From a virus (lineage: Duplodnaviria > Caudoviricetes): a DNA stretch of 64,000 bases. Under the pieces are notes generated by a model. That model was not told the origin of the DNA. It searched no databases and was given only the letters and a program-made list of their open reading frames with translations. The stretch covers positions 1,487-65,486 of IMG/VR virus record IMGVR_UViG_3300011947_000003; one strand, 5' to 3'. The translations under genes were made by a program, and so were the position numbers. Shown one piece after another: positions 1 to 64,000 of the stretch (positions within the stretch are counted from its first letter, which is position 1; every line of letters starts with the position of its first letter).

Positions 1-79
1 AATCATCATCCCCAACATTGATTTGGGTATCATCATAGAAAAAATATGTGAAATTGGCTTTTGGATTAATTTTCATCAT
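1..79 (-). CDS. hypothetical protein, N-terminal part only (runs off window start)
   Basis: Hand translation MMKINPKANFTYFFYDDTQINVGDDD, open to position 1. Confidence 0.5.
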   Translation of the reverse strand, partial: MMKINPKANFTYFFYDDTQINVGDDD

Positions 80-222
80 AATTAATTCACCTTGTTTGGT
101 TAGAATAATGTTTATCAATTTCTTCAATCGATTCTTTTAATGATTTTGATTCGATAGTTACAAAGCCGCATACAGCTATATAATCATCATACATGACATC
201 ATCAAGCACATTTGTAATAGCT

Positions 223-720
223 TTACAAATCCCCGTTGAGAACTAAAATTGAATAACCGTATTCTTGAAATTTAATTTTCAGCAGTTTGAGTAATTGACT
301 AAAGGATGTGTAATCCCCAATGTCTGGATGATTATGATTGCATTTAAAAAACCCTATCATCTGACCACGATAGATCAAGGAATTAAAGATTTTTAATTCG
401 ACTTCATTTTTCACATCGTTCCAGTTCACACTAATTTCCACTTGTTGTGGTAATGCTTCCAATTCGATATCGAAGTATTCTAGAAAATTAGAAAATGAAT
501 CACGTTCATCACTACGTTTGGCTTGATCTTTCCAGATATACAACAATGCGTCTGTCATATCAGGGAGGGTTTCGATATGATTACCATTTAACCAGATAAT
601 ATGATCTGTATAAACACTTACCCCATCAATTTCATATGCAATTTTATTTTCAACTTTGATCAAATATCCAAGGTATGAATATTCCCCAGTATTACTATCA
701 TATTGTAGATCATGTTTCAA
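223..720 (-). CDS. hypothetical phage protein
   Basis: 165-aa ORF, overlaps the stop of the upstream gene by 4 nt. Confidence 0.6.
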   Translation of the reverse strand: MKHDLQYDSNTGEYSYLGYLIKVENKIAYEIDGVSVYTDHIIWLNGNHIETLPDMTDALLYIWKDQAKRSDERDSFSNFLEYFDIELEALPQQVEISVNWNDVKNEVELKIFNSLIYRGQMIGFFKCNHNHPDIGDYTSFSQLLKLLKIKFQEYGYSILVLNGDL

Positions 721-1337
721 TTTAGTTCCTCACGCATTTTCTTAACACGTTCAATTTCTTCTGGTGAATGTACGGTTCCGCCACTATTCATCGCTAGGTA
801 AAAATCCAGCACATCTTTTTTATACTGCATGTTATAAACATTGAAAGATAAACCTTTAAGGCTGCAAATTCGATATCCTGTACCATTAAAGAAATCTTTA
901 TCCACTCCCCCAAGTTCTTCATGAAAGATTTTGAATTCATCATTCATGAAACGTCTTACGGCTGTTAAACGCTGAAGTCCATCTATTACATAGAATCCAA
1001 CAATATCAGAATCATTCGCTCTACGACGCTGAAAATCGCTACAGTTGAACGTAATGGTTCGACCTGTATCACCAATACCGCCACGAATAAAATTCTCTAT
1101 ATACGCGATCTGTTGGGCTTCAGTCCATACATGGCCGCGCTGAAAGTCTGGATTCATGTTTAACCCGCCTTCATAAGTGCCATAACGTGTTATGATAGAA
1201 TCCACGTAATCAAAATCAACATCGACTGAATACGGACACATCGGAAGGGCATTAATCAATTTACCAATATCTTTAGTTCTCTTAATGTATTCGATACGTC
1301 GATCTTCTTCTATCTGTTGCTTTTCTTTATAGGTCAT
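717..1337 (-). CDS. DUF262 (ParB-like, GmrSD N-terminal type) domain protein
   Basis: Motifs LNMNPDFQRGHVW, VIDGLQRLTA and F..MNSGGT; start moved to the ATG of MTYKEK. Confidence 0.8.
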   Translation of the reverse strand: MTYKEKQQIEEDRRIEYIKRTKDIGKLINALPMCPYSVDVDFDYVDSIITRYGTYEGGLNMNPDFQRGHVWTEAQQIAYIENFIRGGIGDTGRTITFNCSDFQRRRANDSDIVGFYVIDGLQRLTAVRRFMNDEFKIFHEELGGVDKDFFNGTGYRICSLKGLSFNVYNMQYKKDVLDFYLAMNSGGTVHSPEEIERVKKMREELN

Positions 1338-1347
1338 AACAATGTCC

Positions 1348-1596
1348 TTAAAAATCGATTGAATTCCAGCCAACATAAAATTCTTTTAGGATCGGCCGAC
1401 TGGATTGGATATCTAAACGATTAATATTAAATTCACCAAATTCTTCAATCAATTTAGTTTTGATGACTTCCATTGCTGAATCTTCAGTATCATCGATAAC
1501 ATGAAGATCAATCTGATCCTTATATTCGAACGTGATATCACTATGTGTTTTTGATTTCAGGCCGTAAATATCATAAGTGCCGCTAATTAGGTACAT
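1348..1596 (-). CDS. hypothetical protein
   Basis: 82-aa ORF in a tight minus-strand run. Confidence 0.55.
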   Translation of the reverse strand: MYLISGTYDIYGLKSKTHSDITFEYKDQIDLHVIDDTEDSAMEVIKTKLIEEFGEFNINRLDIQSSRPILKEFYVGWNSIDF

Positions 1597-1607
1597 GTCA
1601 TATTCCC

Positions 1608-1958
1608 TTAGAAAATAGTTTGTAAATGATTAAAAATATACTCTGGCATTTCTTCATACCAGCCATCACAGATATTACCGATACCTTTTCCATTTTTATA
1701 CATATGGATATTCAGGTATGTTGAATTTGTCTTTTCTTGATGCTTGATCAATTCATACAAAGTCATTGATGGTTGATCACGCAATTCAACAGTGTATTCA
1801 GGTTTATTTTCAAAAAATGATAGCAATTCGCGATATGCGTAATATGTACCTTTAATACATTCAGTCACGGCAAGGATTTCGCGATGACGTTCAATAAGAG
1901 GATTTGAAGCTAATTGTGAATATAAACGATTAGCTTCAATTTGATGATGATTTTTCAT
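1608..1958 (-). CDS. hypothetical protein
   Basis: 116-aa ORF with a GGA-containing RBS. Confidence 0.6.
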   Translation of the reverse strand: MKNHHQIEANRLYSQLASNPLIERHREILAVTECIKGTYYAYRELLSFFENKPEYTVELRDQPSMTLYELIKHQEKTNSTYLNIHMYKNGKGIGNICDGWYEEMPEYIFNHLQTIF

Positions 1959-2105
1959 AACATCTATTCCAAAGAAATATCAGATGTTATAATTCTAGCA
2001 TGTATATACAAACAAATCAAATATGATCAATTTTGCTTACAAGGAAAATGTATAGCATTATCGACTGGATGTTTAAATGATTTTAAGTAATCACCAACTA
2101 TTGTT

Positions 2106-2546
2106 TTACCACACATCGAATTTTTCCATTTTTAATAAATTTTCAAATTGCTGGCTGAATGATTCATCATCAATTAAATTCAGCCGAAATGATTCAAAAT
2201 CTTCTATACACTGATTAATTGCCAAGTCAAAAGCTTCTTTATACTGATCAGACCGAACTTCAAAATCCACATTTCGAATAAGTGGAACTGATGTTCCTTG
2301 TGGTGTCAATGTATAACGAATATCCAACCAAGTTCTGGCACGTTTATAACCCACAATATTAACAACAATCAAATTTTCGATGTCGTTTTGAGTTAACCCA
2401 TTATAAATCAGGGAATATAGTTCATTTAATTTATAGCGAATATAATCATCCATTATATAGTGATATGGAGTATCAAATCGCATAATATAGTCACCAATCA
2501 CTATATCGAATTGGTGATTATTAATACCAATAATTCTTATAGACAT
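2106..2546 (-). CDS. hypothetical protein
   Basis: 146-aa ORF. Confidence 0.6.
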   Translation of the reverse strand: MSIRIIGINNHQFDIVIGDYIMRFDTPYHYIMDDYIRYKLNELYSLIYNGLTQNDIENLIVVNIVGYKRARTWLDIRYTLTPQGTSVPLIRNVDFEVRSDQYKEAFDLAINQCIEDFESFRLNLIDDESFSQQFENLLKMEKFDVW

Positions 2547-2560
2547 GTATGTAATTCACT

Positions 2561-3268
2561 CTAGGTTAGTATATGATTTGGGTGTTCATCTATATATTTT
2601 TCAATTTTTTCAAAATATAATTTCTGCCCTTGTAAAGATTTCATATCGAAATTTTTAACCAGAGTGCGAATATAAAAATCAAATTCAGCTAAATTTGTCG
2701 TATGAATACGCTTCATAAACATGGGATTATACAAAGAATCAATTTTCAAAGTCTTAATGAAATACTGATGTAGTATTATTGCTTCTCCTTCTGGAACAAA
2801 TTTATTACATTCAGGTTTATCAACACTAGGTGTTTTAAACACACCATACTCTTTATAAAGATTATAATCCCAATGCATCAACGGGGTTAGTTTAATATCT
2901 TTTATTTCTACTCTCACCTGATCATCCAACTTTATATTTTTCAACTGTTTATATTGGTGAGATGTTATTTCTTTTTCATTTAAATAATAGCTATATACTT
3001 TAAAATGTGATTCTGTAGAAATATATAAATCATTAAACATATCAATTTTTTGACAATGAACTGGTGTAATATTTTTATCTTCTATTATAAAAATATTATA
3101 TTCAACATTATCATAATACACACGCAATACAGGAATTTCATCTTTATTCCATTGTGTAAGTATATTAGCTGGATGCATCACATGTTTTAAATTATATAGA
3201 GCTATAGAGGAAACCATTTCAGGAAGATCAAGATGTACTACATCAGTTAACGAATCATTATTCATCAT
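2561..3268 (-). CDS. hypothetical protein (possible tandem paralogue 1)
   Basis: 235-aa ORF, translationally coupled with its neighbours. Confidence 0.6.
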   Translation of the reverse strand: MMNNDSLTDVVHLDLPEMVSSIALYNLKHVMHPANILTQWNKDEIPVLRVYYDNVEYNIFIIEDKNITPVHCQKIDMFNDLYISTESHFKVYSYYLNEKEITSHQYKQLKNIKLDDQVRVEIKDIKLTPLMHWDYNLYKEYGVFKTPSVDKPECNKFVPEGEAIILHQYFIKTLKIDSLYNPMFMKRIHTTNLAEFDFYIRTLVKNFDMKSLQGQKLYFEKIEKYIDEHPNHILT

Positions 3269-4004
3269 TTTTTAAACCATCCTTTATATTCTTTAGGGTG
3301 TTATAATCACATGCTTGTAGAAGAACATTCAATTCTTTAGCCATAGTATCCCATTCACGTTGATAGGGAGCATCACTAAAATACTTTATTGTATGTTCCA
3401 ATTTATTCATATATTTTTCAAATATACGTACATCATTTAAATATAACCAATTATCGAGTATAGTGGCTTCAATCAATGTATTAAACGATGACCTATATTT
3501 AATCGTTACATTTTTGCCATCATTTACAAAGTGATTGATGTATTGAGTGATATCAACCTTATACATATAATCATAAAGATCAGAAGTTTGAAGTTCATGC
3601 TTTAATGGTGTGAAATCTGTATAGTTAATAATTACCAATTCCGAATCAGTGATATTTTTATGTTCCATCAATCCCATAATTGATTCAGATGTTTCAAAAT
3701 TATATGAACATTCCGGCATAACTTTAAATGCCATCAATCTAAAATCGGCATTTTTAATAAATTCAATGTCGCTACTAGATACCACTGTCGCCAGACTCTT
3801 ACTACCGATGTAAATCCGTTGAGAAATGTCGATAGGATGGCTGGTGAAGTTCTTAATATACATATACTCTGTACCATCGAAGGACAGAAAAGCAATGAAT
3901 ACTTTTACATTCGATGAACCAGTGATATCTAATCTACTCGAAGTGCGAAAACGTGATTCGAAGTGTTTAGCAATAGCTACATTATAACTCATTCTTTTTC
4001 TCAA
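3258..4004 (-). CDS. hypothetical protein (possible tandem paralogue 2)
   Basis: 248-aa ORF. Confidence 0.6.
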   Translation of the reverse strand: MRKRMSYNVAIAKHFESRFRTSSRLDITGSSNVKVFIAFLSFDGTEYMYIKNFTSHPIDISQRIYIGSKSLATVVSSSDIEFIKNADFRLMAFKVMPECSYNFETSESIMGLMEHKNITDSELVIINYTDFTPLKHELQTSDLYDYMYKVDITQYINHFVNDGKNVTIKYRSSFNTLIEATILDNWLYLNDVRIFEKYMNKLEHTIKYFSDAPYQREWDTMAKELNVLLQACDYNTLKNIKDGLKNDE

Positions 4005-4761
4005 CTAATTCATTAAGGGTATTCAGGACTACTTTTGACTTTTCCAAATCCAGACCTTCCAGTAATGTAGCAAGCTGTAATTTGATATCTTTTTGTGTGT
4101 CAAGCAAAGCATACTTGTAATCATTATCTCCAAAACGCTGATGTGATTTTTCTAAACGTGCCAAACATAAGATCACGAAATTGGGTTCTGAACAATATAT
4201 CTTACCATCAGATAATTTCGCTTGTTGAATAGTATTTCCACCAATACCGCTATTAACATAGTCATGATATTCAATAATTACATCTTCCGCCTTACCTTTG
4301 AATTGGTTAAGGTGATGTTCAGGAATATCAAACATATGTAAGTAATCAGGATCATCAGAAAGATAATCAGAATCCAATTTAATATTATTGAATGTTGGTT
4401 TCACATTTGATGACAGGTTTAATTTAGGTAAAAATGAATTTCCGAAAGGTTTGGTAGATTCATAAAATGAAATTTCAGTTTTTTCATTGATGATATTAAA
4501 TGGATCAATGAACGCAACAACCTTTTGGTTCATATACAACGTATCTTCAACACCCTCATTCTTGAATTGAACTGGATGTATTGTTGAATTAGCAACCAAT
4601 GTATACATTTCACCATTAAATTCAATTCGGCAGACTGAAAGACGGGAATGATCATCAAAGAAAAATTTCCGACCTTTAGTTGCCATAAAATGCTTATACC
4701 ATCTATATAATGCTTTACTGTAATCCATATGTATATCTTCTATAAAGAATATTTGCATCAA
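3982..4761 (-). CDS. hypothetical protein (possible tandem paralogue 3)
   Basis: 259-aa ORF. Confidence 0.6.
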   Translation of the reverse strand: MMQIFFIEDIHMDYSKALYRWYKHFMATKGRKFFFDDHSRLSVCRIEFNGEMYTLVANSTIHPVQFKNEGVEDTLYMNQKVVAFIDPFNIINEKTEISFYESTKPFGNSFLPKLNLSSNVKPTFNNIKLDSDYLSDDPDYLHMFDIPEHHLNQFKGKAEDVIIEYHDYVNSGIGGNTIQQAKLSDGKIYCSEPNFVILCLARLEKSHQRFGDNDYKYALLDTQKDIKLQLATLLEGLDLEKSKVVLNTLNELVEKKNEL

Positions 4762-4944
4762 TCATATAGTGTTATAATACAAATTACAACATATATAATT
4801 ATATTTGATATATAAATTATTAACATAATATTTTATTGATGCTATAAGCATCAATAATAATGTTGGCAAAGCCAACATTAAGAATAATTATTATATATAA
4901 GTTATTGAATGGATTAATTATTTTTATTATTCATTATAAATGAA

Positions 4945-4972
4945 ATTATATAATCTTATTTTTATGTGTCAA
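4945..4972 (-). promoter_or_regulatory. sigma70-type early promoter
   Basis: Minus strand TTGACA-16 nt-TATAAT in an AT-rich intergenic region. Confidence 0.6.
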
Positions 4973-5144
4973 GAATTATCGTGTATACACACTTGATTAT
5001 ATTAACAATATTCTATAACGCTCTATAATCGCGTATAAGACATTTAAAGATTTTGTGCTACCTATGTACCAGATTTGATGAAAACGCTTGAAACACGTTA
5101 AATGTGGCTTAAATTCGATGGGTTTTGATGAGTGATCTAGATAT

Positions 5145-5167
5145 AAAAAGGAAGTCATAAGACTTCC
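5145..5167 (-). terminator. intrinsic terminator
   Basis: GGAAGTC-ATAA-GACTTCC stem with a U-tract on the minus strand, just after 5174. Confidence 0.65.
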
Positions 5168-5173
5168 AGTTTA

Positions 5174-5548
5174 TCAATTGAACATAAAAACAAATGTGTG
5201 ATACAGGATCAACAAATGCAATAATTGATCAAATCCTATAGTGGGGAAAAATCCATTCATAGGGAGATCATCTGCTTTCCACATTTGCTTCCTGATGATG
5301 GTTGTAATGACATCTACCGCATAGTGTAGGATGGTATTTAGTATGATATAGTATTGGATCAAGTTAGTATCATATAACTTATAAGTAGCTGCATAAAAAA
5401 TCATTCCAAAAATCAAACCATATATTATTGAATGTAATGACATCCATAGTAAGGATTCATTTTTATGTTTTAAAAACTGATTTTGAAATAAAAAATCAGC
5501 CATGAAATGACCAATTAAAATAGCATTTAGTAAGTAAATCGTAATCAT
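5174..5548 (-). CDS. DUF3307-like membrane protein
   Basis: GHFMADFLFQ, LHSIIY, LHYAVD and GFDQLLH motifs with hydrophobic segments. Confidence 0.7.
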   Translation of the reverse strand: MITIYLLNAILIGHFMADFLFQNQFLKHKNESLLWMSLHSIIYGLIFGMIFYAATYKLYDTNLIQYYIILNTILHYAVDVITTIIRKQMWKADDLPMNGFFPTIGFDQLLHLLILYHTFVFMFN

Positions 5549-5675
5549 CTTTTTATTAAAATCCTTTATTGCAAAATATATTGATATGTATTTATCCGGC
5601 TTGTTTATAACTCGATAATATAAATACACTTTTAAAAATTTTAAATACTATAAAGATAAACAAGGATATTTGCAA

Positions 5676-6263
5676 ATGAAGTTCCAAGAATTTTTAAATG
5701 AAAAGTTTATCAACACATTTGTTGATGATAAAGAAACCCGTGATAAGTATAAAGAAGAAGTATACAACCTTATTCAATCTGCATACAAAGATATTGGCGG
5801 TTTTAAAGGTTCAGGCTTCAATTCACCTGATGATCTTGTTAAGAATATTGATATGTGGAAACTAAAGGTTCGGGATGGAAAGGTTATTGCTGGAAAGATG
5901 TATAAAGATCGATCTGGACGTAAGGGTGTATGTAGTTTTACCAATGGAACACAAGATGGGAAAAACGCATTAAAAGAAATGATTTTGGCTGATGCGACTC
6001 GATCTTATGGCGAAGTATCATCTAAAATGCTTTGGTTTATTGTTAAAACATATGGAATTAAGTTTGTTAAACAACATGCTATTCCGGTAGATAAAGTTAA
6101 AGAATTACTTCCTGATGATGGTATTAACACCGATCACATCGATAAAAAATATTTAACCGACTATCCAGAATTAAAAGACTACTTCTATGCCCGTGAACTT
6201 GGCGGAAAGCAAGAAACCAAAATCGCTTTTGGTACTCCAAATAAAACCATTAAGAAAAAGTGA
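5676..6263 (+). CDS. late protein with capsid-targeting-like N-terminus (putative internal head protein)
   Basis: Starts MKFQEFLNE; TAAATA late-promoter box at about 5642. Confidence 0.6.
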   Translation: MKFQEFLNEKFINTFVDDKETRDKYKEEVYNLIQSAYKDIGGFKGSGFNSPDDLVKNIDMWKLKVRDGKVIAGKMYKDRSGRKGVCSFTNGTQDGKNALKEMILADATRSYGEVSSKMLWFIVKTYGIKFVKQHAIPVDKVKELLPDDGINTDHIDKKYLTDYPELKDYFYARELGGKQETKIAFGTPNKTIKKK

Positions 6264-6271
6264 GTCGAAAC

Positions 6272-6442
6272 TCACTTATCCAAACAATCATATTCGCTGA
6301 TAATGATGTAATACTCGTCATTATCAGCATATTGTTCCTTATACTGTTCAGCCACTTCTTTATCCGTGGTATATCCGATTGCTTTTATAAAATCCCCGCA
6401 TACACCAGCTTCATATAAATCTACCACGTAAATTTTAGGCAT
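6272..6442 (-). CDS. small hypothetical protein
   Basis: MPKIYVVDLYEAG with an AAGGA RBS. Confidence 0.55.
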   Translation of the reverse strand: MPKIYVVDLYEAGVCGDFIKAIGYTTDKEVAEQYKEQYADNDEYYIIISEYDCLDK

Positions 6443-6543
6443 TTTTATTTCCTTCACATTAGATTGTGTCAGTATAAGGTTAATTTGAATTAATTTCAAA
6501 TATGTTATATACTCAAATAGTAAATTAATATTGAGTAAAAAGA

Positions 6544-7095
6544 ATGTCGAACACAACGAATATAATTTTCTTTCACGGATTCGGTTCCAATAACCAAACT
6601 GACAAGTTCACAGCCATCAAACATTCGCATAAGCAATGTACTACTGTTGATTATGTTGCAGTTGGAATAGATGGTGTGTGTGATTTATATGAAGATATGA
6701 TTTTAAACTCACTTAGAAAATACGATCAAACTATTTTGGTTGGTCATTCGTTTGGCGGATATTTTGCTAATATGTTCGCTGTAAAATACTCCCTTCGTGC
6801 CTTACTCATTGCACCATGTATGCGGCCAAATGTATACATTAAAGATCGTATGCCTGAAGTTAATGAATACAACTTTATATGGGAAACAAATTATTCCAAC
6901 GATATCGTTATTTTAATTGAGAATGATGATGAAAATTTTGATATTGAAACAGATGTTTCATTGCTGAAAAATGCACCATCTGAATTTTTAAAAGTATATC
7001 GTTTCAATGGTGGTCATCACCGCATTTGTCGTGAAGACGTGATTAATCAAGAATTGGATGAATTAATGGAAAAACCGATGGGTTTTGAAGGTTAA
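6544..7095 (+). CDS. YqiA/YcfP-like alpha/beta hydrolase (esterase)
   Basis: FFHGFGS, nucleophile elbow GHSFGG, late GGHH. Confidence 0.8.
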   Translation: MSNTTNIIFFHGFGSNNQTDKFTAIKHSHKQCTTVDYVAVGIDGVCDLYEDMILNSLRKYDQTILVGHSFGGYFANMFAVKYSLRALLIAPCMRPNVYIKDRMPEVNEYNFIWETNYSNDIVILIENDDENFDIETDVSLLKNAPSEFLKVYRFNGGHHRICREDVINQELDELMEKPMGFEG

Positions 7096-7141
7096 TAACA
7101 TCAATATATAAAATGACTTTTTCTAATTTGAGTAATCGTAT

Positions 7142-7648
7142 ATGGCTAAAAAAATTAAAACCCAACCCCTTAAAATTGGAATTGATACGCATGTTAGAGT
7201 GCGACTTACTGAATTCGGATGGTCTATATATGAAGATTATTTTTCTACAAATCATCGGCCAAAAATTGTGAATGGGTATTTAACTATGCCCTTAGCAACT
7301 TTAATGAATATATTTGGTACACTACTATGTACTTTACCTTATGATGTTAGAACTTCCGTTTTTGTAGATGATGAAATCATATACGATATCCCAAATTTGT
7401 TGGTGTGTGGATTAGCGTATCAAGTTGAAAAAGATTCAATCAAACAACACCAAAAATGGCTTGAAAAGCAGAGTAAAAAAATGCGTGGTTTTAAAGCTGG
7501 TGATAAAGTTGTAAAAACTGTAGGGTCTGATGAGAATATATATACATACAATAGTTTAATTCCCCATATGGGTAGTGAAGCTCATGAAATTATATCTGAT
7601 AGTGGCCTAATTCAAATTGTTGATTTTCTTGAATTGGATTATGCATAA
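7142..7648 (+). CDS. hypothetical protein
   Basis: 168-aa ORF containing VRVRLTEFG. Confidence 0.6.
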   Translation: MAKKIKTQPLKIGIDTHVRVRLTEFGWSIYEDYFSTNHRPKIVNGYLTMPLATLMNIFGTLLCTLPYDVRTSVFVDDEIIYDIPNLLVCGLAYQVEKDSIKQHQKWLEKQSKKMRGFKAGDKVVKTVGSDENIYTYNSLIPHMGSEAHEIISDSGLIQIVDFLELDYA

Positions 7649-7712
7649 TACTTTATATTATCAGACATTCCTGAATGCATAAATACTTTCATTATGTTTT
7701 CAGGATTTTTAA

Positions 7713-8171
7713 ATGTCAAAAGATTACAAGATAGTTGATAAAGCCGAATTAAAAAATGTATTAATCGAAAACATGGATGATATTAAAATTCATGTGAGTA
7801 GATATTATAATAATGATCGTTATGAACAAACTTTTAAGTATTTACAAGACCGTTTTGGCATATATACAGATAATAAAAGTGGTGCTTATTGGCTGCTATT
7901 TCGAAACGGTATTTTTAGCGAAACAACATCAAAATTCTTATTATTTATAATTTATAATATTCTAGCCAGTTTAGTATCAGGTTTAATGTTATTTTTTTAT
8001 GATGACTTGGGATCAGTAACATTCTCTAGTTTAGATGCACCACAATCAAAGTTAGTGATTGACTATAGTTTATTAATGTATCGTGATCTTCATATATTGG
8101 CATTGGTTGTATTACTATTCCTAAATCCATTTGATAAACAAAATTTCTTCAAAGTAAGGAAGGGGAAATAA
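7713..8171 (+). CDS. two-TM membrane protein (expanded paralogue family)
   Basis: Soluble N-terminus, two hydrophobic helices, ends DKQNFFKVRK. Confidence 0.6.
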   Translation: MSKDYKIVDKAELKNVLIENMDDIKIHVSRYYNNDRYEQTFKYLQDRFGIYTDNKSGAYWLLFRNGIFSETTSKFLLFIIYNILASLVSGLMLFFYDDLGSVTFSSLDAPQSKLVIDYSLLMYRDLHILALVVLLFLNPFDKQNFFKVRKGK

Positions 8172-8172
8172 C

Positions 8173-8496
8173 ATGAGTGATGAAGTCGATAAGGGATCAA
8201 TATCTGATGGATATCATACATTCAATGAATTATACTATCACCGCATGATGTTGTTCAGTGTTATATGTAATACTTATTCATCATTGGCTTGGAAATCAAA
8301 GCTACATGCTGATGGAACCATGTTTGATGATTACTTTATTGTTGGGATTTTAACACCCAAGGGGCAATATACATACCATTATGAATTAAAATACTGGGAT
8401 TTATTTGACGTTGATGAACTCGAAAAAGCCCCTGAATGGGATGGTCATCAACCAAAAGATGTGATTAGATTATTATCATTATTACAAACAACATAA
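8173..8496 (+). CDS. conserved phage hypothetical protein
   Basis: SDGYHTFNELYYHR...WKSKLHADG...APEWDGH, a motif set seen widely in phages. Confidence 0.7.
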   Translation: MSDEVDKGSISDGYHTFNELYYHRMMLFSVICNTYSSLAWKSKLHADGTMFDDYFIVGILTPKGQYTYHYELKYWDLFDVDELEKAPEWDGHQPKDVIRLLSLLQTT

Positions 8497-8516
8497 AAGC
8501 GCCTTCAGGCGCTTTT
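8495..8516. terminator. bidirectional intrinsic terminator
   Basis: AAAAGCGCC-TTCA-GGCGCTTTT between convergent genes. Confidence 0.8.
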
Positions 8517-8517
8517 A

Positions 8518-9015
8518 TTAATCATCATAAATGAAAAGCCGAATAAAAAATGTTATTGGAATTAACCATAGATATGTTTCGATATAATCAACTTCATATG
8601 ATGCTGCTAGTGATACCAATAAAGATATAACACCAAATATTATATATAATACTAACCACACGGCAAAAAATTCGTATATATCTTGTTTAAATTTATCGTC
8701 AAGTATCTTTTTTTCAAGAGGTAGTATTTTATTCTTTTTAAATATCTTTACTATTTTTTCTGTTGGTTCGATAGTGATTTGGTTGTTGGTAATTTTCTGA
8801 ATTGAAGATATAACTGATTCCATATTATTATTAATATCACCAGCAGCTATTAATTTCTTTATTTCATGCATATTCTTTATTAAGTATGCAATATGAGTTT
8901 GTTCAATCATATCATGTTTCAAATGGATTGATTCAATTTTTTGGGTGTGTTCTGAAAGTGAATTATTATTCAATATATCTTCATGTAAATTCTTCATATT
9001 ATACCTAATAACCAT
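8518..9015 (-). CDS. two-TM membrane protein (paralogue family)
   Basis: Aligns by eye with 9355..9807; two C-terminal TM helices. Confidence 0.6.
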   Translation of the reverse strand: MVIRYNMKNLHEDILNNNSLSEHTQKIESIHLKHDMIEQTHIAYLIKNMHEIKKLIAAGDINNNMESVISSIQKITNNQITIEPTEKIVKIFKKNKILPLEKKILDDKFKQDIYEFFAVWLVLYIIFGVISLLVSLAASYEVDYIETYLWLIPITFFIRLFIYDD

Positions 9016-9087
9016 ATTGGTTAAAATTGCTTTAAAGATAATTATCTCGATAAGAAAGCCCTTATTATATAAGGGCCTTATTTGGAA

Positions 9088-9285
9088 TTAAAACTTTTGA
9101 GTAGCTTTTGCCTTATTCAAGGCACGAATCGTTTCACTACGTTTCACACGGGCCTGTGAATACTTCATAGAAACATCTTTCAGATATTCAGTTTTACCAC
9201 CAGTACCTTTACTAACACCACGTACTTTTTTAAGTTCTTCAACCTTTGCTTTAGCTTTATTAGCAGCCATGATTTTCATCTCCAT
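9088..9285 (-). CDS. small basic (K/R-rich) protein
   Basis: 65-aa ORF directly behind a perfect sigma70 promoter. Confidence 0.6.
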   Translation of the reverse strand: MEMKIMAANKAKAKVEELKKVRGVSKGTGGKTEYLKDVSMKYSQARVKRSETIRALNKAKATQKF

Positions 9286-9310
9286 TGTAAAACTGTTAAA
9301 ATATGTAAGA

Positions 9311-9339
9311 ATTATATATGTTCATATTTGAATTGTCAA
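9311..9339 (-). promoter_or_regulatory. consensus sigma70 promoter
   Basis: TTGACA-17 nt-TATAAT on the minus strand. Confidence 0.8.
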
Positions 9340-9354
9340 ACTACTTAACCAATT

Positions 9355-9807
9355 TTATGATGGTTTTAATTTGACATATAAAAGTGAAAGTAAACTTAAT
9401 ATTATAGATGCACCTATTTTTAAACCAGATGAAAAATCCTGAAGTATGATTACAGCAAATGCATTCACAACTATATACCAAAAAATATAATTAATGATAA
9501 ATGCGGTAATAAATTTTAAAAATCCTGATTGTAGAACTTTCCATATACTCGGTTCAAAGTGATCAGAAATAAAATCCCTAACTGCATCCGTCATTATAAT
9601 ATTAATATCACATGTATCATTAATAAACTTCACAATATCTTCTGAATTGGAAGATAGAGTTCCACTATTTACAAGTTTATTGATTTCGGGCATATTTTTC
9701 TGTAAAAATGCGATAACCATTTCCTGTTCTTCTCGCATTTTGTTTTCTTTTTCAAGTAGACGTTCAGTATACTTTTTAATACCTTCATTTTCTAATAAAT
9801 CTTTCAT
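9355..9807 (-). CDS. two-TM membrane protein (paralogue family)
   Basis: IAFLQKNMPEINKLV matches IAYLIKNMHEIKKLI of 8518..9015. Confidence 0.6.
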   Translation of the reverse strand: MKDLLENEGIKKYTERLLEKENKMREEQEMVIAFLQKNMPEINKLVNSGTLSSNSEDIVKFINDTCDINIIMTDAVRDFISDHFEPSIWKVLQSGFLKFITAFIINYIFWYIVVNAFAVIILQDFSSGLKIGASIILSLLSLLYVKLKPS

Positions 9808-9808
9808 A

Positions 9809-10006
9809 TCATTTATCTTCTTTAATAAAGAACATGGTCATAGACACAAGGAGTATCACCCAATGAAACATAATATGTGGTACTGATATTGGATCAAACT
9901 CGACAAATGAAACCGCAATATAATAAACTATAATGAATGTAAATTTATGCATATGTGCATTTATAGCTGAACCAATAATGGAATATATATTTTCGATACT
10001 ATTCAT
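9809..10006 (-). CDS. small membrane protein
   Basis: 65 aa, two hydrophobic segments. Confidence 0.5.
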   Translation of the reverse strand: MNSIENIYSIIGSAINAHMHKFTFIIVYYIAVSFVEFDPISVPHIMFHWVILLVSMTMFFIKEDK

Positions 10007-10328
10007 GTATTTTGGCCGCCACTAAATAACCTTTTTTGAAGGACTTGAATTCACGATCTGCCGCGCCATCTACAAAACATAACTCTACACGATTCCATGA
10101 AGGGGTGATTACGCCATCATATGATTCAAGAAATAATTCCATTAGTTCTGTATCAGATAACTTTAGAATACTTGTGTTTTTATGGGTTGATTCCTTATTT
10201 TCACCCATAAAATCACTAGCATCTTTCGCGGTTTGTTTTGTGGTTTCAATCGCCTTATCCACAATATCACTTAAAACTTTTTTAGTTAGTTGTCCAACGA
10301 TATTATACAACTCTTTATTACTACTCAT
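9999..10328 (-). CDS. hypothetical protein
   Basis: 109-aa ORF coupled to its neighbours. Confidence 0.55.
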   Translation of the reverse strand: MSSNKELYNIVGQLTKKVLSDIVDKAIETTKQTAKDASDFMGENKESTHKNTSILKLSDTELMELFLESYDGVITPSWNRVELCFVDGAADREFKSFKKGYLVAAKIHE

Positions 10329-10795
10329 TTACTTTCTCTCACTATATAAAAGTTGATTTTATCCATAATTCCACTAAAGAATAATATTATTGTCAATACC
10401 ACAGTCGCAATAATAAATGTAAAAAGAGATATATTTTTCATATATTTATCTAATAACCATATTAAGCTGCCAGATATTAGAAAATTTATACATATTTCTA
10501 TAAGTGCATATACTAATGGTTTAAAAATTCCATGTCTGAATAATAATCTAGTTATAAGATAATGTGTATACACATCACTACTTACAAGCATAATATTTTT
10601 GTCACGGATATAATTAAACAACATCTGATGTTTAAGATAGTTATTTTCGCCTTTAAGTTCACCCTTAAAGAAATCCATATTATTTTCTAGAATTTTATAT
10701 AGTAAAATATGATTAGGGGTTGGTTTTTTCTGCCTTTTCAATTCTTCAATTTTAGCATTAGCTTCTTCATATCTTTTACATGCAATTTCATTCAT
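10325..10795 (-). CDS. two-TM membrane protein (paralogue family)
   Basis: Ends DKINFYIVRESK; clear paralogue of 10792..11313. Confidence 0.65.
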   Translation of the reverse strand: MNEIACKRYEEANAKIEELKRQKKPTPNHILLYKILENNMDFFKGELKGENNYLKHQMLFNYIRDKNIMLVSSDVYTHYLITRLLFRHGIFKPLVYALIEICINFLISGSLIWLLDKYMKNISLFTFIIATVVLTIILFFSGIMDKINFYIVRESK

Positions 10796-11313
10796 TTTGA
10801 TTCACTCACAATATAAAAATCTATTTTTTCAAATGGTGATGTAATAAGCAATAATATGAAAATTAAGAACAAAACAAGAATTTGGATTGGAATTATTGAT
10901 TCATGTATAAAGGAAGTTAACCCCATCATTAATATAAATGATATTATTGCATATAGAATCATATAAATGTACCCACATATACTGTTGGTAAATATACCAT
11001 TCTTAAATAGCAACTTCTTTACATCTTTATGATAAAAATCTTTGGTTGAACATGTGTATATTTTTGAATCAATCATAAATTTTAATAGAATTTCATATTT
11101 CGCAAAATTATTAATCCCACTCATTTTTCTCTTGAAAAAATCCATATCAGAAAGTAAGATGTTCATTAGTAATAAATGAGAATCACTTTCAATAGATTCT
11201 TTATCTTTCAATTTTAAAATATTATTTTCAGCTTGTTTAAACAATTCATACTCTTTATCCATATAAAAACACCAACGTCTTAAATGAGTAAGTATAATAT
11301 CATATTCGAACAA
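10792..11313 (-). CDS. two-TM membrane protein (paralogue family)
   Basis: Ends EKIDFYIVSESK; true start probably MDKEYE. Confidence 0.65.
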   Translation of the reverse strand: MFEYDIILTHLRRWCFYMDKEYELFKQAENNILKLKDKESIESDSHLLLMNILLSDMDFFKRKMSGINNFAKYEILLKFMIDSKIYTCSTKDFYHKDVKKLLFKNGIFTNSICGYIYMILYAIISFILMMGLTSFIHESIIPIQILVLFLIFILLLITSPFEKIDFYIVSESK

Positions 11314-11363
11314 ATTTTAGCAAATAAAAAGGCGCATTACGCGCCTAATCATTATAATACTTC

Positions 11364-12131
11364 TTACATGTTTAGTTCATAACATGCAATGATGAAATCC
11401 CGCACCAAACCACTACGAATTACATCTTCAGGCCCATACTCAATAATATCGACATTGTAGTTGCCGTATGATTCCATACGCCGTAAAATCTTCATGAAAT
11501 CAACATAACCAGATTGTTGATCCCCTCTTTTATGTCGCAAATCATTTTGACCATAATCACCAGAAATACATAGTCGAGAATATTCCCCCATTCGAGTAAC
11601 TACCGTTTTCATAATATGTAAATCACAAGACTGGAATTCATCAAACAGAACTAAAGAACGATGAAATGAAAGCCCGCGTAGGTTAGCTGTTGTTCTAAAT
11701 TCAATAATACCTAATGCTTTCAAGTTGGTATATGATCGATTAAACTTGAACATTTCATCAATTAGATGTTCATATGGTTCTTCATAATAAGCTTCCTTTT
11801 CTTCTTCTGTACCTTTCATAAACCCTAAATCGGTACTAGCAGATGCAGTACGAATAATAATGATTTTATCATATTTGGTTGGATCGGAAAGATATAAGTT
11901 CATAAAATTCCACAAAGCAACTGCTGTTTTACCAGTACCAGCAGGGCCAACCTGAATAAGAATGTCTGAATCATTATTGAAAGCAGCATACGCTTTTGAT
12001 TGCGCTTTAGTTTTTGGATAAAACTTGATCAAATCATGTAACGTAAACTTTTTTGGGCCGCCTTGTGCTAATCGTTGTTGATTGCTTACTGACTCAGACG
12101 AAGTATTAAATTTATTTTTAGGTTTTCCCAT
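11364..12131 (-). CDS. phoH: PhoH-like ATPase
   Basis: Walker A GPAGTGKT, LGFMKG, LRGLSF, DEFQ, GDYGQNDL, IRSGLV. Confidence 0.92.
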   Translation of the reverse strand: MGKPKNKFNTSSESVSNQQRLAQGGPKKFTLHDLIKFYPKTKAQSKAYAAFNNDSDILIQVGPAGTGKTAVALWNFMNLYLSDPTKYDKIIIIRTASASTDLGFMKGTEEEKEAYYEEPYEHLIDEMFKFNRSYTNLKALGIIEFRTTANLRGLSFHRSLVLFDEFQSCDLHIMKTVVTRMGEYSRLCISGDYGQNDLRHKRGDQQSGYVDFMKILRRMESYGNYNVDIIEYGPEDVIRSGLVRDFIIACYELNM

Positions 12132-12271
12132 TTAAATCATCCTTTAAAAAACAAAAAAGCAGAACAAAAAATGCCCTGCTTTCTCTGGTTGGTTGTTGCT
12201 TCTGTGTGTGATGTTGGAATTAACATTCTTAACAATCTCACTTCCAAGTTGTTATTAAGGTATAAAAGTAT

Positions 12272-13405
12272 TTATATGGAAAATATATTGTTTTTATCAA
12301 ATACTGTCCGTGTCTTACTCTTACCCAACCCAAAATCTTCTTTTTGCTTCTTCTTTTTCAAAGCTTGCATCTTTTTAAAGATATCAGCAATATGTAATTC
12401 AGCAGTCAATCCCTCATAAGTACAAGATTCCAAATATGATGTGACTTCATCTATTGTCTTATTAGTACCCTTAACATATTCGTTAATATCTTTATAACCT
12501 CTCATTCGATCATCAAAAATCACAACCTTATAGCCATTTTTAATCACTTTCATCAAGAGATCATAGATTACCGTATTGGTTTTAAAATCATTATCAAAAA
12601 CAACTGCTACATCCGAATTTACTTCTTTAATCCTGTTCAATTTGTTGAATATTGATGATCCTGAAGCACACACGGCGTTTTTACAGAACATAGAATCGAA
12701 TGCACCTTCAAATACGTAAACGCGCTGTTTTGGGTTTATATCGGCCAAATTAAAGATGTGGTCAGATGGGTTAACATCATACGTCAGATAGCGAACATCA
12801 GATTTTTTATCAATATTTCGGATTTGGAATGCTTCAAAGTTACCTTTAGTATCGTAATAAGGAATAATTATTCCACGCTTAATATATACTTCTTTATCTT
12901 CATACCCAGCAATACTATGTACGATAGGTTCTAAATTATCCGTGTAATAAAGACATTCAGCCATATGTGTAGGAATTTTACGATCACGCAAATATGACGT
13001 AAATTCATTTACTTCTTTCATGTTAATCTTATGGAATACTTTTAAATCAAATTTTTTAATTTCAGTTTTTACCTTTTGATTTTCTGAAATCTTATCTTTC
13101 ACACGAAACCTTTTATTATACTCCTTTTTTTCATTGAATACTTCAAACTTATATTCAACAAATAATTGGGGTGCGACCTGTTCAATAAATTGATAAAATG
13201 ACATATTTACGGCACAGTTATGACACTTGTAACGCCAATTATCATTCTCGGATTTATAAAAGAATCCACGCGCTTTGGTTCTTGATTTACGAGAATCACC
13301 ACAAATTGGGCAGCGGCAATTATAAGAGTCATTACCAATATCAGTGAATCTTTCAACATACATCCCCATCATTTTGATATAGCGTTCATCTATATAATTA
13401 CTCAT
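12272..13405 (-). CDS. gp61: DNA primase (T4 gp61-like)
   Basis: Zn finger CRCPICGDS...KARG...YKCHNC; TOPRIM FEGAFD and DND. Confidence 0.92.
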   Translation of the reverse strand: MSNYIDERYIKMMGMYVERFTDIGNDSYNCRCPICGDSRKSRTKARGFFYKSENDNWRYKCHNCAVNMSFYQFIEQVAPQLFVEYKFEVFNEKKEYNKRFRVKDKISENQKVKTEIKKFDLKVFHKINMKEVNEFTSYLRDRKIPTHMAECLYYTDNLEPIVHSIAGYEDKEVYIKRGIIIPYYDTKGNFEAFQIRNIDKKSDVRYLTYDVNPSDHIFNLADINPKQRVYVFEGAFDSMFCKNAVCASGSSIFNKLNRIKEVNSDVAVVFDNDFKTNTVIYDLLMKVIKNGYKVVIFDDRMRGYKDINEYVKGTNKTIDEVTSYLESCTYEGLTAELHIADIFKKMQALKKKKQKEDFGLGKSKTRTVFDKNNIFSI

Positions 13406-13427
13406 TTCATCCTCTAATAAAATTTAT

Positions 13428-13466
13428 ACAATATTATTATATATGCAATATTGTGATATTTATCAA
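13428..13466 (-). promoter_or_regulatory. sigma70-like promoter for primase, -10 box inside an inverted-repeat loop
   Basis: TTGATA-17-TATATA; ACAATATT/AATATTGT repeat flanks the -10. Confidence 0.45.
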
Positions 13467-13526
13467 ATGTGCACACACGAAATAATCATCAAATATGTTA
13501 AATACAAATAAAAGGAGATTTTAATC

Positions 13527-13763
<237 letters not shown>

Positions 13764-13846
13764 ATGGTGTTTAACAATGAAATGGAGTTTAATACTCCAT
13801 TTTTTATTACCTAAATATAATTATTAATATTATTATTAACACTCGG

Positions 13847-14272
13847 ATGCATAGAATGTTTAACAAACCAAATTACATTGATGAAAAATATGTTGAAGCT
13901 ACAAATTCTGGATGGATTGATAATCGTACTGGGGAAATTTTAGTTTCTATCCCACGTATGTTAGATCGAATGAAAGAAAAAGGTTTATTTGATGTAAAAG
14001 AAGTAACAAATCAACTAGCCAGTGTACAACCTATCGATACTAAAATCCTTGAACCGTTTTTTGAAAATAAAAGTGAATCCACAGTTGATGAACCAGAAAA
14101 ACAAGATGTGTTAGATGATTTATTAAATATGTTGATCAAAGTTAAAGCCAATAAGGACTTAGTTCCTACTGAAGATAAACCACGGCGTGGTAGACCACGA
14201 AAGGTTAAAGAACCTCAAGAAGAAGGTGTTGTTATCTCTAAACGTCGTGGACGGCCTAAGAAAAACGTATAA
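13847..14272 (+). CDS. late protein, paralogue of 13527..13763 with AT-hook-like RGRP motifs
   Basis: NKPNY...VEATNSGW...EILV; RRGRPRK and RRGRPKK. Confidence 0.65.
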   Translation: MHRMFNKPNYIDEKYVEATNSGWIDNRTGEILVSIPRMLDRMKEKGLFDVKEVTNQLASVQPIDTKILEPFFENKSESTVDEPEKQDVLDDLLNMLIKVKANKDLVPTEDKPRRGRPRKVKEPQEEGVVISKRRGRPKKNV

Positions 14273-14274
14273 TT

Positions 14275-14299
14275 AAAAGGAATCATTTTGATTCCTTTT
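14275..14299 (+). terminator. intrinsic terminator
   Basis: AAAAGGAATCA-TTT-TGATTCCTTTT. Confidence 0.75.
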
Positions 14300-14305
14300 T
14301 TTCGT

Positions 14306-14313
14306 TATAAATA
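14306..14313 (+). promoter_or_regulatory. T4-type late promoter TATAAATA
   Basis: Exact TATAAATA about 30 nt upstream of 14343. Confidence 0.6.
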
Positions 14314-14342
14314 GATTAATACAATAATTATAATAAGAAATA

Positions 14343-14636
14343 TTGATGAAAAAAATATACTCTAAGAAGAAATTGGCCGAAGCCATTCTTACCTCTAATG
14401 TTGATATTTTCATTCCGCCAGATATGTTGATGGATGACCTTGATCACCTGTATAAGATTAAACGGATTATCAAAAAGATTATGAATGGTAATGAACCAGA
14501 CCGTAATGTATTACGTAATCTTGTTATTATTTCCAATAATATATTTCATAATCACATTATTGATATCATTAATCTTATCATGAGTGATGATGAATTGTAT
14601 GTGTTGAAAAAAGAATTAAATGAGATGAAATTCTAA
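14343..14636 (+). CDS. conserved T4-like-phage hypothetical protein
   Basis: DDL..LYKIKRII...RNLVII..NIF pattern recalled from T4-superfamily phages. Confidence 0.6.
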   Translation: MMKKIYSKKKLAEAILTSNVDIFIPPDMLMDDLDHLYKIKRIIKKIMNGNEPDRNVLRNLVIISNNIFHNHIIDIINLIMSDDELYVLKKELNEMKF

Positions 14637-15104
14637 TTCTTTTATGCGTTTAATAGAAAAGTCTTGATACGCAAATACAACATCAAAAGAAATGGCTTCT
14701 GAACTCATTAATGCTGAATTATATTGCCAGCCGTTTACAACTGTCGGAAATGCACCCTGTAGTACAAATGAATATTCAATTGACTTATTTGAATCTAATG
14801 GTTGCACTACTATATCTAGCATTGCATCCAACCAATTTGGTACATTTCTAGCATCAGTATTCCATTTCTTCATTAATTCATAAACATATAAATTTTCATC
14901 AAGTATGAACTGAATATTTATATCATCCCATTCAAATTTATCATCGGGAACTTTGGCACGTGTATCTCTATAGGCTACTTCAATTGCAGATAATTGAGTG
15001 GTTGGAATATTAATACTAACTGCATAAAATTCTAGTTCTGGAAACTTTGGAAAGGTAATTTTAAAATTGGCGCTTAAAGCATTATTATAATTAAGAATTG
15101 ACAT
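14616..15104 (-). CDS. gp3: tail completion / tail-tube terminator protein (T4 gp3-like)
   Basis: NFKITFPKFPELEFY..SINIP...PDDKFEWDDINIQFILDENL..Y..MKKW. Confidence 0.75.
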   Translation of the reverse strand: MSILNYNNALSANFKITFPKFPELEFYAVSINIPTTQLSAIEVAYRDTRAKVPDDKFEWDDINIQFILDENLYVYELMKKWNTDARNVPNWLDAMLDIVVQPLDSNKSIEYSFVLQGAFPTVVNGWQYNSALMSSEAISFDVVFAYQDFSIKRIKELEFHLI

Positions 15105-15150
15105 TACACTTCTCTTTTATTTGTATTTAAAAGAGAAGCGTCTAATATTT

Positions 15151-15582
15151 TTACATGGAAAGCTCTATTGGATCAAGATCAGAAGAAGCTAGTTTACGTT
15201 CTAGTGAGTTGATAACATCTTTTAACTTTTCTCTAACCATAGAAACTGCTTTACGGGCATCAGAATCATCTGCTCTGAAATAGTAGTTCTGATTTAAATT
15301 AAACTGTATAACTGCCATATAACCACATTCATTATATAAAGGGCTAACTTCTACATCACCCTTTACCACTCTCCAATACCAACCAAGATTTTCATGTATC
15401 CGTGGTTGCCAACCATCCCCAAGATACGATGCTAATGCATTAGAATCTGATACAACTTTATCATAAGCAGCTTTTTTACACTTTCCGCCACAAGCTGGTG
15501 AACAATAAATATCACCATTTAATATTGGAGTCCATCTTAAATCGGAATCTAAGGTATTATCACCATGATCATAAGTATTCAT
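15151..15582 (-). CDS. conserved phage hypothetical protein (Cys-containing)
   Basis: WTPI...IYCSPACGGKC...GWQPRIHENLGW. Confidence 0.6.
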   Translation of the reverse strand: MNTYDHGDNTLDSDLRWTPILNGDIYCSPACGGKCKKAAYDKVVSDSNALASYLGDGWQPRIHENLGWYWRVVKGDVEVSPLYNECGYMAVIQFNLNQNYYFRADDSDARKAVSMVREKLKDVINSLERKLASSDLDPIELSM

Positions 15583-15596
15583 ATATTTTAATTCCC

Positions 15597-16169
15597 TTAT
15601 AGCTTATATGGCATAATATAGAATCGCGCATTTGGATATGCTTCCCAATATGCAACAGCTAGACGATTATTGCCAGTAAACGTTATGATAGGATTATCCC
15701 CTTTTCTACCCCGAACAATCTTATTCACTTTGTGTAGAATTTCCAAATACTCAGTATTCAGCTTGACTTCAGCAATCGCTTCAGGTTGAACCTTACGGGC
15801 AAAAGTATTTCGATATTCAACAAATGTACTATCTAAAGGGATAACAACTGTATCACGCATAGTTTTTAATGCAATACTTTTCCCAACTTGATCAACAACA
15901 ATATAACCTTCATTCCCACGAATATTTTTTAATAATTCACTAATGATATGACATGGGATAGTAGCAGCAAAGCAATCTTTTTTCTCGTTTAAATCTGGAT
16001 CATTATCAACATATGCGATATGTCCATTGGTGGCAACTACATCCACACCATTTACATATATGTTACAAAGATAAGATCGAACGCTATCACTATTTGCTAC
16101 ACAAAGTAAAGCTGCTTTTAATGCTTTAATAGAAACCTTCATACTACAACCCTTTGAATCTTCATTCAT
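15597..16169 (-). CDS. DNA polymerase III beta-clamp-like protein (truncated)
   Basis: RSYLCNIYV...VVATNGH, N.EYL and terminal IMPYKL motifs. Confidence 0.6.
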   Translation of the reverse strand: MNEDSKGCSMKVSIKALKAALLCVANSDSVRSYLCNIYVNGVDVVATNGHIAYVDNDPDLNEKKDCFAATIPCHIISELLKNIRGNEGYIVVDQVGKSIALKTMRDTVVIPLDSTFVEYRNTFARKVQPEAIAEVKLNTEYLEILHKVNKIVRGRKGDNPIITFTGNNRLAVAYWEAYPNARFYIMPYKL

Positions 16170-16213
16170 TTCTGTATACCCATATAATAACGTTTTAAAT
16201 CATATTTGTCAAA

Positions 16214-16972
16214 TTAGATATTAAAGTAATCTAATTTAAAAGTATCTCCCTCTCTAGGGTATCCAATTGGATTACAGTGTCCTTTAATATTCCCAATTTC
16301 AAATTTATGATCATGATGGACGTGACCGCAAATCCAGTGTTTAATCTGGTTATTCCCATACAATTCATCAAAACAACGATTCACAAAATAAGCATTAGTC
16401 ATCTGACCTTGGTATCGTGGATGAATCGATTGTTCTGTTGGTGGGAAATGACTCACCACAATGATATCGCTTACCGGATACAAAACCAATGTTTCATACA
16501 AACCTTCAATGAAATCATCATGGAAAATTTCCATTGTATGAAAATTCATACCTATAATTTGGCGAAAATCATTAATTTGTTGGGGGATATCAAACTGTTC
16601 TAATGGTGTCCATTTAGCAGGGTTAGTCCAGAACGTACCACCATAAAATACTACCCCATTAATTTCAACATAATCATTTCGCAAATATTTTAAATTCGAT
16701 GGGGCATCTTTGAGTATATGATATGGTTTTTCACTTTCAAACTCTAAACCATAATATTCATGGTTCCCATCAATCAGGATCACATGTTTAAAACGATCAC
16801 ATAATAATTCCAGAATTTTTTGATGAAAATATGGACTCCATTTTTTATATTCAAAAATATCCCCTGCAAGCACCAAAACATCGGCTTCACAATCATTTAT
16901 TATATGTGGTATATCACGATCAACCTGAAACCAGATGTCGAAATGTGCATCAGAACAATAAGCAACACGCAT
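16214..16972 (-). CDS. calcineurin-like metallophosphoesterase
   Basis: SDAH, LAGDI, GNHEYY, VSHF, CGHVH, NPIGY. Confidence 0.9.
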   Translation of the reverse strand: MRVAYCSDAHFDIWFQVDRDIPHIINDCEADVLVLAGDIFEYKKWSPYFHQKILELLCDRFKHVILIDGNHEYYGLEFESEKPYHILKDAPSNLKYLRNDYVEINGVVFYGGTFWTNPAKWTPLEQFDIPQQINDFRQIIGMNFHTMEIFHDDFIEGLYETLVLYPVSDIIVVSHFPPTEQSIHPRYQGQMTNAYFVNRCFDELYGNNQIKHWICGHVHHDHKFEIGNIKGHCNPIGYPREGDTFKLDYFNI

Positions 16973-17057
16973 TAACTATATTCCCATTTTCACTAATTCT
17001 ATGCATTCCTGTGTAGGTAATGATTCATGTAAGAATCCAACATTATATACTGAATCA

Positions 17058-17258
17058 TCAAATACTAGATGAAGCCTTTAATTCCGATTCGATATATTGA
17101 ACGGGGATGAAATCATGGTTGCGTTTTTCATCAACCTTTTTAGAAAATACTTTTCGCCTTACATCATAGAAGTAAAAGTTTTTGAAATAACGATGATGAT
17201 AATCAACGATTTCTATGGCTCGTTTTGATCCGCCAACAATTGAAATTATACTGTTCAT
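17058..17258 (-). CDS. hypothetical protein
   Basis: 66-aa ORF. Confidence 0.5.
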   Translation of the reverse strand: MNSIISIVGGSKRAIEIVDYHHRYFKNFYFYDVRRKVFSKKVDEKRNHDFIPVQYIESELKASSSI

Positions 17259-17349
17259 ATACTAACCATTTTATTAAATAAGAATAAGTTGAATTATATT
17301 AAATCAAATATCCATGTAAATGCAAATAACTTGAGTAAAGAGGATCATA

Positions 17350-17757
17350 ATGAATTTCATAGGCTACTTAATTGAAAAATTTAAATTCGACAATAATGAA
17401 GTTGAATTAGAGTCGATGCGTAAATTTAAATCAACCTTTGGTGATGATGCATTTAAAGTAAAAGGGTTTAAATTTAAATTCACCAACCATGCAGCCCATC
17501 GATACATAGAACGATTCAAAAATGATTCTAAACTATTTTTATTGGATCAACTTAAAAAAATAGGAACTGAATTACACAGCAGAGATAATGGGTTATACTT
17601 TTTTAAATTGAAAGGTATTGATAAAGGGTTTATTGTTCAGCGCCTAAACAGTAATACCGCCCAAATAATAACTGTTTACGGCGACCAGATGGATAATAAA
17701 AGAAAGTCCACGGAAACAATTATTCTTGAATCTATTTGTATAATTATTGAGATTTAA
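17350..17757 (+). CDS. late protein, RelE/RNase-like HAxxRxxER motif, CTS-like N-terminus
   Basis: MNFIGYLIE start; FTNHAAHRYIERF; IITVY. Confidence 0.5.
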   Translation: MNFIGYLIEKFKFDNNEVELESMRKFKSTFGDDAFKVKGFKFKFTNHAAHRYIERFKNDSKLFLLDQLKKIGTELHSRDNGLYFFKLKGIDKGFIVQRLNSNTAQIITVYGDQMDNKRKSTETIILESICIIIEI

Positions 17758-17998
17758 GAATACTGTAGAGTTCTTCTAACTGTTCATTATTTAACACGTA
17801 ATTCGACGCAAAGAAATGTTCGATACATTCTGTGAACAGTTCAGATAAATCCCCTAAAGACATATCTGAATCGAAATTTTCAACTAATGCTTTGGCTTCA
17901 ATGTCATATTCATCACAAGCATCTGATGCAATACCAACTACGTCAACTTTATTCAAAAATGAGTTTAATTTATTAAATTTGTTCATATCATTACTCAC
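17744..17998 (-). CDS. hypothetical protein
   Basis: 84 aa, contains DEYDIEA. Confidence 0.55.
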   Translation of the reverse strand: MSNDMNKFNKLNSFLNKVDVVGIASDACDEYDIEAKALVENFDSDMSLGDLSELFTECIEHFFASNYVLNNEQLEELYSILKSQ

Positions 17999-18149
17999 AG
18001 TTAGCTAAAGATTTTTTATAGTCTGGATGAATGCCTTGCTTAACCCCATCACAGTATGCTTTAAACTCTACCACATCATTATTATAATCCATATCACCAA
18101 TAATTGCAATCATATACATGATAAAAACAGTTATTGCAATTTTCTTCAT
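17991..18149 (-). CDS. small exported or membrane-anchored protein (not in the ORF track)
   Basis: Hand translation MKKIAITVFIMYMIAIIGDMDYNN...YCDGVKQGIHPDYKKSLANCE; GGGGGA RBS. Confidence 0.6.
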   Translation of the reverse strand: MKKIAITVFIMYMIAIIGDMDYNNDVVEFKAYCDGVKQGIHPDYKKSLANCE

Positions 18150-18211
18150 ATTTGTTTCCCCCCTGTCGATAGAAATAAGATGCCATATATTCTAAGATAT
18201 TGCAAATATGA

Positions 18212-18520
18212 TTATTGATTAATAAATATAAAGCTTCCAACCCTAATAGATACGTATTCATATAAATCTGGTGAAAAATATGTATTTGTAGATTTAGTCC
18301 TTGTTATATTCAACGTATCTGTTGGTACTTTAAAGAATGTAACTACCTTCCCTACTTTTTTAAATCCAGCGGCCCCGATAAATTTTGCAGCTTTTTCGAT
18401 ATTATTTTCAGTTAAGATCATTTCATTATCGTCATACATCGCGAAACTATTCCAATTACAAACATCAAAAAGAAGTGCCGAACTATAAAGCCCAGCACTA
18501 TCATTGTCAAATATGAACAT
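18212..18520 (-). CDS. hypothetical protein
   Basis: 102-aa ORF. Confidence 0.55.
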   Translation of the reverse strand: MFIFDNDSAGLYSSALLFDVCNWNSFAMYDDNEMILTENNIEKAAKFIGAAGFKKVGKVVTFFKVPTDTLNITRTKSTNTYFSPDLYEYVSIRVGSFIFINQ

Positions 18521-18528
18521 ATTTAATC

Positions 18529-21500
18529 TTATGTAATTGTTGCTTTCATAACCGCTATTGACACTTCCCTAAAGATTGAATCTGGATTTCTAGTCACCAA
18601 TGCTGCCGATAAACCTTCTCCAACGCCAGACTTTGATCCGTGTGGGGTTGTTCCATTCATACCACCTGAAGGCATATCGCTTGCAGGTATCACAGTATGT
18701 TGATTGTTTTTCATATTGATATATGCCTTATTCGTTTCGCTTACTACTCCATCCACTTGCTTACGACCCTCATGATCAGGGGATAGTGATGCTGCATCTG
18801 AACTAGGTGATAAACTGATAGAATTCGCTCTAGCAAATGGATTGATGTCGATTTTACCATTTAATATATCTGCTACTGTATTCAGTCCGTAAGTCACCAT
18901 ATCACCCCCATTTTCTTTAGTATCGATAGCGCCTTTTGCAACCTTATAAATACCCCCTAATCCAAGCGGGTTATTTCTTTCCATAATTCCACCCAAAACA
19001 TCGACACCAACTTTTTTCAAATCACCCCCGCCGTTTATTACAGATTCAATCATTCCATAAACATTATTATTGTTTATATTTCCACCAAAAATATTTCCCA
19101 ATCCATTTGAATTACTAGCAACGATACCCCCGCTAGAACCAAATACATCATTCACACCAACGTTTGTAAATGGAGGATTAGATTGATCAATGTTCGCATT
19201 ATTCAATCCACCTGTCACCTGACTTGTTGCAAGCCCCCCTAATGTTTCAAGGCCAAAATCAATTAGAGTTCCTTGTTTATCAGCATTATATACACCTTGA
19301 CCAATGTTGTATAAACCACCTAGCCCAAATGCGCCAAATAGACTACCGAATATATCTGAATACTCCCCCCCAAATAATCTGTCATACCACTTCTTTTTCT
19401 TTTTCTTTTGTGATCCCATGTCATCTTGGCGAACAATACCCCCAAGACTTCCTGCATTACCAAGGTAATCATATGCAACGTCATGTTGTCTTTGAATTCC
19501 ACCAAGGTTCCCTGCTGCATCCAGATAATCAAAAGGAGAATCCTTTTGACGTTGAATTCCACCAAGATTTCCTGCTTCGTCTAAATAATCACGATCTGCA
19601 TTTTTTTGACGCTGAATTTCTTTACTAAACAGTGTTGAACGGTTTACACCTGCTTCACCAAATTTATACTTAAATCCTTTAGTATCTTGATTTTTAATAA
19701 CTGTATTAAAACCATCCATATTAACGGCATCTTTTTTATCATCTAATACATATGGATCAACACCCACTCTATCGAAATAATTAATTGCATCACGTGCCAT
19801 TTGATTATCAAACAAAGCAGCGCCGATAGATGCAACACCAGTAGTTAAGGCATTTTGCATACGATCTATTACAGATTCTTCAGTAACAGAACCTTCAGTA
19901 CCTTCAGCCCCAGCATTTATACCCTTTACATCATCACCATCTATCACGGCTTCTGGTGCACCTATTGCTACTCCATTAGAGAAACCAGATTTCGCGCGAT
20001 ATATGTGATATTGTAGATTTGCATTTGAACTAGGTTGAACAGATGATTGAACAAAGTCAGAAACCCAAACCTTACCAGTCCATATACATACGTGGCCGTA
20101 TCCTGATACCCCTGTAGGGAACCAAGCTATATCACCTTTCTGTAAACCATCTGCTACTCGAACCCATCCAATTGCTGGTAATGATTTCCCCCAATCTCTA
20201 GCATCTCCCATTGGCCCTACTTTTTTAGTAGTATCCCCTGCTTGTATTGCTTCGCGAACATACCTAGCACATTTTTTCTGTGATTTCGGTTTAGCATTTT
20301 GAACCGCAAACTGACACATTTTATCCAAATCATAACGACCTTTGGATTCTACTTTTTTAGTTGATGAATCCACCGACGATTTAGCTTTTGTAGTTGATTT
20401 AGCCGCTGGCGCTGTTTTAGAGTTAGATTTTGATGATGTATTGGCTGCTGGTGCAGGTGATCCGCCCTTACTTTGAGGGCCTTTAGCAACATGAGGACTA
20501 GCCAACATATCTTTATAAATGGCATTTTCATCAGCAATTCGCTGTCTTAATCCCTTCCAATTATTCGGGCTTTTTGAAAAATGAGTTTCTACATTCCGTG
20601 CACGATTATTCATAACACGATCAATGATTTCCTCATCACTCAATGTATTACCATTTCTACCACCCAGTGCCCGTTCCCAAATACCACCAGTTAACCCGCG
20701 ATATTGAACAGACATTGAATAGGCTAATTCTTGAACAGCACGACCACGTTCATTTACCTGAATTCCAGTTTTTTGTTTGATTGATTTAACAACAGGTGCG
20801 TAGTGTGTTCTTTGAATAAAGGCTTCTTGATCCTTTTCAAATTGTTCACCTTTATAGTCGGCAATAGTTCTATATGTTCTATCAAAACTTTCACTGCCGA
20901 TTTTATATTTTCCTAAATCAGCTTTATATTTTTTACCTTCAGAAGAATTTAAAAATTCTCGCATTGTTCCAGACTTAGAACTTAATTGATGTCTACCATA
21001 AGATTTTCCACCATTATCACCCTTACCAGAAGATATAGTTTTCACACCACCTTTGTTGGATTCATATAATGCAGATACAGAACCGAATTTTTTATTCAGG
21101 TCTGATACTGATTTACCCTTTGTATAATTTTTACTTGCAGTCACTCCCCCAGTTGATAAACCGGAATTAGCACCTGTCCCATCATTAATATTACCCCCAC
21201 CTAAACTAAACCATCCTTTTAGCGTAGATGCAATTCTAGAAAGAACGTTTGATGTTGTTTCTGATAACTTTGTAGCTGCTGTTCTGAAAACATTATCTGC
21301 CCCAAATACCCAATCAGTAAATTTTAACCCAAGACTTGTAGTGAATGATATCAATCCAAATGACATTGTTTTAGTCATATCAAGAAAGCTTATATTTGAT
21401 TTCTCAAGTTCCCCAGCCATTTTAGATGTACTATCATTTACCAGCGTAGATGAATCTTTCACCATCTGACCAGCAACAGCGGATTGTTCAGCCGTAGCTA

Positions 21501-23070
21501 AACCTGCTTCTGTTAGAGATACAACACCATCTTTAGTAATCGTGCTTATTTCAGTTGCTTGCTTAGCACTCTCATTCACATGATCACGATATGCTAATCC
21601 TGCTTGAATAGCAACTGCTGCCCCTGTACCCACAACCGGAACAAATGAAGCTAGGCCAGAAGCTATTTCCAGACCTGCCCCAACCCAATCCCCATCTACT
21701 GCGCGTGAAGCCGCCCCATAAACCCCTAATGCTGCCCCAACAAATGGTAATGCTTTAGCACCCATTTTAGCACCAGCTTTCACCATACCTGTAGTACCAG
21801 CTTTACTAATTGTATTAGTGATAGGCGATGATGCCCCTGCTAAAGAAAACCCATTCTTTTGAATGTTTAGGTCTTTAATATTTGGTTGTTTAACAATAGT
21901 ATCTTTTTCAACTTTAGGTTGTGCTTTTTTAAAGTTACCTAAATCAACCTTTTTATTGTCAACTTGTTCCCCAACCTTCAATATTTTTGGTGGCTTCACT
22001 GATCCAGATGCTTTTCCTGCATCAAAAACACCTTCAGGTAATTTTTTATTTTTACCCCCAAATATATCTGGTATACCTATTTTTTTAGTTAAGATTGGAA
22101 TAGCCATTGCTGCAATGGCTGGTAATACCATAGTGGCTGTTTGTATTACACTTTTAGATATATCATTATCATTAGGTACATATTCTACACCTTTTTCAGC
22201 AGCTTCTTTTCTAGCAATATTTTCTTTTTCCACATCACTAGCGCGGATAAAATCGCGGGTAATCATACCCACATCCAAACCTAAAGATGCAGCAGTCATT
22301 AATATTTTTTGTTTCGGATTTTTAGCTTTTGCAGCGGCTTCATGGAGTGCTAAAGATGCCCCTTCCCCAACAACACCTGTTGCATCTCCCTCCAATGCGC
22401 GCCCAATAATCATACCACCAGATGAAGCACGTACAAGATTCTTCATTAGGGGACTATCACTATACTTTCCTAAAGCCTTACCAAATGTACCGAATAACCC
22501 AATTGATTTTGATAATTCCTGTGCACTTGATGCTGCTTTAAGCGCATCAGTTCCCACATTTGCAGTTTTTAACATATTGGCTGCATTAGCTGCTTTAATT
22601 GCGTCCGCACCAGCACCAGCAAGTCCCATAGTGGACTTTGCCATTGTTTGGTATGGTTTCATACCATCTGGATTTGCGGCTGATAATGCGGCTGTTATGG
22701 CCGCTGTAAGCATAGGCAACATTGCCATGAAATTGAACGAATCATCTTTTTTGCTTTTCTCAAGTTTCAATAATTCTTCAAGGGAAGTATTAATTTGATC
22801 TACTTGATTATGAAGTTTCTTTCTAGATAATCGTTCTTCATCATCACGTGTGTTACGCTCAAGATATTCTCTCAACGCTTCACGATTATATCTTGAAGAT
22901 TCTTTACCAGAATTTTTTCTAAGAGATTCGCTTTCCTTGCGATCCTTTTTAGCTTCTTTAATAAAGTCGTTTAAAGCTTCATTTGTTTTATTATTGACGT
23001 TTATGAAACTATTAATATCTCGATCGTCGTCAACAATACCGTCCTTTTTATTATCATTATCTTTCGACAT
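18529..23070 (-). CDS. tape-measure / baseplate hub protein (gp29-like) with a VgrG3-type muramidase-like domain and a CHAP/NlpC-type amidase domain
   Basis: 1513 aa, Ala/Gly-rich; KALPFVGAALG...GDWVGAGLE; SALYES...ISSGKGDNGGKSYGRHQLSS; CARYVREA...GYGHVCIW; follows gp26/gp51-like genes. Confidence 0.8.
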   Translation of the reverse strand: MSKDNDNKKDGIVDDDRDINSFINVNNKTNEALNDFIKEAKKDRKESESLRKNSGKESSRYNREALREYLERNTRDDEERLSRKKLHNQVDQINTSLEELLKLEKSKKDDSFNFMAMLPMLTAAITAALSAANPDGMKPYQTMAKSTMGLAGAGADAIKAANAANMLKTANVGTDALKAASSAQELSKSIGLFGTFGKALGKYSDSPLMKNLVRASSGGMIIGRALEGDATGVVGEGASLALHEAAAKAKNPKQKILMTAASLGLDVGMITRDFIRASDVEKENIARKEAAEKGVEYVPNDNDISKSVIQTATMVLPAIAAMAIPILTKKIGIPDIFGGKNKKLPEGVFDAGKASGSVKPPKILKVGEQVDNKKVDLGNFKKAQPKVEKDTIVKQPNIKDLNIQKNGFSLAGASSPITNTISKAGTTGMVKAGAKMGAKALPFVGAALGVYGAASRAVDGDWVGAGLEIASGLASFVPVVGTGAAVAIQAGLAYRDHVNESAKQATEISTITKDGVVSLTEAGLATAEQSAVAGQMVKDSSTLVNDSTSKMAGELEKSNISFLDMTKTMSFGLISFTTSLGLKFTDWVFGADNVFRTAATKLSETTSNVLSRIASTLKGWFSLGGGNINDGTGANSGLSTGGVTASKNYTKGKSVSDLNKKFGSVSALYESNKGGVKTISSGKGDNGGKSYGRHQLSSKSGTMREFLNSSEGKKYKADLGKYKIGSESFDRTYRTIADYKGEQFEKDQEAFIQRTHYAPVVKSIKQKTGIQVNERGRAVQELAYSMSVQYRGLTGGIWERALGGRNGNTLSDEEIIDRVMNNRARNVETHFSKSPNNWKGLRQRIADENAIYKDMLASPHVAKGPQSKGGSPAPAANTSSKSNSKTAPAAKSTTKAKSSVDSSTKKVESKGRYDLDKMCQFAVQNAKPKSQKKCARYVREAIQAGDTTKKVGPMGDARDWGKSLPAIGWVRVADGLQKGDIAWFPTGVSGYGHVCIWTGKVWVSDFVQSSVQPSSNANLQYHIYRAKSGFSNGVAIGAPEAVIDGDDVKGINAGAEGTEGSVTEESVIDRMQNALTTGVASIGAALFDNQMARDAINYFDRVGVDPYVLDDKKDAVNMDGFNTVIKNQDTKGFKYKFGEAGVNRSTLFSKEIQRQKNADRDYLDEAGNLGGIQRQKDSPFDYLDAAGNLGGIQRQHDVAYDYLGNAGSLGGIVRQDDMGSQKKKKKKWYDRLFGGEYSDIFGSLFGAFGLGGLYNIGQGVYNADKQGTLIDFGLETLGGLATSQVTGGLNNANIDQSNPPFTNVGVNDVFGSSGGIVASNSNGLGNIFGGNINNNNVYGMIESVINGGGDLKKVGVDVLGGIMERNNPLGLGGIYKVAKGAIDTKENGGDMVTYGLNTVADILNGKIDINPFARANSISLSPSSDAASLSPDHEGRKQVDGVVSETNKAYINMKNNQHTVIPASDMPSGGMNGTTPHGSKSGVGEGLSAALVTRNPDSIFREVSIAVMKATIT
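19432..19611 (-). repeat. three tandem 60-nt (20-aa) repeats inside the tape-measure gene
   Basis: RQKNADRDYLDEAGNLGGIQ / RQKDSPFDYLDAAGNLGGIQ / RQHDVAYDYLGNAGSLGGIV. Confidence 0.9.
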
Positions 23071-23093
23071 TTAATAGTACCTTTCCCGCAAAT

Positions 23094-23684
23094 TTATCTT
23101 TTCTTTTTGTTTTGTGCTGTTCTTTTAATTAAAGCTTCAGTTTTAGTCTTAACATTAGCATATTTTTGTTTAACAAGAGAATCTTGTCGTGCCATTTGTT
23201 GTTCTAATTTTTTAAGGTTTGTAATACCTTCATAATACTTATCGCGTAATGCTTTATCTATATTAAGAACATTGTCTATAGCATAAAAATTATGCGGTTG
23301 TACTTTACTCTGTAGCTTATAATTATTTATCAAAGTAGTAGATACTGAATGCGCAATAGTATTAAGAAATGCTGTAGATAAAACAGTTGTTATAATTAAT
23401 TCAAGATTAATCATATTAATTACCAATTTTGAATATGCCTTTTTAATAGCTTCATAATCTAATTCAGCTTCTAATGCTTCATTGTGATATTTTTCTAATT
23501 CAGATATGAATTTAGTAGTTTCATTTTTAGTTTTTGGATCAACTTTAAATTGATCTAATACTTTTTTCGGATCAAATGCAAAATTCATTACTGCTTGAAC
23601 AATTGGAATATTTTTACCACCCCAAAAATTTACGTTTGCTTTAACAACTGCCTTTGCGATTTTAATTCCACTATAAGTAGCCAT
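23094..23684 (-). CDS. hypothetical virion or baseplate-region protein
   Basis: 196 aa between gp51-like and tape-measure genes. Confidence 0.55.
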   Translation of the reverse strand: MATYSGIKIAKAVVKANVNFWGGKNIPIVQAVMNFAFDPKKVLDQFKVDPKTKNETTKFISELEKYHNEALEAELDYEAIKKAYSKLVINMINLELIITTVLSTAFLNTIAHSVSTTLINNYKLQSKVQPHNFYAIDNVLNIDKALRDKYYEGITNLKKLEQQMARQDSLVKQKYANVKTKTEALIKRTAQNKKKR

Positions 23685-23730
23685 TGATTAAATCTCACCC
23701 TATTATTTTTATTATGATTAAGACGGTATA

Positions 23731-23898
23731 TTACATACCGCCATTTCTTGATTGTTCCATATGCTCGATTTCTTCTTGAATATCTTTTGCAATCATTAAT
23801 TTGATTAAGTTAAAATCAAAAGGTGTTAACTGCATTAAATCACCCATGTCATAATTATGGTGGCGAACCATATCCTTAATATCCGCCATCATATTCAT
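23731..23898 (-). CDS. gp51: gp51-like baseplate hub assembly protein (not in the ORF track; probably also the -1 frameshift extension of gp26)
   Basis: MNMMADIKDMVRHHNYDMGDLMQLTPFDFNLIKLMIAKDIQEE matches the LMQHH.Y...L..M.P.E pattern. Confidence 0.7.
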   Translation of the reverse strand: MNMMADIKDMVRHHNYDMGDLMQLTPFDFNLIKLMIAKDIQEEIEHMEQSRNGGM

Positions 23899-23902
23899 AT
23901 AA

Positions 23903-23931
23903 TACCCTTTCGGGTAAATTAAGAAAAAAAA
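23903..23931 (-). promoter_or_regulatory. putative -1 frameshift signal: U UUU UUU slippery run plus UACCC-GAAA-GGGUA hairpin
   Basis: A-run at 23924-23931, 7-nt spacer, GNRA hairpin; the -1 frame is open into 23898. Confidence 0.65.
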
Positions 23932-24809
23932 TCCTTTAATCCCCTCAGATCAATATTTCTAGAATGGCCGCATTTAGGACACACAATATCAGCATTCATA
24001 TGAACATAAGGTTGGTTAGTAATGAAATTATCAATACCACGTGTAGCTTTAGTAGGAATAGTACCCAACCAATTGATAAATTCTTCTTTACTGAAATCCA
24101 ATTCAGCTTTCATAATATTATCGCCATCTTTGATATAATCAATAGATCGATATATGATCGTGTTGCGAATTTCTTCAGTTACATCATCAATATTCTTTTT
24201 AAGACGATCAATTAATTCTAATTGTTCAACAGTATATTCAGTCGCATATGATATTTCTTGAAGTTCTTCAACATATGTGTCAATTTGCAAACGTAATGAT
24301 TCGATTTCAATATTTGCATCTAAAGACATTGCTTTTAAAAATAACGTTGTATTATCATCAAATTCAACAACTTTATTATTCACATAATCATCAGGATATT
24401 TAATAGCCACCATAGATAATGGAATTTTAAAGTCAAATGATGTATTACAAATCAAAACGTCGCCTGTTTCTTCATCAAATAACTTATCTCCATTTTCACC
24501 AACTTTTTCCTTCCGACATGTATAACGAGTAGTTATAACATCATCAACAGAAGTCATATAAATTTGGATAAACAAATAATCTAGCAAAAATCGTTCGGAT
24601 GCTTTAGCTGTAACGGCATTTTCAGTACAAGATGCTACAATATTTCCAATAGTGATCATTAAATCGAGATCAGAACCAATATCGTTAGCTTGCTGCAAAG
24701 CTTTATGTTCAGCAACCACCATTGGCCGAACAGAAACAGGTTTTTTAAATTCTTTAGTTTTAATTGTAAAAGTAGGCGATTTAATAGTCGGTAACATTTT
24801 TATACTCAT
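23919..24809 (-). CDS. gp26: baseplate hub / tail assembly chaperone (T4 gp26-like)
   Basis: MLPTIKSPTFTI...RPMVVAEHK..., DYLFIQI..., CPKCGH...LRGLKDFFS. Confidence 0.85.
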   Translation of the reverse strand: MSIKMLPTIKSPTFTIKTKEFKKPVSVRPMVVAEHKALQQANDIGSDLDLMITIGNIVASCTENAVTAKASERFLLDYLFIQIYMTSVDDVITTRYTCRKEKVGENGDKLFDEETGDVLICNTSFDFKIPLSMVAIKYPDDYVNNKVVEFDDNTTLFLKAMSLDANIEIESLRLQIDTYVEELQEISYATEYTVEQLELIDRLKKNIDDVTEEIRNTIIYRSIDYIKDGDNIMKAELDFSKEEFINWLGTIPTKATRGIDNFITNQPYVHMNADIVCPKCGHSRNIDLRGLKDFFS

Positions 24810-24841
24810 TCGATCATTATATTTTTTTATTTAGCGTGATT

Positions 24842-25375
24842 TTATACATCACGCTTTACAACATAGGTTTTATTATCTAAAAATTTAAAAAAATCATCAA
24901 AAGATAAACTAACTTGTTCAACATCAATATGCTTATTAGCTTTACTTACAGCCTTCCAACGATGATGACCATCAACAATTTTATTATCACTAGATACCAA
25001 AATTGGTTCAGGTTCATATTTTCCACTAACGATATCCTGATAAATAGCATTTACTTTTTCATCATTAAATTCATTTTGCATTGCTGTTAAGTCACTACAT
25101 TTCTTTTTCTTTGTAGTAGTCTTATGACCATTTAATTTTAAATCATCACGCATCAAACCTTTCATTTCTTTTGGGATTTGTGGCATTGTAAGGCGACTGT
25201 ATAACATCGGATATGCATAACCCCCAGTGATATTATCACTTGTATTAGGCTTTGGTAATTCAACATCATCTTTAGGTAAATCTGACCCAAAAGTTACATC
25301 AGCATCAGGACTTCCACCACCTACATCCCCACCAGCTTCATCTTCATTTAATTTCAAATAATCTTTATATTTCAT
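24842..25375 (-). CDS. ParB/Srx-like nuclease-domain protein with CTS-like N-terminus
   Basis: MKYKDYLKLNE; MPQI; PILVSSDNKIVDGHHRW. Confidence 0.7.
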   Translation of the reverse strand: MKYKDYLKLNEDEAGGDVGGGSPDADVTFGSDLPKDDVELPKPNTSDNITGGYAYPMLYSRLTMPQIPKEMKGLMRDDLKLNGHKTTTKKKKCSDLTAMQNEFNDEKVNAIYQDIVSGKYEPEPILVSSDNKIVDGHHRWKAVSKANKHIDVEQVSLSFDDFFKFLDNKTYVVKRDV

Positions 25376-25842
25376 TTTTTATCATCCCTATCATTTTCAT
25401 TATCTAGGTCATTTTCATTATCTAAATCATCATCCTGAATATCATCATCTTTTTCTTCTGATTCAGGATTCACATCAATATCATCATCTTTAGACATTTT
25501 ATTTACAAGTTTATCGATTTCATCAGATTCATCAGCATCATCTTTGATTTCAACACTATCAAGAGAATATGCAGACAACCACTTGGAAATTGCAGTATCA
25601 ATTTCTTTTAAATTTCTTGCGTTTTCCATATGAATACGATCCTCATGACGATACAAAACAAATGTAGAACCATCGTAAACAATTGAATAACGGTTATCGA
25701 ATTTATATAAATACTCCCCATCATCCTTCTTGGTTCGGTCATTTTGTATACTATATTTTTGCAAAATATTTAAAACGTCACTATCATCAATAGTTGGTTT
25801 TAAAGATTCATTGATTTTATTTTGATAATCACGATACTTCAT
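25372..25842 (-). CDS. acidic late protein with CTS-like N-terminus
   Basis: MKYRDYQNKINE behind TAAATA; D/E-rich tail. Confidence 0.6.
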   Translation of the reverse strand: MKYRDYQNKINESLKPTIDDSDVLNILQKYSIQNDRTKKDDGEYLYKFDNRYSIVYDGSTFVLYRHEDRIHMENARNLKEIDTAISKWLSAYSLDSVEIKDDADESDEIDKLVNKMSKDDDIDVNPESEEKDDDIQDDDLDNENDLDNENDRDDKK

Positions 25843-25867
25843 GAAATTAGACTCCACTTTATTATTC

Positions 25868-26542
25868 TTATTTAAATGTAATTTGATCCAGAACATCCAA
25901 CATATTTACAGAATGACCTTCAGGTGATACTTCAATTCGATATCCTTTTGCTTTATCATCTGTTAAATTTCTATTTCGATCTTTTTTAACAGTTATACAA
26001 GGCCGATATATATCATCATCCAAAACATCATAAAACTCTTTAAACACCCGTGAACAATTTACAACCACTGTATTTTTATTAAATTTTACGAAATCATGTT
26101 TGTTAAACTTCTGTATCAATATAAGACCATCATCGTTTAAAATATCATCGCCAAAAACATAAGGTTCTAAATCAATATCAACATCAATAGGTACGATTAC
26201 TTTTGTAGAATTAGGTAAAATAGGAGCACCATAGCAATCGACAAAATCATATAATATATCCTTCATAGAACCATCAGCCGATTCCCATGTTATTGTACAA
26301 TCATGCATCTTTATAGATATTGGGTATATTTTGCAATATTTATCAACCAGAACAACATCTGCCTTATAGAAACCTTTAGTCTTTCGGGTACTCCTGCCTT
26401 CAAATTTTAATGCATTGACAATGTTTTCATATCTCCATGTCAATGCATTAGAACCTTTAAAAACGAAATTTGAATATCCCTGTTTAATATGTTCTTTAAT
26501 AAGAAATACAAAATCATCTTCATTAATCAAACCATTATTCAT
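25868..26542 (-). CDS. PD-(D/E)XK-like nuclease
   Basis: KADVVL...YPISIK motif spacing. Confidence 0.5.
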   Translation of the reverse strand: MNNGLINEDDFVFLIKEHIKQGYSNFVFKGSNALTWRYENIVNALKFEGRSTRKTKGFYKADVVLVDKYCKIYPISIKMHDCTITWESADGSMKDILYDFVDCYGAPILPNSTKVIVPIDVDIDLEPYVFGDDILNDDGLILIQKFNKHDFVKFNKNTVVVNCSRVFKEFYDVLDDDIYRPCITVKKDRNRNLTDDKAKGYRIEVSPEGHSVNMLDVLDQITFK

Positions 26543-26559
26543 AGATATTCAACCCCAAT

Positions 26560-27972
26560 TTATACTTTTATAGATTTTTTCGTTTTAATTGAATTAAATG
26601 CAGTTGATACTTTTTCCTTCGTATCTAAACCACTATTAGTTTGTGGTTTCCAATCTCGTTCCCCAGCCAAAGCAACACCCATTGGAATAGTATCGTTATC
26701 CGCATCAAAGAATTTCATACGACCAATATCAAAACCAACAACAAAACGAACAACACGCTCTTTATGATATCGAGTTTTATCTTGCTTAATTAATAACTGG
26801 CCGTTTTTATCCAATTCCTCAGTTCGAATAGCAAACCAAACCATATCTGATGTTTTTGCGATACCCTGACCATAACCAATATTTTTTAGTGTCGGATCAG
26901 TATTATCTAAAGAATCGGTGGTCATTTGTTGAGCAGTCCACAAAATACAATCTTTCTTTTGTGCAACAGCCCGAAATTCTTCGGCAACTTTAGTATAATA
27001 TGTACCGATATTACCCCGATCTTTAATCATATATGATGAACAGATACCAAGGTAATCCACCATGATCACAGTAGGTTTAAAATCATGTTTGGTATCTAGT
27101 TCATCCAATAGAACTTCAAGTTTTTGTGCTGTGAGTTCATTAGTTGAATACCCTTTAATGATCAGGTTTCCAACTTTAGGTTGAATAGATTTAAACTTAT
27201 CTAGATATATATCTTCACGTAAGTTCGGTATTTCAGAAGTTTCTTTATTCAAGAATCTGGCATCAAAGCGAATACCAACTTGGTCTTCTGACATTTCACA
27301 TGAGATATATAAGACATCACAGCCACTTTCAACATAATCAGCAGCTAGAGAAATCAACATTGCAGTTTTACCGACGTTTGGCGCGGCAACGATACAATTG
27401 AGTGATTGACGAGTCACACCCATGTTGGTAACTTCATTCATCTTTTTAAGACGAAATGGTATTTTCTTTTCTGGATTGTTGTAAGATTCAAGACGGCGTT
27501 TAGCTGCTTCTGGACTGAAATACATCGTCCCTGTATCTTCTTCAATGGTCTTTGAAATAGCGTCCTTTAGCATCTCTGGAATCGCTTCTGTTGGCGTATT
27601 ATCTTCTCCCTTATAGATATCTACCGCCTTAAACAATGCGTTCTTTAGCGCCCTGCTACGCACAAATTGTTCAGTCTTATCCAGCATTGGTTCCAATGCT
27701 ACAACATCACCATCTTCAATCAGTCTGATAAATTCATCAATATATTGTTCACCATCAGCATCAACATCTAAGCGCGACAATGCTTCTTTAAGAATTAATA
27801 CTTGTGGAGTAGTCGCATATCGATCTGAATATTTTTTAATAAACTTAAAAATACGTTTTTCAATATCTAGAGTGAAATATGATGGATCAATATGATGCAA
27901 CACCTTTTTATAAAAATTCTTATTATTAATCAACTGTGATAAAATAAGAATATCGTCATCAATGTACTGCAT
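26560..27972 (-). CDS. gp41: replicative DnaB-family helicase (T4 gp41-like)
   Basis: AAPNVGKT, YISCEMSE, VDYLGI, VAEEFRAVA, WTAQQ. Confidence 0.93.
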   Translation of the reverse strand: MQYIDDDILILSQLINNKNFYKKVLHHIDPSYFTLDIEKRIFKFIKKYSDRYATTPQVLILKEALSRLDVDADGEQYIDEFIRLIEDGDVVALEPMLDKTEQFVRSRALKNALFKAVDIYKGEDNTPTEAIPEMLKDAISKTIEEDTGTMYFSPEAAKRRLESYNNPEKKIPFRLKKMNEVTNMGVTRQSLNCIVAAPNVGKTAMLISLAADYVESGCDVLYISCEMSEDQVGIRFDARFLNKETSEIPNLREDIYLDKFKSIQPKVGNLIIKGYSTNELTAQKLEVLLDELDTKHDFKPTVIMVDYLGICSSYMIKDRGNIGTYYTKVAEEFRAVAQKKDCILWTAQQMTTDSLDNTDPTLKNIGYGQGIAKTSDMVWFAIRTEELDKNGQLLIKQDKTRYHKERVVRFVVGFDIGRMKFFDADNDTIPMGVALAGERDWKPQTNSGLDTKEKVSTAFNSIKTKKSIKV

Positions 27973-28004
27973 TCAATTCCCTCAACCTTCAAAATCTAAT
28001 ATGA

Positions 28005-28050
28005 TACTAAGAATGTTATTTATTTTAGTTTTATGACATTCCTAAGTACA
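28005..28050 (-). promoter_or_regulatory. promoter for helicase, -10 box TAAAAT in the loop of an imperfect inverted repeat
   Basis: TGTACT-17-TAAAAT; arms 28005-28018 and 28034-28048. Confidence 0.4.
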
Positions 28051-28102
28051 TAAAAACCTTGTGTATACAGGGATGTTTCGTGTATGTACAAATATAATCA
28101 AA

Positions 28103-28792
28103 TTAGATTTGACGGGTTCCAAACAGTATTTCAACAGGAATATCAGTATATTCTTCAGCCTGTTCATACATCGTAATTTTTAGATTGCCGCCTTCAGTGA
28201 AAGTCAGATGAACATCCGAACCGTTTTTATGGGAATATAACGCAAGATCAGGAGCGAACATATTGTTCATTATCATAGGTGCTATAGTAGTATTAACACC
28301 CAATGATATGATCGATGTGGTTCTACCTGATAAGATCATCGCCTTTATTTCTTTATTGACCTGATACTGTAGAGTTCGAAATGAAATTTTTCTCATATCT
28401 TTATTATCAGTTAATGCAAGATATACATCAGATGCTATAAAATGATTACCCAGTTCAGTTACAGGTCGAACAAATGTTGTAGTCTGTTGATACACATTTA
28501 CCCTTCCCCAATCTATATATAAATACGTTGGATAGCCCACCACTTTGTATCCAGCATTCAGATAGTACCGTATAATGGCATTTTTATAAATTTTGGCATC
28601 GACTGATTCAGCCTGTAAATCAATTAACATTCTAAATTGAATAGCATTCTGTTTGATGAAATTGTTTATTTCAATGATGGCAGTATCTAACACACCTTCA
28701 TCAAACACATCCATCCCATTGTCCTGAAAAGTAACCAAGCTTATCATTGAAAATCCTTGTATGTTATCTTCGCATTGTAGCAGTTGTAACAA
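28103..28792 (-). CDS. hypothetical protein
   Basis: 229-aa ORF. Confidence 0.6.
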   Translation of the reverse strand: MLQLLQCEDNIQGFSMISLVTFQDNGMDVFDEGVLDTAIIEINNFIKQNAIQFRMLIDLQAESVDAKIYKNAIIRYYLNAGYKVVGYPTYLYIDWGRVNVYQQTTTFVRPVTELGNHFIASDVYLALTDNKDMRKISFRTLQYQVNKEIKAMILSGRTTSIISLGVNTTIAPMIMNNMFAPDLALYSHKNGSDVHLTFTEGGNLKITMYEQAEEYTDIPVEILFGTRQI

Positions 28793-28857
28793 TATTATAT
28801 TTTATTTTATTTTATTTATAGAAATATTTAAATAAAAATAAAAGTGAGTGGATCAAG

Positions 28858-29061
28858 ATGGATGAAAAAATACTACCTTCAATATTAAAGTTGCTAATCG
28901 AGTTGCAAACTGAAATCAAGACGATCAAAAGCGACATAAATAATATAAATAAAAACGTAGAAGAAATAAAATCCGACCATGATCGCATCATGTCTGCATT
29001 TCCAAATGGGATAGATGAACATCGGGAATTCCACCGAAAGAAGCGATTCTTCTTTTTTTAA
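28858..29061 (+). CDS. small coiled-coil protein of a type found in lysis cassettes
   Basis: SAFPNGIDEHREFH resembles the AFP.GD..GHR.YH motif; TAAATA upstream. Confidence 0.55.
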   Translation: MDEKILPSILKLLIELQTEIKTIKSDINNINKNVEEIKSDHDRIMSAFPNGIDEHREFHRKKRFFFF

Positions 29062-29079
29062 AACTATGGGACAACAAAA

Positions 29080-29478
29080 ATGGATTTCAATTCATTGCCG
29101 TCAATGGAACAAGTAATTGGAGGTATAGCGGCAATATTAGTAACTATATATGGAGTTTATAAAAAATTTAAAAGTGATAATGTAACCGATACTTATCAAA
29201 GAACTGAAATCAATATCGTTGAATCATTATCCAAACAACGTGATGATCTGGTAACATTATCTGATAAATACAGGGAACTTTTGACCACTGCCGAAAATGA
29301 AATTAGAGAAATTAAAACAAAGCTTTCAATGGCTGAATTTGAAAACTCTAAACTAATCGAAAGATTAAGTGAAGCAGAAGCAGAAATTGAAGTATTAAAG
29401 CAAATTCTACAATACATCAATGATAGCGTATCTGTAACGCGCCAATCACTAGAAATCAATAACAAAAAGGGATCGTAA
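29080..29478 (+). CDS. putative holin-like protein (single N-terminal TM plus coiled coil)
   Basis: IGGIAAILVTIYGVYKKF followed by heptad repeats. Confidence 0.5.
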   Translation: MDFNSLPSMEQVIGGIAAILVTIYGVYKKFKSDNVTDTYQRTEINIVESLSKQRDDLVTLSDKYRELLTTAENEIREIKTKLSMAEFENSKLIERLSEAEAEIEVLKQILQYINDSVSVTRQSLEINNKKGS

Positions 29479-29488
29479 CGATCCCTTT
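29466..29488. terminator. bidirectional intrinsic terminator
   Basis: AAAGGGATCG-TAA-CGATCCCTTT between convergent genes. Confidence 0.8.
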
Positions 29489-29492
29489 CTTT

Positions 29493-30455
29493 TTACACAG
29501 CCATATCAGCCTTAATAGCTGGATGGTGTTGATAATCAATCAATTTGAAATCATCAACCGATGCATTTTCAAAATCTTCCAGTGTTTTAAGTTCTGGATT
29601 GATCCAGATAGAAGGTAACGCATACGGTTCCCGACTGATCTGTTCTTTGGCCTGTTCAATATGGTTATTATAGATATGTACATCACCCAAAGCCCCACCT
29701 AGATAACGTGGTGTGTAGCCTAGAATTCTACCAAATATATGTAATAATAACGCATATGATGCAATGTTAAATGCTTCCCCAAGGAACGAATCTACTGATC
29801 GTTGATACCACTGAAGATCAATAAACCCATTTGTGATATTAAGTTGGAAAAGCATGTGGCACGGGGGTAAAGCAGCGGTAGGAACATATAGCTGGGATTC
29901 ACTTTGATCATGATATTCATATAAATCCTGTCTACTCCATACAGCCCGTGGATTCCACGCATCAACAATCAAACGACGTGAATTAGGATTTACAGATGCT
30001 TCTTTCAATACAAGGCGAATTTGATCCACGCCACCCACGGATTCTTCATATGATTCACCATCTTCAGAATCGTATACATCTACTGTACCTGCACCGTAAT
30101 TGCGCCACTGACCACCATACACTTCCCCCATGTACCCACCACAATAACCAAGGTCTATAGCTTGCTTATTATAATTACCATCCCAAATAGTTTTCTTTTC
30201 GTCGTTATATCGATTAGCTTCACCATGTAGAATTGCGCGAAGATCATATAAGTTAGTGGAACCTTTTAAGAACCAAATTAACTCTGACACGACAGCTTTC
30301 CATGCAAGCTTCTTAGTGGTTGTTGCTGGGAAACCTTCGCGCAAATCAAATTTCAAATGATGACCAAATGAAGATATAGTTCCAATACCAGTACGATCAT
30401 CTTTTACATCACCATTATCCAATACATATTGCATCAAATCCAAATACTGTTTCAT
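29493..30455 (-). CDS. td: thymidylate synthase ThyA (uninterrupted)
   Basis: DRTGIGT, TTKK, ELIWFLKG, ALPPCH, YQRSVD, GDVHIYNNH. Confidence 0.97.
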   Translation of the reverse strand: MKQYLDLMQYVLDNGDVKDDRTGIGTISSFGHHLKFDLREGFPATTTKKLAWKAVVSELIWFLKGSTNLYDLRAILHGEANRYNDEKKTIWDGNYNKQAIDLGYCGGYMGEVYGGQWRNYGAGTVDVYDSEDGESYEESVGGVDQIRLVLKEASVNPNSRRLIVDAWNPRAVWSRQDLYEYHDQSESQLYVPTAALPPCHMLFQLNITNGFIDLQWYQRSVDSFLGEAFNIASYALLLHIFGRILGYTPRYLGGALGDVHIYNNHIEQAKEQISREPYALPSIWINPELKTLEDFENASVDDFKLIDYQHHPAIKADMAV

Positions 30456-30721
30456 TTATTACCTTTCTTCTTAAACAATGATTGAAAAACTTCAGTACGG
30501 CTTTCCCATATCACTATAATCGCAATTGGCAACCATTCAATTAATAACATTAAAACTGACATAGGCAAACCAATCAGCTTAAAATATGGGATTTGTGCAA
30601 TGTATTCCCCGATAATATCGCGCTTGCGTGAAAATTTTGCATCACGATATTCTTTTTTATATTTGATGTATGACCACTCACCCTTCGATATCCATTCCAA
30701 AATATTTTGCAATTTATTCAT
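30452..30721 (-). CDS. small membrane protein
   Basis: MNKLQNILEW..., one TM segment. Confidence 0.55.
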   Translation of the reverse strand: MNKLQNILEWISKGEWSYIKYKKEYRDAKFSRKRDIIGEYIAQIPYFKLIGLPMSVLMLLIEWLPIAIIVIWESRTEVFQSLFKKKGNK

Positions 30722-30887
30722 TTCCGCCCCACTTGATTGTACCAATATCCACTTCTTTAACACCTTTGGATTTCAATTCCTTGATTTCATCATCAGTAAG
30801 ATACTGGAAGCGAATCGTTGTGTCATTCGGATAAACAAAAGTGATGTATTTAAGTGGTTCAGATTTTGGATATTTCAGCGATGTCAT
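30714..30887 (-). CDS. small hypothetical protein (not in the ORF track)
   Basis: Hand translation MTSLKYPKSEPLKYITFVYPNDTTIRFQYLTDDEIKELKSKGV...GGNE*, coupled to the next ATG. Confidence 0.6.
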   Translation of the reverse strand: MTSLKYPKSEPLKYITFVYPNDTTIRFQYLTDDEIKELKSKGVKEVDIGTIKWGGNE

Positions 30888-30902
30888 GGCAATTCTCTAA
30901 TA

Positions 30903-30933
30903 AAAAATCGTGGTTGATGATACCACGATTTTT
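30903..30933. terminator. intrinsic terminator after the tail adhesin operon
   Basis: AAAAATCGTGG-9 nt-CCACGATTTTT. Confidence 0.7.
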
Positions 30934-30960
30934 ACTAAAAACAAATATGATTTAATGTGT

Positions 30961-32532
30961 TTAAGTCAATACTTTCAAATTATCACTATATCGGATGTCA
31001 TCATCTGCAACCTTGGCTGCTATCATATAGTAATAAACATTATTACCCTCAACAGCAACATCATTATATGAATATTGTTTTGTTGTCATCAATGAAATAG
31101 GTAAACTATTCACATTTATTGGATTATTTGATCTATAAATAGTGAATGTGTCTACATCCCCAGCAAACCGCCATGATATAAATACATTATTAGATGTGAT
31201 CAAATTCCAGTTCAATGAAGTTGGTCTATAAATATATACAGTATTTTCATACGGTATTGGAACCCGATTTGATAATATTTTAGATTCAAGATTCTGGTTA
31301 AGATCAACTAATATAATATTATACTTTGTATTAACATCAAGATTATGAATATTATACTTTCCAAATTCTAAGGAATATTCCCCAATAAGATAGTCATCAT
31401 ATGATCTATAACATTTTATCTTAAAGTTGTTGTTCTCACCCTCACAGCCAAGCACGTTAACCGAACCACTTAATGAACCTTTAACCATTGGTAGGGAATT
31501 ACTATTAAACTTTCTTGTATAGTTTTCAGCCTTAATAGTATATTCATCCCACACTAGAGAATTTAAATATACATAACCATTGTCTGACTCACCTTCATTG
31601 TAATAAGAAAAATTTGTTTTAGTCGATTTTATAGATATACTTTTTTTATCTATAGCACCTTCTATAAAAAACTTATAATCAAATGTTTTTATAAGATCAT
31701 GTCGTTCTCCAAACCTTACCTGTTTATTTTGTACATTAGATATATTTTTTATAGATGGTTTATAAGTATGTAAGATGTTAAAAGAAGTTCCAGTTGAAAA
31801 AACCTTTGACACTATATTTGATTTTCCTATAGAAAACGCATTCTTATTATATAAAGTATCCAATATCACGTGTTTTTTATTAGGAGGGAATTTCCCGTTA
31901 ATTGGAATTTGATTGACCGTAATAGGATTGTCATTTTCATTCATTACATCATACAAATTATAATTTAGATCAGCACGTTGATATTCTTTATATCCGTATA
32001 CAAACCTATCATCATAAATTAATTGATTATTACCTAAGAATTCAATATAGAATTTATCAATATTAATCAGTCCGTCGTTTTTTATGAATGTGAATAAAAA
32101 CCTATATCTATTAACACCACTACCAAAGAGTGGAGCAAGTGAAATTATACCAATGATATTATTTTCATCATAATCCACAGTGATACTATTTAAAAACTGA
32201 TCTTTGCTATAATATCTTGCTACAACCATATAATCTGGTTCTACCCCATTTGCAAAATACATACGCCCAAAAGATATAGTGGATGTTTTCTTAGGGGTTA
32301 AACTAGAAATAGTTAATCCCACCATACCTTCAGGTGTATATTCAAAATAAGAATCCCAACCTTTTTCCAAAGTAAATCCAAATGATCCATCATCGTAACC
32401 AGTTTGAATATGATATCTTGTTGGATTTACTAATTTAGATAATAAATCATTATAAGCAGCATCTAAATTCGGCGCATTAGATTGTAATATAGTCTTCGAG
32501 AATTTTGAATATATTTCATTATCCATTAACAA
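30961..32532 (-). CDS. tail fibre/adhesin-associated protein with conserved anchor-like domain and FN3-like C-terminus
   Basis: C-terminal segment homologous to the end of 33917..39568; W...FTIYRS...YYYMIAA. Confidence 0.65.
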   Translation of the reverse strand: MLMDNEIYSKFSKTILQSNAPNLDAAYNDLLSKLVNPTRYHIQTGYDDGSFGFTLEKGWDSYFEYTPEGMVGLTISSLTPKKTSTISFGRMYFANGVEPDYMVVARYYSKDQFLNSITVDYDENNIIGIISLAPLFGSGVNRYRFLFTFIKNDGLINIDKFYIEFLGNNQLIYDDRFVYGYKEYQRADLNYNLYDVMNENDNPITVNQIPINGKFPPNKKHVILDTLYNKNAFSIGKSNIVSKVFSTGTSFNILHTYKPSIKNISNVQNKQVRFGERHDLIKTFDYKFFIEGAIDKKSISIKSTKTNFSYYNEGESDNGYVYLNSLVWDEYTIKAENYTRKFNSNSLPMVKGSLSGSVNVLGCEGENNNFKIKCYRSYDDYLIGEYSLEFGKYNIHNLDVNTKYNIILVDLNQNLESKILSNRVPIPYENTVYIYRPTSLNWNLITSNNVFISWRFAGDVDTFTIYRSNNPINVNSLPISLMTTKQYSYNDVAVEGNNVYYYMIAAKVADDDIRYSDNLKVLT

Positions 32533-32533
32533 C

Positions 32534-33877
32534 TTACTCTATCGTCAGTTTAATATAATTTTTCGTTGTATTAGTTGTACTACTTTGGCACGAATGAAGA
32601 TACTCATAATATTTATCACCATCTATTTCATACACCCCGCCATCTCCATTTCCATTCGAACCCATATTATTACAACACCATTTAATATGATGCAACTTTC
32701 CATAATATGTGGAATTAATATATGTGCGGGCTGAAGTTAAAATTGCATCACAAAAATATATAGCGTTATTAACTTTATTTGGAGTTGATAAACATGCGCC
32801 GAATGGATAACCACTCAAACTTGGTGCAATATTTAACTCAGCAGACCTTCTCATTCGATCATAAATACCGCTTCCATTATCATATATAATGCTTTGTATA
32901 TACATTTCATAATAATCATAACCCTCATTAGATTCAAATAAGAGATTTGAGTCATTATGATATGGATAAGTACCTGATGAGAACAGATTATATTTTAGGA
33001 ATGATGAATCCGTGTCATATCCATTATACCCATGAGAAAACAACACGCCATTTTTAATTTCTGGATTAAGTGATTCGAATCCACCAATAATATATACAAA
33101 TTTAGCGCGCTGATCAAAAGTATCATTTAATATAATATACATACATACTTCATCAGCAAAAATTTTATAAGTTGTTTCTAGTGAAGGCGATGAAGTATTA
33201 GTTAAATATTGACTGGTATCGATTTTAGTATACCGTATATAAGCAGGGGAAAAATTATTATTCACCACATTGAACACTTGATCCGGCCTATTAGGAGTAA
33301 CTGGATATGTTCTTTCTATGGAAGAATATAAACTATCAAAATTACCAGACATCGTGACGCGGGCGCATTTAAACCACTTTTCATTTTCACTATCCTTGAC
33401 TATTGGAGGATTAGTTAATTCACGAATATCCCGATCATCAATACGATATTCCATTCCCCCAACAAATTTTATAACAGTGATTTTTTCAGAAAGACCGCCA
33501 TGTTTACGAGTGAATCCTGCATTATGAATTTTCATCTTAATGCTTGCTGATTCATCAGTTGGGATATTAGAAGTGATATCACTTCTATAACAAATCATAT
33601 ATTTTTCTACTGAGTTAATAACTTCAATAAAAAAGCTTTTGTTATATTCAGGATAAGTGGAACCCGTAATATCAATTGTTTGTAAAACAGCATATGGACA
33701 TGTATCACCAGCATAATAGATTTTAATTGTATGAGCTTTTGACTCTGAATAATTTTCTATTCGAGTAATTATATGTTGTGATCCACCATCTATAATATAG
33801 TTAATTACCTTGTTTAAACTACCATACTCATTTTTTATTTTAGGTGCTTCGAATGAAGCACTGGTGTATAAATACAT
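32534..33877 (-). CDS. virion/tail structural protein (paralogue of 39561..40943)
   Basis: SASFEAPKI..YGSLNKVI..II.GG matches SEDFDAPQL..YGYLNNLF..LVEG. Confidence 0.7.
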   Translation of the reverse strand: MYLYTSASFEAPKIKNEYGSLNKVINYIIDGGSQHIITRIENYSESKAHTIKIYYAGDTCPYAVLQTIDITGSTYPEYNKSFFIEVINSVEKYMICYRSDITSNIPTDESASIKMKIHNAGFTRKHGGLSEKITVIKFVGGMEYRIDDRDIRELTNPPIVKDSENEKWFKCARVTMSGNFDSLYSSIERTYPVTPNRPDQVFNVVNNNFSPAYIRYTKIDTSQYLTNTSSPSLETTYKIFADEVCMYIILNDTFDQRAKFVYIIGGFESLNPEIKNGVLFSHGYNGYDTDSSFLKYNLFSSGTYPYHNDSNLLFESNEGYDYYEMYIQSIIYDNGSGIYDRMRRSAELNIAPSLSGYPFGACLSTPNKVNNAIYFCDAILTSARTYINSTYYGKLHHIKWCCNNMGSNGNGDGGVYEIDGDKYYEYLHSCQSSTTNTTKNYIKLTIE

Positions 33878-33916
33878 GCCGTATTATCTCCATTATTTTT
33901 ATTTATTTAAGCCTAT

Positions 33917-36900
33917 TTACTCAACAGACTTTGGTATGCGGTTACTCATTGATATTGATTCATACCTATCTGATCTATCAAATAGTATCGCATCATATGC
34001 AGTATTACAGTCTAGATTCTTGATATCACAGTAATCCCCTGTAAAGTCATACTCTCCAATAAAATAACCATCACGACGGCGAACCAACCGTACACAGTAG
34101 TTTGAATCCTTACACTGGTTAACCGCACTCATATAATATGTTAATGAACCTAATTTCATTTTCTGTTTCGGAATTGGATATGTAATTCCAAGTTCATATA
34201 AACTAACAACATAATCATCTATATATAATGGATTGATACCATCAAAATAAAACCGATCAACACCAGATGTTAATACAATATTATTATGTTTGTTTATAAT
34301 TCTATATTTTGCATTTGGATAACCTTCAGTAAATCCATCAATAATATAATCACCAGCATCATATACTTGATATTCTTCAATATCATCATAAGCACTTAAT
34401 TCTTCTAATTCCAAAGATTCCTGTGATATTGACGGAATATTATATGTAAATTGATCATCTGGTTTAACATCATATACAGTCAAATGATCCCCTATCAAAC
34501 CATCATATTCATCAAATAAAGTTACTTGATTTGAACTTACTGGATTGGCTGATAAGGATGCTATGTGTTCATTTATTGTAAGATGAACATTTGATTCAGT
34601 CCTGTTAATATTGAAGTTTGCAGTGGTAACATCATCAGTGATTAATACTTCATCCATAGTAGATGTATTAGTAAACTTATAGTTAACTGTTGATGATGTT
34701 TCAACGGGTGCTTCTTCAAGTAAAGCCAAATCGCTTGTATTTCTTAAAATTTTGACTGAATAAATTGTGCCGTTAAAAAATAAATCAGTTCCAAATGATT
34801 TACTGATATACGTATTATCACCATAATTAAAATTAACGTTGTTAATATTATTTAAAGTCATAGTTTGAATTTCATCATTTAATATCATAGATATATTACC
34901 ATTTGATGAAATTATTTTAAAATCATATATAACATTAGGCTGCATATCATTATTTGATCGTATTTGATAATATACTACTTGTGATGACGCATTTGTGATT
35001 CCAAATTCTAATTTAAATGGAGAAGAATTATCCAGACCATTAACAGCTATATATGCTCTATTATAAGTAGTGTCAGCATTATTATTTAATAATAATACAT
35101 TTTGTGTTGGTTTTTCATTAATTTTAAACTTAATATTAATAATAAAATCATCATTACCAAAATTCAGTAAATCATTTTTACCTAATTGTAAATACTGATC
35201 GACTCCATTAAAAGTGCAACAATATTGACCATCCTTAAAATCTCTCTTTTTGATATTAGCCGGATGTATTACACATTTATTATTATTATCTTTGAATAGA
35301 TATGATTTACCTGTTGGATTGAAATCCAAATCAAGAATCTTTCTACCATCATATAATTCTGGTTGAACACTTGTCCCAACAAACATCTTGAAATTTGACA
35401 TATATCCATTAAATGCTGCCGGTGGATACCACAAGCATACACCCAAAGATGTAACCCCATAATCCAAATTAATATTTAAATTTGTGAAATTAAAATTTAG
35501 CTTAGTACCATTTAATAAGAATTCTATCTTATTATTCTTTCTATAAAATTTTAAATTATAGAACTTTCCTTCATCAATTGTTACGTCACTAGAATAACCA
35601 TCTGAACCTTTTTGTATTGAAATTTTATTATTCAAAATCTCAATAAAAAATGTATTAGTTGAATGAAAGCCGCTATTTGAATTAGATAATAAGAAATTTT
35701 CTGTTGCTAACGCAATAGCATAAAAATCAAATTCTATATAGAAATCACTATTTGCGCCAAGATTAAAAATATTATTACTATTAATCGTCAAGTATTTTCC
35801 GTTTTCAAACTTAATGCACTTTTTAGATTCAATTTCTGCATAAGATGGATTACCCACACTATTAACAACCAATGGAGTAAAACCAAGATTACTGGTGTTT
35901 GACTGTAATGGTAAATGTACTGCTGGCCGATCAATTTCAAAGTTCACATGTGACAAATATACTTTTTTACTCACCTTTTCTAAAATAAAGGCTGAACTAC
36001 ATGATGAGTAGTTTTCTGTAGCATATAAATTTGATACTCGAATTGATTTTGCATCTGATAAATCAACATTGAATACAAAGCTACCATTTACATTATTTGT
36101 GCGTGTTGGATCACTTACATATTCAATTTTATCTTCCTTGAAGTATAAATCGCCATATGATGCGGGATAACTACCAATAATAGGCGCTCTTGTTAAACTA
36201 GATAAGTTTGTTCCATAGTAAATATAATGTGAGTATGTAAGCTCTCTAACCCATTTCAGGGCAGCGATTACATTATTATTAGAATTTAAAATTTCAATCG
36301 TCACAAGGATATCTGATCCGTCATAACAACCATTAGAAGCAGAAACTTTAAACTGTTTATTTAAAACGCTTCGGTTAATTATAATTGGTTCTGATCCTTT
36401 TCTGGCTTCTACATATCCATTAGAACCAATGGTTGCACTGTAAATCAATGCGCCAAAACCAATAGTATTTTTATAATAATCATTATAAGTAGTAGCCGAT
36501 GTATTAGTGAAGTCATATTTACCTGATGTAGTAGAATCATATGCTGCAACAGCTTGAATCCATATCCCTTCATCACCCTCACTATTATCCACATTCATAT
36601 CTACTGCAATATCATCTTTAATTGATTTAAAATTGTCTATATAGCCAACCATAGATGTGCCAATCCCAAAGCTATCGGCCCTACCTAGACACATCTTATC
36701 ACCAGCAACAAAATTGAATGTTTGATTAGTTAGATTATGTACACACATTAAAACATCATTATACTTCAAAAATAAATTTGAATTCTTTCTGATAATTTTT
36801 CTATTATAATACGTATTTGCGACAATATTATCTAAATTCGTTGTAGATGGGTTGGTTGGTCTATTAGAATAATCAAATCCTAGATGATTACTAGCCACCA

Positions 36901-39568
36901 TCCATATTGCAGATATATCCCCATAATAGACATTATTCGTTAAAGAATATCTTGAACCAGATGATACATCCGATAAATTTATATCATATTCCATAGAGAA
37001 ATTACCATTCCCAAAATTCAAGTTTGGTGAATTGGTTGATATAGTAGTTTCTCCATTAAAAAAGGCTGCATATCCATCTACTGAATTTGCTTGATCATAG
37101 GTAGCTGTAGAAGTTTCCCACACTGAATTCCTATTTTTATCTTGTAAATTATTATTAAAATCAAGTTCAATGATACCTATTGTATCTTTTGGAAAAATAC
37201 TAACACCTTTATAAGCCTTAAAATAGTTAATATATCCCCATAATCCAGCAGCATAATAATAAGACAACCCCCCAATAACCGTCCCAACGCCTTCAGGTGA
37301 CAAATTAATAGGTTTAGTATATTTAGCCTTATTATCAAGCTTATTATTAATAAACAGATATAAGTAACCACCATTGCTTACCACATCCACTTTATAAGGT
37401 TTATTTAGTTCTATTGTGGTTTTGGATATTAAAATATTTTCATTGTAATCAAGCCCAGTCAAAAGTTTATTTTCGAGTTTATACCCTAAATCACCTTCAT
37501 TAAAAAATGATAGTTTATTTGCCAGCAGAGGAATAGATGTATATTGACTCCCCATAACTGAAAAGTACCAAAGTATATCTTTTTGTTCAGAAGGATTATT
37601 AACCGCACTACCAATTAGAGTACAATATAGTGTATCTACAAGCTTTATGAATTCGAATGATAATGTCCAATCATCCAGACCCAAATTCAAATCAGCATTA
37701 GTAGATTTAAGTAGAACGTTTGATTCAGTTGGTTCTTTTTTTAAATATGAATAACCAGATTGAAAAACATTATTATTCTTTAAAAAGACTAATTCTGTTG
37801 TATTAGTATATGTACCAGTTACAATCCAGTTTGCTTTTGATTTACCATTATCAATAAGTTTAGTTTGATATTTATTTGCATCAAATGATAGATCAACACT
37901 TAAATATTCTTCATATGGATCAGCATTTCTAACCTTAGTTGCAACACCATCGTATATTTTAATATTATCGATGATGCCTTTGGTTTGTATTTGATATTGA
38001 GAATATGAAGGTACTACACTATATAAAAATTTAAAAGGTTCAGAATTATTCCAAATAAATCCATTATCAGTACACAATACCATATCTAATTTATCATCAA
38101 TAAATATACGTATAGCATTCCCATCATATGCAATGGTGTATTTGTGAATCTCATTTAATCCTATATTTTTAGAACCTACATTAGATGTAGTATCATTAAT
38201 AACACCCCCACCATACAGTTGTCTTTCATAATGAAGTTTATTACCAATTACCATATTGACAGATAAAAACTGATCTCCCGATCCCGCGTTATTATTTTTA
38301 CTATAAAGTGGAAGAAGTCTAATATTAGCATCAGCATATCCAGCTTGATCAATTAACAAAGCGTAAAATTCAATAGTGTATGGTGTACTACCACCAGTAA
38401 TGACACGACTTTCAGTATATAATACATCCGTTAATGATTTAGTTTCAAAACTATATTCATCAAATATTTTATTAGTAGTCAGTGCTGCTGTACCAACAGT
38501 TTTCCATGTAGTAGTTTCTATTTTATCAATAAGCCCATTTTCAAAATCCAATGATGTTGTAAGATAATCACTATATATATCGACAGGGGGTGGTACTGTT
38601 TCTAAACTAACTCTGATTTCATATTCACCATTCTTAAACAACAGTGCATTGTCAAATGACTTATCAAGGTTAATAGTATAATTAATATCATACGTTGACC
38701 CATTAATATTAATTGGATCAATAGCATCGATTTTAAAATCTGATCCAGACTTAGTATAATTCACATTCACATTCAGTTTATTAACTACATCAAAGTTAGA
38801 ATATATAATGTTATTCACTACACCCTTGTTAGAGAAATTAAAATCAAGCAGTTTATTATAATTATTAGTAGTATAATCCTTATGTTCTCTATGCTGATAC
38901 ATACCTTCTGTTGAAGATATTATATTAGTCATATAACCATCCAACCCTACATTTGGGGTAGATGTAGAATTGGTTAATATCTCATGACCAAGAATATGAT
39001 AATAATCACCAGATGGAATTAACACAAAAGCTTTCACTACTGCTGCTAAATCAAATTTTGAAATTTGTTCCCCATTTATATTAAGGAGTAACCCTTCAGA
39101 ATTCAAAGTTAGAAGTAAGTTGTATTTGCTATTGACAGTATATACATAATCACATTCAAATCTATATCCCCCAAAAGATATAATGAATCCAGATAACTTA
39201 GTTTCCAATTTAAACACAGATGAATTGATATTTGAATCATTAGATGTGATTGTGTACAGCACATTTCTTTTTGCTGATCTTGGTATGAAATCTAATTCGA
39301 TTTGAATGGTATTACCTGAACGATATTTTAATTTAGAATTCGTCCTCAATACTTTATTTTTACCATCCATATCTATATAATAAGCGCCTTGTATATCTAC
39401 AGATTTAAAACCAGATATAACATAATAATCATTATTAGATTTGTACAAATCTAACGTAGATTTCAATGATAGTGTAGCTGCATTTGTAGGTGAATTAATT
39501 CCCTGAAAAGTATTCTGATCTGATGTGATATATAAACTAATATCAGTTGCATTTATTTTATTAGTCAT
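33917..39568 (-). CDS. giant tail adhesin / receptor-binding protein with multiple ConA/LamG-like domains
   Basis: 1883 aa, N/S/T/Y-rich; repeated LDF...WT(I/L)(E/S)F...GY(I/M).N(F/I)K.Y.G modules. Confidence 0.75.
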   Translation of the reverse strand: MTNKINATDISLYITSDQNTFQGINSPTNAATLSLKSTLDLYKSNNDYYVISGFKSVDIQGAYYIDMDGKNKVLRTNSKLKYRSGNTIQIELDFIPRSAKRNVLYTITSNDSNINSSVFKLETKLSGFIISFGGYRFECDYVYTVNSKYNLLLTLNSEGLLLNINGEQISKFDLAAVVKAFVLIPSGDYYHILGHEILTNSTSTPNVGLDGYMTNIISSTEGMYQHREHKDYTTNNYNKLLDFNFSNKGVVNNIIYSNFDVVNKLNVNVNYTKSGSDFKIDAIDPININGSTYDINYTINLDKSFDNALLFKNGEYEIRVSLETVPPPVDIYSDYLTTSLDFENGLIDKIETTTWKTVGTAALTTNKIFDEYSFETKSLTDVLYTESRVITGGSTPYTIEFYALLIDQAGYADANIRLLPLYSKNNNAGSGDQFLSVNMVIGNKLHYERQLYGGGVINDTTSNVGSKNIGLNEIHKYTIAYDGNAIRIFIDDKLDMVLCTDNGFIWNNSEPFKFLYSVVPSYSQYQIQTKGIIDNIKIYDGVATKVRNADPYEEYLSVDLSFDANKYQTKLIDNGKSKANWIVTGTYTNTTELVFLKNNNVFQSGYSYLKKEPTESNVLLKSTNADLNLGLDDWTLSFEFIKLVDTLYCTLIGSAVNNPSEQKDILWYFSVMGSQYTSIPLLANKLSFFNEGDLGYKLENKLLTGLDYNENILISKTTIELNKPYKVDVVSNGGYLYLFINNKLDNKAKYTKPINLSPEGVGTVIGGLSYYYAAGLWGYINYFKAYKGVSIFPKDTIGIIELDFNNNLQDKNRNSVWETSTATYDQANSVDGYAAFFNGETTISTNSPNLNFGNGNFSMEYDINLSDVSSGSRYSLTNNVYYGDISAIWMVASNHLGFDYSNRPTNPSTTNLDNIVANTYYNRKIIRKNSNLFLKYNDVLMCVHNLTNQTFNFVAGDKMCLGRADSFGIGTSMVGYIDNFKSIKDDIAVDMNVDNSEGDEGIWIQAVAAYDSTTSGKYDFTNTSATTYNDYYKNTIGFGALIYSATIGSNGYVEARKGSEPIIINRSVLNKQFKVSASNGCYDGSDILVTIEILNSNNNVIAALKWVRELTYSHYIYYGTNLSSLTRAPIIGSYPASYGDLYFKEDKIEYVSDPTRTNNVNGSFVFNVDLSDAKSIRVSNLYATENYSSCSSAFILEKVSKKVYLSHVNFEIDRPAVHLPLQSNTSNLGFTPLVVNSVGNPSYAEIESKKCIKFENGKYLTINSNNIFNLGANSDFYIEFDFYAIALATENFLLSNSNSGFHSTNTFFIEILNNKISIQKGSDGYSSDVTIDEGKFYNLKFYRKNNKIEFLLNGTKLNFNFTNLNINLDYGVTSLGVCLWYPPAAFNGYMSNFKMFVGTSVQPELYDGRKILDLDFNPTGKSYLFKDNNNKCVIHPANIKKRDFKDGQYCCTFNGVDQYLQLGKNDLLNFGNDDFIINIKFKINEKPTQNVLLLNNNADTTYNRAYIAVNGLDNSSPFKLEFGITNASSQVVYYQIRSNNDMQPNVIYDFKIISSNGNISMILNDEIQTMTLNNINNVNFNYGDNTYISKSFGTDLFFNGTIYSVKILRNTSDLALLEEAPVETSSTVNYKFTNTSTMDEVLITDDVTTANFNINRTESNVHLTINEHIASLSANPVSSNQVTLFDEYDGLIGDHLTVYDVKPDDQFTYNIPSISQESLELEELSAYDDIEEYQVYDAGDYIIDGFTEGYPNAKYRIINKHNNIVLTSGVDRFYFDGINPLYIDDYVVSLYELGITYPIPKQKMKLGSLTYYMSAVNQCKDSNYCVRLVRRRDGYFIGEYDFTGDYCDIKNLDCNTAYDAILFDRSDRYESISMSNRIPKSVE

Positions 39569-40943
39569 AATTTTTCCAATCTTCGTATTCTAAGCTAAAG
39601 GCGTATGTAAATAGTGCTGTTTCACCACCACTATTCTTACATGCATTATGATCTATTATCATATATCTTTTTTTAGAACTATTATTTTTCAATTCAATAA
39701 TTTTATCTCGAATGAATTTCGTTCTTTGATTCATCCACTTCACTGATGGTAAAAATCCAATACTTGTTGAATCTTCCAATATAGTAAAATTATTAAATTG
39801 TATCTTTCCGTTTAAATCATATGAATTATTTATATAGCCACTAATGAACACTGAACTGTTAGGTGATACTGATCCAACCGAATTACCCACAGATATATTT
39901 GGGTTGTAAATTCCCTTTTTATCTTGCTTCTCAAGGATTACTAAAGATGGATAAAGACTCTGATATGAAGATTTATTGTTACTTATAGAGTCTACACCAT
40001 AGGGATGAAATGCATACGGATTATCATATAACGCTCCATTCCATCCACCTGTAGATTTTGCAAATAATAGATAATTAAGATTATTCCGTGTAGATTCAAA
40101 CTTTCCAAAGCCATGAATCATTTTAGTTATATAATTTGAATTATTAGTCTTATTATAATAGATGTACCAAAAGAATCTACCATTTCCTATGATCTTCCAT
40201 TTTGCAGGGTTTTTATTGTTAGTTACACTAGATTTAGAATTATAACCATTGGTATCCAACCCAGTATACGAAACAAAATGTTGAATACCCTTTCTAGGAT
40301 AAGATGAATTATACACCCACTCTGTTTTATATTTATTTGGATTATCTGCATCGTATGGGGCAATAAGTTTTCCAGTTTCAGTATTAATATCTGACATACC
40401 ATCTGTCATATATACAATTGGACAAATATATGGTGGGATAGTAGCAGATGTTACCAAAGATTGCCAACCTGTCGGGGTTATATCATCCACCACAAAGAAA
40501 CATTCTTCTTTATCCTGATCAATCACATAAGCACTTTTATCACCAGCTTCATTTCTAAACTTTTCACGAAAACCCAATGGTGCGACAATAGTTTTACCAG
40601 ATAAGTTATTTTGGGATGTATTAATAGCCATATATAAATCTGTGTAATAACGACATACAATTGATGTTGATGTAGTAGAAATAACCAGACATTCGGCATG
40701 CAAAGCATCACTATTTACGTCAGAAATCTTAATAACTTGATCTTTATTATACTTGTGTTCTGAAGCGAATGTGAATTCCACTTCACGATCCCCAATGACC
40801 TGATATGAAGTTAAATCTAACCGCTGATTATATCCCTCAACCAGACATTTTCGGAATAGATTATTCAGATAGCCATATTTATCACCATAGAGTTGTGGCG
40901 CATCAAAATCTTCGCTCGACATAACTTTAGGATTTCGGGACAT
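39561..40943 (-). CDS. virion/tail structural protein
   Basis: SSEDFDAPQL...CLVEGY, APLGF, WKIIGNGRFF motifs typical of tail-associated proteins of proteobacterial phages. Confidence 0.7.
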   Translation of the reverse strand: MSRNPKVMSSEDFDAPQLYGDKYGYLNNLFRKCLVEGYNQRLDLTSYQVIGDREVEFTFASEHKYNKDQVIKISDVNSDALHAECLVISTTSTSIVCRYYTDLYMAINTSQNNLSGKTIVAPLGFREKFRNEAGDKSAYVIDQDKEECFFVVDDITPTGWQSLVTSATIPPYICPIVYMTDGMSDINTETGKLIAPYDADNPNKYKTEWVYNSSYPRKGIQHFVSYTGLDTNGYNSKSSVTNNKNPAKWKIIGNGRFFWYIYYNKTNNSNYITKMIHGFGKFESTRNNLNYLLFAKSTGGWNGALYDNPYAFHPYGVDSISNNKSSYQSLYPSLVILEKQDKKGIYNPNISVGNSVGSVSPNSSVFISGYINNSYDLNGKIQFNNFTILEDSTSIGFLPSVKWMNQRTKFIRDKIIELKNNSSKKRYMIIDHNACKNSGGETALFTYAFSLEYEDWKNYD

Positions 40944-41035
40944 CGCAATACCATCATTTTTATTCTTTATAAATATATTTATGCGAAGTTGAAATGGTCA
41001 ACGATGTGCTATTTACTATTGTAGAGTGAATTAAA

Positions 41036-41557
41036 ATGATTAACAAAAAAGAAAGATTACAGGCGTGTCTTGATCACCTGAATACTGTTGAAGAAAAATA
41101 TAAATCATATTATAGCCCTATGGCATGGTTACAGGAACAAATCACTATATGTGATATTACCCCACGACAAACAGGTGCTACATCAGCAATTGCTGAACTA
41201 TTTGATCCAGCGCATGATTTATATGTGTCATTCAATTACAGTATGGTTAAAGAATTTAATCTTAGGTTGAAAGATTTGGGTAAATTGTCAAATAGCAAAA
41301 GTATAAATTATATATACTTACAGGCAATACCTAGCAGTAATGAAAAACTAATAACTGAATTGGCTGAAAAATTAGAAATTGATCTTCCACAGAATCTTAA
41401 ATTTGAATTTCCTCAATCGATTCGTGGTAAAAGAGTTGATGGTATTGTGTGGATAGATATCGGTCAATTTGGATTATTCAAATATAATGTTATGGTATAC
41501 GACATGATTAAATTCATATATAACATATATCCCAATGTGAAATTCATCATCTGTTAA
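41036..41557 (+). CDS. hypothetical protein with degenerate P-loop
   Basis: PRQTGATS where PRQxGKT is expected. Confidence 0.5.
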   Translation: MINKKERLQACLDHLNTVEEKYKSYYSPMAWLQEQITICDITPRQTGATSAIAELFDPAHDLYVSFNYSMVKEFNLRLKDLGKLSNSKSINYIYLQAIPSSNEKLITELAEKLEIDLPQNLKFEFPQSIRGKRVDGIVWIDIGQFGLFKYNVMVYDMIKFIYNIYPNVKFIIC

Positions 41558-41583
41558 AAAAAGGAACCAAAAGGTTCCTTTTT
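41558..41583. terminator. bidirectional intrinsic terminator
   Basis: AAAAAGGAACC-AAAA-GGTTCCTTTTT, identical to 60747-60772. Confidence 0.8.
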
Positions 41584-41998
41584 ATCCTTTCATCTTCCAC
41601 ATATCTAGAATGACTGTTAAGAATAATGTCCCCACCACAATGATTATAAAATTAAAAATCAACATATAATGACTATCAACCATATAATTTAAACACACAT
41701 CTGCAATACCCATAAAAAATAATGATGCGAAAAAATAGAAAGGTGATGAGAAATATAAATTCTTATCCATTACCTTCAATACATCTTTATTTGAATAGTT
41801 ACCCTTCCCATATTCCTTATCTAGTAAATCAATCACATGACGGCGGAATTGGCTTCGAGTGCGGTACTTTTGATAGGTTCGCAAAGTATCAAAATGATTC
41901 AATACAAACATCAAAGCAGCTTCACTATTAGCAAGATATTTTGTATTTTTGATTTCCATTTCTGATTTAACTAAATTAAATTTTTCATTTAATGACAT
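41582..41998 (-). CDS. two-TM membrane protein (paralogue family)
   Basis: Helical N-terminus plus two C-terminal TM helices. Confidence 0.6.
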   Translation of the reverse strand: MSLNEKFNLVKSEMEIKNTKYLANSEAALMFVLNHFDTLRTYQKYRTRSQFRRHVIDLLDKEYGKGNYSNKDVLKVMDKNLYFSSPFYFFASLFFMGIADVCLNYMVDSHYMLIFNFIIIVVGTLFLTVILDMWKMKG

Positions 41999-42004
41999 TT
42001 GAAA

Positions 42005-42424
42005 TTACTCTTTTAGATAAAGATATGCGAATAGTGGAAATATCATTAATATACATACACTGTATAATAAAGCCAGTCCAAAGCAGATTGAATAAAAGTA
42101 TGGTGTAAATGAAACCAATAGTATAAATGTCAAAATGACATGTATCCGTTTCTTATATACACGCGGAATAATCATCTTTCGAATCAAGTAATTACGAACA
42201 ACCTTCTTGTTATAGTTATCCGAATATACTTTTTCTATAGTTCTTATAATATATTCATATAATCGCGCTTTATTATCACTATTATATAAGCTACTTTCAT
42301 AGATAATATCATCAAGATTATTTTCAAACAATGCTATAATTTGATGTGTATTGCTTTTTATAATTTCATCTATTTTTTCTCGTTCGTCTTTAAGATCATT
42401 GTAATACTTAAACAAATCGTTCAT
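42005..42424 (-). CDS. two-TM membrane protein (paralogue family)
   Basis: LFENNLDDII..S.YN matches 7713..8171. Confidence 0.6.
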   Translation of the reverse strand: MNDLFKYYNDLKDEREKIDEIIKSNTHQIIALFENNLDDIIYESSLYNSDNKARLYEYIIRTIEKVYSDNYNKKVVRNYLIRKMIIPRVYKKRIHVILTFILLVSFTPYFYSICFGLALLYSVCILMIFPLFAYLYLKE

Positions 42425-42442
42425 AATTTAATTCCACTAAGA

Positions 42443-42886
42443 TCAACAATTGTGAAAATATCGGGAGAACTTCATCAGAATAATAAAAAATATATTTGTA
42501 ATGATACAATATATATATAAATTTGAAGGAACATTAACCGCATTTATATATGTCATGATAAACACTATCCATATATATATAGTACATATGATAAGGAGAA
42601 TATCAAAGAAATCGATTATTCCATGCTTGCGCAATTCTTTATACACCAGCGTCTTATCAAATACCCCAATATTCGAATGAATAGTTGCCATGATCGAGCT
42701 ACATCGTTCAATTTTCATAAATTTTCTACTGTATGATTTAATATCATCAATATTAGCTTTCACATACATTATCGCGATCGTGGTATTGTTTTTAAACTCT
42801 TGATCTGCTTCATCCGATCTAGAAGCTTGATATTTTACAGAACTAACCAAAGAGTTATATTTATTCAATGTTTTTTGATCATCCAT
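42443..42886 (-). CDS. two-TM membrane protein (paralogue family)
   Basis: YVKANIDDIKS...LRKHGI followed by two TM helices. Confidence 0.6.
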   Translation of the reverse strand: MDDQKTLNKYNSLVSSVKYQASRSDEADQEFKNNTTIAIMYVKANIDDIKSYSRKFMKIERCSSIMATIHSNIGVFDKTLVYKELRKHGIIDFFDILLIICTIYIWIVFIMTYINAVNVPSNLYIYCIITNIFFIILMKFSRYFHNC

Positions 42887-43412
42887 AAAAAACCATCTCA
42901 ATATTAAAAAATGCTGATTCAACCATATTCCATAAATCTGTTTCATTATAACTATTAGATGATTTCTGGTCTTTGAATTCAGAAATCACAATTGCATCGT
43001 GAATATCAGACATATCTTTATTAATGAGTGTGATAGTACCATGAGTGGCACTTACACTATGAAAATCATCTTTATGTCGATGATATGAGTCACCTTTATC
43101 GTATGAATGCATTTCAGATAATACATATCTAAAACGCTGGGAAATTGAATTATCAGTATTCCCACAACCACAATAAGCAGACACCCCATCATTTACAACT
43201 TTAACATCATATATGTATTCAGTCAAATTACCATATAATATTGTAGAAATAAAACTTCTTTGATGTGAATGTGGTGCTTCCGCATCATCAAATTTGATTA
43301 TATTATCCAGATAGACATTTATACAACTGCTATTGGAAAGTTTTATCTGGATAAAACCAAGGCCAAATGTCTTAATAGACATGGCCCTTTCCCTAACTTC
43401 ACTAAAGGTCAT
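42879..43412 (-). CDS. cupin-fold protein
   Basis: GLGFIQ, PHSHQRSFISTIL.G.L.E, DDFHSV. Confidence 0.6.
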   Translation of the reverse strand: MTFSEVRERAMSIKTFGLGFIQIKLSNSSCINVYLDNIIKFDDAEAPHSHQRSFISTILYGNLTEYIYDVKVVNDGVSAYCGCGNTDNSISQRFRYVLSEMHSYDKGDSYHRHKDDFHSVSATHGTITLINKDMSDIHDAIVISEFKDQKSSNSYNETDLWNMVESAFFNIEMVFYG

Positions 43413-43896
43413 ATTTCTTAACCCTAAAATATCTAAAATTAGTAGATTCAAGTGCCATTGCAGTAAACAATCCACCTATAGAAGAAAATGCTAATGATAT
43501 CCACGCTGATAAAATATATAGTGTAAGTGAGTCGATACTATTAATAAAAAAAACAAACGTGCAAATGGATATTGATATAATTGTATATATAATACCCGCA
43601 TACCAACCTATCCTCTCACACGCAACAATTCCAATCTTATTCAGGCCCTTACGGATTGTACTTTTATTATATGAAACTACACCAGAATGTTCTAAGTGAT
43701 CCTCAATATAGTTAACCATCTTATATTGACGACTATTCAAATCCATTGTTGCTGCCATTGATCTAAGCTTATTCTTATTTGTTAGAATATAGCTATAGAT
43801 CATGCTATCAGAAGAATTTTTCTTTTGAATTCTTCTGATTTCAGCATCTAATCCTTCATTGGCCGATGTCATAAATTTTTCAAAATTATCAGACAC
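43402..43896 (-). CDS. two-TM membrane protein (paralogue family)
   Basis: Ends TNFRYFRVKK. Confidence 0.6.
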   Translation of the reverse strand: MSDNFEKFMTSANEGLDAEIRRIQKKNSSDSMIYSYILTNKNKLRSMAATMDLNSRQYKMVNYIEDHLEHSGVVSYNKSTIRKGLNKIGIVACERIGWYAGIIYTIISISICTFVFFINSIDSLTLYILSAWISLAFSSIGGLFTAMALESTNFRYFRVKKYDL

Positions 43897-43899
43897 AAA

Positions 43900-44385
43900 T
43901 CACTCCTTTTTAAAAGAATCTGATTTTGATTCAATAACATCAATCTTTACACATAAATTACTTGATCGCGCTGAAACGATTTCTTTAAATTTACCAAACA
44001 TTGATTCTTCATGATCATCTGAATACACTTCAAACTTATGAACACAATTAGTAATAATCCAAAATATTAGAGGATATACTACTATACATGAAGTATGGTA
44101 TGTGAAATTACCTTGGATTGGCCCTATAATCCCCTCATACACTGACATCCCCACTAGGAATATTAAACCGAAGACGACGAGTAATAATGTTAATATAGCC
44201 AAACAATAGAAGGCTGACCAAAGCAAAATTTTAATAGAGTGACTGATGAAAGTACACACATCATTAAAACTATTGACTGATCCAGTCCTATAATCGATAT
44301 GAATGAATGAATAATATTCACTAAATGCTAGAAAATTAAAAAAACGGTACAACTTACTTTCTTTAGAAATACTGATCGCTTTCAT
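43900..44385 (-). CDS. membrane protein
   Basis: ISKESKLYRF...C N-terminus, two TM helices. Confidence 0.6.
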   Translation of the reverse strand: MKAISISKESKLYRFFNFLAFSEYYSFIHIDYRTGSVNSFNDVCTFISHSIKILLWSAFYCLAILTLLLVVFGLIFLVGMSVYEGIIGPIQGNFTYHTSCIVVYPLIFWIITNCVHKFEVYSDDHEESMFGKFKEIVSARSSNLCVKIDVIESKSDSFKKE

Positions 44386-44651
44386 TATTGATCCCCTTCA
44401 GTGACAACACTTAATTTACCATCAACCAACTTAACTTTTTGTTCCAGCTTATAGGTTTTACCATCGATCACATATTCTTTAGTGATAGTATCCACATCAG
44501 TGACTTTAGACTTTGATCCGTCAATTAAAACCACATTCATAAGGTTACAAATGGCCGTCCATAGTAGACACAAAAACAATCCAATGAATACTACAAATAC
44601 CCGACTATCCATGCTTAATTCCATGAACTTCTTATAAGGTGTAAATTTCAT
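44385..44651 (-). CDS. single-TM small protein
   Basis: 88 aa, one hydrophobic segment. Confidence 0.55.
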   Translation of the reverse strand: MKFTPYKKFMELSMDSRVFVVFIGLFLCLLWTAICNLMNVVLIDGSKSKVTDVDTITKEYVIDGKTYKLEQKVKLVDGKLSVVTEGDQ

Positions 44652-44731
44652 AAAACCCCCTGTTTTTCTTTGCGTTAAATATATTAACGTGTATCATATA
44701 TCAACTAAATCTAATTGTAAAACAAATATAT

Positions 44732-45829
44732 TCATATTTGTTGATTGACACGAAACCAATGTTTCCATTCTTCTGATTTAGAATCACATCTCGAATTCAC
44801 CTGACGCTTACTAATTCCATATTTTTCCATTGCGTGTTTTAAACCAATACACTCACCATCTATGCTATACCAAACACCATTTACCCCAATTAACTCACCA
44901 GATATGTAGCGTGGATCATCTTTAGCAACTGTATATGTGTTTCCATACATATCCTTCACAGCGACTTTACCCTTATAAAATCCATCACCATAATTTACAT
45001 TTTTTAATTCATCGCTAATATATCTAGGATCATTCTTATCTATAGTAAATCTATTTCCTTCACTATCTTTCACTACCACTTTGCCACATTTAATATGTTT
45101 GAATTCGCCAGAAACATATCTCGGATCATCTTTAGATACTACCAACCTATTACCCAATGAATCACAAACCACAACTTTGTTTTTCATAGATTCATGTTTA
45201 TATCCTTTTTTATTACTACTAACATATACAAATTCACCACTAATATATCGCGGATCATTCACATCCACATGATGAACAACACCTTCTTTATCCTTAACCC
45301 GAACTTTACCCTTATTATGGTGTACTAACTCCCCTGATATATATCTAGGATCATTCTTAAACACAGTGAACATATTACCATCTTTATCACGAACACATAC
45401 TTTGGCCTTCATTGCATGAACCAATTCACCAGAAACATACCTTGGATCATCTACAGAAACTTGTTCAATATTCCCATTCTTATCAATTGCAGTCACAGTT
45501 CCAGCTACACAATGTATTTTCGCAGTTGATATTGTTTTATTATAAAAAAACGAATTGTGTTCCACTTCATATAGTTCAAGAAGCCGTGTTTCTTCTTGAT
45601 TAGCATCTTTTCTAGTATCAAATATTGATAAAACTTCATACTTATAATCATTTGGATTCGCTTTCTGACGAGCCAAAAACTGTTTATTTGATGATGAACT
45701 GAAATATTTTATACCGATATCATCCTTCGGATCACATGAGCATGAACGTACTCCAATGTACTTCATTCCAGTTGAAATTTCAGTGATTAAATAAACATAA
45801 TTATTTTTTGTATAAATAGTATTAGACAT
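44732..45829 (-). mobile_element. free-standing GIY-YIG (Seg-like) homing endonuclease with six ~32-aa DPRYISGE repeats
   Basis: YVYLITEISTGMKYIGVR...Y.SSS...E...YN catalytic domain plus repeat array. Confidence 0.85.
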
Positions 45830-45861
45830 GATAACTATTCCTGTAAAGTTATTGTGTTTAG

Positions 45862-45911
45862 AAAAGCGTTATCTATTGCAGTAGATTTCGCTTTTTGTCT
45901 TTTTATTTATA
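45862..45911 (-). promoter_or_regulatory. late promoter TATAAATA followed by a leader hairpin upstream of the endonuclease
   Basis: TATAAATA at 45904-45911; AAAAGCG/CGCTTTT stem with inner ATCTA/TAGAT. Confidence 0.6.
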
Positions 45912-45961
45912 CAAATTTGATAATATTCGATGTTCATTTGATCAACTGTGAAAACACCCTA

Positions 45962-45990
45962 TTGCAATGAACATAAATATATATTATATA
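45962..45990 (+). promoter_or_regulatory. putative promoter for the large ncRNA
   Basis: TTGCAA-17-TATATA, also containing CATAAATA. Confidence 0.45.
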
Positions 45991-46620
45991 GTTATGTCCG
46001 TAATCAATTATCATATGTGTATGACACCAGTATTGTGCATATATAGTCCTACTCATGCTGGACGCTGATATATAGGTATGAGAATGTTGGTTGATAATAC
46101 CAGCGATACGAAAAAATAAAGTGCGATCAATTTCCAGTCCTGAAAAATCGTGATGTGATCCCTATTAAGTTAGGTTGCGGTGATCACCAACATAGACGAA
46201 TCGATTGCATGTTGTATAGTGTAATCGGAATTGAATAAAACTATCCCGTATCTGAAACTGTTTTATTCAATTTGCCATACTAACCGTAGTCTATGAGAAT
46301 GAAGAAGTGGTTCTTTATTCGCTTGTCCAACAGCCGTGTTAAATGTTGGAAGATGTACTTCCTATGGCAAAGGAAGCAACGGTCATGAACCGTTTGGAGT
46401 ATCCATGCAACAAGCCAGAAATGGTGATGTAGACATTGTTAGGTCTGCTGTGAATATGAATGATAGATAAAATTCATTCATTACAAATCAAAAATATATA
46501 GATGATAGAGATATAAAAGTAAATATATCCCAATTTCAACAGAAATCATCAAAAATATTATTGGTCTGATCACAGATGTAATGGACTGAAGTTGTGTCTG
46601 AAATTTGATAAAACATATTT
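45991..46620 (+). ncRNA. large structured ncRNA, ROOL-like (ends approximate)
   Basis: No ORF of 60 aa or more in any frame; more than 12 consecutive stems with G-U pairs favouring the + strand; CAUAGAC/GUCUAUG, ACGGUCAUGA, CAGAAAUG and CAAUUUCAAC in the order recalled for ROOL. Confidence 0.7.
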
Positions 46621-46668
46621 GTTGTGATATGATCGCATTCAATTGAATGCCAATACAATGAGAAAGTA

Positions 46669-47220
46669 ATGACTGAAGATCAAATCTTATATGAACTAAT
46701 CACCAAGTTAAATCTTAACTTCATCGTTGCTGTACGCAATAGTATCTATACTAGGTTCTGTGCTAACAATTTGACTATTCAACAGAACCACGATTCAGAA
46801 TTGTATGATAGACGCTTTGTAGTGGTGAATGCGGCTGATGATCGCATCTATCTAGATGAATTGGATATACCATATATCAATGCATTCTATGATATGGGGA
46901 TGAAGAGAGTAATCCGTAAAAAGAAAGAAGAAATTGAACTTCTGGAAGATATTCATAAAGAACAATATCGATCTAGAATTCCAAAGGCCATTTCACACAT
47001 CATTGGTATTCCATATGAAGACCTAAAAGTTGTTGGGGGCAATGAATTGATTTATGTCAGTGAATCATACAATAACAGTGAACGCCAATTGAAATCTATG
47101 GCTAAACATTTTCCATTGCTGGAACGCTACCTGAAAGAAAATGATATCAATCAGGATGCGCGTGTGATTATTCTGACACCAGAAGAATATAAACGTCGTT
47201 TTCCAATTTCTGATATGTAA
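46669..47220 (+). CDS. hypothetical protein downstream of the ncRNA
   Basis: 183-aa ORF, GAGAAAG RBS. Confidence 0.6.
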   Translation: MTEDQILYELITKLNLNFIVAVRNSIYTRFCANNLTIQQNHDSELYDRRFVVVNAADDRIYLDELDIPYINAFYDMGMKRVIRKKKEEIELLEDIHKEQYRSRIPKAISHIIGIPYEDLKVVGGNELIYVSESYNNSERQLKSMAKHFPLLERYLKENDINQDARVIILTPEEYKRRFPISDM

Positions 47221-47225
47221 GCAAC

Positions 47226-47253
47226 AAAAAGCCGATCATTTGATCGGCTTTTT
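47226..47253. terminator. bidirectional intrinsic terminator
   Basis: AAAAAGCCGATCA-TT-TGATCGGCTTTTT. Confidence 0.8.
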
Positions 47254-47268
47254 AATCAGGGTTTTAAT

Positions 47269-47514
47269 TTAAAGTAAATTATTAATGACATTGATTGTGG
47301 ATTCTACAATTTCTTTTGAACCATCCCCAAAATAACACTCCATATCAATATATTTATCATCCTTCTTTTTGGCATATCCGATGCTATTGGGTATTTCATC
47401 ATCATCAATACCATCAATCTCTACAATAAAAATATCAGGTATGGAATATACATTATCCTTATTGATCATACCCAAAGGCACAGTACAGTTATCAAATCGA
47501 ATCAAAATATTCAT
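47269..47514 (-). CDS. hypothetical protein
   Basis: 81 aa, AGGAGAGG RBS. Confidence 0.55.
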   Translation of the reverse strand: MNILIRFDNCTVPLGMINKDNVYSIPDIFIVEIDGIDDDEIPNSIGYAKKKDDKYIDMECYFGDGSKEIVESTINVINNLL

Positions 47515-47584
47515 ATAGTCACCTCTCCTTTTTTATCATAAAACCATACATATGCAATAGTAAATAATATAATGAATAGATATA

Positions 47585-47995
47585 TCAATATTGTATTGAC
47601 ATAAAGGCTGGTAAATTCAAACCATTACCAAATACAATAATCGTTCCAAATATAATGGATGCAATTGTAGGATATACTGCATATAATTTAATAAACCTAG
47701 AATTGCGGTCATCATATCCATGAGTTTTCAATACATTAATTACTAATTCTCTATCATAAACCCCAACGGATTTATCAAAGTAGTTAAGAATATTATTTTG
47801 ATGTTCAACCCATTCAGAACCACATAGTACAAAGTATTTGATTATATCCTGATCTTCATTAATAAACTGGATTATACCTACCGTATTAATTTCACACCTA
47901 TAATCCAATTGTACAATACTATGTTTATCTTTTATGGAATTATATATTAAGTTTTCTTGAATATTTTGAATCATGTGATGCTTTTTCATATCCAT
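47585..47995 (-). CDS. hypothetical protein
   Basis: 136-aa ORF. Confidence 0.55.
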   Translation of the reverse strand: MDMKKHHMIQNIQENLIYNSIKDKHSIVQLDYRCEINTVGIIQFINEDQDIIKYFVLCGSEWVEHQNNILNYFDKSVGVYDRELVINVLKTHGYDDRNSRFIKLYAVYPTIASIIFGTIIVFGNGLNLPAFMSIQY

Positions 47996-48011
47996 ATACC
48001 ATTATTACAGA

Positions 48012-48443
48012 TTACTTTTCGTTAGATAATTTAACTTTTAGATAAGCTCTTTCTGGTGAGTCTGAAAGCGTTTCAAGGAATTCCAATCCAGCTTCATCAC
48101 TGATGGCGATGTTAGCACGGATTTCCTCAATAATATGGTTACTTAATGAGCATTTGGTTGAATAATCAAGTTTTTTGCATGCAATATCAAATGATGCGCC
48201 ATATAAATTGTCATATACTTTGTTTAATTCACCATTTACTACAGTGTATAATTCCCCAACTTTATAATTGGTACATACTGTAGGGTGTGTAGTGACTACC
48301 ACTTTATTTTCGATGCGTGGTATATTTCGAATTTCTTCAAACGTTAAACCAAATTCAGGAAATAATATAATATCTTCAGATTTGAATTGATCAGCAATAT
48401 CATCGAAATGTGATTTTGAAGTATATATACAAACTGTTTTCAT
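48012..48443 (-). CDS. protein resembling the C-terminal half of an AAA_21/PtuA-type ABC ATPase (no Walker A)
   Basis: ILFPE...VVVTTHP...LYGAS...LSDSPERAYL. Confidence 0.4.
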   Translation of the reverse strand: MKTVCIYTSKSHFDDIADQFKSEDIILFPEFGLTFEEIRNIPRIENKVVVTTHPTVCTNYKVGELYTVVNGELNKVYDNLYGASFDIACKKLDYSTKCSLSNHIIEEIRANIAISDEAGLEFLETLSDSPERAYLKVKLSNEK

Positions 48444-48504
48444 GAGTTATACCACCATCGTAGTCAATAATAGTATTGTATCACATACAGTTTGTATATA
48501 CAAA

Positions 48505-49131
48505 TTAAAACTTGACAAATAATCTAAATTTCATTTTAGTCCGATCTCTTTTTTCATCAGTATCGTATAATTCATCATCAGCATATTTTATAAATTTGGC
48601 GGCTGTATCTTCCCATGTAATGTATTTCGATCCATCGTAATATCCAAATTTTAATTTTTTAGATTCTGCATCTTTAATTAAGTTACGCCACATAGAACGC
48701 CCACCAGATGTTTGATGAGTTCCTGATAATAACCCAATCCGATCCAGTTTTTTCGCAAGTGTGTATATTATTTCTTTAATATCTTCACTTGAAGCTTTAT
48801 GTTTTGCAATTACTTCAACAGTAAAATAATCTTTTTGATGATGATCATACTTCACTACACATGATAAATTATCACCTTTAGTGACAATATAAATCTTGCC
48901 ATATCCATATAATGAAAATTGTTCAAATTTGAATCCACTTGATGTGAATTCATCAACATATTTAAACTTGGATTCATAATCAAAATCATTTATTTTACCT
49001 GATTCTTCATCCATGATAGATTCAATTGCTTGTTGTCTAATTTCAGCAGCCCACTTATCAGTATCATTAGTTTTCTTGACTCGATCATTTACCATCATCG
49101 GTGCTTCATTGATGAAGTCTTTAAATTTCAT
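48505..49131 (-). CDS. late protein with CTS-like N-terminus, GNAT-like fold
   Basis: MKFKDFINE; LLSGTHQTSGGRSMWRNL resembles a GNAT acyl-CoA loop. Confidence 0.5.
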   Translation of the reverse strand: MKFKDFINEAPMMVNDRVKKTNDTDKWAAEIRQQAIESIMDEESGKINDFDYESKFKYVDEFTSSGFKFEQFSLYGYGKIYIVTKGDNLSCVVKYDHHQKDYFTVEVIAKHKASSEDIKEIIYTLAKKLDRIGLLSGTHQTSGGRSMWRNLIKDAESKKLKFGYYDGSKYITWEDTAAKFIKYADDELYDTDEKRDRTKMKFRLFVKF

Positions 49132-49559
49132 TTTGATTTTCCTTTTGGATAATATCCAAATTCATTGATTGATTCCCCTGTCCAAATTACATGTCTGACT
49201 GGAACATTTTTACTGAATACTTTCAGTTCTGGCTTATTCTGTGCAAATTCTTGTGCAAACTTCTTTGATAAAGTTACCCAGTCACCATCATTGAATTCAT
49301 CCTTCACTGATGCCCTGTATATCGTCACCATTGCGCTTCTATCGTCTTTTAGCTTCATAAGCACCTTAGCTGACTCTTTGTATGAATCATCCGTTAAATC
49401 ATGGAAATAGGCTTCAGGATTATCATAAAAATCGTCTGGCATAGATGGATGGTAGCTATCATCATTTGTGATATCACTGGCATTAATTCCCGTATCTTCT
49501 GGTCGATGCGACATGTGATATTCTTTCTTTTCAATCAATAAGAAATCTGCAAATTTCAT
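49128..49559 (-). CDS. late protein with CTS-like N-terminus, possible ADP-ribosyltransferase-like fold
   Basis: MKFADFLLIE; VTIYRA...GDWVTLS...A..FA...EFGY. Confidence 0.45.
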   Translation of the reverse strand: MKFADFLLIEKKEYHMSHRPEDTGINASDITNDDSYHPSMPDDFYDNPEAYFHDLTDDSYKESAKVLMKLKDDRSAMVTIYRASVKDEFNDGDWVTLSKKFAQEFAQNKPELKVFSKNVPVRHVIWTGESINEFGYYPKGKSK

Positions 49560-49623
49560 TGTACATGTTCCTAAATATAATTATAATTCTGATCTTATTT
49601 AATCATAATTGAGAAACCCAACA

Positions 49624-50262
49624 ATGATAAAATTTGTACATATTGTTGCTGTATCAACAAATGGTGTAATCGGCAATGATGATAAATTACCTTGGTCTAT
49701 CCCAAGTGATTTGAAGTTCTTCAAAGAAACAACGCTAAATCATTGGTGCATTGTTGGCCGCAAAACATACGATACAATCAAACACTTAAAAAATAGAAAC
49801 TTCATCGTTATCACCAGACAACAGTTTGAAGATACTGGCATAGTAAAATACGTCAGTGATGTTGAATCAGCCATCGCATTAGCAAAAACTTTAACTGAAG
49901 CTAAATGTTATGTGATTGGCGGTGCTGAAATATATCGTCAAACATTCCCATATGTTGATAAACTTTTAGTCACATATGTTGAAAAGAATGTTGAAGGTAA
50001 TGCATTCTACGAAATCCCTGATAATTTCCAGATTCACAAAAGTAGCGATCCTAAATGTGAAAATGGGAACCTGTTCTATTTCATGCAGTATAAGAAAGTA
50101 GCCGAAAAGCCATTGATTGCTGAACTTATTGAACTACAACGGGCCTATGATAAAGCAAACCCAAATTCAGGATTGTCTATTGATCCAGAATGGACACGTG
50201 AAGAAACTCGACTGAAGTTGAAAGAATTCTTCGATAAGAAAAAAGATGAAAGCCTGTTATAA
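49624..50262 (+). CDS. frd: dihydrofolate reductase with C-terminal extension
   Basis: IVAV..NGVIG..LPW.IPSDLKFFKETT, VGRKT, IGGAEIY. Confidence 0.95.
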   Translation: MIKFVHIVAVSTNGVIGNDDKLPWSIPSDLKFFKETTLNHWCIVGRKTYDTIKHLKNRNFIVITRQQFEDTGIVKYVSDVESAIALAKTLTEAKCYVIGGAEIYRQTFPYVDKLLVTYVEKNVEGNAFYEIPDNFQIHKSSDPKCENGNLFYFMQYKKVAEKPLIAELIELQRAYDKANPNSGLSIDPEWTREETRLKLKEFFDKKKDESLL

Positions 50263-50272
50263 AACAGGCTTC
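50249..50272. terminator. bidirectional intrinsic terminator
   Basis: AAGCCTGTT-ATAA-AACAGGCTT between convergent genes. Confidence 0.7.
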
Positions 50273-50276
50273 TTTT

Positions 50277-50555
50277 TTAGATACTAACCCATTTTGGGGA
50301 ATTGTCTGTATAGATCGTATCCCCAAAATCATCTTCATGAATGATATATCGATTACTATCAATCGTAACGATTTCATAAAAATCTTGGTCTGGATAACGA
50401 TTTATGTAATCTTCCACACATTCTACCAAACGTGGATCATGGCGCGGTAGTTCCAGCATATAATCGATATTTGATATGCCATAATTTTCTTCAAGCTGGA
50501 TTTGAACATCTAGAGTTACGTTGTAAAGACCTTGCGCAAGAACTACTTTTGTCAT
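50277..50555 (-). CDS. conserved phage hypothetical protein (RHDPRL family)
   Basis: PRHDPRLVECVE...YII; paralogue of 51463..51759. Confidence 0.65.
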   Translation of the reverse strand: MTKVVLAQGLYNVTLDVQIQLEENYGISNIDYMLELPRHDPRLVECVEDYINRYPDQDFYEIVTIDSNRYIIHEDDFGDTIYTDNSPKWVSI

Positions 50556-50584
50556 TATTAACTTCCATCAAAGTTTTAATATAT

Positions 50585-50617
50585 ACGCAATATATCATTT
50601 CAAACATATTGCGTCAA
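50585..50617 (-). promoter_or_regulatory. sigma70 promoter overlapped by a 9-bp inverted repeat
   Basis: TTGACG-17-TATATT; ACGCAATAT/ATATTGCGT. Confidence 0.55.
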
Positions 50618-51117
50618 ATTCGTTTACCATTAATATAGTAGACACCAACATCTTCAGATTCATATAAATCTTTAAATATCGAATCATTAGCATCAACTAT
50701 ACAATCATCAACATCATGCAAAGTAGAATGTTTACGAACGTGTAAAATCATATTATCAAATACGTCATCATTAATAATATGATAACGAATAGAAATTGAA
50801 TCCCATTTATCATAATCGCGCCAGTGAGTGGAAAGCAAAGCACATACTTCGCCTTTAAATCGAATAACGCTGTATATACTGGTGCTTCCATCTGTTGGTC
50901 TACGTCCATAATGTGATACATTTGCCACTGTGATTTCTTTAAAAATACCATCATATGTAAGTGGTTCATATCCTTTTAGATATGTTTTATAAATATGTGA
51001 TATTAACTCACTATCCCGAAATATTGGATATTGTGCAATGTCTTCAGATTTTTTTATGATTTGTTCTAAAGTGATCATATTATTATCCTGTGTACGGTAA
51101 ACCATCAAGGGATACAT
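50614..51117 (-). CDS. hypothetical protein
   Basis: 167-aa ORF; true start probably later (MITLEQ). Confidence 0.55.
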   Translation of the reverse strand: MYPLMVYRTQDNNMITLEQIIKKSEDIAQYPIFRDSELISHIYKTYLKGYEPLTYDGIFKEITVANVSHYGRRPTDGSTSIYSVIRFKGEVCALLSTHWRDYDKWDSISIRYHIINDDVFDNMILHVRKHSTLHDVDDCIVDANDSIFKDLYESEDVGVYYINGKRI

Positions 51118-51466
51118 CTTTTTGAGTAGCTAACTGCATCGCAATGATATCTTCCCCAAACTTTACTTTTGACTGTTCAATACGTTTATTGATTTCACTA
51201 TCGTTGCGGAACCATTTAGTATAAACTTTGATCAACTTATATTTGTCATCTTCAATACGATATATGTGAAGATTACCACCAAAAAACATTTCTATTGATG
51301 CGTATTTGATATTCCATTCATCAATCAGAATCCGTTTATCATCACACCATTCAGCATATAATTTGTCATTTTCTTCATATAGAAAACCAGATGAATTTTT
51401 ATAATAAACTTTCACCCCAGCTTTAACCGCCCTTAAAAGGTATTTGTATCGAGTTTCATATTTCAT
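51083..51466 (-). CDS. hypothetical protein
   Basis: 127-aa ORF. Confidence 0.55.
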   Translation of the reverse strand: MKYETRYKYLLRAVKAGVKVYYKNSSGFLYEENDKLYAEWCDDKRILIDEWNIKYASIEMFFGGNLHIYRIEDDKYKLIKVYTKWFRNDSEINKRIEQSKVKFGEDIIAMQLATQKDVSLDGLPYTG

Positions 51467-51759
51467 TCGATTTTAATCCATGTGATTTTATCTGGTGTGA
51501 CTACACTTTCAGAAGCATCATAGTCGCTAATGTAATATTCAGTGTGATTGATTTCTTTGAGTTTGATTCGGCCCCATTCATGCAGATGTGGATTTCTTCC
51601 AGCTTCAAACTCCCGTTCAATCGCTTCAATTAAACGTCGATCATGACGTTCTAACATCCAGTATTCATATATCCCATATTCTTCTAACAAGTATTTTTTA
51701 ATACTTTCATTCAGAATAAAGCCGCTATGATTTCTACCAATTGCAATTTTATGTTTCAT
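51463..51759 (-). CDS. conserved phage hypothetical protein (RHDPRL family)
   Basis: MKHKIAIGRNHSGF.L...ERHDRRLIEAIE...YYISDYD. Confidence 0.65.
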   Translation of the reverse strand: MKHKIAIGRNHSGFILNESIKKYLLEEYGIYEYWMLERHDRRLIEAIEREFEAGRNPHLHEWGRIKLKEINHTEYYISDYDASESVVTPDKITWIKIE

Positions 51760-52313
51760 ATAATACCTAACGTCCATTCACCTGTAGCCATTAATAATAA
51801 AGCATGCTTGGATTCACCAAACACAGCTTTATCACCAGTATAATTAACAATAATCATTTGTTTATTTCTTTGAATCAAATAATCACCATGTGCGTATTGT
51901 TTGATATCCCCAACAAGCAATGCGTCTTCTGTATTAAGTGGGATATGTTGAACATCATCTAATAAATTATAATATAGAATATCAGGATTGACAGGAAAGG
52001 TTTTATCACCAACAAAATAAGTTCTTTTCATTGTTGTAAAATAAATATATGATCCAATCATATTCAAACGACAATATAATTGATGATGAATTTTTGCGGC
52101 CATATCCAGATTATTCACATTATGTTTTGCGATTAGATATTGATGAATTAGTTCAAGGATTAACCTATCCACATGTTCACTTTCATCATAATCTGTAATA
52201 TCGAAATTTAATGAGATTGATATTTTTTCAAACAGGTTCCATTTGTCATAAATTTCAACATTTCTTTTAAAATATTGAAGTCTTGAGTGTCTTGCTATTT
52301 CATCCCAATCCAT
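51756..52313 (-). CDS. hypothetical protein
   Basis: 185-aa ORF. Confidence 0.55.
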   Translation of the reverse strand: MDWDEIARHSRLQYFKRNVEIYDKWNLFEKISISLNFDITDYDESEHVDRLILELIHQYLIAKHNVNNLDMAAKIHHQLYCRLNMIGSYIYFTTMKRTYFVGDKTFPVNPDILYYNLLDDVQHIPLNTEDALLVGDIKQYAHGDYLIQRNKQMIIVNYTGDKAVFGESKHALLLMATGEWTLGII

Positions 52314-52573
52314 TAGATTTCATCCTTGTGAATCATGAGTGAATAGTATTTATTATCATCCTTTCGACGGATAGGAGTTCTTGTATAACACTCCAATTTC
52401 GGATTGCGCTTGAATTCATAATCCTCATTATCAGCTTTATAAATGAATTCACCCTTTCCATACACGGATTGAATGTACTTTTTCACTTCTTTAGCAGTAG
52501 CAAATGACTTCTGATATTCATTTGGCGCATACCATTCACCACAACGCGCCAATAATACATATACTTCGCTCAT
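52313..52573 (-). CDS. hypothetical protein
   Basis: 86-aa ORF, AGGA RBS. Confidence 0.55.
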   Translation of the reverse strand: MSEVYVLLARCGEWYAPNEYQKSFATAKEVKKYIQSVYGKGEFIYKADNEDYEFKRNPKLECYTRTPIRRKDDNKYYSLMIHKDEI

Positions 52574-52581
52574 AATAATTC

Positions 52582-53030
52582 CTAAAGATAAAAATGAATA
52601 ATCTTAATGTCTGGTGTGGATTCGTTGATGATTTTTTCGATTTGTTTCCAGTCACCACCTGCAAGCCCCGCCCCACACTTGGAATACCAAATATCAATCC
52701 TTGGTCTTTATAAGCATTATTCAAATTCAGAAACACATTTCTAATTGCATCATAATCAGCATTACGTTTACCATACCCATAGTTGTATTGGGTATATGCA
52801 TTAATAATGCTGCCATTTTCGGTTTTAGCTACAGTATAGTTACCCAGCTTATTTTTATCACCTTTAATTGTGCGTGAATCTACAATAGATGCTTCTGGAT
52901 ATTGATTTTTGATACTTAATGCAATCCCCTTACCGTGATTATTAAAGCAGTTGCAACCATGAATCAGTATATCTACCATTCCATTTTTGAATGCTTTAAT
53001 CAGATCACCCTTAACACTTTGAATAATCAT
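52582..53030 (-). pseudogene. macrodomain (ADP-ribose hydrolase) gene with a 1-nt frameshift in a G-run
   Basis: KGDL, HGCNC..N.G.GIA, YTQY; adding one G at 52671-52674 restores GIPSVGAGLAGGDWKQIEKII ending at a TAG at 52582. Confidence 0.8.
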
Positions 53031-53042
53031 ATATGAACCAAT

Positions 53043-53312
53043 TTGACCAATTTGTGTATACATGATACATTATCCCTACCAGATATGCAAATGAGCAATA
53101 AGGAATTTATTATGTCAAATCAAGAAGTTTTAGAGTGGAAAAACACTAAAATAACACGATTTATGGTAGAAATGGCTATTTCACGCGCTGAAGGTCGCAA
53201 GCATGAAGGGATTGATATTAATGCACTGTATAAAGCTGATGCATCAATGCAGCATAAGTCATTAAAAAGTTTTGTAGAAAGTTATAATCGAAACAAAAGA
53301 TCAATATACTGA
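53043..53312 (+). CDS. small hypothetical protein
   Basis: Probable start MSNQEV after an AAGGA RBS; terminator follows. Confidence 0.55.
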   Translation: MTNLCIHDTLSLPDMQMSNKEFIMSNQEVLEWKNTKITRFMVEMAISRAEGRKHEGIDINALYKADASMQHKSLKSFVESYNRNKRSIY

Positions 53313-53313
53313 T

Positions 53314-53336
53314 AAAAAGGGAATCATTTGATTCCC
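53314..53336. terminator. intrinsic terminator between convergent genes
   Basis: GGGAATCA-TT-TGATTCCC, similar to 14275. Confidence 0.7.
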
Positions 53337-53343
53337 CATTCTA

Positions 53344-53736
53344 TTAAATCTTTTTAGAAGTTTTCAAGATTTCACCTTGAATCACCTTCCAGTCATCGCT
53401 ACGCAATCGGTCATTTTCTACAATTTGAAATACATCTCCCTTTTCAACATTGTATTGAAACTTAACTTGTTTAAAGTAAACCAATCCATCATCTTCTGTT
53501 ACTTCAGCGACAAAAGATGTTTTTACAATCACATTATCATTGGTATCTAAACCAATAGATTCCACATAAAAGTCATTATCTACAATTTTAGTCGGTAATT
53601 TTTGCTTATCTATATATGATTTAATAACATGTTGTGTAACTTCATTTTTATCAACTTCTTGACGTAAAGTTATTAACTGTTCTGGTTCAACTTCGACAAA
53701 TTCAATTTGTTCATTTAAAAAATCTTTGAATGACAT
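53344..53736 (-). CDS. late protein with CTS-like N-terminus
   Basis: MSFKDFLNE behind CGTAAATA. Confidence 0.6.
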   Translation of the reverse strand: MSFKDFLNEQIEFVEVEPEQLITLRQEVDKNEVTQHVIKSYIDKQKLPTKIVDNDFYVESIGLDTNDNVIVKTSFVAEVTEDDGLVYFKQVKFQYNVEKGDVFQIVENDRLRSDDWKVIQGEILKTSKKI

Positions 53737-53764
53737 TGTATGATTCCTATTACTATATCAGTAT

Positions 53765-54112
53765 TTACGAATATATATTTGTTTCAAATTCCACAAAATC
53801 GCCCGTGACTACAGTATGTGTTTGGGGGCTATATTTTTCAATAATACTATCCAAATATATAATTTTATCTTCAACATCGACGATACAATCATCCAAAATA
53901 CCTCCATACTCAAAGCTTTGTTGAATAACGTATAGAGATCGCAAGAAGTTAATAACATCTTTACGGTAATCGATTGTTATAACCAACAAGTCTTCAAGAT
54001 ATTCTCCACCTGCCATCTCAGATTTAATGAAATGACCTTCAATTTCAGAAATTATTTTTTCAAAGGATTCAAGAGTCGTATTAATAACATCTAAACTAAT
54101 TTTTTCCAACAT
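53765..54112 (-). CDS. hypothetical protein
   Basis: 115-aa acidic ORF. Confidence 0.55.
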   Translation of the reverse strand: MLEKISLDVINTTLESFEKIISEIEGHFIKSEMAGGEYLEDLLVITIDYRKDVINFLRSLYVIQQSFEYGGILDDCIVDVEDKIIYLDSIIEKYSPQTHTVVTGDFVEFETNIYS

Positions 54113-54199
54113 TGCTACTTACTCAAATATGTTTATATTTGTTCATATTATCATTTGTAGTTGTCATAGCAATTTATTTTTATACTTTTCGTGTATGCA

Positions 54200-54470
54200 C
54201 AAAAAAGGTGAACATCCCTTATAGCTGTGTAGTCAAGAACGATAGAACCAATAAAAACTCTATACGACTACAATTTTAATCTTTCGCCTTTAGCCTTTAA
54301 GCTTTTAATCAATTGATCTTTAAGCTTTGAACTTTCACCTTTTAGCTTTTATTAGCTATAATGTTATAGATTCAATGGCTAGGTACTATACACCGTACCT
54401 AATGGCGTGATTTACCGTTTTTCAGCTATGAAAAATGTTCACCTTGGATGATGCTTAACCGAAGTTAAAC
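54200..54470 (-). ncRNA. unnamed structured RNA with a 9 x AAAG heptamer array, 3' of the DUF6847-like gene
   Basis: 11-bp closing stem 54205-15/54435-45; 7-bp stems 54221-27/54423-29 and 54228-34/54266-72; cUUCGg hairpin over the stop codon; U-run after the closing stem. Confidence 0.75.
54281..54349 (-). repeat. 7-nt period AAAG repeats (4+5 units)
   Basis: CTTT on + at 54281, 54288, 54295, 54302, 54318, 54325, 54332, 54339, 54346. Confidence 0.9.
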
Positions 54471-55055
54471 ATCAAATTTCAGAGTCGGGTTCAATTCTGA
54501 CATAACAGCATCGAATTCCGATTCGAAATATTCGATTTCAGCACGAATCTTTTCGATTTCATCATCATAAGCATGGATTTTAGGTTCCTGCTTTTTCTTA
54601 TGTTCGATAAGAACCGCAACATCATCTTTATCAGACTTAGCTTCTAAAGCATTAAGTTCTGCATCAAACGTAGCTTTCGCACGTTTGTATTCTGTTGTAG
54701 CATTATTTCGATCCAAAATCAACTTTTCAAGGATCGAACGTTTTGTTGGGATAACGTATAACTTATAAGCCAAGGCATCTTGAATTGTCATTTCACCATT
54801 ACCAACGTCAATTTTGGTAGTAGCATTCACAAAGTTAATACCTTGACGAAGGCGGAATGCTTCATTAACTTTGTCGTTAAGTGATTGGTATGCTTTTTTA
54901 GTAGCTTCCTGTTCAGTCTTAACAGTCTTGCCCTCAAGTGTCTTATTTGACACTTCAACAAACGCAAACTTTACGTGGCGCGAATTAGTAACCGCTTCTT
55001 CCAAAAGTGACTTTGACTTAGATAATGCGCGGCTTACTGAAATTTGATTTGTCAT
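54465..55055 (-). CDS. DIP1984/DUF6847-like helical coiled-coil protein
   Basis: ISVSRAL..K...LR..I..VNATT.I......MTIQDAL..K...IE.FE.EFDAVMSELN pattern. Confidence 0.65.
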   Translation of the reverse strand: MTNQISVSRALSKSKSLLEEAVTNSRHVKFAFVEVSNKTLEGKTVKTEQEATKKAYQSLNDKVNEAFRLRQGINFVNATTKIDVGNGEMTIQDALAYKLYVIPTKRSILEKLILDRNNATTEYKRAKATFDAELNALEAKSDKDDVAVLIEHKKKQEPKIHAYDDEIEKIRAEIEYFESEFDAVMSELNPTLKFDV

Positions 55056-55100
55056 ACGTTACCTTCAATTTTAATTCATATTTGATCGTTTATGTTGGTA

Positions 55101-55128
55101 AGTATACACTAATACCAACTGATGTCAA
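55101..55128 (-). promoter_or_regulatory. sigma70 promoter for the DUF6847-like gene and RNA
   Basis: TTGACA-16-TATACT. Confidence 0.6.
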
Positions 55129-55190
55129 CAACTTTTTATATTATTTTTATATAATTACGACTTTAATTAATAGTTGAATGAGATATAACC

Positions 55191-55706
55191 TTATTTGTCT
55201 AACTTATCAACTTTTTCTTGATTTGCCACTGATGTATTGTGGTAATCAACCAACATATTGTAATATGTTACTGCTGCTTCGTGATTGCGGTCATTCTCTC
55301 CCGCGATTCTAACAAGAAGTTCTGCACTTCTATTGAACTCGTCGTTGATCTGTCTGTTGAGTGCAGCTTTTGTGGTATCGGAATAGGTATCCCAATCATT
55401 ATTGGTTCTTTCTGAATCTTGGCGCAACTGGGTAATAATATTGTTATTGGTAGCAACAGTAGCATTAATTTTGCTAATCTTGTCATTTAGTTCACCATAA
55501 TGTTTGATGTTGATGGCATTAAGTTCATTAACCATACTTATAGCTAATTCACTTTGCATTCTTTTGTAATCATGCAATTCGGTCTTCATTGCGATGATTT
55601 CATCTTTTAATTCAGATTGTTTCTTATTATTATTGAATTCCTTGTAACCAATATATCCCATAAAAATAAGAATCACGATGTATGGAATTAATCGCAAATA
55701 ATTCAT
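55191..55706 (-). CDS. i-spanin (Rz-like)
   Basis: N-terminal TM plus long coiled coil, with an embedded lipoprotein ORF. Confidence 0.8.
   Translation of the reverse strand: MNYLRLIPYIVILIFMGYIGYKEFNNNKKQSELKDEIIAMKTELHDYKRMQSELAISMVNELNAINIKHYGELNDKISKINATVATNNNIITQLRQDSERTNNDWDTYSDTTKAALNRQINDEFNRSAELLVRIAGENDRNHEAAVTYYNMLVDYHNTSVANQEKVDKLDK
55268..55486 (-). CDS. o-spanin (Rz1-like lipoprotein), embedded in another frame
   Basis: Signal peptide and lipobox LLPSC, Pro-rich mature part. Confidence 0.8.
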   Translation of the reverse strand: MTRLAKLMLLLLPITILLPSCAKIQKEPIMIGIPIPIPQKLHSTDRSTTSSIEVQNFLLESRERMTAITKQQ

Positions 55707-55869
55707 ATATGATCACCTTTTTATTTATATTTATGACAAAATGAATTGCTCACTGGAAGTGTGATGCGAAAACACATTATGTGATCTTATATTGAGTAAA
55801 TTTGATATATCACTGGCTATAGCATGAAATCTGTTCTGGAACGATTTTATTTGACATAAATAAATATAA

Positions 55870-55895
55870 AAAAGCCGATCAAATGATCGGCTTTT
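55870..55895 (-). terminator. intrinsic terminator
   Basis: AAAAGCCGATCA-AA-TGATCGGCTTTT, same stem as 47226. Confidence 0.75.
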
Positions 55896-55898
55896 ATT

Positions 55899-56090
55899 TT
55901 ATCGTTTTCTTTCAATCAGTTCTTGACAATGAACACATCGTTCCACACCACCTAAATCGCGGCGCTTTTGAGGAATTTCAATATCACAATCAATACAGAA
56001 TTCTTCACTTGGTAGAAGGAACTTAGCACTAATTGCACTAACATCAACCTCTTGCATCATCTCTGTTGCAATATCAACATCATCAGCCAT
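55899..56090 (-). CDS. TraR/DksA C4-type zinc finger protein
   Basis: MADDVDIA...CIDCDIEIPQKRR...RCVHCQ. Confidence 0.88.
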   Translation of the reverse strand: MADDVDIATEMMQEVDVSAISAKFLLPSEEFCIDCDIEIPQKRRDLGGVERCVHCQELIERKR

Positions 56091-56129
56091 TTTATTACCC
56101 TTTAGTTTATCTAGTGATTTATTTAGTAT

Positions 56130-56915
56130 TTAATTTTTTACAATTAAATCTACAAGAGGGTTACTAGATTCTGATGTTGTTGCATATAGAATATCTACAA
56201 ATTTTTTAAGATCAGCGACATCATTAAATAGTCGGCTCTTTTTATTTTCTAAAATCTCATTCTTGAACTGATTTATCTTATCAGTGCATGCAACGACATT
56301 GCCTTTAACATAACCTTTTTTATTGTTGATTCGATCAACAGTTTTTAGATTATCCTTATTATCAAATGTTACATTGGTGTAATAACATTTTTTCGCTAAA
56401 ATAATATCTTGGATATCATCTAGTGATAAATCGAATTTTATTCCACGTGAACGGGCCGAAAAAGCTAATGCACGGAACTTAGCAGCAATAGCACATACTA
56501 GATCAATACCAGATAATTCATAATCTGAAGTTGAAAAATCCATATCATGATCAAAGTTATCATAAGTAGGTTTTTTACTGTCGTCATTCACATGCTCTAA
56601 TTTAGCAGGTTTCACCTTGACTTCACCAGCAGCATTACCTTTCAATTGATAATTAAGGTTGTTTTGAGAATTGATTGGTTGGTAAATATTCCAACCAGTA
56701 TTTGGGTTTTTAAGACAACGTACCTTTCCAATTTCAGTTAAATGGTCTAGCAACATTTCTAAAGTTTTAATGATTTGACTCATTCCTTGTGTAGTCTTAT
56801 GGCGTTCATACGATGCATATTTTGTACAAACATCAACTATACTTGCCTTTTTTAGAAACGCCATTTGATTCGCGTTGGTGGTTTTGAAGTTCTTTGGGAA
56901 TAAACTCTCATCCAT
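56130..56915 (-). CDS. Srd-like / HNH-like fold protein
   Basis: SARSRGIKFDLS...KCYYT...TVDRINNKKGYVKGNVVAC...N..K. Confidence 0.55.
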   Translation of the reverse strand: MDESLFPKNFKTTNANQMAFLKKASIVDVCTKYASYERHKTTQGMSQIIKTLEMLLDHLTEIGKVRCLKNPNTGWNIYQPINSQNNLNYQLKGNAAGEVKVKPAKLEHVNDDSKKPTYDNFDHDMDFSTSDYELSGIDLVCAIAAKFRALAFSARSRGIKFDLSLDDIQDIILAKKCYYTNVTFDNKDNLKTVDRINNKKGYVKGNVVACTDKINQFKNEILENKKSRLFNDVADLKKFVDILYATTSESSNPLVDLIVKN

Positions 56916-56987
56916 TATTAAGTTCCTTTGCTGAAAAGTATAAATCCAGCATCATATATGAAGATAAAATTGTAAGCCTTATTGTGT

Positions 56988-57031
56988 AAATAAGGCAAAT
57001 ACAGTTTAACCATATTTGCCTTATTTGTAAA
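56988..57031 (-). promoter_or_regulatory. sigma70 promoter with the -10 box in the loop of a 14-bp inverted repeat
   Basis: TTTACA-17-TAAACT; AAATAAGGCAAATA/TATTTGCCTTATTT. Confidence 0.6.
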
Positions 57032-57065
57032 CACAACATTACTTATAATTTAATCAAATAAAATC

Positions 57066-57350
57066 TTATATTTCAATATAATCTTCAATTTGCAGAACAA
57101 TTAAATCATCTTCTTGATAATGATCCTTGTTATCTACAGACCGAATAAAGATCGTTGGATATGCATCATTATGTAACGGCAACCAATCGATATTATTATC
57201 ATTAAAATCAAAGATAATTGCCATCGATGCGACCTTATTAATATCAATGCTGTTATAAAAGAGTTTCATAAATTCTGGATGATAATCCATCACCCAAAGA
57301 TTGTAGTTATCTTCAGGGAATTTAATATCGATTGATTTTTTCATACTCAT
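57066..57350 (-). CDS. hypothetical protein
   Basis: 94-aa ORF. Confidence 0.55.
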   Translation of the reverse strand: MSMKKSIDIKFPEDNYNLWVMDYHPEFMKLFYNSIDINKVASMAIIFDFNDNNIDWLPLHNDAYPTIFIRSVDNKDHYQEDDLIVLQIEDYIEI

Positions 57351-57356
57351 ATCTCA

Positions 57357-57656
57357 TTAGTTATAAACAATATCTTTGTCACCAACGACAAAATCATACA
57401 TAGTTATCCCGTTTATGTTAACATATATGTTTGGCAAATTGATATCAATATATTGTCCATTTAACGAAACTATTTCACCATGCTTATAAAATGATGCAGT
57501 TTTAATTTCTTTCCCATGTATTTTATAGATTTTATTCATATACTCAATATCGTAGTGATCTAATATGATCAAGTTATATTGGGCATTAGTTTCAGTTTCT
57601 TCTTTTGTTATTGCTACCATATCAATTGGTAGACCATCATTGATCAGTAATGTCAT
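57357..57656 (-). CDS. degenerate IntC-like (Hint) protein with no C-extein
   Basis: AGGTG RBS, ATG overlaps the terL-N end; weak colinear match to intein 2 from QILTEDG to block F; ends DIVYN*. Confidence 0.45.
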   Translation of the reverse strand: MTLLINDGLPIDMVAITKEETETNAQYNLIILDHYDIEYMNKIYKIHGKEIKTASFYKHGEIVSLNGQYIDINLPNIYVNINGITMYDFVVGDKDIVYN

Positions 57657-59571
57657 GTTTAGCACCTGCGTATAAGTAATCAAATAATTTATCTACATGT
57701 ATTTGGAAAATTTTCCCTGTGTGATTATCCAGCATTGTTACCAATGAATCACCATCAATACAATTACTTAGAATGGCTGATAAATCATTTACAGCAAAGC
57801 TATGGGTATCTTTGACTGATATCATATCGGCAACACGGTATTCACCCTTATAGACGTTAATATTGGTGATTATATTTTTTTCTTCAACACCAACTACATC
57901 ACCAACTTTAAGATCAGACATTTTGATGAATTGACCATCAAATAATTTAATCTCATGTTTAGCAGTTGCACGAATCTTACTATCATTTGATAATATGATT
58001 TCATAAAGTTCATCAACTGTCCTAGTAGTGATCCCATCAAAATCTTTGAACCCATCTTCAGTTAAAATTTGATATGTATAATTAGGAACATACGATTCAA
58101 CTACATTCTCATGTTCAATCAAATCATATAGTTGTCCAATAGTAAGGTCTAATTCCTCACCATTGATCCGTACAGTGATGTTTGTATCCTTAGTGCTACA
58201 ATTGTGTGTTGGAACCAAAGATCGACCACATAAGAACAAGTGTGATTCATTATTAACAGTGATGCAATATGACGCTTCAGTAGGCACTTCTTTAATAGAA
58301 TGAATATACAAACGTTTTGATTTTGGATGCGATGAATTTGCATACTGGCGATCGAGTTTACGCGGTAATGTACAAACATCAAATTCATTACAAACAAAAC
58401 ATACTGTATAAGCAAGTTTGGCATTTTCCATCGTTGGTTGTTTACTATACATTGTCGATTTAATACCAAGCGTGGATAACAATAAACGGAAATCTTCAAT
58501 AATTTTTAAATTTGATTGATAAAACCGACATACGCCATTCTTTTCAATAGAACCATCAGTATCCATTAATCCCTGAAGCAACTTGATACGCACTTCTTTG
58601 CTGTTATATATATAATCATTTGGAATATGTTTGTTTTTATATAAATTATATAATTTGAGTTCAGTTAACCCCCAGTCTTTAAATTTACGATCTCCTACAT
58701 GACCTCTATTCTTGCGACCTACATATTCCATCAAATTAGTATTTGATTCATAGTGATCATGATCTATTTTTGATGCGGTCAATTTTGTAGAACAACTATG
58801 ACCATCACCCAGCCATAAACCAAGTTCATACGGGTCAATCTCAACATCGTTATATGGGAATTCAACACATGCAGCATGATCAATAAACATGCCTTTTTTC
58901 TGACGATGTATCACTTTTAATCGTTCATTCATATGTTCAGTATTTCCAACCACATATTTTTCTTTAGATGAATCATAGAATTTCCAGTCATGATTAGCAC
59001 CAGCAATAATTTCTTCACCATTATCAAATGTGATCTTATAACACTTTTCATAAATTGGATCAGTTTTGAATGTTACTTCAGTTGGCTTCCCATCATCACC
59101 AAATATAAAATCACCAACCTTAATATCTTCCATCATCTTAAAGCCACGTGTGGTTAATATAGGTGTATCCCAAGCTAGATTTTTTCCCATTTGACGCGGG
59201 AATTTAAAAATACTGAATCGATTTTCATGAATGACTTTAATCGTGTTGCGCTGGTACTGGAACATTTTGAATAGCTGTAGACCATCAGACATGGTGATAA
59301 TCTTGCAGTAATTCACAATGAAATAAAGAATGTCATCATAACATCTTTCCATTTCATCCAATTGATCTTGAGTATATGGAAAATCGACATCACGGTTCAT
59401 GATCTTGATTTCACCATTATAGCAATTCAGCTTTTTGAATTCCTCATCTACATCTTCGATTTCTGGTGCATTTTCGATTTCTGAAAACACGTCCATTCCA
59501 ATAGTAGGATCGAATGGCAATTTATACTCGTAATATTCAGGATATATTTTACTTTCTCTTTTTTGACTCAT
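57637..59571 (-). CDS. gp17: terminase large subunit N-terminal fragment (aa 1-130, to Walker A GK) fused to three stacked inteins
   Basis: C..DILYFI.NYCKI....GL..F....YQ...I...HENRF.I...PRQMGK is the T4 gp17-type N-terminus; the ORF stops in a 41-aa IntN. Confidence 0.9.
   Translation of the reverse strand: MSQKRESKIYPEYYEYKLPFDPTIGMDVFSEIENAPEIEDVDEEFKKLNCYNGEIKIMNRDVDFPYTQDQLDEMERCYDDILYFIVNYCKIITMSDGLQLFKMFQYQRNTIKVIHENRFSIFKFPRQMGKNLAWDTPILTTRGFKMMEDIKVGDFIFGDDGKPTEVTFKTDPIYEKCYKITFDNGEEIIAGANHDWKFYDSSKEKYVVGNTEHMNERLKVIHRQKKGMFIDHAACVEFPYNDVEIDPYELGLWLGDGHSCSTKLTASKIDHDHYESNTNLMEYVGRKNRGHVGDRKFKDWGLTELKLYNLYKNKHIPNDYIYNSKEVRIKLLQGLMDTDGSIEKNGVCRFYQSNLKIIEDFRLLLSTLGIKSTMYSKQPTMENAKLAYTVCFVCNEFDVCTLPRKLDRQYANSSHPKSKRLYIHSIKEVPTEASYCITVNNESHLFLCGRSLVPTHNCSTKDTNITVRINGEELDLTIGQLYDLIEHENVVESYVPNYTYQILTEDGFKDFDGITTRTVDELYEIILSNDSKIRATAKHEIKLFDGQFIKMSDLKVGDVVGVEEKNIITNINVYKGEYRVADMISVKDTHSFAVNDLSAILSNCIDGDSLVTMLDNHTGKIFQIHVDKLFDYLYAGAKHDITDQ
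57640..57762 (-). mobile_element. intein 3: N-fragment of an atypically split intein
   Basis: CIDGDSLVTMLD..TG.I.....KLFD then stop; 41 aa. Confidence 0.8.
57763..58200 (-). mobile_element. intein 2: contiguous mini-intein of the TerL (AceL/GOS-TerL-like) type
   Basis: CSTKDT...TIGQLY; QILTEDGFKDFDGI; block B ATAKH; LKVGD; ends THSFAVN..ILSN/C; 146 aa. Confidence 0.85.
58201..59181 (-). mobile_element. intein 1: class-3 (WCT) intein with LAGLIDADG homing endonuclease, Asn at position 1
   Basis: NLAWDTPILT; block B NHDW; YELGLWLGDG; LLQGLMDTDG; block F YCITV; ends PTHN/C; 327 aa. Confidence 0.9.
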
Positions 59572-59585
59572 CTTCTATATTCCAA

Positions 59586-60467
59586 TTACTTATTCTTGTA
59601 TTTTGTATGAACGATTTTCCAATTCGCAAACTTTTCCGAATTGCAGCGATTGATTACCGTACCAGCATGAATATTGAATGCTTTTGCAACAGATTCAGTT
59701 CCAATATACAAAACGTCATCTATTAAATAATGATTCGACATTTTGGTTATTGATGTTTTGTCGTGCTTCTTCCCATAAAATGGATTATTTTCTTCCTTAA
59801 ACTTTTCAGACATATATTTTTTAAGTTTTTCAGATGTTTTTCGACCTTTAGAATGACCAACTAATTCACCTGATATATATCTAGGATCATCTAGAGATGT
59901 TTGAAATATATTCCCATCCCTATCTTTAACTGTGACTTTGTTTTTTAAAACGCTAATTAGTTCACCAGATATATATCTTGGATCATCCTTATCAACTAAT
60001 AAATTATTACCATTGGTATCTACAACTGGAACCTTATTTTGTGAATGGAATTTCAATTCACCTGATATATATCTAGGATCATCCTTATTAACCAAAAAAA
60101 TATTATTATCACTATCCCGTACACAAACTTTTCCGAATGTACTAAAACCATTTGGAGTCTGATTTGAATCATTGTAAAAATCTGGATTACACTTAACATC
60201 ATAATATTCATGCAATCGCGATTCTTCGACTAATGCTTCCAATCTCGTATCATGTAAAGATAATATTTCATATTTATAATCGTTTGGATTTTCCATCTGT
60301 CGTTTTTTGAAATCTTTATTTTTGCTAGAACTTCTATATTTAATCAGGTCTTGTAATGGTGATTCTCTATTTGTACCACGTGAACCAATGTATTTCATGC
60401 CTGTAGATATTTCAGTAATCATATATACATAATTAAATTTCGCTTCAGTTAGTTTTTTATCGCTCAT
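59586..60467 (-). mobile_element. free-standing GIY-YIG homing endonuclease with three DPRYISGE repeats, NUMOD3-like and terminal HTH-like motifs
   Basis: YVYMITEISTGMKYIGSR; NNPFYGKKH; paralogue of 44732..45829. Confidence 0.85.
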
Positions 60468-60516
60468 TTTCTAAATATAAGTGCAAAAGGTATTTTTATT
60501 TAAAGGGAGAATAAAA

Positions 60517-60732
60517 ATGGAAAAGAAAGCATTCTACAAATCCAAGATTTTTTGGCTGGCGATTGCAACAGTTCTGATCAGTATTGCCGATCAGCTTCAA
60601 TTGATAACTCAACTTTTACCTGCTGAATATCAAAGTGTTTATACAGCGATATTAGGTGGTGCTATCCTAATTGCACGTTTACTTTCAGGTCAATCAGTTA
60701 GCATTTCTGATGTTAAAAAAGATTCTGAATAA
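60517..60732 (+). CDS. putative holin (two TM helices)
   Basis: 71 aa, GGGAG RBS, two TM helices, charged C-terminus. Confidence 0.6.
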   Translation: MEKKAFYKSKIFWLAIATVLISIADQLQLITQLLPAEYQSVYTAILGGAILIARLLSGQSVSISDVKKDSE

Positions 60733-60746
60733 TGTAATGGGTAAAT

Positions 60747-60772
60747 AAAAAGGAACCAAAAGGTTCCTTTTT
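60747..60772. terminator. bidirectional intrinsic terminator
   Basis: Same 26-mer as 41558-41583. Confidence 0.8.
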
Positions 60773-61004
60773 ATTTTTCTAGTTTTAATAATCTACGCTT
60801 TTCACGTTCAGGTTCTATAATTAAAATACTTTCGGCTGATCTCCATGCATCATAAGCCGAATTATCTTCACATAGATTCTTTTTTCCATCCGTAATCACA
60901 TATCCATGATCACCAACTTTTACACACTTAAATTGTGGATATTTTAACTGAACTCTAGTTTTAGGAGAATTACCTAACCTTAAACTACGATCATCAAATC
61001 CCAT
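60771..61004 (-). CDS. hypothetical protein
   Basis: 77-aa ORF. Confidence 0.55.
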   Translation of the reverse strand: MGFDDRSLRLGNSPKTRVQLKYPQFKCVKVGDHGYVITDGKKNLCEDNSAYDAWRSAESILIIEPEREKRRLLKLEK

Positions 61005-61359
61005 TTTCGTCTTCCACTTGATATTTTATCTTGCTACATTTCATATATTTAAGTGTTTCAAGATTAAGTTTGCGATCACCCACACCCATTTCATGCACAG
61101 TTATATATTTTGGAATATGTGCTGTAGTGTTACTTGTGCCATTGAAACATTTACGGGCATTTGGATTAATATTCTTTTTTACACCAATACGACAACGCAT
61201 TTTACGCAACTCACCATTCTTTTTAACAAAGGTTACTTGCATAATTCTACCTTTTGTTGATTTGATCATATCACGTAATTCTTTAAATGGGTCTTCTTGC
61301 GCGACTGTATCAAGCGATGGATCAAAGTTTTCAACTTCTTTATTGGATAAATTTGTCAT
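60994..61359 (-). CDS. SH3/WYL-like beta-barrel protein
   Basis: VTFVKKNGELRKMRC motif. Confidence 0.65.
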   Translation of the reverse strand: MTNLSNKEVENFDPSLDTVAQEDPFKELRDMIKSTKGRIMQVTFVKKNGELRKMRCRIGVKKNINPNARKCFNGTSNTTAHIPKYITVHEMGVGDRKLNLETLKYMKCSKIKYQVEDENGI

Positions 61360-61429
61360 ATTTCTGATTCCATTTAAATCATCATTCAATATAAACATAT
61401 TATCAAATGGAATCATATTTGTATATACA

Positions 61430-61846
61430 TTACTCAGTTTTAATCATTGCATAAATTCGATTAAATCCAGTATTATCAACGGAAGAATTGATCTTAAATG
61501 GAACTACTCTGATTGCAAAATTATCAAAAATTATTACTGCATCTTTAGATAATGATCCAGATTTATCAACTTTACCACCTTGATTTTCAAATTCCTTGAC
61601 TAATGAAGATATCTTTTCATTACCATCTTTTTCAGAAAAACCATCATCTTTTAAGCTTTCATCATAGCAAAGAAATGCTTCAACAGTATGTCCATCTATT
61701 TTATAATTACTGGTTTCATCATTATCTTTAGTTTTAGTCTGGCGAACGATAGCTAACCCTAAACCAGCATTTTCTAAAGCTGTATCAATGACTTCAGCCG
61801 AATTAATCGTATCTTCATTTAGAAGAATGTAATCTTTATACTTCAT
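61430..61846 (-). CDS. late protein with CTS-like N-terminus
   Basis: MKYKDYILLNE behind TTAAATA. Confidence 0.6.
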   Translation of the reverse strand: MKYKDYILLNEDTINSAEVIDTALENAGLGLAIVRQTKTKDNDETSNYKIDGHTVEAFLCYDESLKDDGFSEKDGNEKISSLVKEFENQGGKVDKSGSLSKDAVIIFDNFAIRVVPFKINSSVDNTGFNRIYAMIKTE

Positions 61847-61863
61847 TATATTAATCCACAAAA

Positions 61864-61881
61864 AAGGGGAATATTCCCCTT
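61864..61881 (-). terminator. intrinsic terminator
   Basis: AAGGGGAAT/ATTCCCCTT palindrome with a U-run on the minus strand. Confidence 0.6.
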
Positions 61882-61884
61882 TAT

Positions 61885-62511
61885 TTAATAATATGCTGCT
61901 TCTGTATTAAGACTGGCCGCAACATAAAATGTATGCCGACTTTGGATTAAATCATCAATATGATTCATCAATTTATAAATTCTATTTTCATCATCTATAG
62001 ATACTGGTAAACCCTTCTTTAAGATCGTTGAAACATATGTGGAATGCAAATCTTTAGTTCCACCTTCAACATAATTAGCAACATAGGCTAGGTCGATCAT
62101 ACGCAATTTAGCAATTTCATCTCTCATCAACCATTGTTTTGTTATACTTTTAAACTGTTGCTGACGAACATCATCGTATGAATGTTCATGAACATTTTCA
62201 CCCCAACCATATATGTTATAATGGTTAGGTTCATTAGATAGTGATTCTTTTGCAAGTGAAAAATCAGGTTTTCTAACTTTATTATGTAAATCAACTTGAG
62301 TATTTAATTCTGCTTGTTCAATTTCTTCCATTTTTTCAAGAAGCGTATTCCATAATTTATCAGAAATTTTCCGGCCACTTTTATAATTTGATATAGAAAG
62401 GTGTGGATAGGAATGGTGTGAAAACACCAATTTTCCTAATTTTGATGCCCGTCCATACTCTTTATCACACCAGATTTTCAATAATTCATTTCTTGATACA
62501 TTTGTAGTCAT
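61885..62511 (-). CDS. hypothetical protein, possibly with two HTH-like domains
   Basis: SISNYKSGRKIS and YVSTILKKGLPVS segments. Confidence 0.45.
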   Translation of the reverse strand: MTTNVSRNELLKIWCDKEYGRASKLGKLVFSHHSYPHLSISNYKSGRKISDKLWNTLLEKMEEIEQAELNTQVDLHNKVRKPDFSLAKESLSNEPNHYNIYGWGENVHEHSYDDVRQQQFKSITKQWLMRDEIAKLRMIDLAYVANYVEGGTKDLHSTYVSTILKKGLPVSIDDENRIYKLMNHIDDLIQSRHTFYVAASLNTEAAYY

Positions 62512-62528
62512 TTTGCTGTCCGTAAATA

Positions 62529-62573
62529 AGTTACGACTAATATGATTAAATTTGATTAGTCGTAACTATACAA
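62529..62573 (-). promoter_or_regulatory. sigma70 promoter with the -10 box in the loop of a 13-bp inverted repeat
   Basis: TTGTAT-17-TTTAAT; AGTTACGACTAAT/ATTAGTCGTAACT. Confidence 0.6.
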
Positions 62574-63464
62574 TTAATTATGAATTTCGTCAATCACAGT
62601 ATATTCACAAACCCGCGCTTTTGCATAATTGTAATCAACTGGGATACTACAAAAATCTTTTGGATTAACACGACATACAACCAATCGTCCACTACTAACA
62701 TCATACATTTGAGTAATATAAGACATTGATCCAACATGAAGCCCATGTGAACAAGTGATATTTGGATCAGAGTTAACTTCTTCACGATTCATAGATACTA
62801 TTTGACCTACACTATTATCATATCTACCCGTGTAATAATCACGATATCCCAAGTTAACTGCTTTATATGCAATTACATAACCATCCTTATCAATCTCGAT
62901 ATCGTTATGCTGAATAAACTCATATAGCTGTATTACCATACGCGGATCAGGATTTTGAATCAGATTATCAGCAAATTTTAAAAGATTACTATTTTTATCT
63001 TTAGAAACCTTTTTAAGAATCTTGAAAAAATCATGTGATACTTCATTTCCTTTGTAATAGAAATGCCCATCCTTTATCTTAAAATCATTCAGTTCATTAA
63101 CAATCTTTCGAACAATAGAGTTCATATTTCCATCAACGTTTCTACCTTGTTCTTCTAAATTCAGCACAAAAGTATCACGATTGCAAAGATCAACAATCAA
63201 ATCCTTTTTATTATTATATTCAGCCGAATCATATTGAATTGGGTAAAAATCCCCATTGATAATAAATACCACATTCTGGCTTTTTAATAAAACTGAATAT
63301 TCAATATCATTTTTCAACTCCACACCGCCTTTTGACTGTAGCATACGACGAAATGATGTTCGTGGAATATTTAACTGTTCACAAGCTGAACGCACACTTA
63401 CGCCACCATTAATCAATTTTACAGCATCATTATACAAACTTTCTGTAATCTTATTTTTAGCCAT
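62574..63464 (-). CDS. rIIB: RIIB lysis-inhibitor / membrane integrity protein
   Basis: DGYVIAYKAV, G..VSM.R.EV..DPN.TCSHGLHV, VNPKD..SIPVDYN..KARVCEY. Confidence 0.92.
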   Translation of the reverse strand: MAKNKITESLYNDAVKLINGGVSVRSACEQLNIPRTSFRRMLQSKGGVELKNDIEYSVLLKSQNVVFIINGDFYPIQYDSAEYNNKKDLIVDLCNRDTFVLNLEEQGRNVDGNMNSIVRKIVNELNDFKIKDGHFYYKGNEVSHDFFKILKKVSKDKNSNLLKFADNLIQNPDPRMVIQLYEFIQHNDIEIDKDGYVIAYKAVNLGYRDYYTGRYDNSVGQIVSMNREEVNSDPNITCSHGLHVGSMSYITQMYDVSSGRLVVCRVNPKDFCSIPVDYNYAKARVCEYTVIDEIHN

Positions 63465-63470
63465 TAAAGC

Positions 63471-64000
63471 TTACTCCACAAAATAATTTTTAATTAAATT
63501 ACGTACATCTTTAGAAGATATATCAAGGCTTTTAGTTATCCGCATATCTACATTTTTCACCTTGGAAAATGCGTCAATTTTGACAACCACATCATTCAAT
63601 GAATGTTTTCGATCTGATAGATTAATATTTAACGTATTACATATAGTGTTAATTTCTATATTCGAACGTTTCTTAAATCTGGATTTAATGTATTCCACAT
63701 GAGTGTTTTTAAACGCATTTGACCAACCCCAACCCATTTTATTCTTTCTGGCTGAATATATGACATCATAATAAGAATCACTATTCATAAATATCTGTAT
63801 CATTTTTTGATGACTTTCAATTTTTGTACCATATTTGAAATATTTATAATCTTTTGATCTCATGAAGTATATTGGTTTATCTAGACACCCACTTAAAATG
63901 ATTTGTTTAACATCAACATCATGTGCGCGATAGGTAGTATGTGCCAGCGATACAACTGAATTATCAACTTCCATCAAATAAAATTCATCTGTATCTTTTG
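63471..64000 (-). CDS. rIIA: C-terminal part of a probable RIIA protein (frame open to the window edge)
   Basis: Frame continues ...KDTDEFYLMEV to 64000; sits immediately upstream of rIIB; no diagnostic motif inside the window. Confidence 0.5.
   Translation of the reverse strand, partial: KDTDEFYLMEVDNSVVSLAHTTYRAHDVDVKQIILSGCLDKPIYFMRSKDYKYFKYGTKIESHQKMIQIFMNSDSYYDVIYSARKNKMGWGWSNAFKNTHVEYIKSRFKKRSNIEINTICNTLNINLSDRKHSLNDVVVKIDAFSKVKNVDMRITKSLDISSKDVRNLIKNYFVE

Follow-up and report, generated by a model that had tools for sequence, protein, structure and literature searches.

About as certainly as sequence analysis allows, positions 46043-46485 of the phage DNA analysed here are a real, selected gene for a structured RNA, read from the plus strand. 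The DNA, which we call the window, covers 64 kb of an IMG/VR virus record that is 65.5 kb long. The core of the RNA comprises helices P2 to P17 and three long-range pairings in about 445 nt. With moderate confidence, we interpret it as the gene for a stand-alone non-coding RNA that acts through its fold, possibly together with a protein of 183 residues encoded next to it.

The core lies in a gap without genes (45830-46668), bounded by the gene of a GIY-YIG homing endonuclease on the minus strand (44732-45829; GIY-YIG/HNH endonuclease by PHROG and Pfam) and by a 183-aa ORF on the plus strand (46669-47220). All ORFs within the gap are short, with at most 53 aa, and none is conserved in the core, where neither position nor frame is kept among homologues. 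An earlier note on this DNA had described an ORF-free stretch in an otherwise gene-dense genome of a T4-type phage, and both parts of this description agree with our analysis. Judged from the gene content of the window, the phage is a distant T4-like one: its gp41-type helicase has about 35% identity with the counterparts in T4-like coliphages, and further T4-like markers are a primase, thymidylate synthase (td), rIIB, PhoH, a baseplate hub protein, DHFR (frd) and a tail-fibre protein. The genomic setting of the RNA is the early region, near frd.

Some further features of the record concern the phage as a whole. CheckV estimated the completeness of the 65.5-kb record at 17%, implying a genome of about 385 kb, and the same locus is found, with 100% identical flanks, in a Logan contig of 167,767 nt (L041), so that an ordinary T4-like phage and a jumbo phage are both conceivable. 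A 644-aa ORF at 57637-59571 has Pfam matches to LAGLIDADG and intein-splicing domains, and a protein of 1513 residues (18529-23070) combines a CHAP domain with a C-terminal lysozyme domain of the VgrG3 type (E 9e-50), and is probably a tail-associated cell-wall hydrolase.

A blastn search with the gap against 50,697 phage records yielded zero matches. When IMG/VR, JGI metagenomes and GTDB genomes were scanned for exact and gapped words, all matches proved to be due to chance on checking with blastn or nhmmer, so that the RNA family is absent from these three collections or rare in them. We reached its relatives through neighbouring proteins, namely homologues of the 183-aa ORF and of an 88-aa gene on the left. 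All homologous loci are Logan/ENA contigs and belong to uncultured phages. They provide nine distinct RNA sequences, from the window (identical to L042), L041, L043, L005, L002, L003, L044, L045 (identical to L046 and L049) and L047, which correspond to about six independent lineages of a single phage clade; an additional contig, L040, holds only a 3' fragment of the RNA. In L002, L003, L041, L043, L044, L045 and L047, a homologue of the 183-aa ORF is again preceded by about 800 nt that lack ORFs, and the left-hand neighbour of this unit of RNA and ORF differs between loci. Identity of the RNA to that of the window is 95%, 86%, 80% and 71-73% across the relatives, and identity of the neighbouring 183-aa ORF protein drops to 82%, 42%, 37% and 33%. 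Thus, the RNA of L003 is 80% identical and its protein 42%, and the RNAs of L044, L045 and L047 are 71-73% identical, against 37%, 33% and 33% for their proteins. These comparisons show an RNA that is conserved well beyond its protein-coding neighbours.

Homology with the relatives that have no endonuclease begins at 46043, and an nhmmer search with the family profile matched the window at 46034-46487. The core has a G+C content of 37-38.5%, against 25-30% in its flanks, and its GC skew is positive, the same as in the plus-strand ORF. The earlier note had placed a non-coding RNA of about 600-630 nt in this region. The minimum free energy of that 630-nt stretch is -163.7 kcal/mol (z = -5.4 versus shuffled sequence), and the plus strand folds more stably than the minus strand by 16 kcal/mol. 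The large structured RNA is confirmed, but the part conserved among homologues is shorter than the note had it, being confined to the core.

To evaluate the fold, we aligned the core with MAFFT by sequence alone (alignment A4). RNAalifold predicted 96 pairs from this alignment, 36 of them with compensatory double changes. The structure that we tested was this prediction minus one doubtful long-range helix, plus the three long-range pairings; it has 107 pairs in 18 helices, and in the nine sequences 97.8% of its 951 cells are paired. In a control in which the 3' partners were slid by 1-3 columns, pairing fell to 34.5-39.6%. Double changes were observed at 38 pairs, compared to 4-9 in the slid controls and a mean of 17.4 in shuffled alignments, none of which reached the observed value in 500 trials. 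Pairing is 97.8% on the plus strand and 88.5% on the minus strand. The functional strand is the plus strand, since G-U cells far outnumber A-C cells (93 vs 6), which bears out the preference of the G-U pairs for this strand that had been read from the window. Differences in hairpin length among the homologues are not multiples of three. The core therefore shows the generic marks of a structured non-coding RNA gene, that is, compensatory changes, an asymmetry of G-U pairs between strands and no conserved ORF. The comparison of homologues establishes at least 17 helices for the RNA.

Eight of the nine stems that the earlier note had named are real, lie where it had located them and keep their pairing in the homologues, mostly through compensatory changes. 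They are CAUAGAC (46191-97) with GUCUAUG (46289-95), the 13-bp stem 46229-41/46260-72, CCAACA/UGUUGG, CUUCCU/AGGAAG, AACGGU/ACCGUU, GCCA-GAAA-UGGU, GUAGAC/GUCUGC and a stem given as 8 bp, which is present but has 9 bp (46202-10/46219-27). Only GAUAUA/UAUAUC falls into a tail that is unalignable with the distant homologues.

At the centre of the fold is a junction domain (46191-46295), in which P6 (46191-97/46289-95) encloses P7 (46202-10/46219-27), P8 (46228-41/46260-73) and P9 (46278-80/46286-88). P6, P7 and P8 have two to four compensated pairs each, and the P8 loop, with 18 nt, is almost invariant. Three hairpins outside this domain were missed by the alignment-based fold owing to shifts in the alignment, and each of them re-forms in every homologue. 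P10 (46297-46320) varies in sequence and length, but a hairpin forms between fixed anchors in each homologue when folded alone. P15 (46414-46425), the GNRA-capped hairpin GCCA-GAAA-UGGU, has different stem sequences in relatives, where its equivalents are AUCAAUU/AAUUGGU, GUUAAUCA/UGAUUAAU and GUCAAU/AUUGGC. P17 (46449-46485), the 3' hairpin UGUGA-AUA-UGAAUGA ... UCAUUCA-UUACA, is kept with other sequences in L003, L044, L045 and L047. It accounts for part of what had been taken for an AU-rich insertion at 46455-46530; that interval is in part this conserved hairpin and only in part a variable spacer. In P13, the loop with its closing pair (46383-46389) is self-complementary in eight of the nine sequences (UCAUGA, or UCUAGA in L003 by a double substitution) and loses its self-complementarity in L044 (UCAAGA). 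This palindrome is a weak hint at self-association of the RNA through loop-loop contacts.

Loop-loop and loop-junction pairings tie the junction domain to P12 and P16, as the comparison of homologues shows, and probably also to the 5' strand. In PK3, a pair of kissing loops, UAAC of the P9 loop (46281-46284) pairs with GUUA of the P16 loop (46438-46441); it is 100% paired and covaries, five sequences having U-A where the other four have C-G. PK2 joins GCCA (46274-46277) to UGGC in the P12 loop (46365-46368) and contains a change from G-C to A-U in L003; its outer A-U pair is lost in three sequences. PK1, between GAUACG (46105-46110) and CGUAUC in the P8 loop (46247-46252), has 6 bp, is perfect and is invariant in all nine sequences, so that we infer it as a real pairing from complementarity only, covariation being absent.

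Several other candidates were rejected. The long-range helix of RNAalifold (A4 columns 14-16 with 422-424) clashes with the covarying P15 and has zero double changes. A pseudoknot between AACAA and UUGUU has four of its five pairs broken in one sequence and none that covary, and PK3 was adopted in its place. Kissing of the P11 and P12 loops (GCCG with UGGC) was dropped, as PK2 has a compensatory change. A long-range pairing of CUGUGA with UCACAG shows a single compensatory event and competes with the well-supported P17, and we retain it as a hint only. Repeated words of 5-8 nt, mapped to the alignment columns of the nine homologues, gave no co-varying pair; they are either invariant or unlike between their two sites.

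The earlier note had assigned this RNA to ROOL, a proposal that our searches do not bear out. With the 4227 models of Rfam 15 at their gathering thresholds, no match was obtained in the whole 64-kb window, including for ROOL (RF03087; 574 positions, gathering score 99.1 bits). Searching 45800-46700 (901 nt) at E<=10 with lax filters gave no large-RNA family, ROOL included, and the five homologous loci L002, L003, L041, L045 and L047 had no Rfam match at E<=0.1. A targeted ROOL search was likewise without a match, as it was in the control genomes. None of the models for GOLLD and OLE, proposed in the note as controls, or for raiA, HEARO, group I and II introns, RNase P, tmRNA, 6S and Polynucleobacter-1 (RF01718) matched. 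Within 46043-46485, the only Rfam row was mir-958, at chance level (14.8 bits vs a gathering score of 78, E 7.3); the remaining weak rows fall into the flanks of the core. By these searches, the RNA is uncatalogued, lying outside every Rfam family.

A true but highly divergent ROOL RNA could still be envisaged, given that both are large, ornate and phage-borne, that three pseudoknots are present as in ROOL (PMC5737381), and that, according to the earlier note, short motifs would follow a similar order. We regard this as extremely improbable. Besides the silence of the model, ROOL has about 581 nt and six multistem junctions (PMC5737381), in contrast to about 445 nt and one multistem junction, P6 with P7-P9, among otherwise tandem hairpins in the present RNA, whose three long-range pairings moreover join different elements. 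ROOL is typical of prophages or phages of Firmicutes and others and, like GOLLD, is typically near tRNA islands (PMC5737381, PMC12286853), whereas the present RNA is carried by a lytic T4-like phage and ARAGORN found neither tRNA nor tmRNA genes in the 64-kb window. Cryo-EM has revealed ROOL as a homo-octameric and GOLLD as a 14-meric cage, both made of RNA only (PMC12286853).

The RNA is thus best seen as a separate family that is similar in kind to ROOL and GOLLD, the ornate RNAs of phages. With ROOL it shares large size, dense structure, several pseudoknots, carriage by phages and the lack of a known protein partner and function; with GOLLD, it shares size, ornateness, phage association and the lack of a known function. 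GOLLD differs in having more than 800 nt, a conserved 3' half and a variable 5' half, and in being usually located near tRNAs (Weinberg et al. 2009). Another comparison is offered by the Vibrio phage ICP1, in which a gap devoid of ORFs between gp139 and gp140 gives rise to a non-coding transcript of about 800 nt and very high abundance (PMC7567579). Both RNAs come from ORF-free gaps of about 1 kb in lytic myophages, and ICP1 is a precedent for a large phage non-coding RNA in a Gram-negative host with no tRNAs nearby. The two have no sequence similarity (blastn, 50,697 phage records), and the evidence is of opposite kinds: for ICP1 expression was shown but not structure, whereas for the present RNA it is the structure that follows, from sequence comparison. 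A catalogue of structured RNAs in IMG/VR published in 2023 would have missed the present RNA, because its motifs comprise only 29-151 nt and each had to match at least three IMG/VR regions (PMC10690425).

The 5' flank of the gene in the window has been altered by a mobile element. Relative to L041, the window is 100% identical up to 44750 and homology resumes at 46043; the intervening cassette of 1292 nt (44751-46042), with the endonuclease gene on its minus strand, replaces 56 nt that contain the native promoter of the RNA in relatives, so that the insertion coincides exactly with the promoter and 5' leader of the RNA gene. The endonuclease is also present in L042 and is absent from L041, L043, L002, L003, L045 and L047. 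The approximately 120 nt of the RNA next to the cassette have about 80% identity to L041, with helices maintained, and beyond them the RNA has a single difference. Such a tract is what co-conversion next to a homing endonuclease would leave behind, and it suggests that the target of the enzyme lies in the conserved RNA gene. We considered whether the RNA is a group I or II intron associated with the endonuclease and discarded this, because flanking exons are absent on both strands, no intron model matches and the endonuclease was inserted later.

Within the cassette, the best promoter-like element of the region, TTGAAA-18-CATAAT (45772-45801), faces a hairpin (45862-45895) with a U-run on the plus strand, and cmscan gave a sub-threshold match to SymR-antitoxin at 45824-45899 (36.1 bits vs a gathering score of 61, E 5.7e-5). 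A small antisense RNA over the start of the endonuclease gene (45772-45908, plus strand) is therefore possible.

In every lineage, a σ70-type pair of -35 and -10 elements with a 17-nt spacer is located on the plus strand, 15-60 nt before the first conserved helix: TTGACA-17-TATAAG in L041, L043 and L005, TTGACT-17-TATAAG in L002, TTGTAA-17-TATAAA in L003 and, in distant relatives, TTGCAA-17-TATGAT in L045 and TTGACA-17-TATAAA in L047. In the window, the promoter-like element that had been noticed just upstream does exist, as TTGCAA-17-TATATA at 45962-45990 (plus strand), about 50 nt before the core, but it is part of the inserted cassette and weaker than the native promoter of the relatives, which counts against stand-alone transcription. 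This element was read by eye from the sequence; the promoter scanner skipped it, since its -10 hexamer lacks the final T. If transcription started near 45998, the transcript would have about 490 nt; in the distant relatives it would have about 500-520 nt, with two more hairpins at the 3' end. These extra hairpins, AAAUGC-UWCG-GCAUUU and GUUUUGC-NNN-GCAAAAC, are found in L003, L044, L045 and L047.

Between the core and the next gene, an AU-rich spacer and a second conserved block occupy 46486-46604 (plus strand). The block itself (46543-46612, with UCACAG at 46570-75) is 73-84% conserved in L003, L004, L038 and L040, and the length of the spacer varies. The segment 46486-46604 may be either a 3' tail of the RNA or control DNA for the next gene. 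It is followed by a promoter of the 183-aa ORF, TTGATA-17-TATGAT with a TG extension (46605-46633, plus strand; 10 of 12 matches), and by a perfect 16-nt palindrome, GCATTCAATTGAATGC (46635-46650), which starts 2 nt past the -10 hexamer. Promoter and palindrome form an element (46605-46650) that is conserved in the near clade, with L002 retaining the inner TTCAATTGAA; the palindrome may serve as an operator or form a hairpin at the 5' end of the mRNA.

The constant association with this ORF raises the question whether the RNA is a cis-acting leader that controls it, for example a giant 5' UTR, an autoregulatory element bound by a protein or a sensor in the manner of a riboswitch. At every RNA-bearing locus the RNA lies upstream of an ORF homologue, in the same orientation and with a spacing that varies little (about 140-200 nt). 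No convincing terminator was found 3' of the core in the clade of the window, so that read-through into the ORF, and hence a role as a leader, is conceivable. A switch is hinted at by the 5' strand of P17, CUGUGA (46448-53), which could alternatively pair with the UCACAG of the conserved block, L047 having CCGUGA/UCACGG at the two sites. However, the ORF has its own good promoter past the RNA, with comparable elements in L045 and L047, and in the distant relatives the extra hairpins end the RNA about 200 nt short of the ORF. Further, a more distant homologue of the ORF occurs in L048 in another context and without the RNA, and about 445 nt with three tertiary pairings far exceed the needs of known leaders. 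On balance, we find a leader rather unlikely.

The locus could also be a replication origin whose transcript is a structured primer or forms an R-loop, with the AT-rich stretch downstream as the unwinding element. Precedents are RNA II of ColE1 and the T4 origins oriF and oriG, which consist of a promoter and an unwinding element. A strong promoter is followed here by a folded RNA and then by a stretch of 24-30% G+C, transcription at the locus is divergent, and short direct repeats connect 46454-67 with 46496-509 and 46487-97 with 46548-58. Yet the AT-rich spacer is unconserved in sequence and length, no gene for an origin-binding protein or helicase loader is adjacent, and there is no skew switch beyond the two plus-strand units. 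An origin thus seems very unlikely to us.

We favour the stand-alone RNA because of its own promoter, the separate promoter of the ORF, the elaborate fold and the preservation of the RNA and ORF as a unit while the left neighbour changes. In this interpretation, host RNA polymerase would transcribe the RNA as its own unit from the σ70-type promoter, and transcription early in infection is probable, since such a promoter is found upstream in every lineage. The product would be a stable, trans-acting RNA that works through its three-dimensional fold, binding a protein or other macromolecule or assembling with itself, rather than by coding or by simple antisense pairing. Its function can be proposed only by analogy.

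The RNA and the 183-aa ORF would then form a conserved two-gene module, possibly an RNA-protein pair. An AlphaFold2 model of the protein (pLDDT 89) has two α/β domains linked by a long helix. Foldseek searches of PDB and BFVD with this model returned no match at E<=0.001, and the top VIA-align match, with a Z-score of 7.3, is within background, the C-terminal domain of T4 MotA reaching only 5. The lack of a recognisable RNA-binding fold in this predicted structure speaks against an RNA-protein module, as does the RNA-free homologue in L048. In L045, the ORF family is represented downstream of the RNA by two tandem paralogues (5001-5588, P0010, and 5747-6253, P0014). A more far-reaching form of the stand-alone reading is that the RNA works in a higher-order assembly, as a homo-oligomer or in a particle together with the 183-aa protein; a clade of T4-like phages would make it early in infection to capture or mimic a host component. 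We consider this unlikely.

To our knowledge, few bacterial and phage RNAs both exceed about 400 nt and have conserved tertiary pairings, and each class that we know of (rRNA, RNase P, group I and II introns, OLE, GOLLD, ROOL, raiA) is a catalyst or forms an unusual assembly. The present family is so far limited to a handful of metagenomic contigs, all from uncultured phages. Its nine sequences yield 38 covarying pairs, and the RNA is compact and has three long-range contacts, which makes it a ready candidate for cryo-EM and biochemistry, and its conserved link to one small protein gene provides a concrete candidate partner. It indicates that lytic T4-like phages, beyond the prophages of Firmicutes, also carry large ornate RNAs and, if the reading as a higher-order assembly were true, it would be the first representative of a new class among the ornate RNAs of phages.

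Follow-up and report, generated by a model that had tools for sequence, protein, structure and literature searches.

A conserved heptamer-array RNA directly downstream of a DIP1984-like helical protein gene in diverse phages

The minus strand of the DNA analysed here, a 64-kb stretch of a T4-type phage that we call the window, carries a small gene for a helical protein and, directly 3' of it, a structured RNA (Table 1). A first-pass annotation made from the sequence had proposed that a dedicated promoter drives this gene; both the reading frame and the promoter are present as described, and promoters of equivalent form (TTGACA-16/17-TAnnnT, 60-80 nt 5' of the start codon) are found in 8/10 relatives. 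As had also been noted, the stop codon (UAA, 54467-54465) lies inside the cUUCGg hairpin P0, and the closing stem of the RNA, P1, starts 7 nt past that hairpin, a gap so short that it leaves no room for a promoter between gene and RNA. The consensus promoter heads one candidate transcription unit, comprising the 196-aa gene and the RNA domain behind it. In three related loci (L009, L012 and L013) P0 lies ~50 nt beyond the stop codon, so this hairpin belongs to the RNA or its processing and not to translation.

Table 1. Features of the gene and RNA, in order of transcription (window coordinates).
Feature	Coordinates	Strand	Evidence
Promoter TTGACA-16-TATACT, sigma-70-type (T4 early-like)	55101..55128	-	11/12 consensus positions
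Predicted mRNA leader with conserved 5' motif ACAUAAA(G/C)	55056..55094	-	motif conserved in relatives after the -10 box
Gene for 196-aa helical protein, phrog_1491, DIP1984/DUF6847-like predicted fold	54465..55055	-	ORF; profile and fold matches
P0 hairpin GUUUAAC-UUCG-GUUAAGC over the stop codon	54453..54470	-	compensatory changes in relatives
Whole RNA domain, closed by P1, ~245 nt including U-run	54201..54445	-	MFE z-score -5.55; covariation
P1, 5' strand	54423..54444	-	pairs with 54206-54227
A-rich junction GAAAAACGGUAAAUCA, near-invariant (A50-G55 invariant)	54407..54422	-	alignment of relatives
P3 hairpin UAGGUAC-loop-GUACCUA	54380..54401	-	7 pairs, 5 changed on both sides
Heptamer array A, five units: AAAAGCU AAAAGGU GAAAGUU CAAAGCU UAAAGAU	54316..54350	-	spacing and unit profile
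9-nt spacer, part of palindrome AUCAAUUGAU	54307..54315	-	forms a small central hairpin together with bases of the adjoining units
Heptamer array B, four units and one degenerate: AAAAGCU UAAAGGC UAAAGGC GAAAGAU UAAAAUU	54272..54306	-	spacing and unit profile
P4 arm UGUAGUCG...UGACUACA, loop GAGUUU..AUUGG.UCUAUCGUUCUUG	54228..54272	-	8 pairs, 5 changed on both sides, 100% paired
P1, 3' strand (54206-54227), and U-run (U5, 54201-54205)	54201..54227	-	covariation; U4-7 run in 9/9 relatives

Three of the helices drawn in the first-pass annotation are real: the 11-bp closing stem AAGGUGAACAU/AUGUUCACCUU, which extends to about 22 bp (54444-54423 with 54227-54206) before the U5 tract, and the AGGUAC/GUACCU hairpin (P3) and UGUAGUC/GACUACA arm (P4), both of which covary. 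The second long-range stem, given there as 7 bp, shrinks to a 3-4-bp GCC/GGC pairing (P2) with no covariation, its 3' strand being the GGC of unit 3 in array B. The loop of P4 is near-invariant among relatives, and the A-rich junction is a candidate tertiary partner for it: two possible pseudoknot pairings, AACGG/UCGUU or AAAC/GUUU, each fit 9/9 sequences, both invariant and without covariation.

The RNA is real, conserved and folded. All nine relatives in the alignment (58-97% protein identity) retain it, with 95.3% of pair cells paired and compensatory double changes at 26 of 45 pairs, against 12.7 +/- 2.4 in shuffles (0/500) and 3-7 with slid partners; the 22 pairs of P1 alone include 15 changed on both sides (97% of cells paired). 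P1 also carries three U-G pairs, two of them invariant and one present in 6/9 sequences, and these would be C-A mismatches on the opposite strand, which places the RNA on the strand of the gene. A covariance model of the RNA finds a single match in the whole 65-kb record from which the window was taken. Of five whole phage genomes (114-170 kb), four have their top-scoring or sole match next to the gene; in the fifth, Jenst, a truncated 108-nt match elsewhere scores slightly above the gene-linked copy.

Tandem repeats and a terminal U-run could also mark a DNA-level element (iterons, an origin or protein-binding repeats), or simply a long 3' UTR plus terminator that has no separate role. We consider this extremely improbable: compensatory changes keep RNA helices whose strands lie up to 240 nt apart, the conserved U-G pairs point the same way, a period of 7 bp is out of step with the helical repeat of DNA, and conservation over 245 nt is more than a plain terminator requires.

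On the strand between P3 and P4, nine AAAG motifs had been reported in a 7-nt register as five units, a spacer and four units. The observed spacings (7, 7, 7, 7, 16, 7, 7, 7) agree. Not one of 5000 dinucleotide-preserving shuffles reaches this register (mean 0.05 adjacent pairs, against 7 observed), and nowhere else in the window, on either strand, do three or more AAAG follow one another at 7-nt intervals. The strand had been called otherwise unpaired; the thermodynamic ensemble leaves its A's largely open but often pairs the G-y-U portions of the units, and the mean unpaired probability is about 0.45. The variable bases were likewise said to keep the period and not the sequence, which holds for the strict register but not for unit positions 6-7 (yU), which are conserved besides AAAG. 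Across 206 units from 19 loci, fixed positions are occupied by A (97%), A (93%), A (74%), G (78%) and U (87%). The motif itself changes by lineage, being AAAG in the window, AAUG/AACG in L021, AUAG in phage AM3 and UAAG in phage Ceto, and in most lineages two sub-arrays are split by a spacer of ~8-13 nt or by a hairpin.

Because the 7-nt register is kept strictly while unit sequence drifts between lineages, we read the array as a ruler of binding sites; the sites would be equivalent, one per heptamer, and would serve several copies of one protein. Lineage-specific motifs are more readily explained if the partner is encoded by the phage and co-evolves with the array than if it is a universal host factor. 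Other identities for the units were considered and set aside. As lysine codons pairing with the tRNA-Lys anticodon they would need a third A, which some lineages do not conserve; as T-loop mimics (GUUCAAA) they would need C at position 1, found in only 25% of units; and readings as A-R-N triplets for Hfq or GGA motifs for CsrA fail on both period and motif.

The window protein belongs to the phage family phrog_1491, which it matches over its full length (E 3.2e-27; residues 1-196 aligned to positions 1-209 of a 211-position profile). Beyond that family its best and only relative in sequence and fold is DIP1984/DUF6847, at scores below both curated cut-offs: 22.5 bits against a 27-bit cut-off for PF20935 (DUF6847; E 1.2e-4) and 21.5 bits against a 70-bit cut-off for NF038048 (DIP1984; E 2e-4). 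It is also ~45 residues longer than DIP1984. An AF2 model (pLDDT 94.4) is a helical bundle, and comparison with the solved member of the family, 3KDQ, aligned 149 residues at Z 10.2, the top score of 48,161 chains (next best 7.7). Since for helical bundles a Z of less than ~13 counts as weak evidence, the assignment is carried by the sequence profile match to 3KDQ (E 1.8e-5), and on profile and model together the window protein is predicted to share the 3KDQ fold. A PDB search with the single protein sequence gave no match, nor did Foldseek with the model at E <= 0.001, and the ESM Atlas returned unnamed clusters only. The "tail fiber protein" label attached to phrog_1491 looks wrong and is unsupported by the location of the gene, in an early-gene/tRNA region, and by its helical-bundle fold. 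With a median pI of 6.0, the family tends to be slightly acidic, unlike a typical RNA-binding protein, and no more than four basic positions are well conserved.

RNA repeats that adjoin a small protein gene under one promoter recall type III toxin-antitoxin systems, in which a repeat RNA neutralises the toxic protein encoded alongside, a possibility already raised in the first-pass annotation. Several features make it very improbable here. The repeats of known type III antitoxins measure 34-45 nt, against 7-nt units in the phage RNA; the RNA lies 3' of the gene and not 5'; the predicted fold is a 3KDQ-like bundle and not a ToxN/AbiQ-type endoribonuclease; PADLOC returned at best a negligible match to the window protein (PbeC, E 0.0015); and the module is found in virulent phages of many families.

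The gene and the RNA travel together. A yAAAGyU-type array lies 3' of every homologue examined (24 loci, at least 14 phage lineages), down to ~30% protein identity, which answers the question of whether homologues keep the downstream element. The linkage loci were the window, Logan contigs L004-L013 and L019-L022, and phages Acj9, Lazarus, PVP-SE1, KKP_3711, T5_ev212, AH06, D-1873, Jenst, UNO-G1W1, AM3, BCP78 and Ceto. Carriers include T5-like phages, Seunavirus, Acinetobacter T4-like phages and phages of Bacillus, Clostridium and Lactococcus, and thus span Gram-negative and Gram-positive hosts. The pair is present in roughly 700 sequenced phages, among them T5 and many used against Salmonella, Acinetobacter, Klebsiella and Bacillus. 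A plasmid search found the module only in large phage-plasmids of Clostridium, Clostridioides and Bacillus, and in no small Acinetobacter plasmid. Megablast and blastn of the locus DNA against phage records found no relatives, and the window protein as a single query found none among viral contigs. Several copies of the module sit within tRNA clusters; the 64-kb window itself holds no tRNA gene.

This distribution bears on a further alternative, in which the RNA serves as a sponge or decoy and captures a host factor (an RNA-binding protein, a ribonuclease or an RNA-targeting defence effector) that recognises A-rich single-stranded motifs; the linked protein would not read the heptamers but help in another way, for instance with folding, stability or delivery. 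Sponges such as CsrB and CrcZ typically carry arrays of many sites; the early-type promoter, the non-basic protein family and the location among tRNA genes, which phages deploy against tRNA-targeting defences, are also in keeping with this role. We nevertheless think it unlikely, as the unit motif drifts by lineage even among Gram-negative hosts, a single host target would need to be universal to account for the Gram-negative and Gram-positive spread, and strict linkage to a gene would be superfluous for a pure sponge.

The association with tRNA genes also invites comparison with YrlA (RF02553), the partner of Rsr/Ro60, which resembles the phage RNA in having an end-to-end stem that closes modular inner elements and in its genomic ties to tRNA genes. 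In a scaffold of that kind the closing helix, and not the array, would bind protein, and the inner modules (the heptamer strand, joined in some phages by a tRNA-like element) would anchor enzymes of tRNA processing or RNA repair, much as bacterial YrlA anchors Rsr and PNPase. The closing helix with conserved U-G pairs around variable inner modules is consistent with this, as are the copies in tRNA clusters and the YrlA-type permuted tRNA-like module carried by the copy in Erwinia phage AH06 (E 9.5e-7; 37.3 bits against a gathering score of 69). However, the YrlA model fits just the tRNA-like module of that one lineage, below its gathering score; in the window it has no match, and neither a tRNA-like module nor a Ro60-type protein is seen there. 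Heptamer arrays are moreover not a feature of Y RNAs, and the sequence of P1 covaries freely, unlike a sequence-specific protein site. A Y-RNA-like scaffold is, in our judgement, decidedly unlikely.

No Rfam family matches the RNA, which the first-pass annotation had not recognised as a named family, and a literature search for a phage heptamer-array RNA with a DUF6847/DIP1984-like partner found no description. The orphan candidate sRNA motif RAGATH-27 (RF03100; 86 positions, with no functional or protein association) has one match in the window, on the strand opposite to the RNA, at 17.1 bits against a gathering threshold of 76.1 (E 7.8), and none at E <= 0.05 on either strand of 14 related loci. 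Read as its reverse complement, the RAGATH-27 consensus shows units such as AAAAGAC, UAAUGAA, UAUAGU and UAAAGU at ~7-nt spacing beside a hairpin, a likeness seen by eye in one weak alignment. RAGATH-27, which spans at most one third of the phage RNA, may thus describe a sister-lineage array in antisense.

TRAP and HutP are protein rings that read regularly spaced trinucleotides, and the first-pass annotation had invoked TRAP. Like their sites, the phage array repeats a short motif along a single RNA strand, strictly in register and with spacers that vary. As a functional analogy TRAP is fair; HutP, whose sites are UAG-N4 with a period of 7 in two sets separated by a spacer, is closer in geometry, paralleling the 5 + 4 layout here. 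TRAP and HutP sites are cis-acting mRNA leaders that control termination, whereas the phage array is a closed, stand-alone domain 3' of the gene; the locus is not a leader array read by a TRAP or HutP ring; Pfam gives no match to either family for the linked protein, and its helical bundle is unrelated to their beta-rich rings; and motif and unit number differ as well.

Units of the same type also occur at the other end of the transcript. The leader motif ACAUAAA(G/C), which follows none of the window's other consensus promoters, resembles one heptamer unit, and mRNA leaders of this gene are enriched in heptamer-like units, with one to three apiece (5/14 lineages, compared with 4.5% of control leaders). 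In the window's own copy the unit is weak. Such units would fit autoregulation by whatever binds the array, and hint at a logic similar to that of the T4 gene 32 mRNA operator, an unstructured A/U-rich tract with repeated UUAAA-type motifs and an adjoining folded element, which a single-strand DNA-binding protein binds cooperatively, with a site size of ~7 nt, in autoregulation. The gene 32 operator is a 5' leader, whereas the main phage array is a separate RNA domain that accompanies another protein family and occurs also in phages that are not T4-like.

The earlier proposal of an uncharacterised protein-RNA module thus stands as regards an uncharacterised RNA linked to a DUF6847/DIP1984-like gene, and we infer its other half, binding of the protein to the array. 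Our preferred, still tentative, explanation is a ruler-type ribonucleoprotein of the linked protein and the heptamer RNA, acting in tRNA or RNA metabolism. The strong early-type promoter would yield one transcript carrying the DIP1984-like gene and a stable structured RNA, in which a long end-to-end helix encloses the A-rich junction, the two covarying arms and 5 + 4 yAAAGyU units around a hairpin-forming spacer. The likeliest reader of the array would be the product of the linked gene, and the resulting particle would probably act in repair, quality control or shielding from host defences that target RNA. The linkage could reflect a joint function without direct contact. We count against the preferred ribonucleoprotein the acidic protein family, the array being only ~45% unpaired, the weak leader unit and the lack of a tRNA gene in the window. 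A more specific form of it, in which copies of the helical protein sit one per heptamer on the stem-closed ruler, the RNA is a Y-RNA-like platform for tRNA/RNA quality control or anti-defence, and the protein also reads the one to three units in its own leader, is conceivable but doubtful.

The gene-plus-RNA pair is probably an undescribed protein-RNA particle of phages. Its RNA has gone unannotated and its protein has apparently been mislabelled as a tail fibre, despite their presence in the model phage T5. That a 245-nt RNA with a 7-nt ruler should accompany one protein family in phages of Gram-negative and Gram-positive bacteria points to a basic, unstudied function in infection, probably in tRNA or RNA metabolism, and the pair could become a new class among the few phage non-coding RNAs whose partner is known.

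Here we report that the gene for a 196-aa protein is followed directly by a structured RNA, and both the RNA and this linkage are firmly established. The first-pass annotation had described the promoter, the reading frame, the stop-codon hairpin (P0), a domain ended by a U-run and a 7-nt AAAG periodicity, all of them accurately. The domain folds at -77.8 kcal/mol, compared with -52.9 +/- 4.5 for shuffles (z = -5.55), and the strands of its closing helix, P1, lie ~220 nt apart, with five U's directly 3' of the second. From the gene to the next one is an intergenic gap of 352 nt, and a gap of 280-430 nt is kept in all contigs fetched for 13 metagenome-assembly proteins that are 58-97% identical to the one encoded in the window. 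These gaps, when aligned, yield 45 consensus pairs with 95.3% of cells paired; both sides change in 26 of the 45, compared with 12.7 +/- 2.4 in column shuffles (0/500 reach 26) and 3-7 with slid partners.

Features of the gene-RNA module, its surroundings and related loci
Feature	Position	Strand	Basis
Promoter TTGACA-16-TATACT	55128-55101	minus	11/12 consensus matches
Predicted mRNA leader with 5' end ACAUAAA(G/C)	55056-55094	minus	conserved among relatives
196-aa ORF	54465-55055	minus	downstream of consensus promoter
P0 hairpin GUUUAAC-UUCG-GUUAAGC, UAA stop codon inside	54470-54453	minus	sequence and fold
Whole RNA domain	54445-54201	minus	folding, covariation
P1, 22-bp closing helix		minus	15 covarying pairs
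P2, short GCC/GGC pairing		minus	no covariation
P3, 7-bp hairpin		minus	5 covarying pairs
P4, 8-bp arm		minus	5 covarying pairs, 100% pairing
RAGATH-27 (RF03100) match	54309-54381	plus only	17 bits (gathering score 76), E 7.8
Weak macro-domain protein	52536-53063	minus	
ROOL-like structured region	45991-46620		first-pass sequence reading
Lazarus tRNA	L002:2878-2948		Rfam, 50 bits
AH06 permuted tRNA-like module	L015:2253-2317		YrlA model, 37.3 bits, E 9.5e-7 for 411-nt search
D-1873 drum RNA	L016:2910-3017		47.7 bits
Jenst skipping-rope RNA	L017:2134-2211		67.6 bits
Jenst BsrG-family match	L017:2669-2943		119 bits

P1 contains three U-G pairs, of which two are invariant; read from the opposite strand, each would become a C-A mismatch, and the RNA is therefore encoded on the strand of the gene. 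P0 also covaries and, since it lies ~50 nt beyond the stop codon in three relatives, is part of the RNA or its processing. Only 7 nt separate P0 from the start of P1, so that a promoter cannot fit between gene and RNA, and window and relatives have one conserved early-type promoter per module. Given the covarying and strand-specific pairs, we consider a DNA element or a mere untranslated region behind the gene extremely improbable. Hardly any change is seen in the A-rich junction or the P4 loop across nine aligned sequences; two candidate pairings between them are compatible with all nine, the invariance leaving no covariation signal.

A full HMMER scan with the phrog_1491-family protein gave 217 cluster representatives at 50% identity, and tblastn with three family members gave 84, 693 and 726 phage records, including T5-like Demerecviridae, Seunavirus and other Vequintavirinae, Acinetobacter Twarogvirinae, Pseudomonas Otagovirus, Vibrio Cetovirus, Bacillus Tsarbombavirus, Lactococcus AM3, jumbo Erwinia phages and a Clostridium botulinum phage; phage-plasmids of Clostridium, Clostridioides and Bacillus came to light in a further search of plasmids. 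At all 24 loci read, from at least 14 lineages, the gene precedes a long unannotated gap holding a stem-closed heptamer-array domain, so the 3' flanks of these homologues keep the array, and in close relatives the stems covary. A covariance model built from close relatives only recovered distant copies in the metagenome contig L021 (E 4e-11), Lazarus (1e-8), T5-like KKP_3711 (9e-6), Acj9 (7e-5), PVP-SE1 (1.4e-4), Jenst (1.5e-3) and BCP78 (2.3e-3). The gene-adjoining match was the best or sole one in four of five complete phage genomes, a truncated 108-nt match elsewhere slightly outscoring it in Jenst, and the window's whole record holds a single match. Linkage is strict: the RNA goes with a single protein family. 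Of the uncharacterised protein-RNA module proposed at first pass, the RNA and its linkage stand, and the interpretation is partly supported overall; a toxin-antitoxin-like pair seems to us very unlikely.

The nine AAAG of the window RNA are spaced 7, 7, 7, 7, 16, 7, 7 and 7 nt apart. The resulting seven adjacent pairs at 7 nt were matched by none of 5000 dinucleotide-preserving shuffles (mean 0.05 pairs), and neither strand of the 64-kb window has a second run of three or more AAAG at this spacing. Arrays in most lineages consist of two runs split by ~8-13 nt or a small hairpin, in the window five units, 9 nt, then four units and a degenerate one. A profile of 206 units from 19 loci, their selection being partly circular, reads y or A, A (97%), A (93%), A (74%), G (78%), y and U (87%) at positions 1 to 7. 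The strand had been called unpaired, which is right only in part: the A's are mostly open in the thermodynamic ensemble, and the G-y-U parts often pair (mean unpaired probability ~0.45).

The unit motif varies by lineage (AAAG in the window, AAUG/AACG in L021, AUAG in AM3, UAAG in Ceto), and the 7-nt register is preserved across very distant phages. Each heptamer may be one of a set of equivalent sites at which a single protein binds in several copies. Because the motif drifts by lineage, this partner would more likely be the protein that co-evolves in the phage than a host factor shared universally; a sponge for a host factor is accordingly an unlikely role for the array. We tentatively favour a ribonucleoprotein in which copies of the linked protein would bind one per heptamer.

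The window protein is a phrog_1491 member (E 3e-27), and its AlphaFold2 model (62 homologues; pLDDT 94.4) consists of long helices and three short strands. Its sole meaningful relative is 3KDQ, a DIP1984-family structure without assigned function (profile E 1.8e-5; VIA-align Z 10.2 over 149 residues, next match 7.7); matches to Pfam DUF6847 and NCBIfam DIP1984 fall below their cut-offs. With a median pI of 6.0 the family is on the mildly acidic side; basic residues are conserved at four positions, and the C-terminal helix is acidic. Such a composition is unlike that of a classical RNA binder and is the chief weakness of the model of protein bound along the array. Homologues in RefSeq phage records are widely labelled "tail fiber protein", as is PHROG 1491, a label to which the early-gene/tRNA-region location and DIP1984-like helical fold lend no support.

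The predicted mRNA 5' end resembles one heptamer unit, and its motif was not found at the window's other consensus promoters. Heptamer-like units occur in family leaders of 5/14 lineages, compared with 4.5% of 202 control leaders (binomial p 2.5e-4), and are commoner in the family over all loci (Mann-Whitney p 3.5e-6); three metagenome contigs (L004, L006, L011) carry two or three in register, extending to the ribosome-binding site. This enrichment would be in keeping with autoregulation by whatever binds the array, in the manner of T4 gp32; the unit is weak in the window itself, and we treat this as a lead only.

The RNA matched no named family, and the first-pass annotation had not recognised it as one: Rfam 15 gave no match bearing on it at gathering thresholds in the window and eight related loci, and nothing relevant at E <= 0.05 across 14 related loci. 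No description of the pair was found in the literature searched, and the module is undescribed in Rfam for the window's lineage and in the searchable literature. The reverse complement of the RAGATH-27 consensus resembles, by eye and in one weak alignment, heptamer units beside a hairpin, and RAGATH-27 may therefore describe, in part and in antisense, the array of a sister lineage. In Erwinia phage AH06 the RNA that follows the homologous gene contains the permuted tRNA-like module, which aligns over the T-arm, loop-closed acceptor stem and D-arm of the YrlA (bacterial Y RNA) model; ARAGORN reports no tRNA there. A scaffold of the Y-RNA type, recognised by its stem and not along the array, is improbable in our view.

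Several orphan motifs are stacked in the ncRNA islands of Brevibacillus phage Jenst and Clostridium phage D-1873: skipping-rope lies 10 nt behind the Jenst gene, between gene and array RNA, with the BsrG-family match further on, and drum lies downstream of the D-1873 module. The tRNA of Acinetobacter phage Lazarus, unannotated in GenBank, falls within the 800 nt that follow the array RNA. The ROOL-like region read at first pass in the window, and described there as ORF-free over ~600 nt, has no Rfam match at gathering thresholds.

Window neighbours include small early genes, DHFR, a DksA/TraR zinc finger and the weak macro-domain protein, which is encoded downstream of the module, two to three genes away, and is a conserved neighbour in L007, L010 and L020. 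In Acinetobacter relatives, genes for a 2',3'-cyclic phosphodiesterase (57B) and a peptidyl-tRNA-hydrolase-like protein lie near the module; these and the macro-domain neighbours fit an RNA-repair neighbourhood. No tRNA was found within the 64-kb window, whose contig is estimated to cover 17% of the genome; the pair sits among tRNA genes in Acj9, Lazarus, PVP-SE1, Jenst, Ceto and D-1873. This placement, together with the YrlA-type module, suggests that the pair serves quality control of tRNA or RNA, or evasion of defences.
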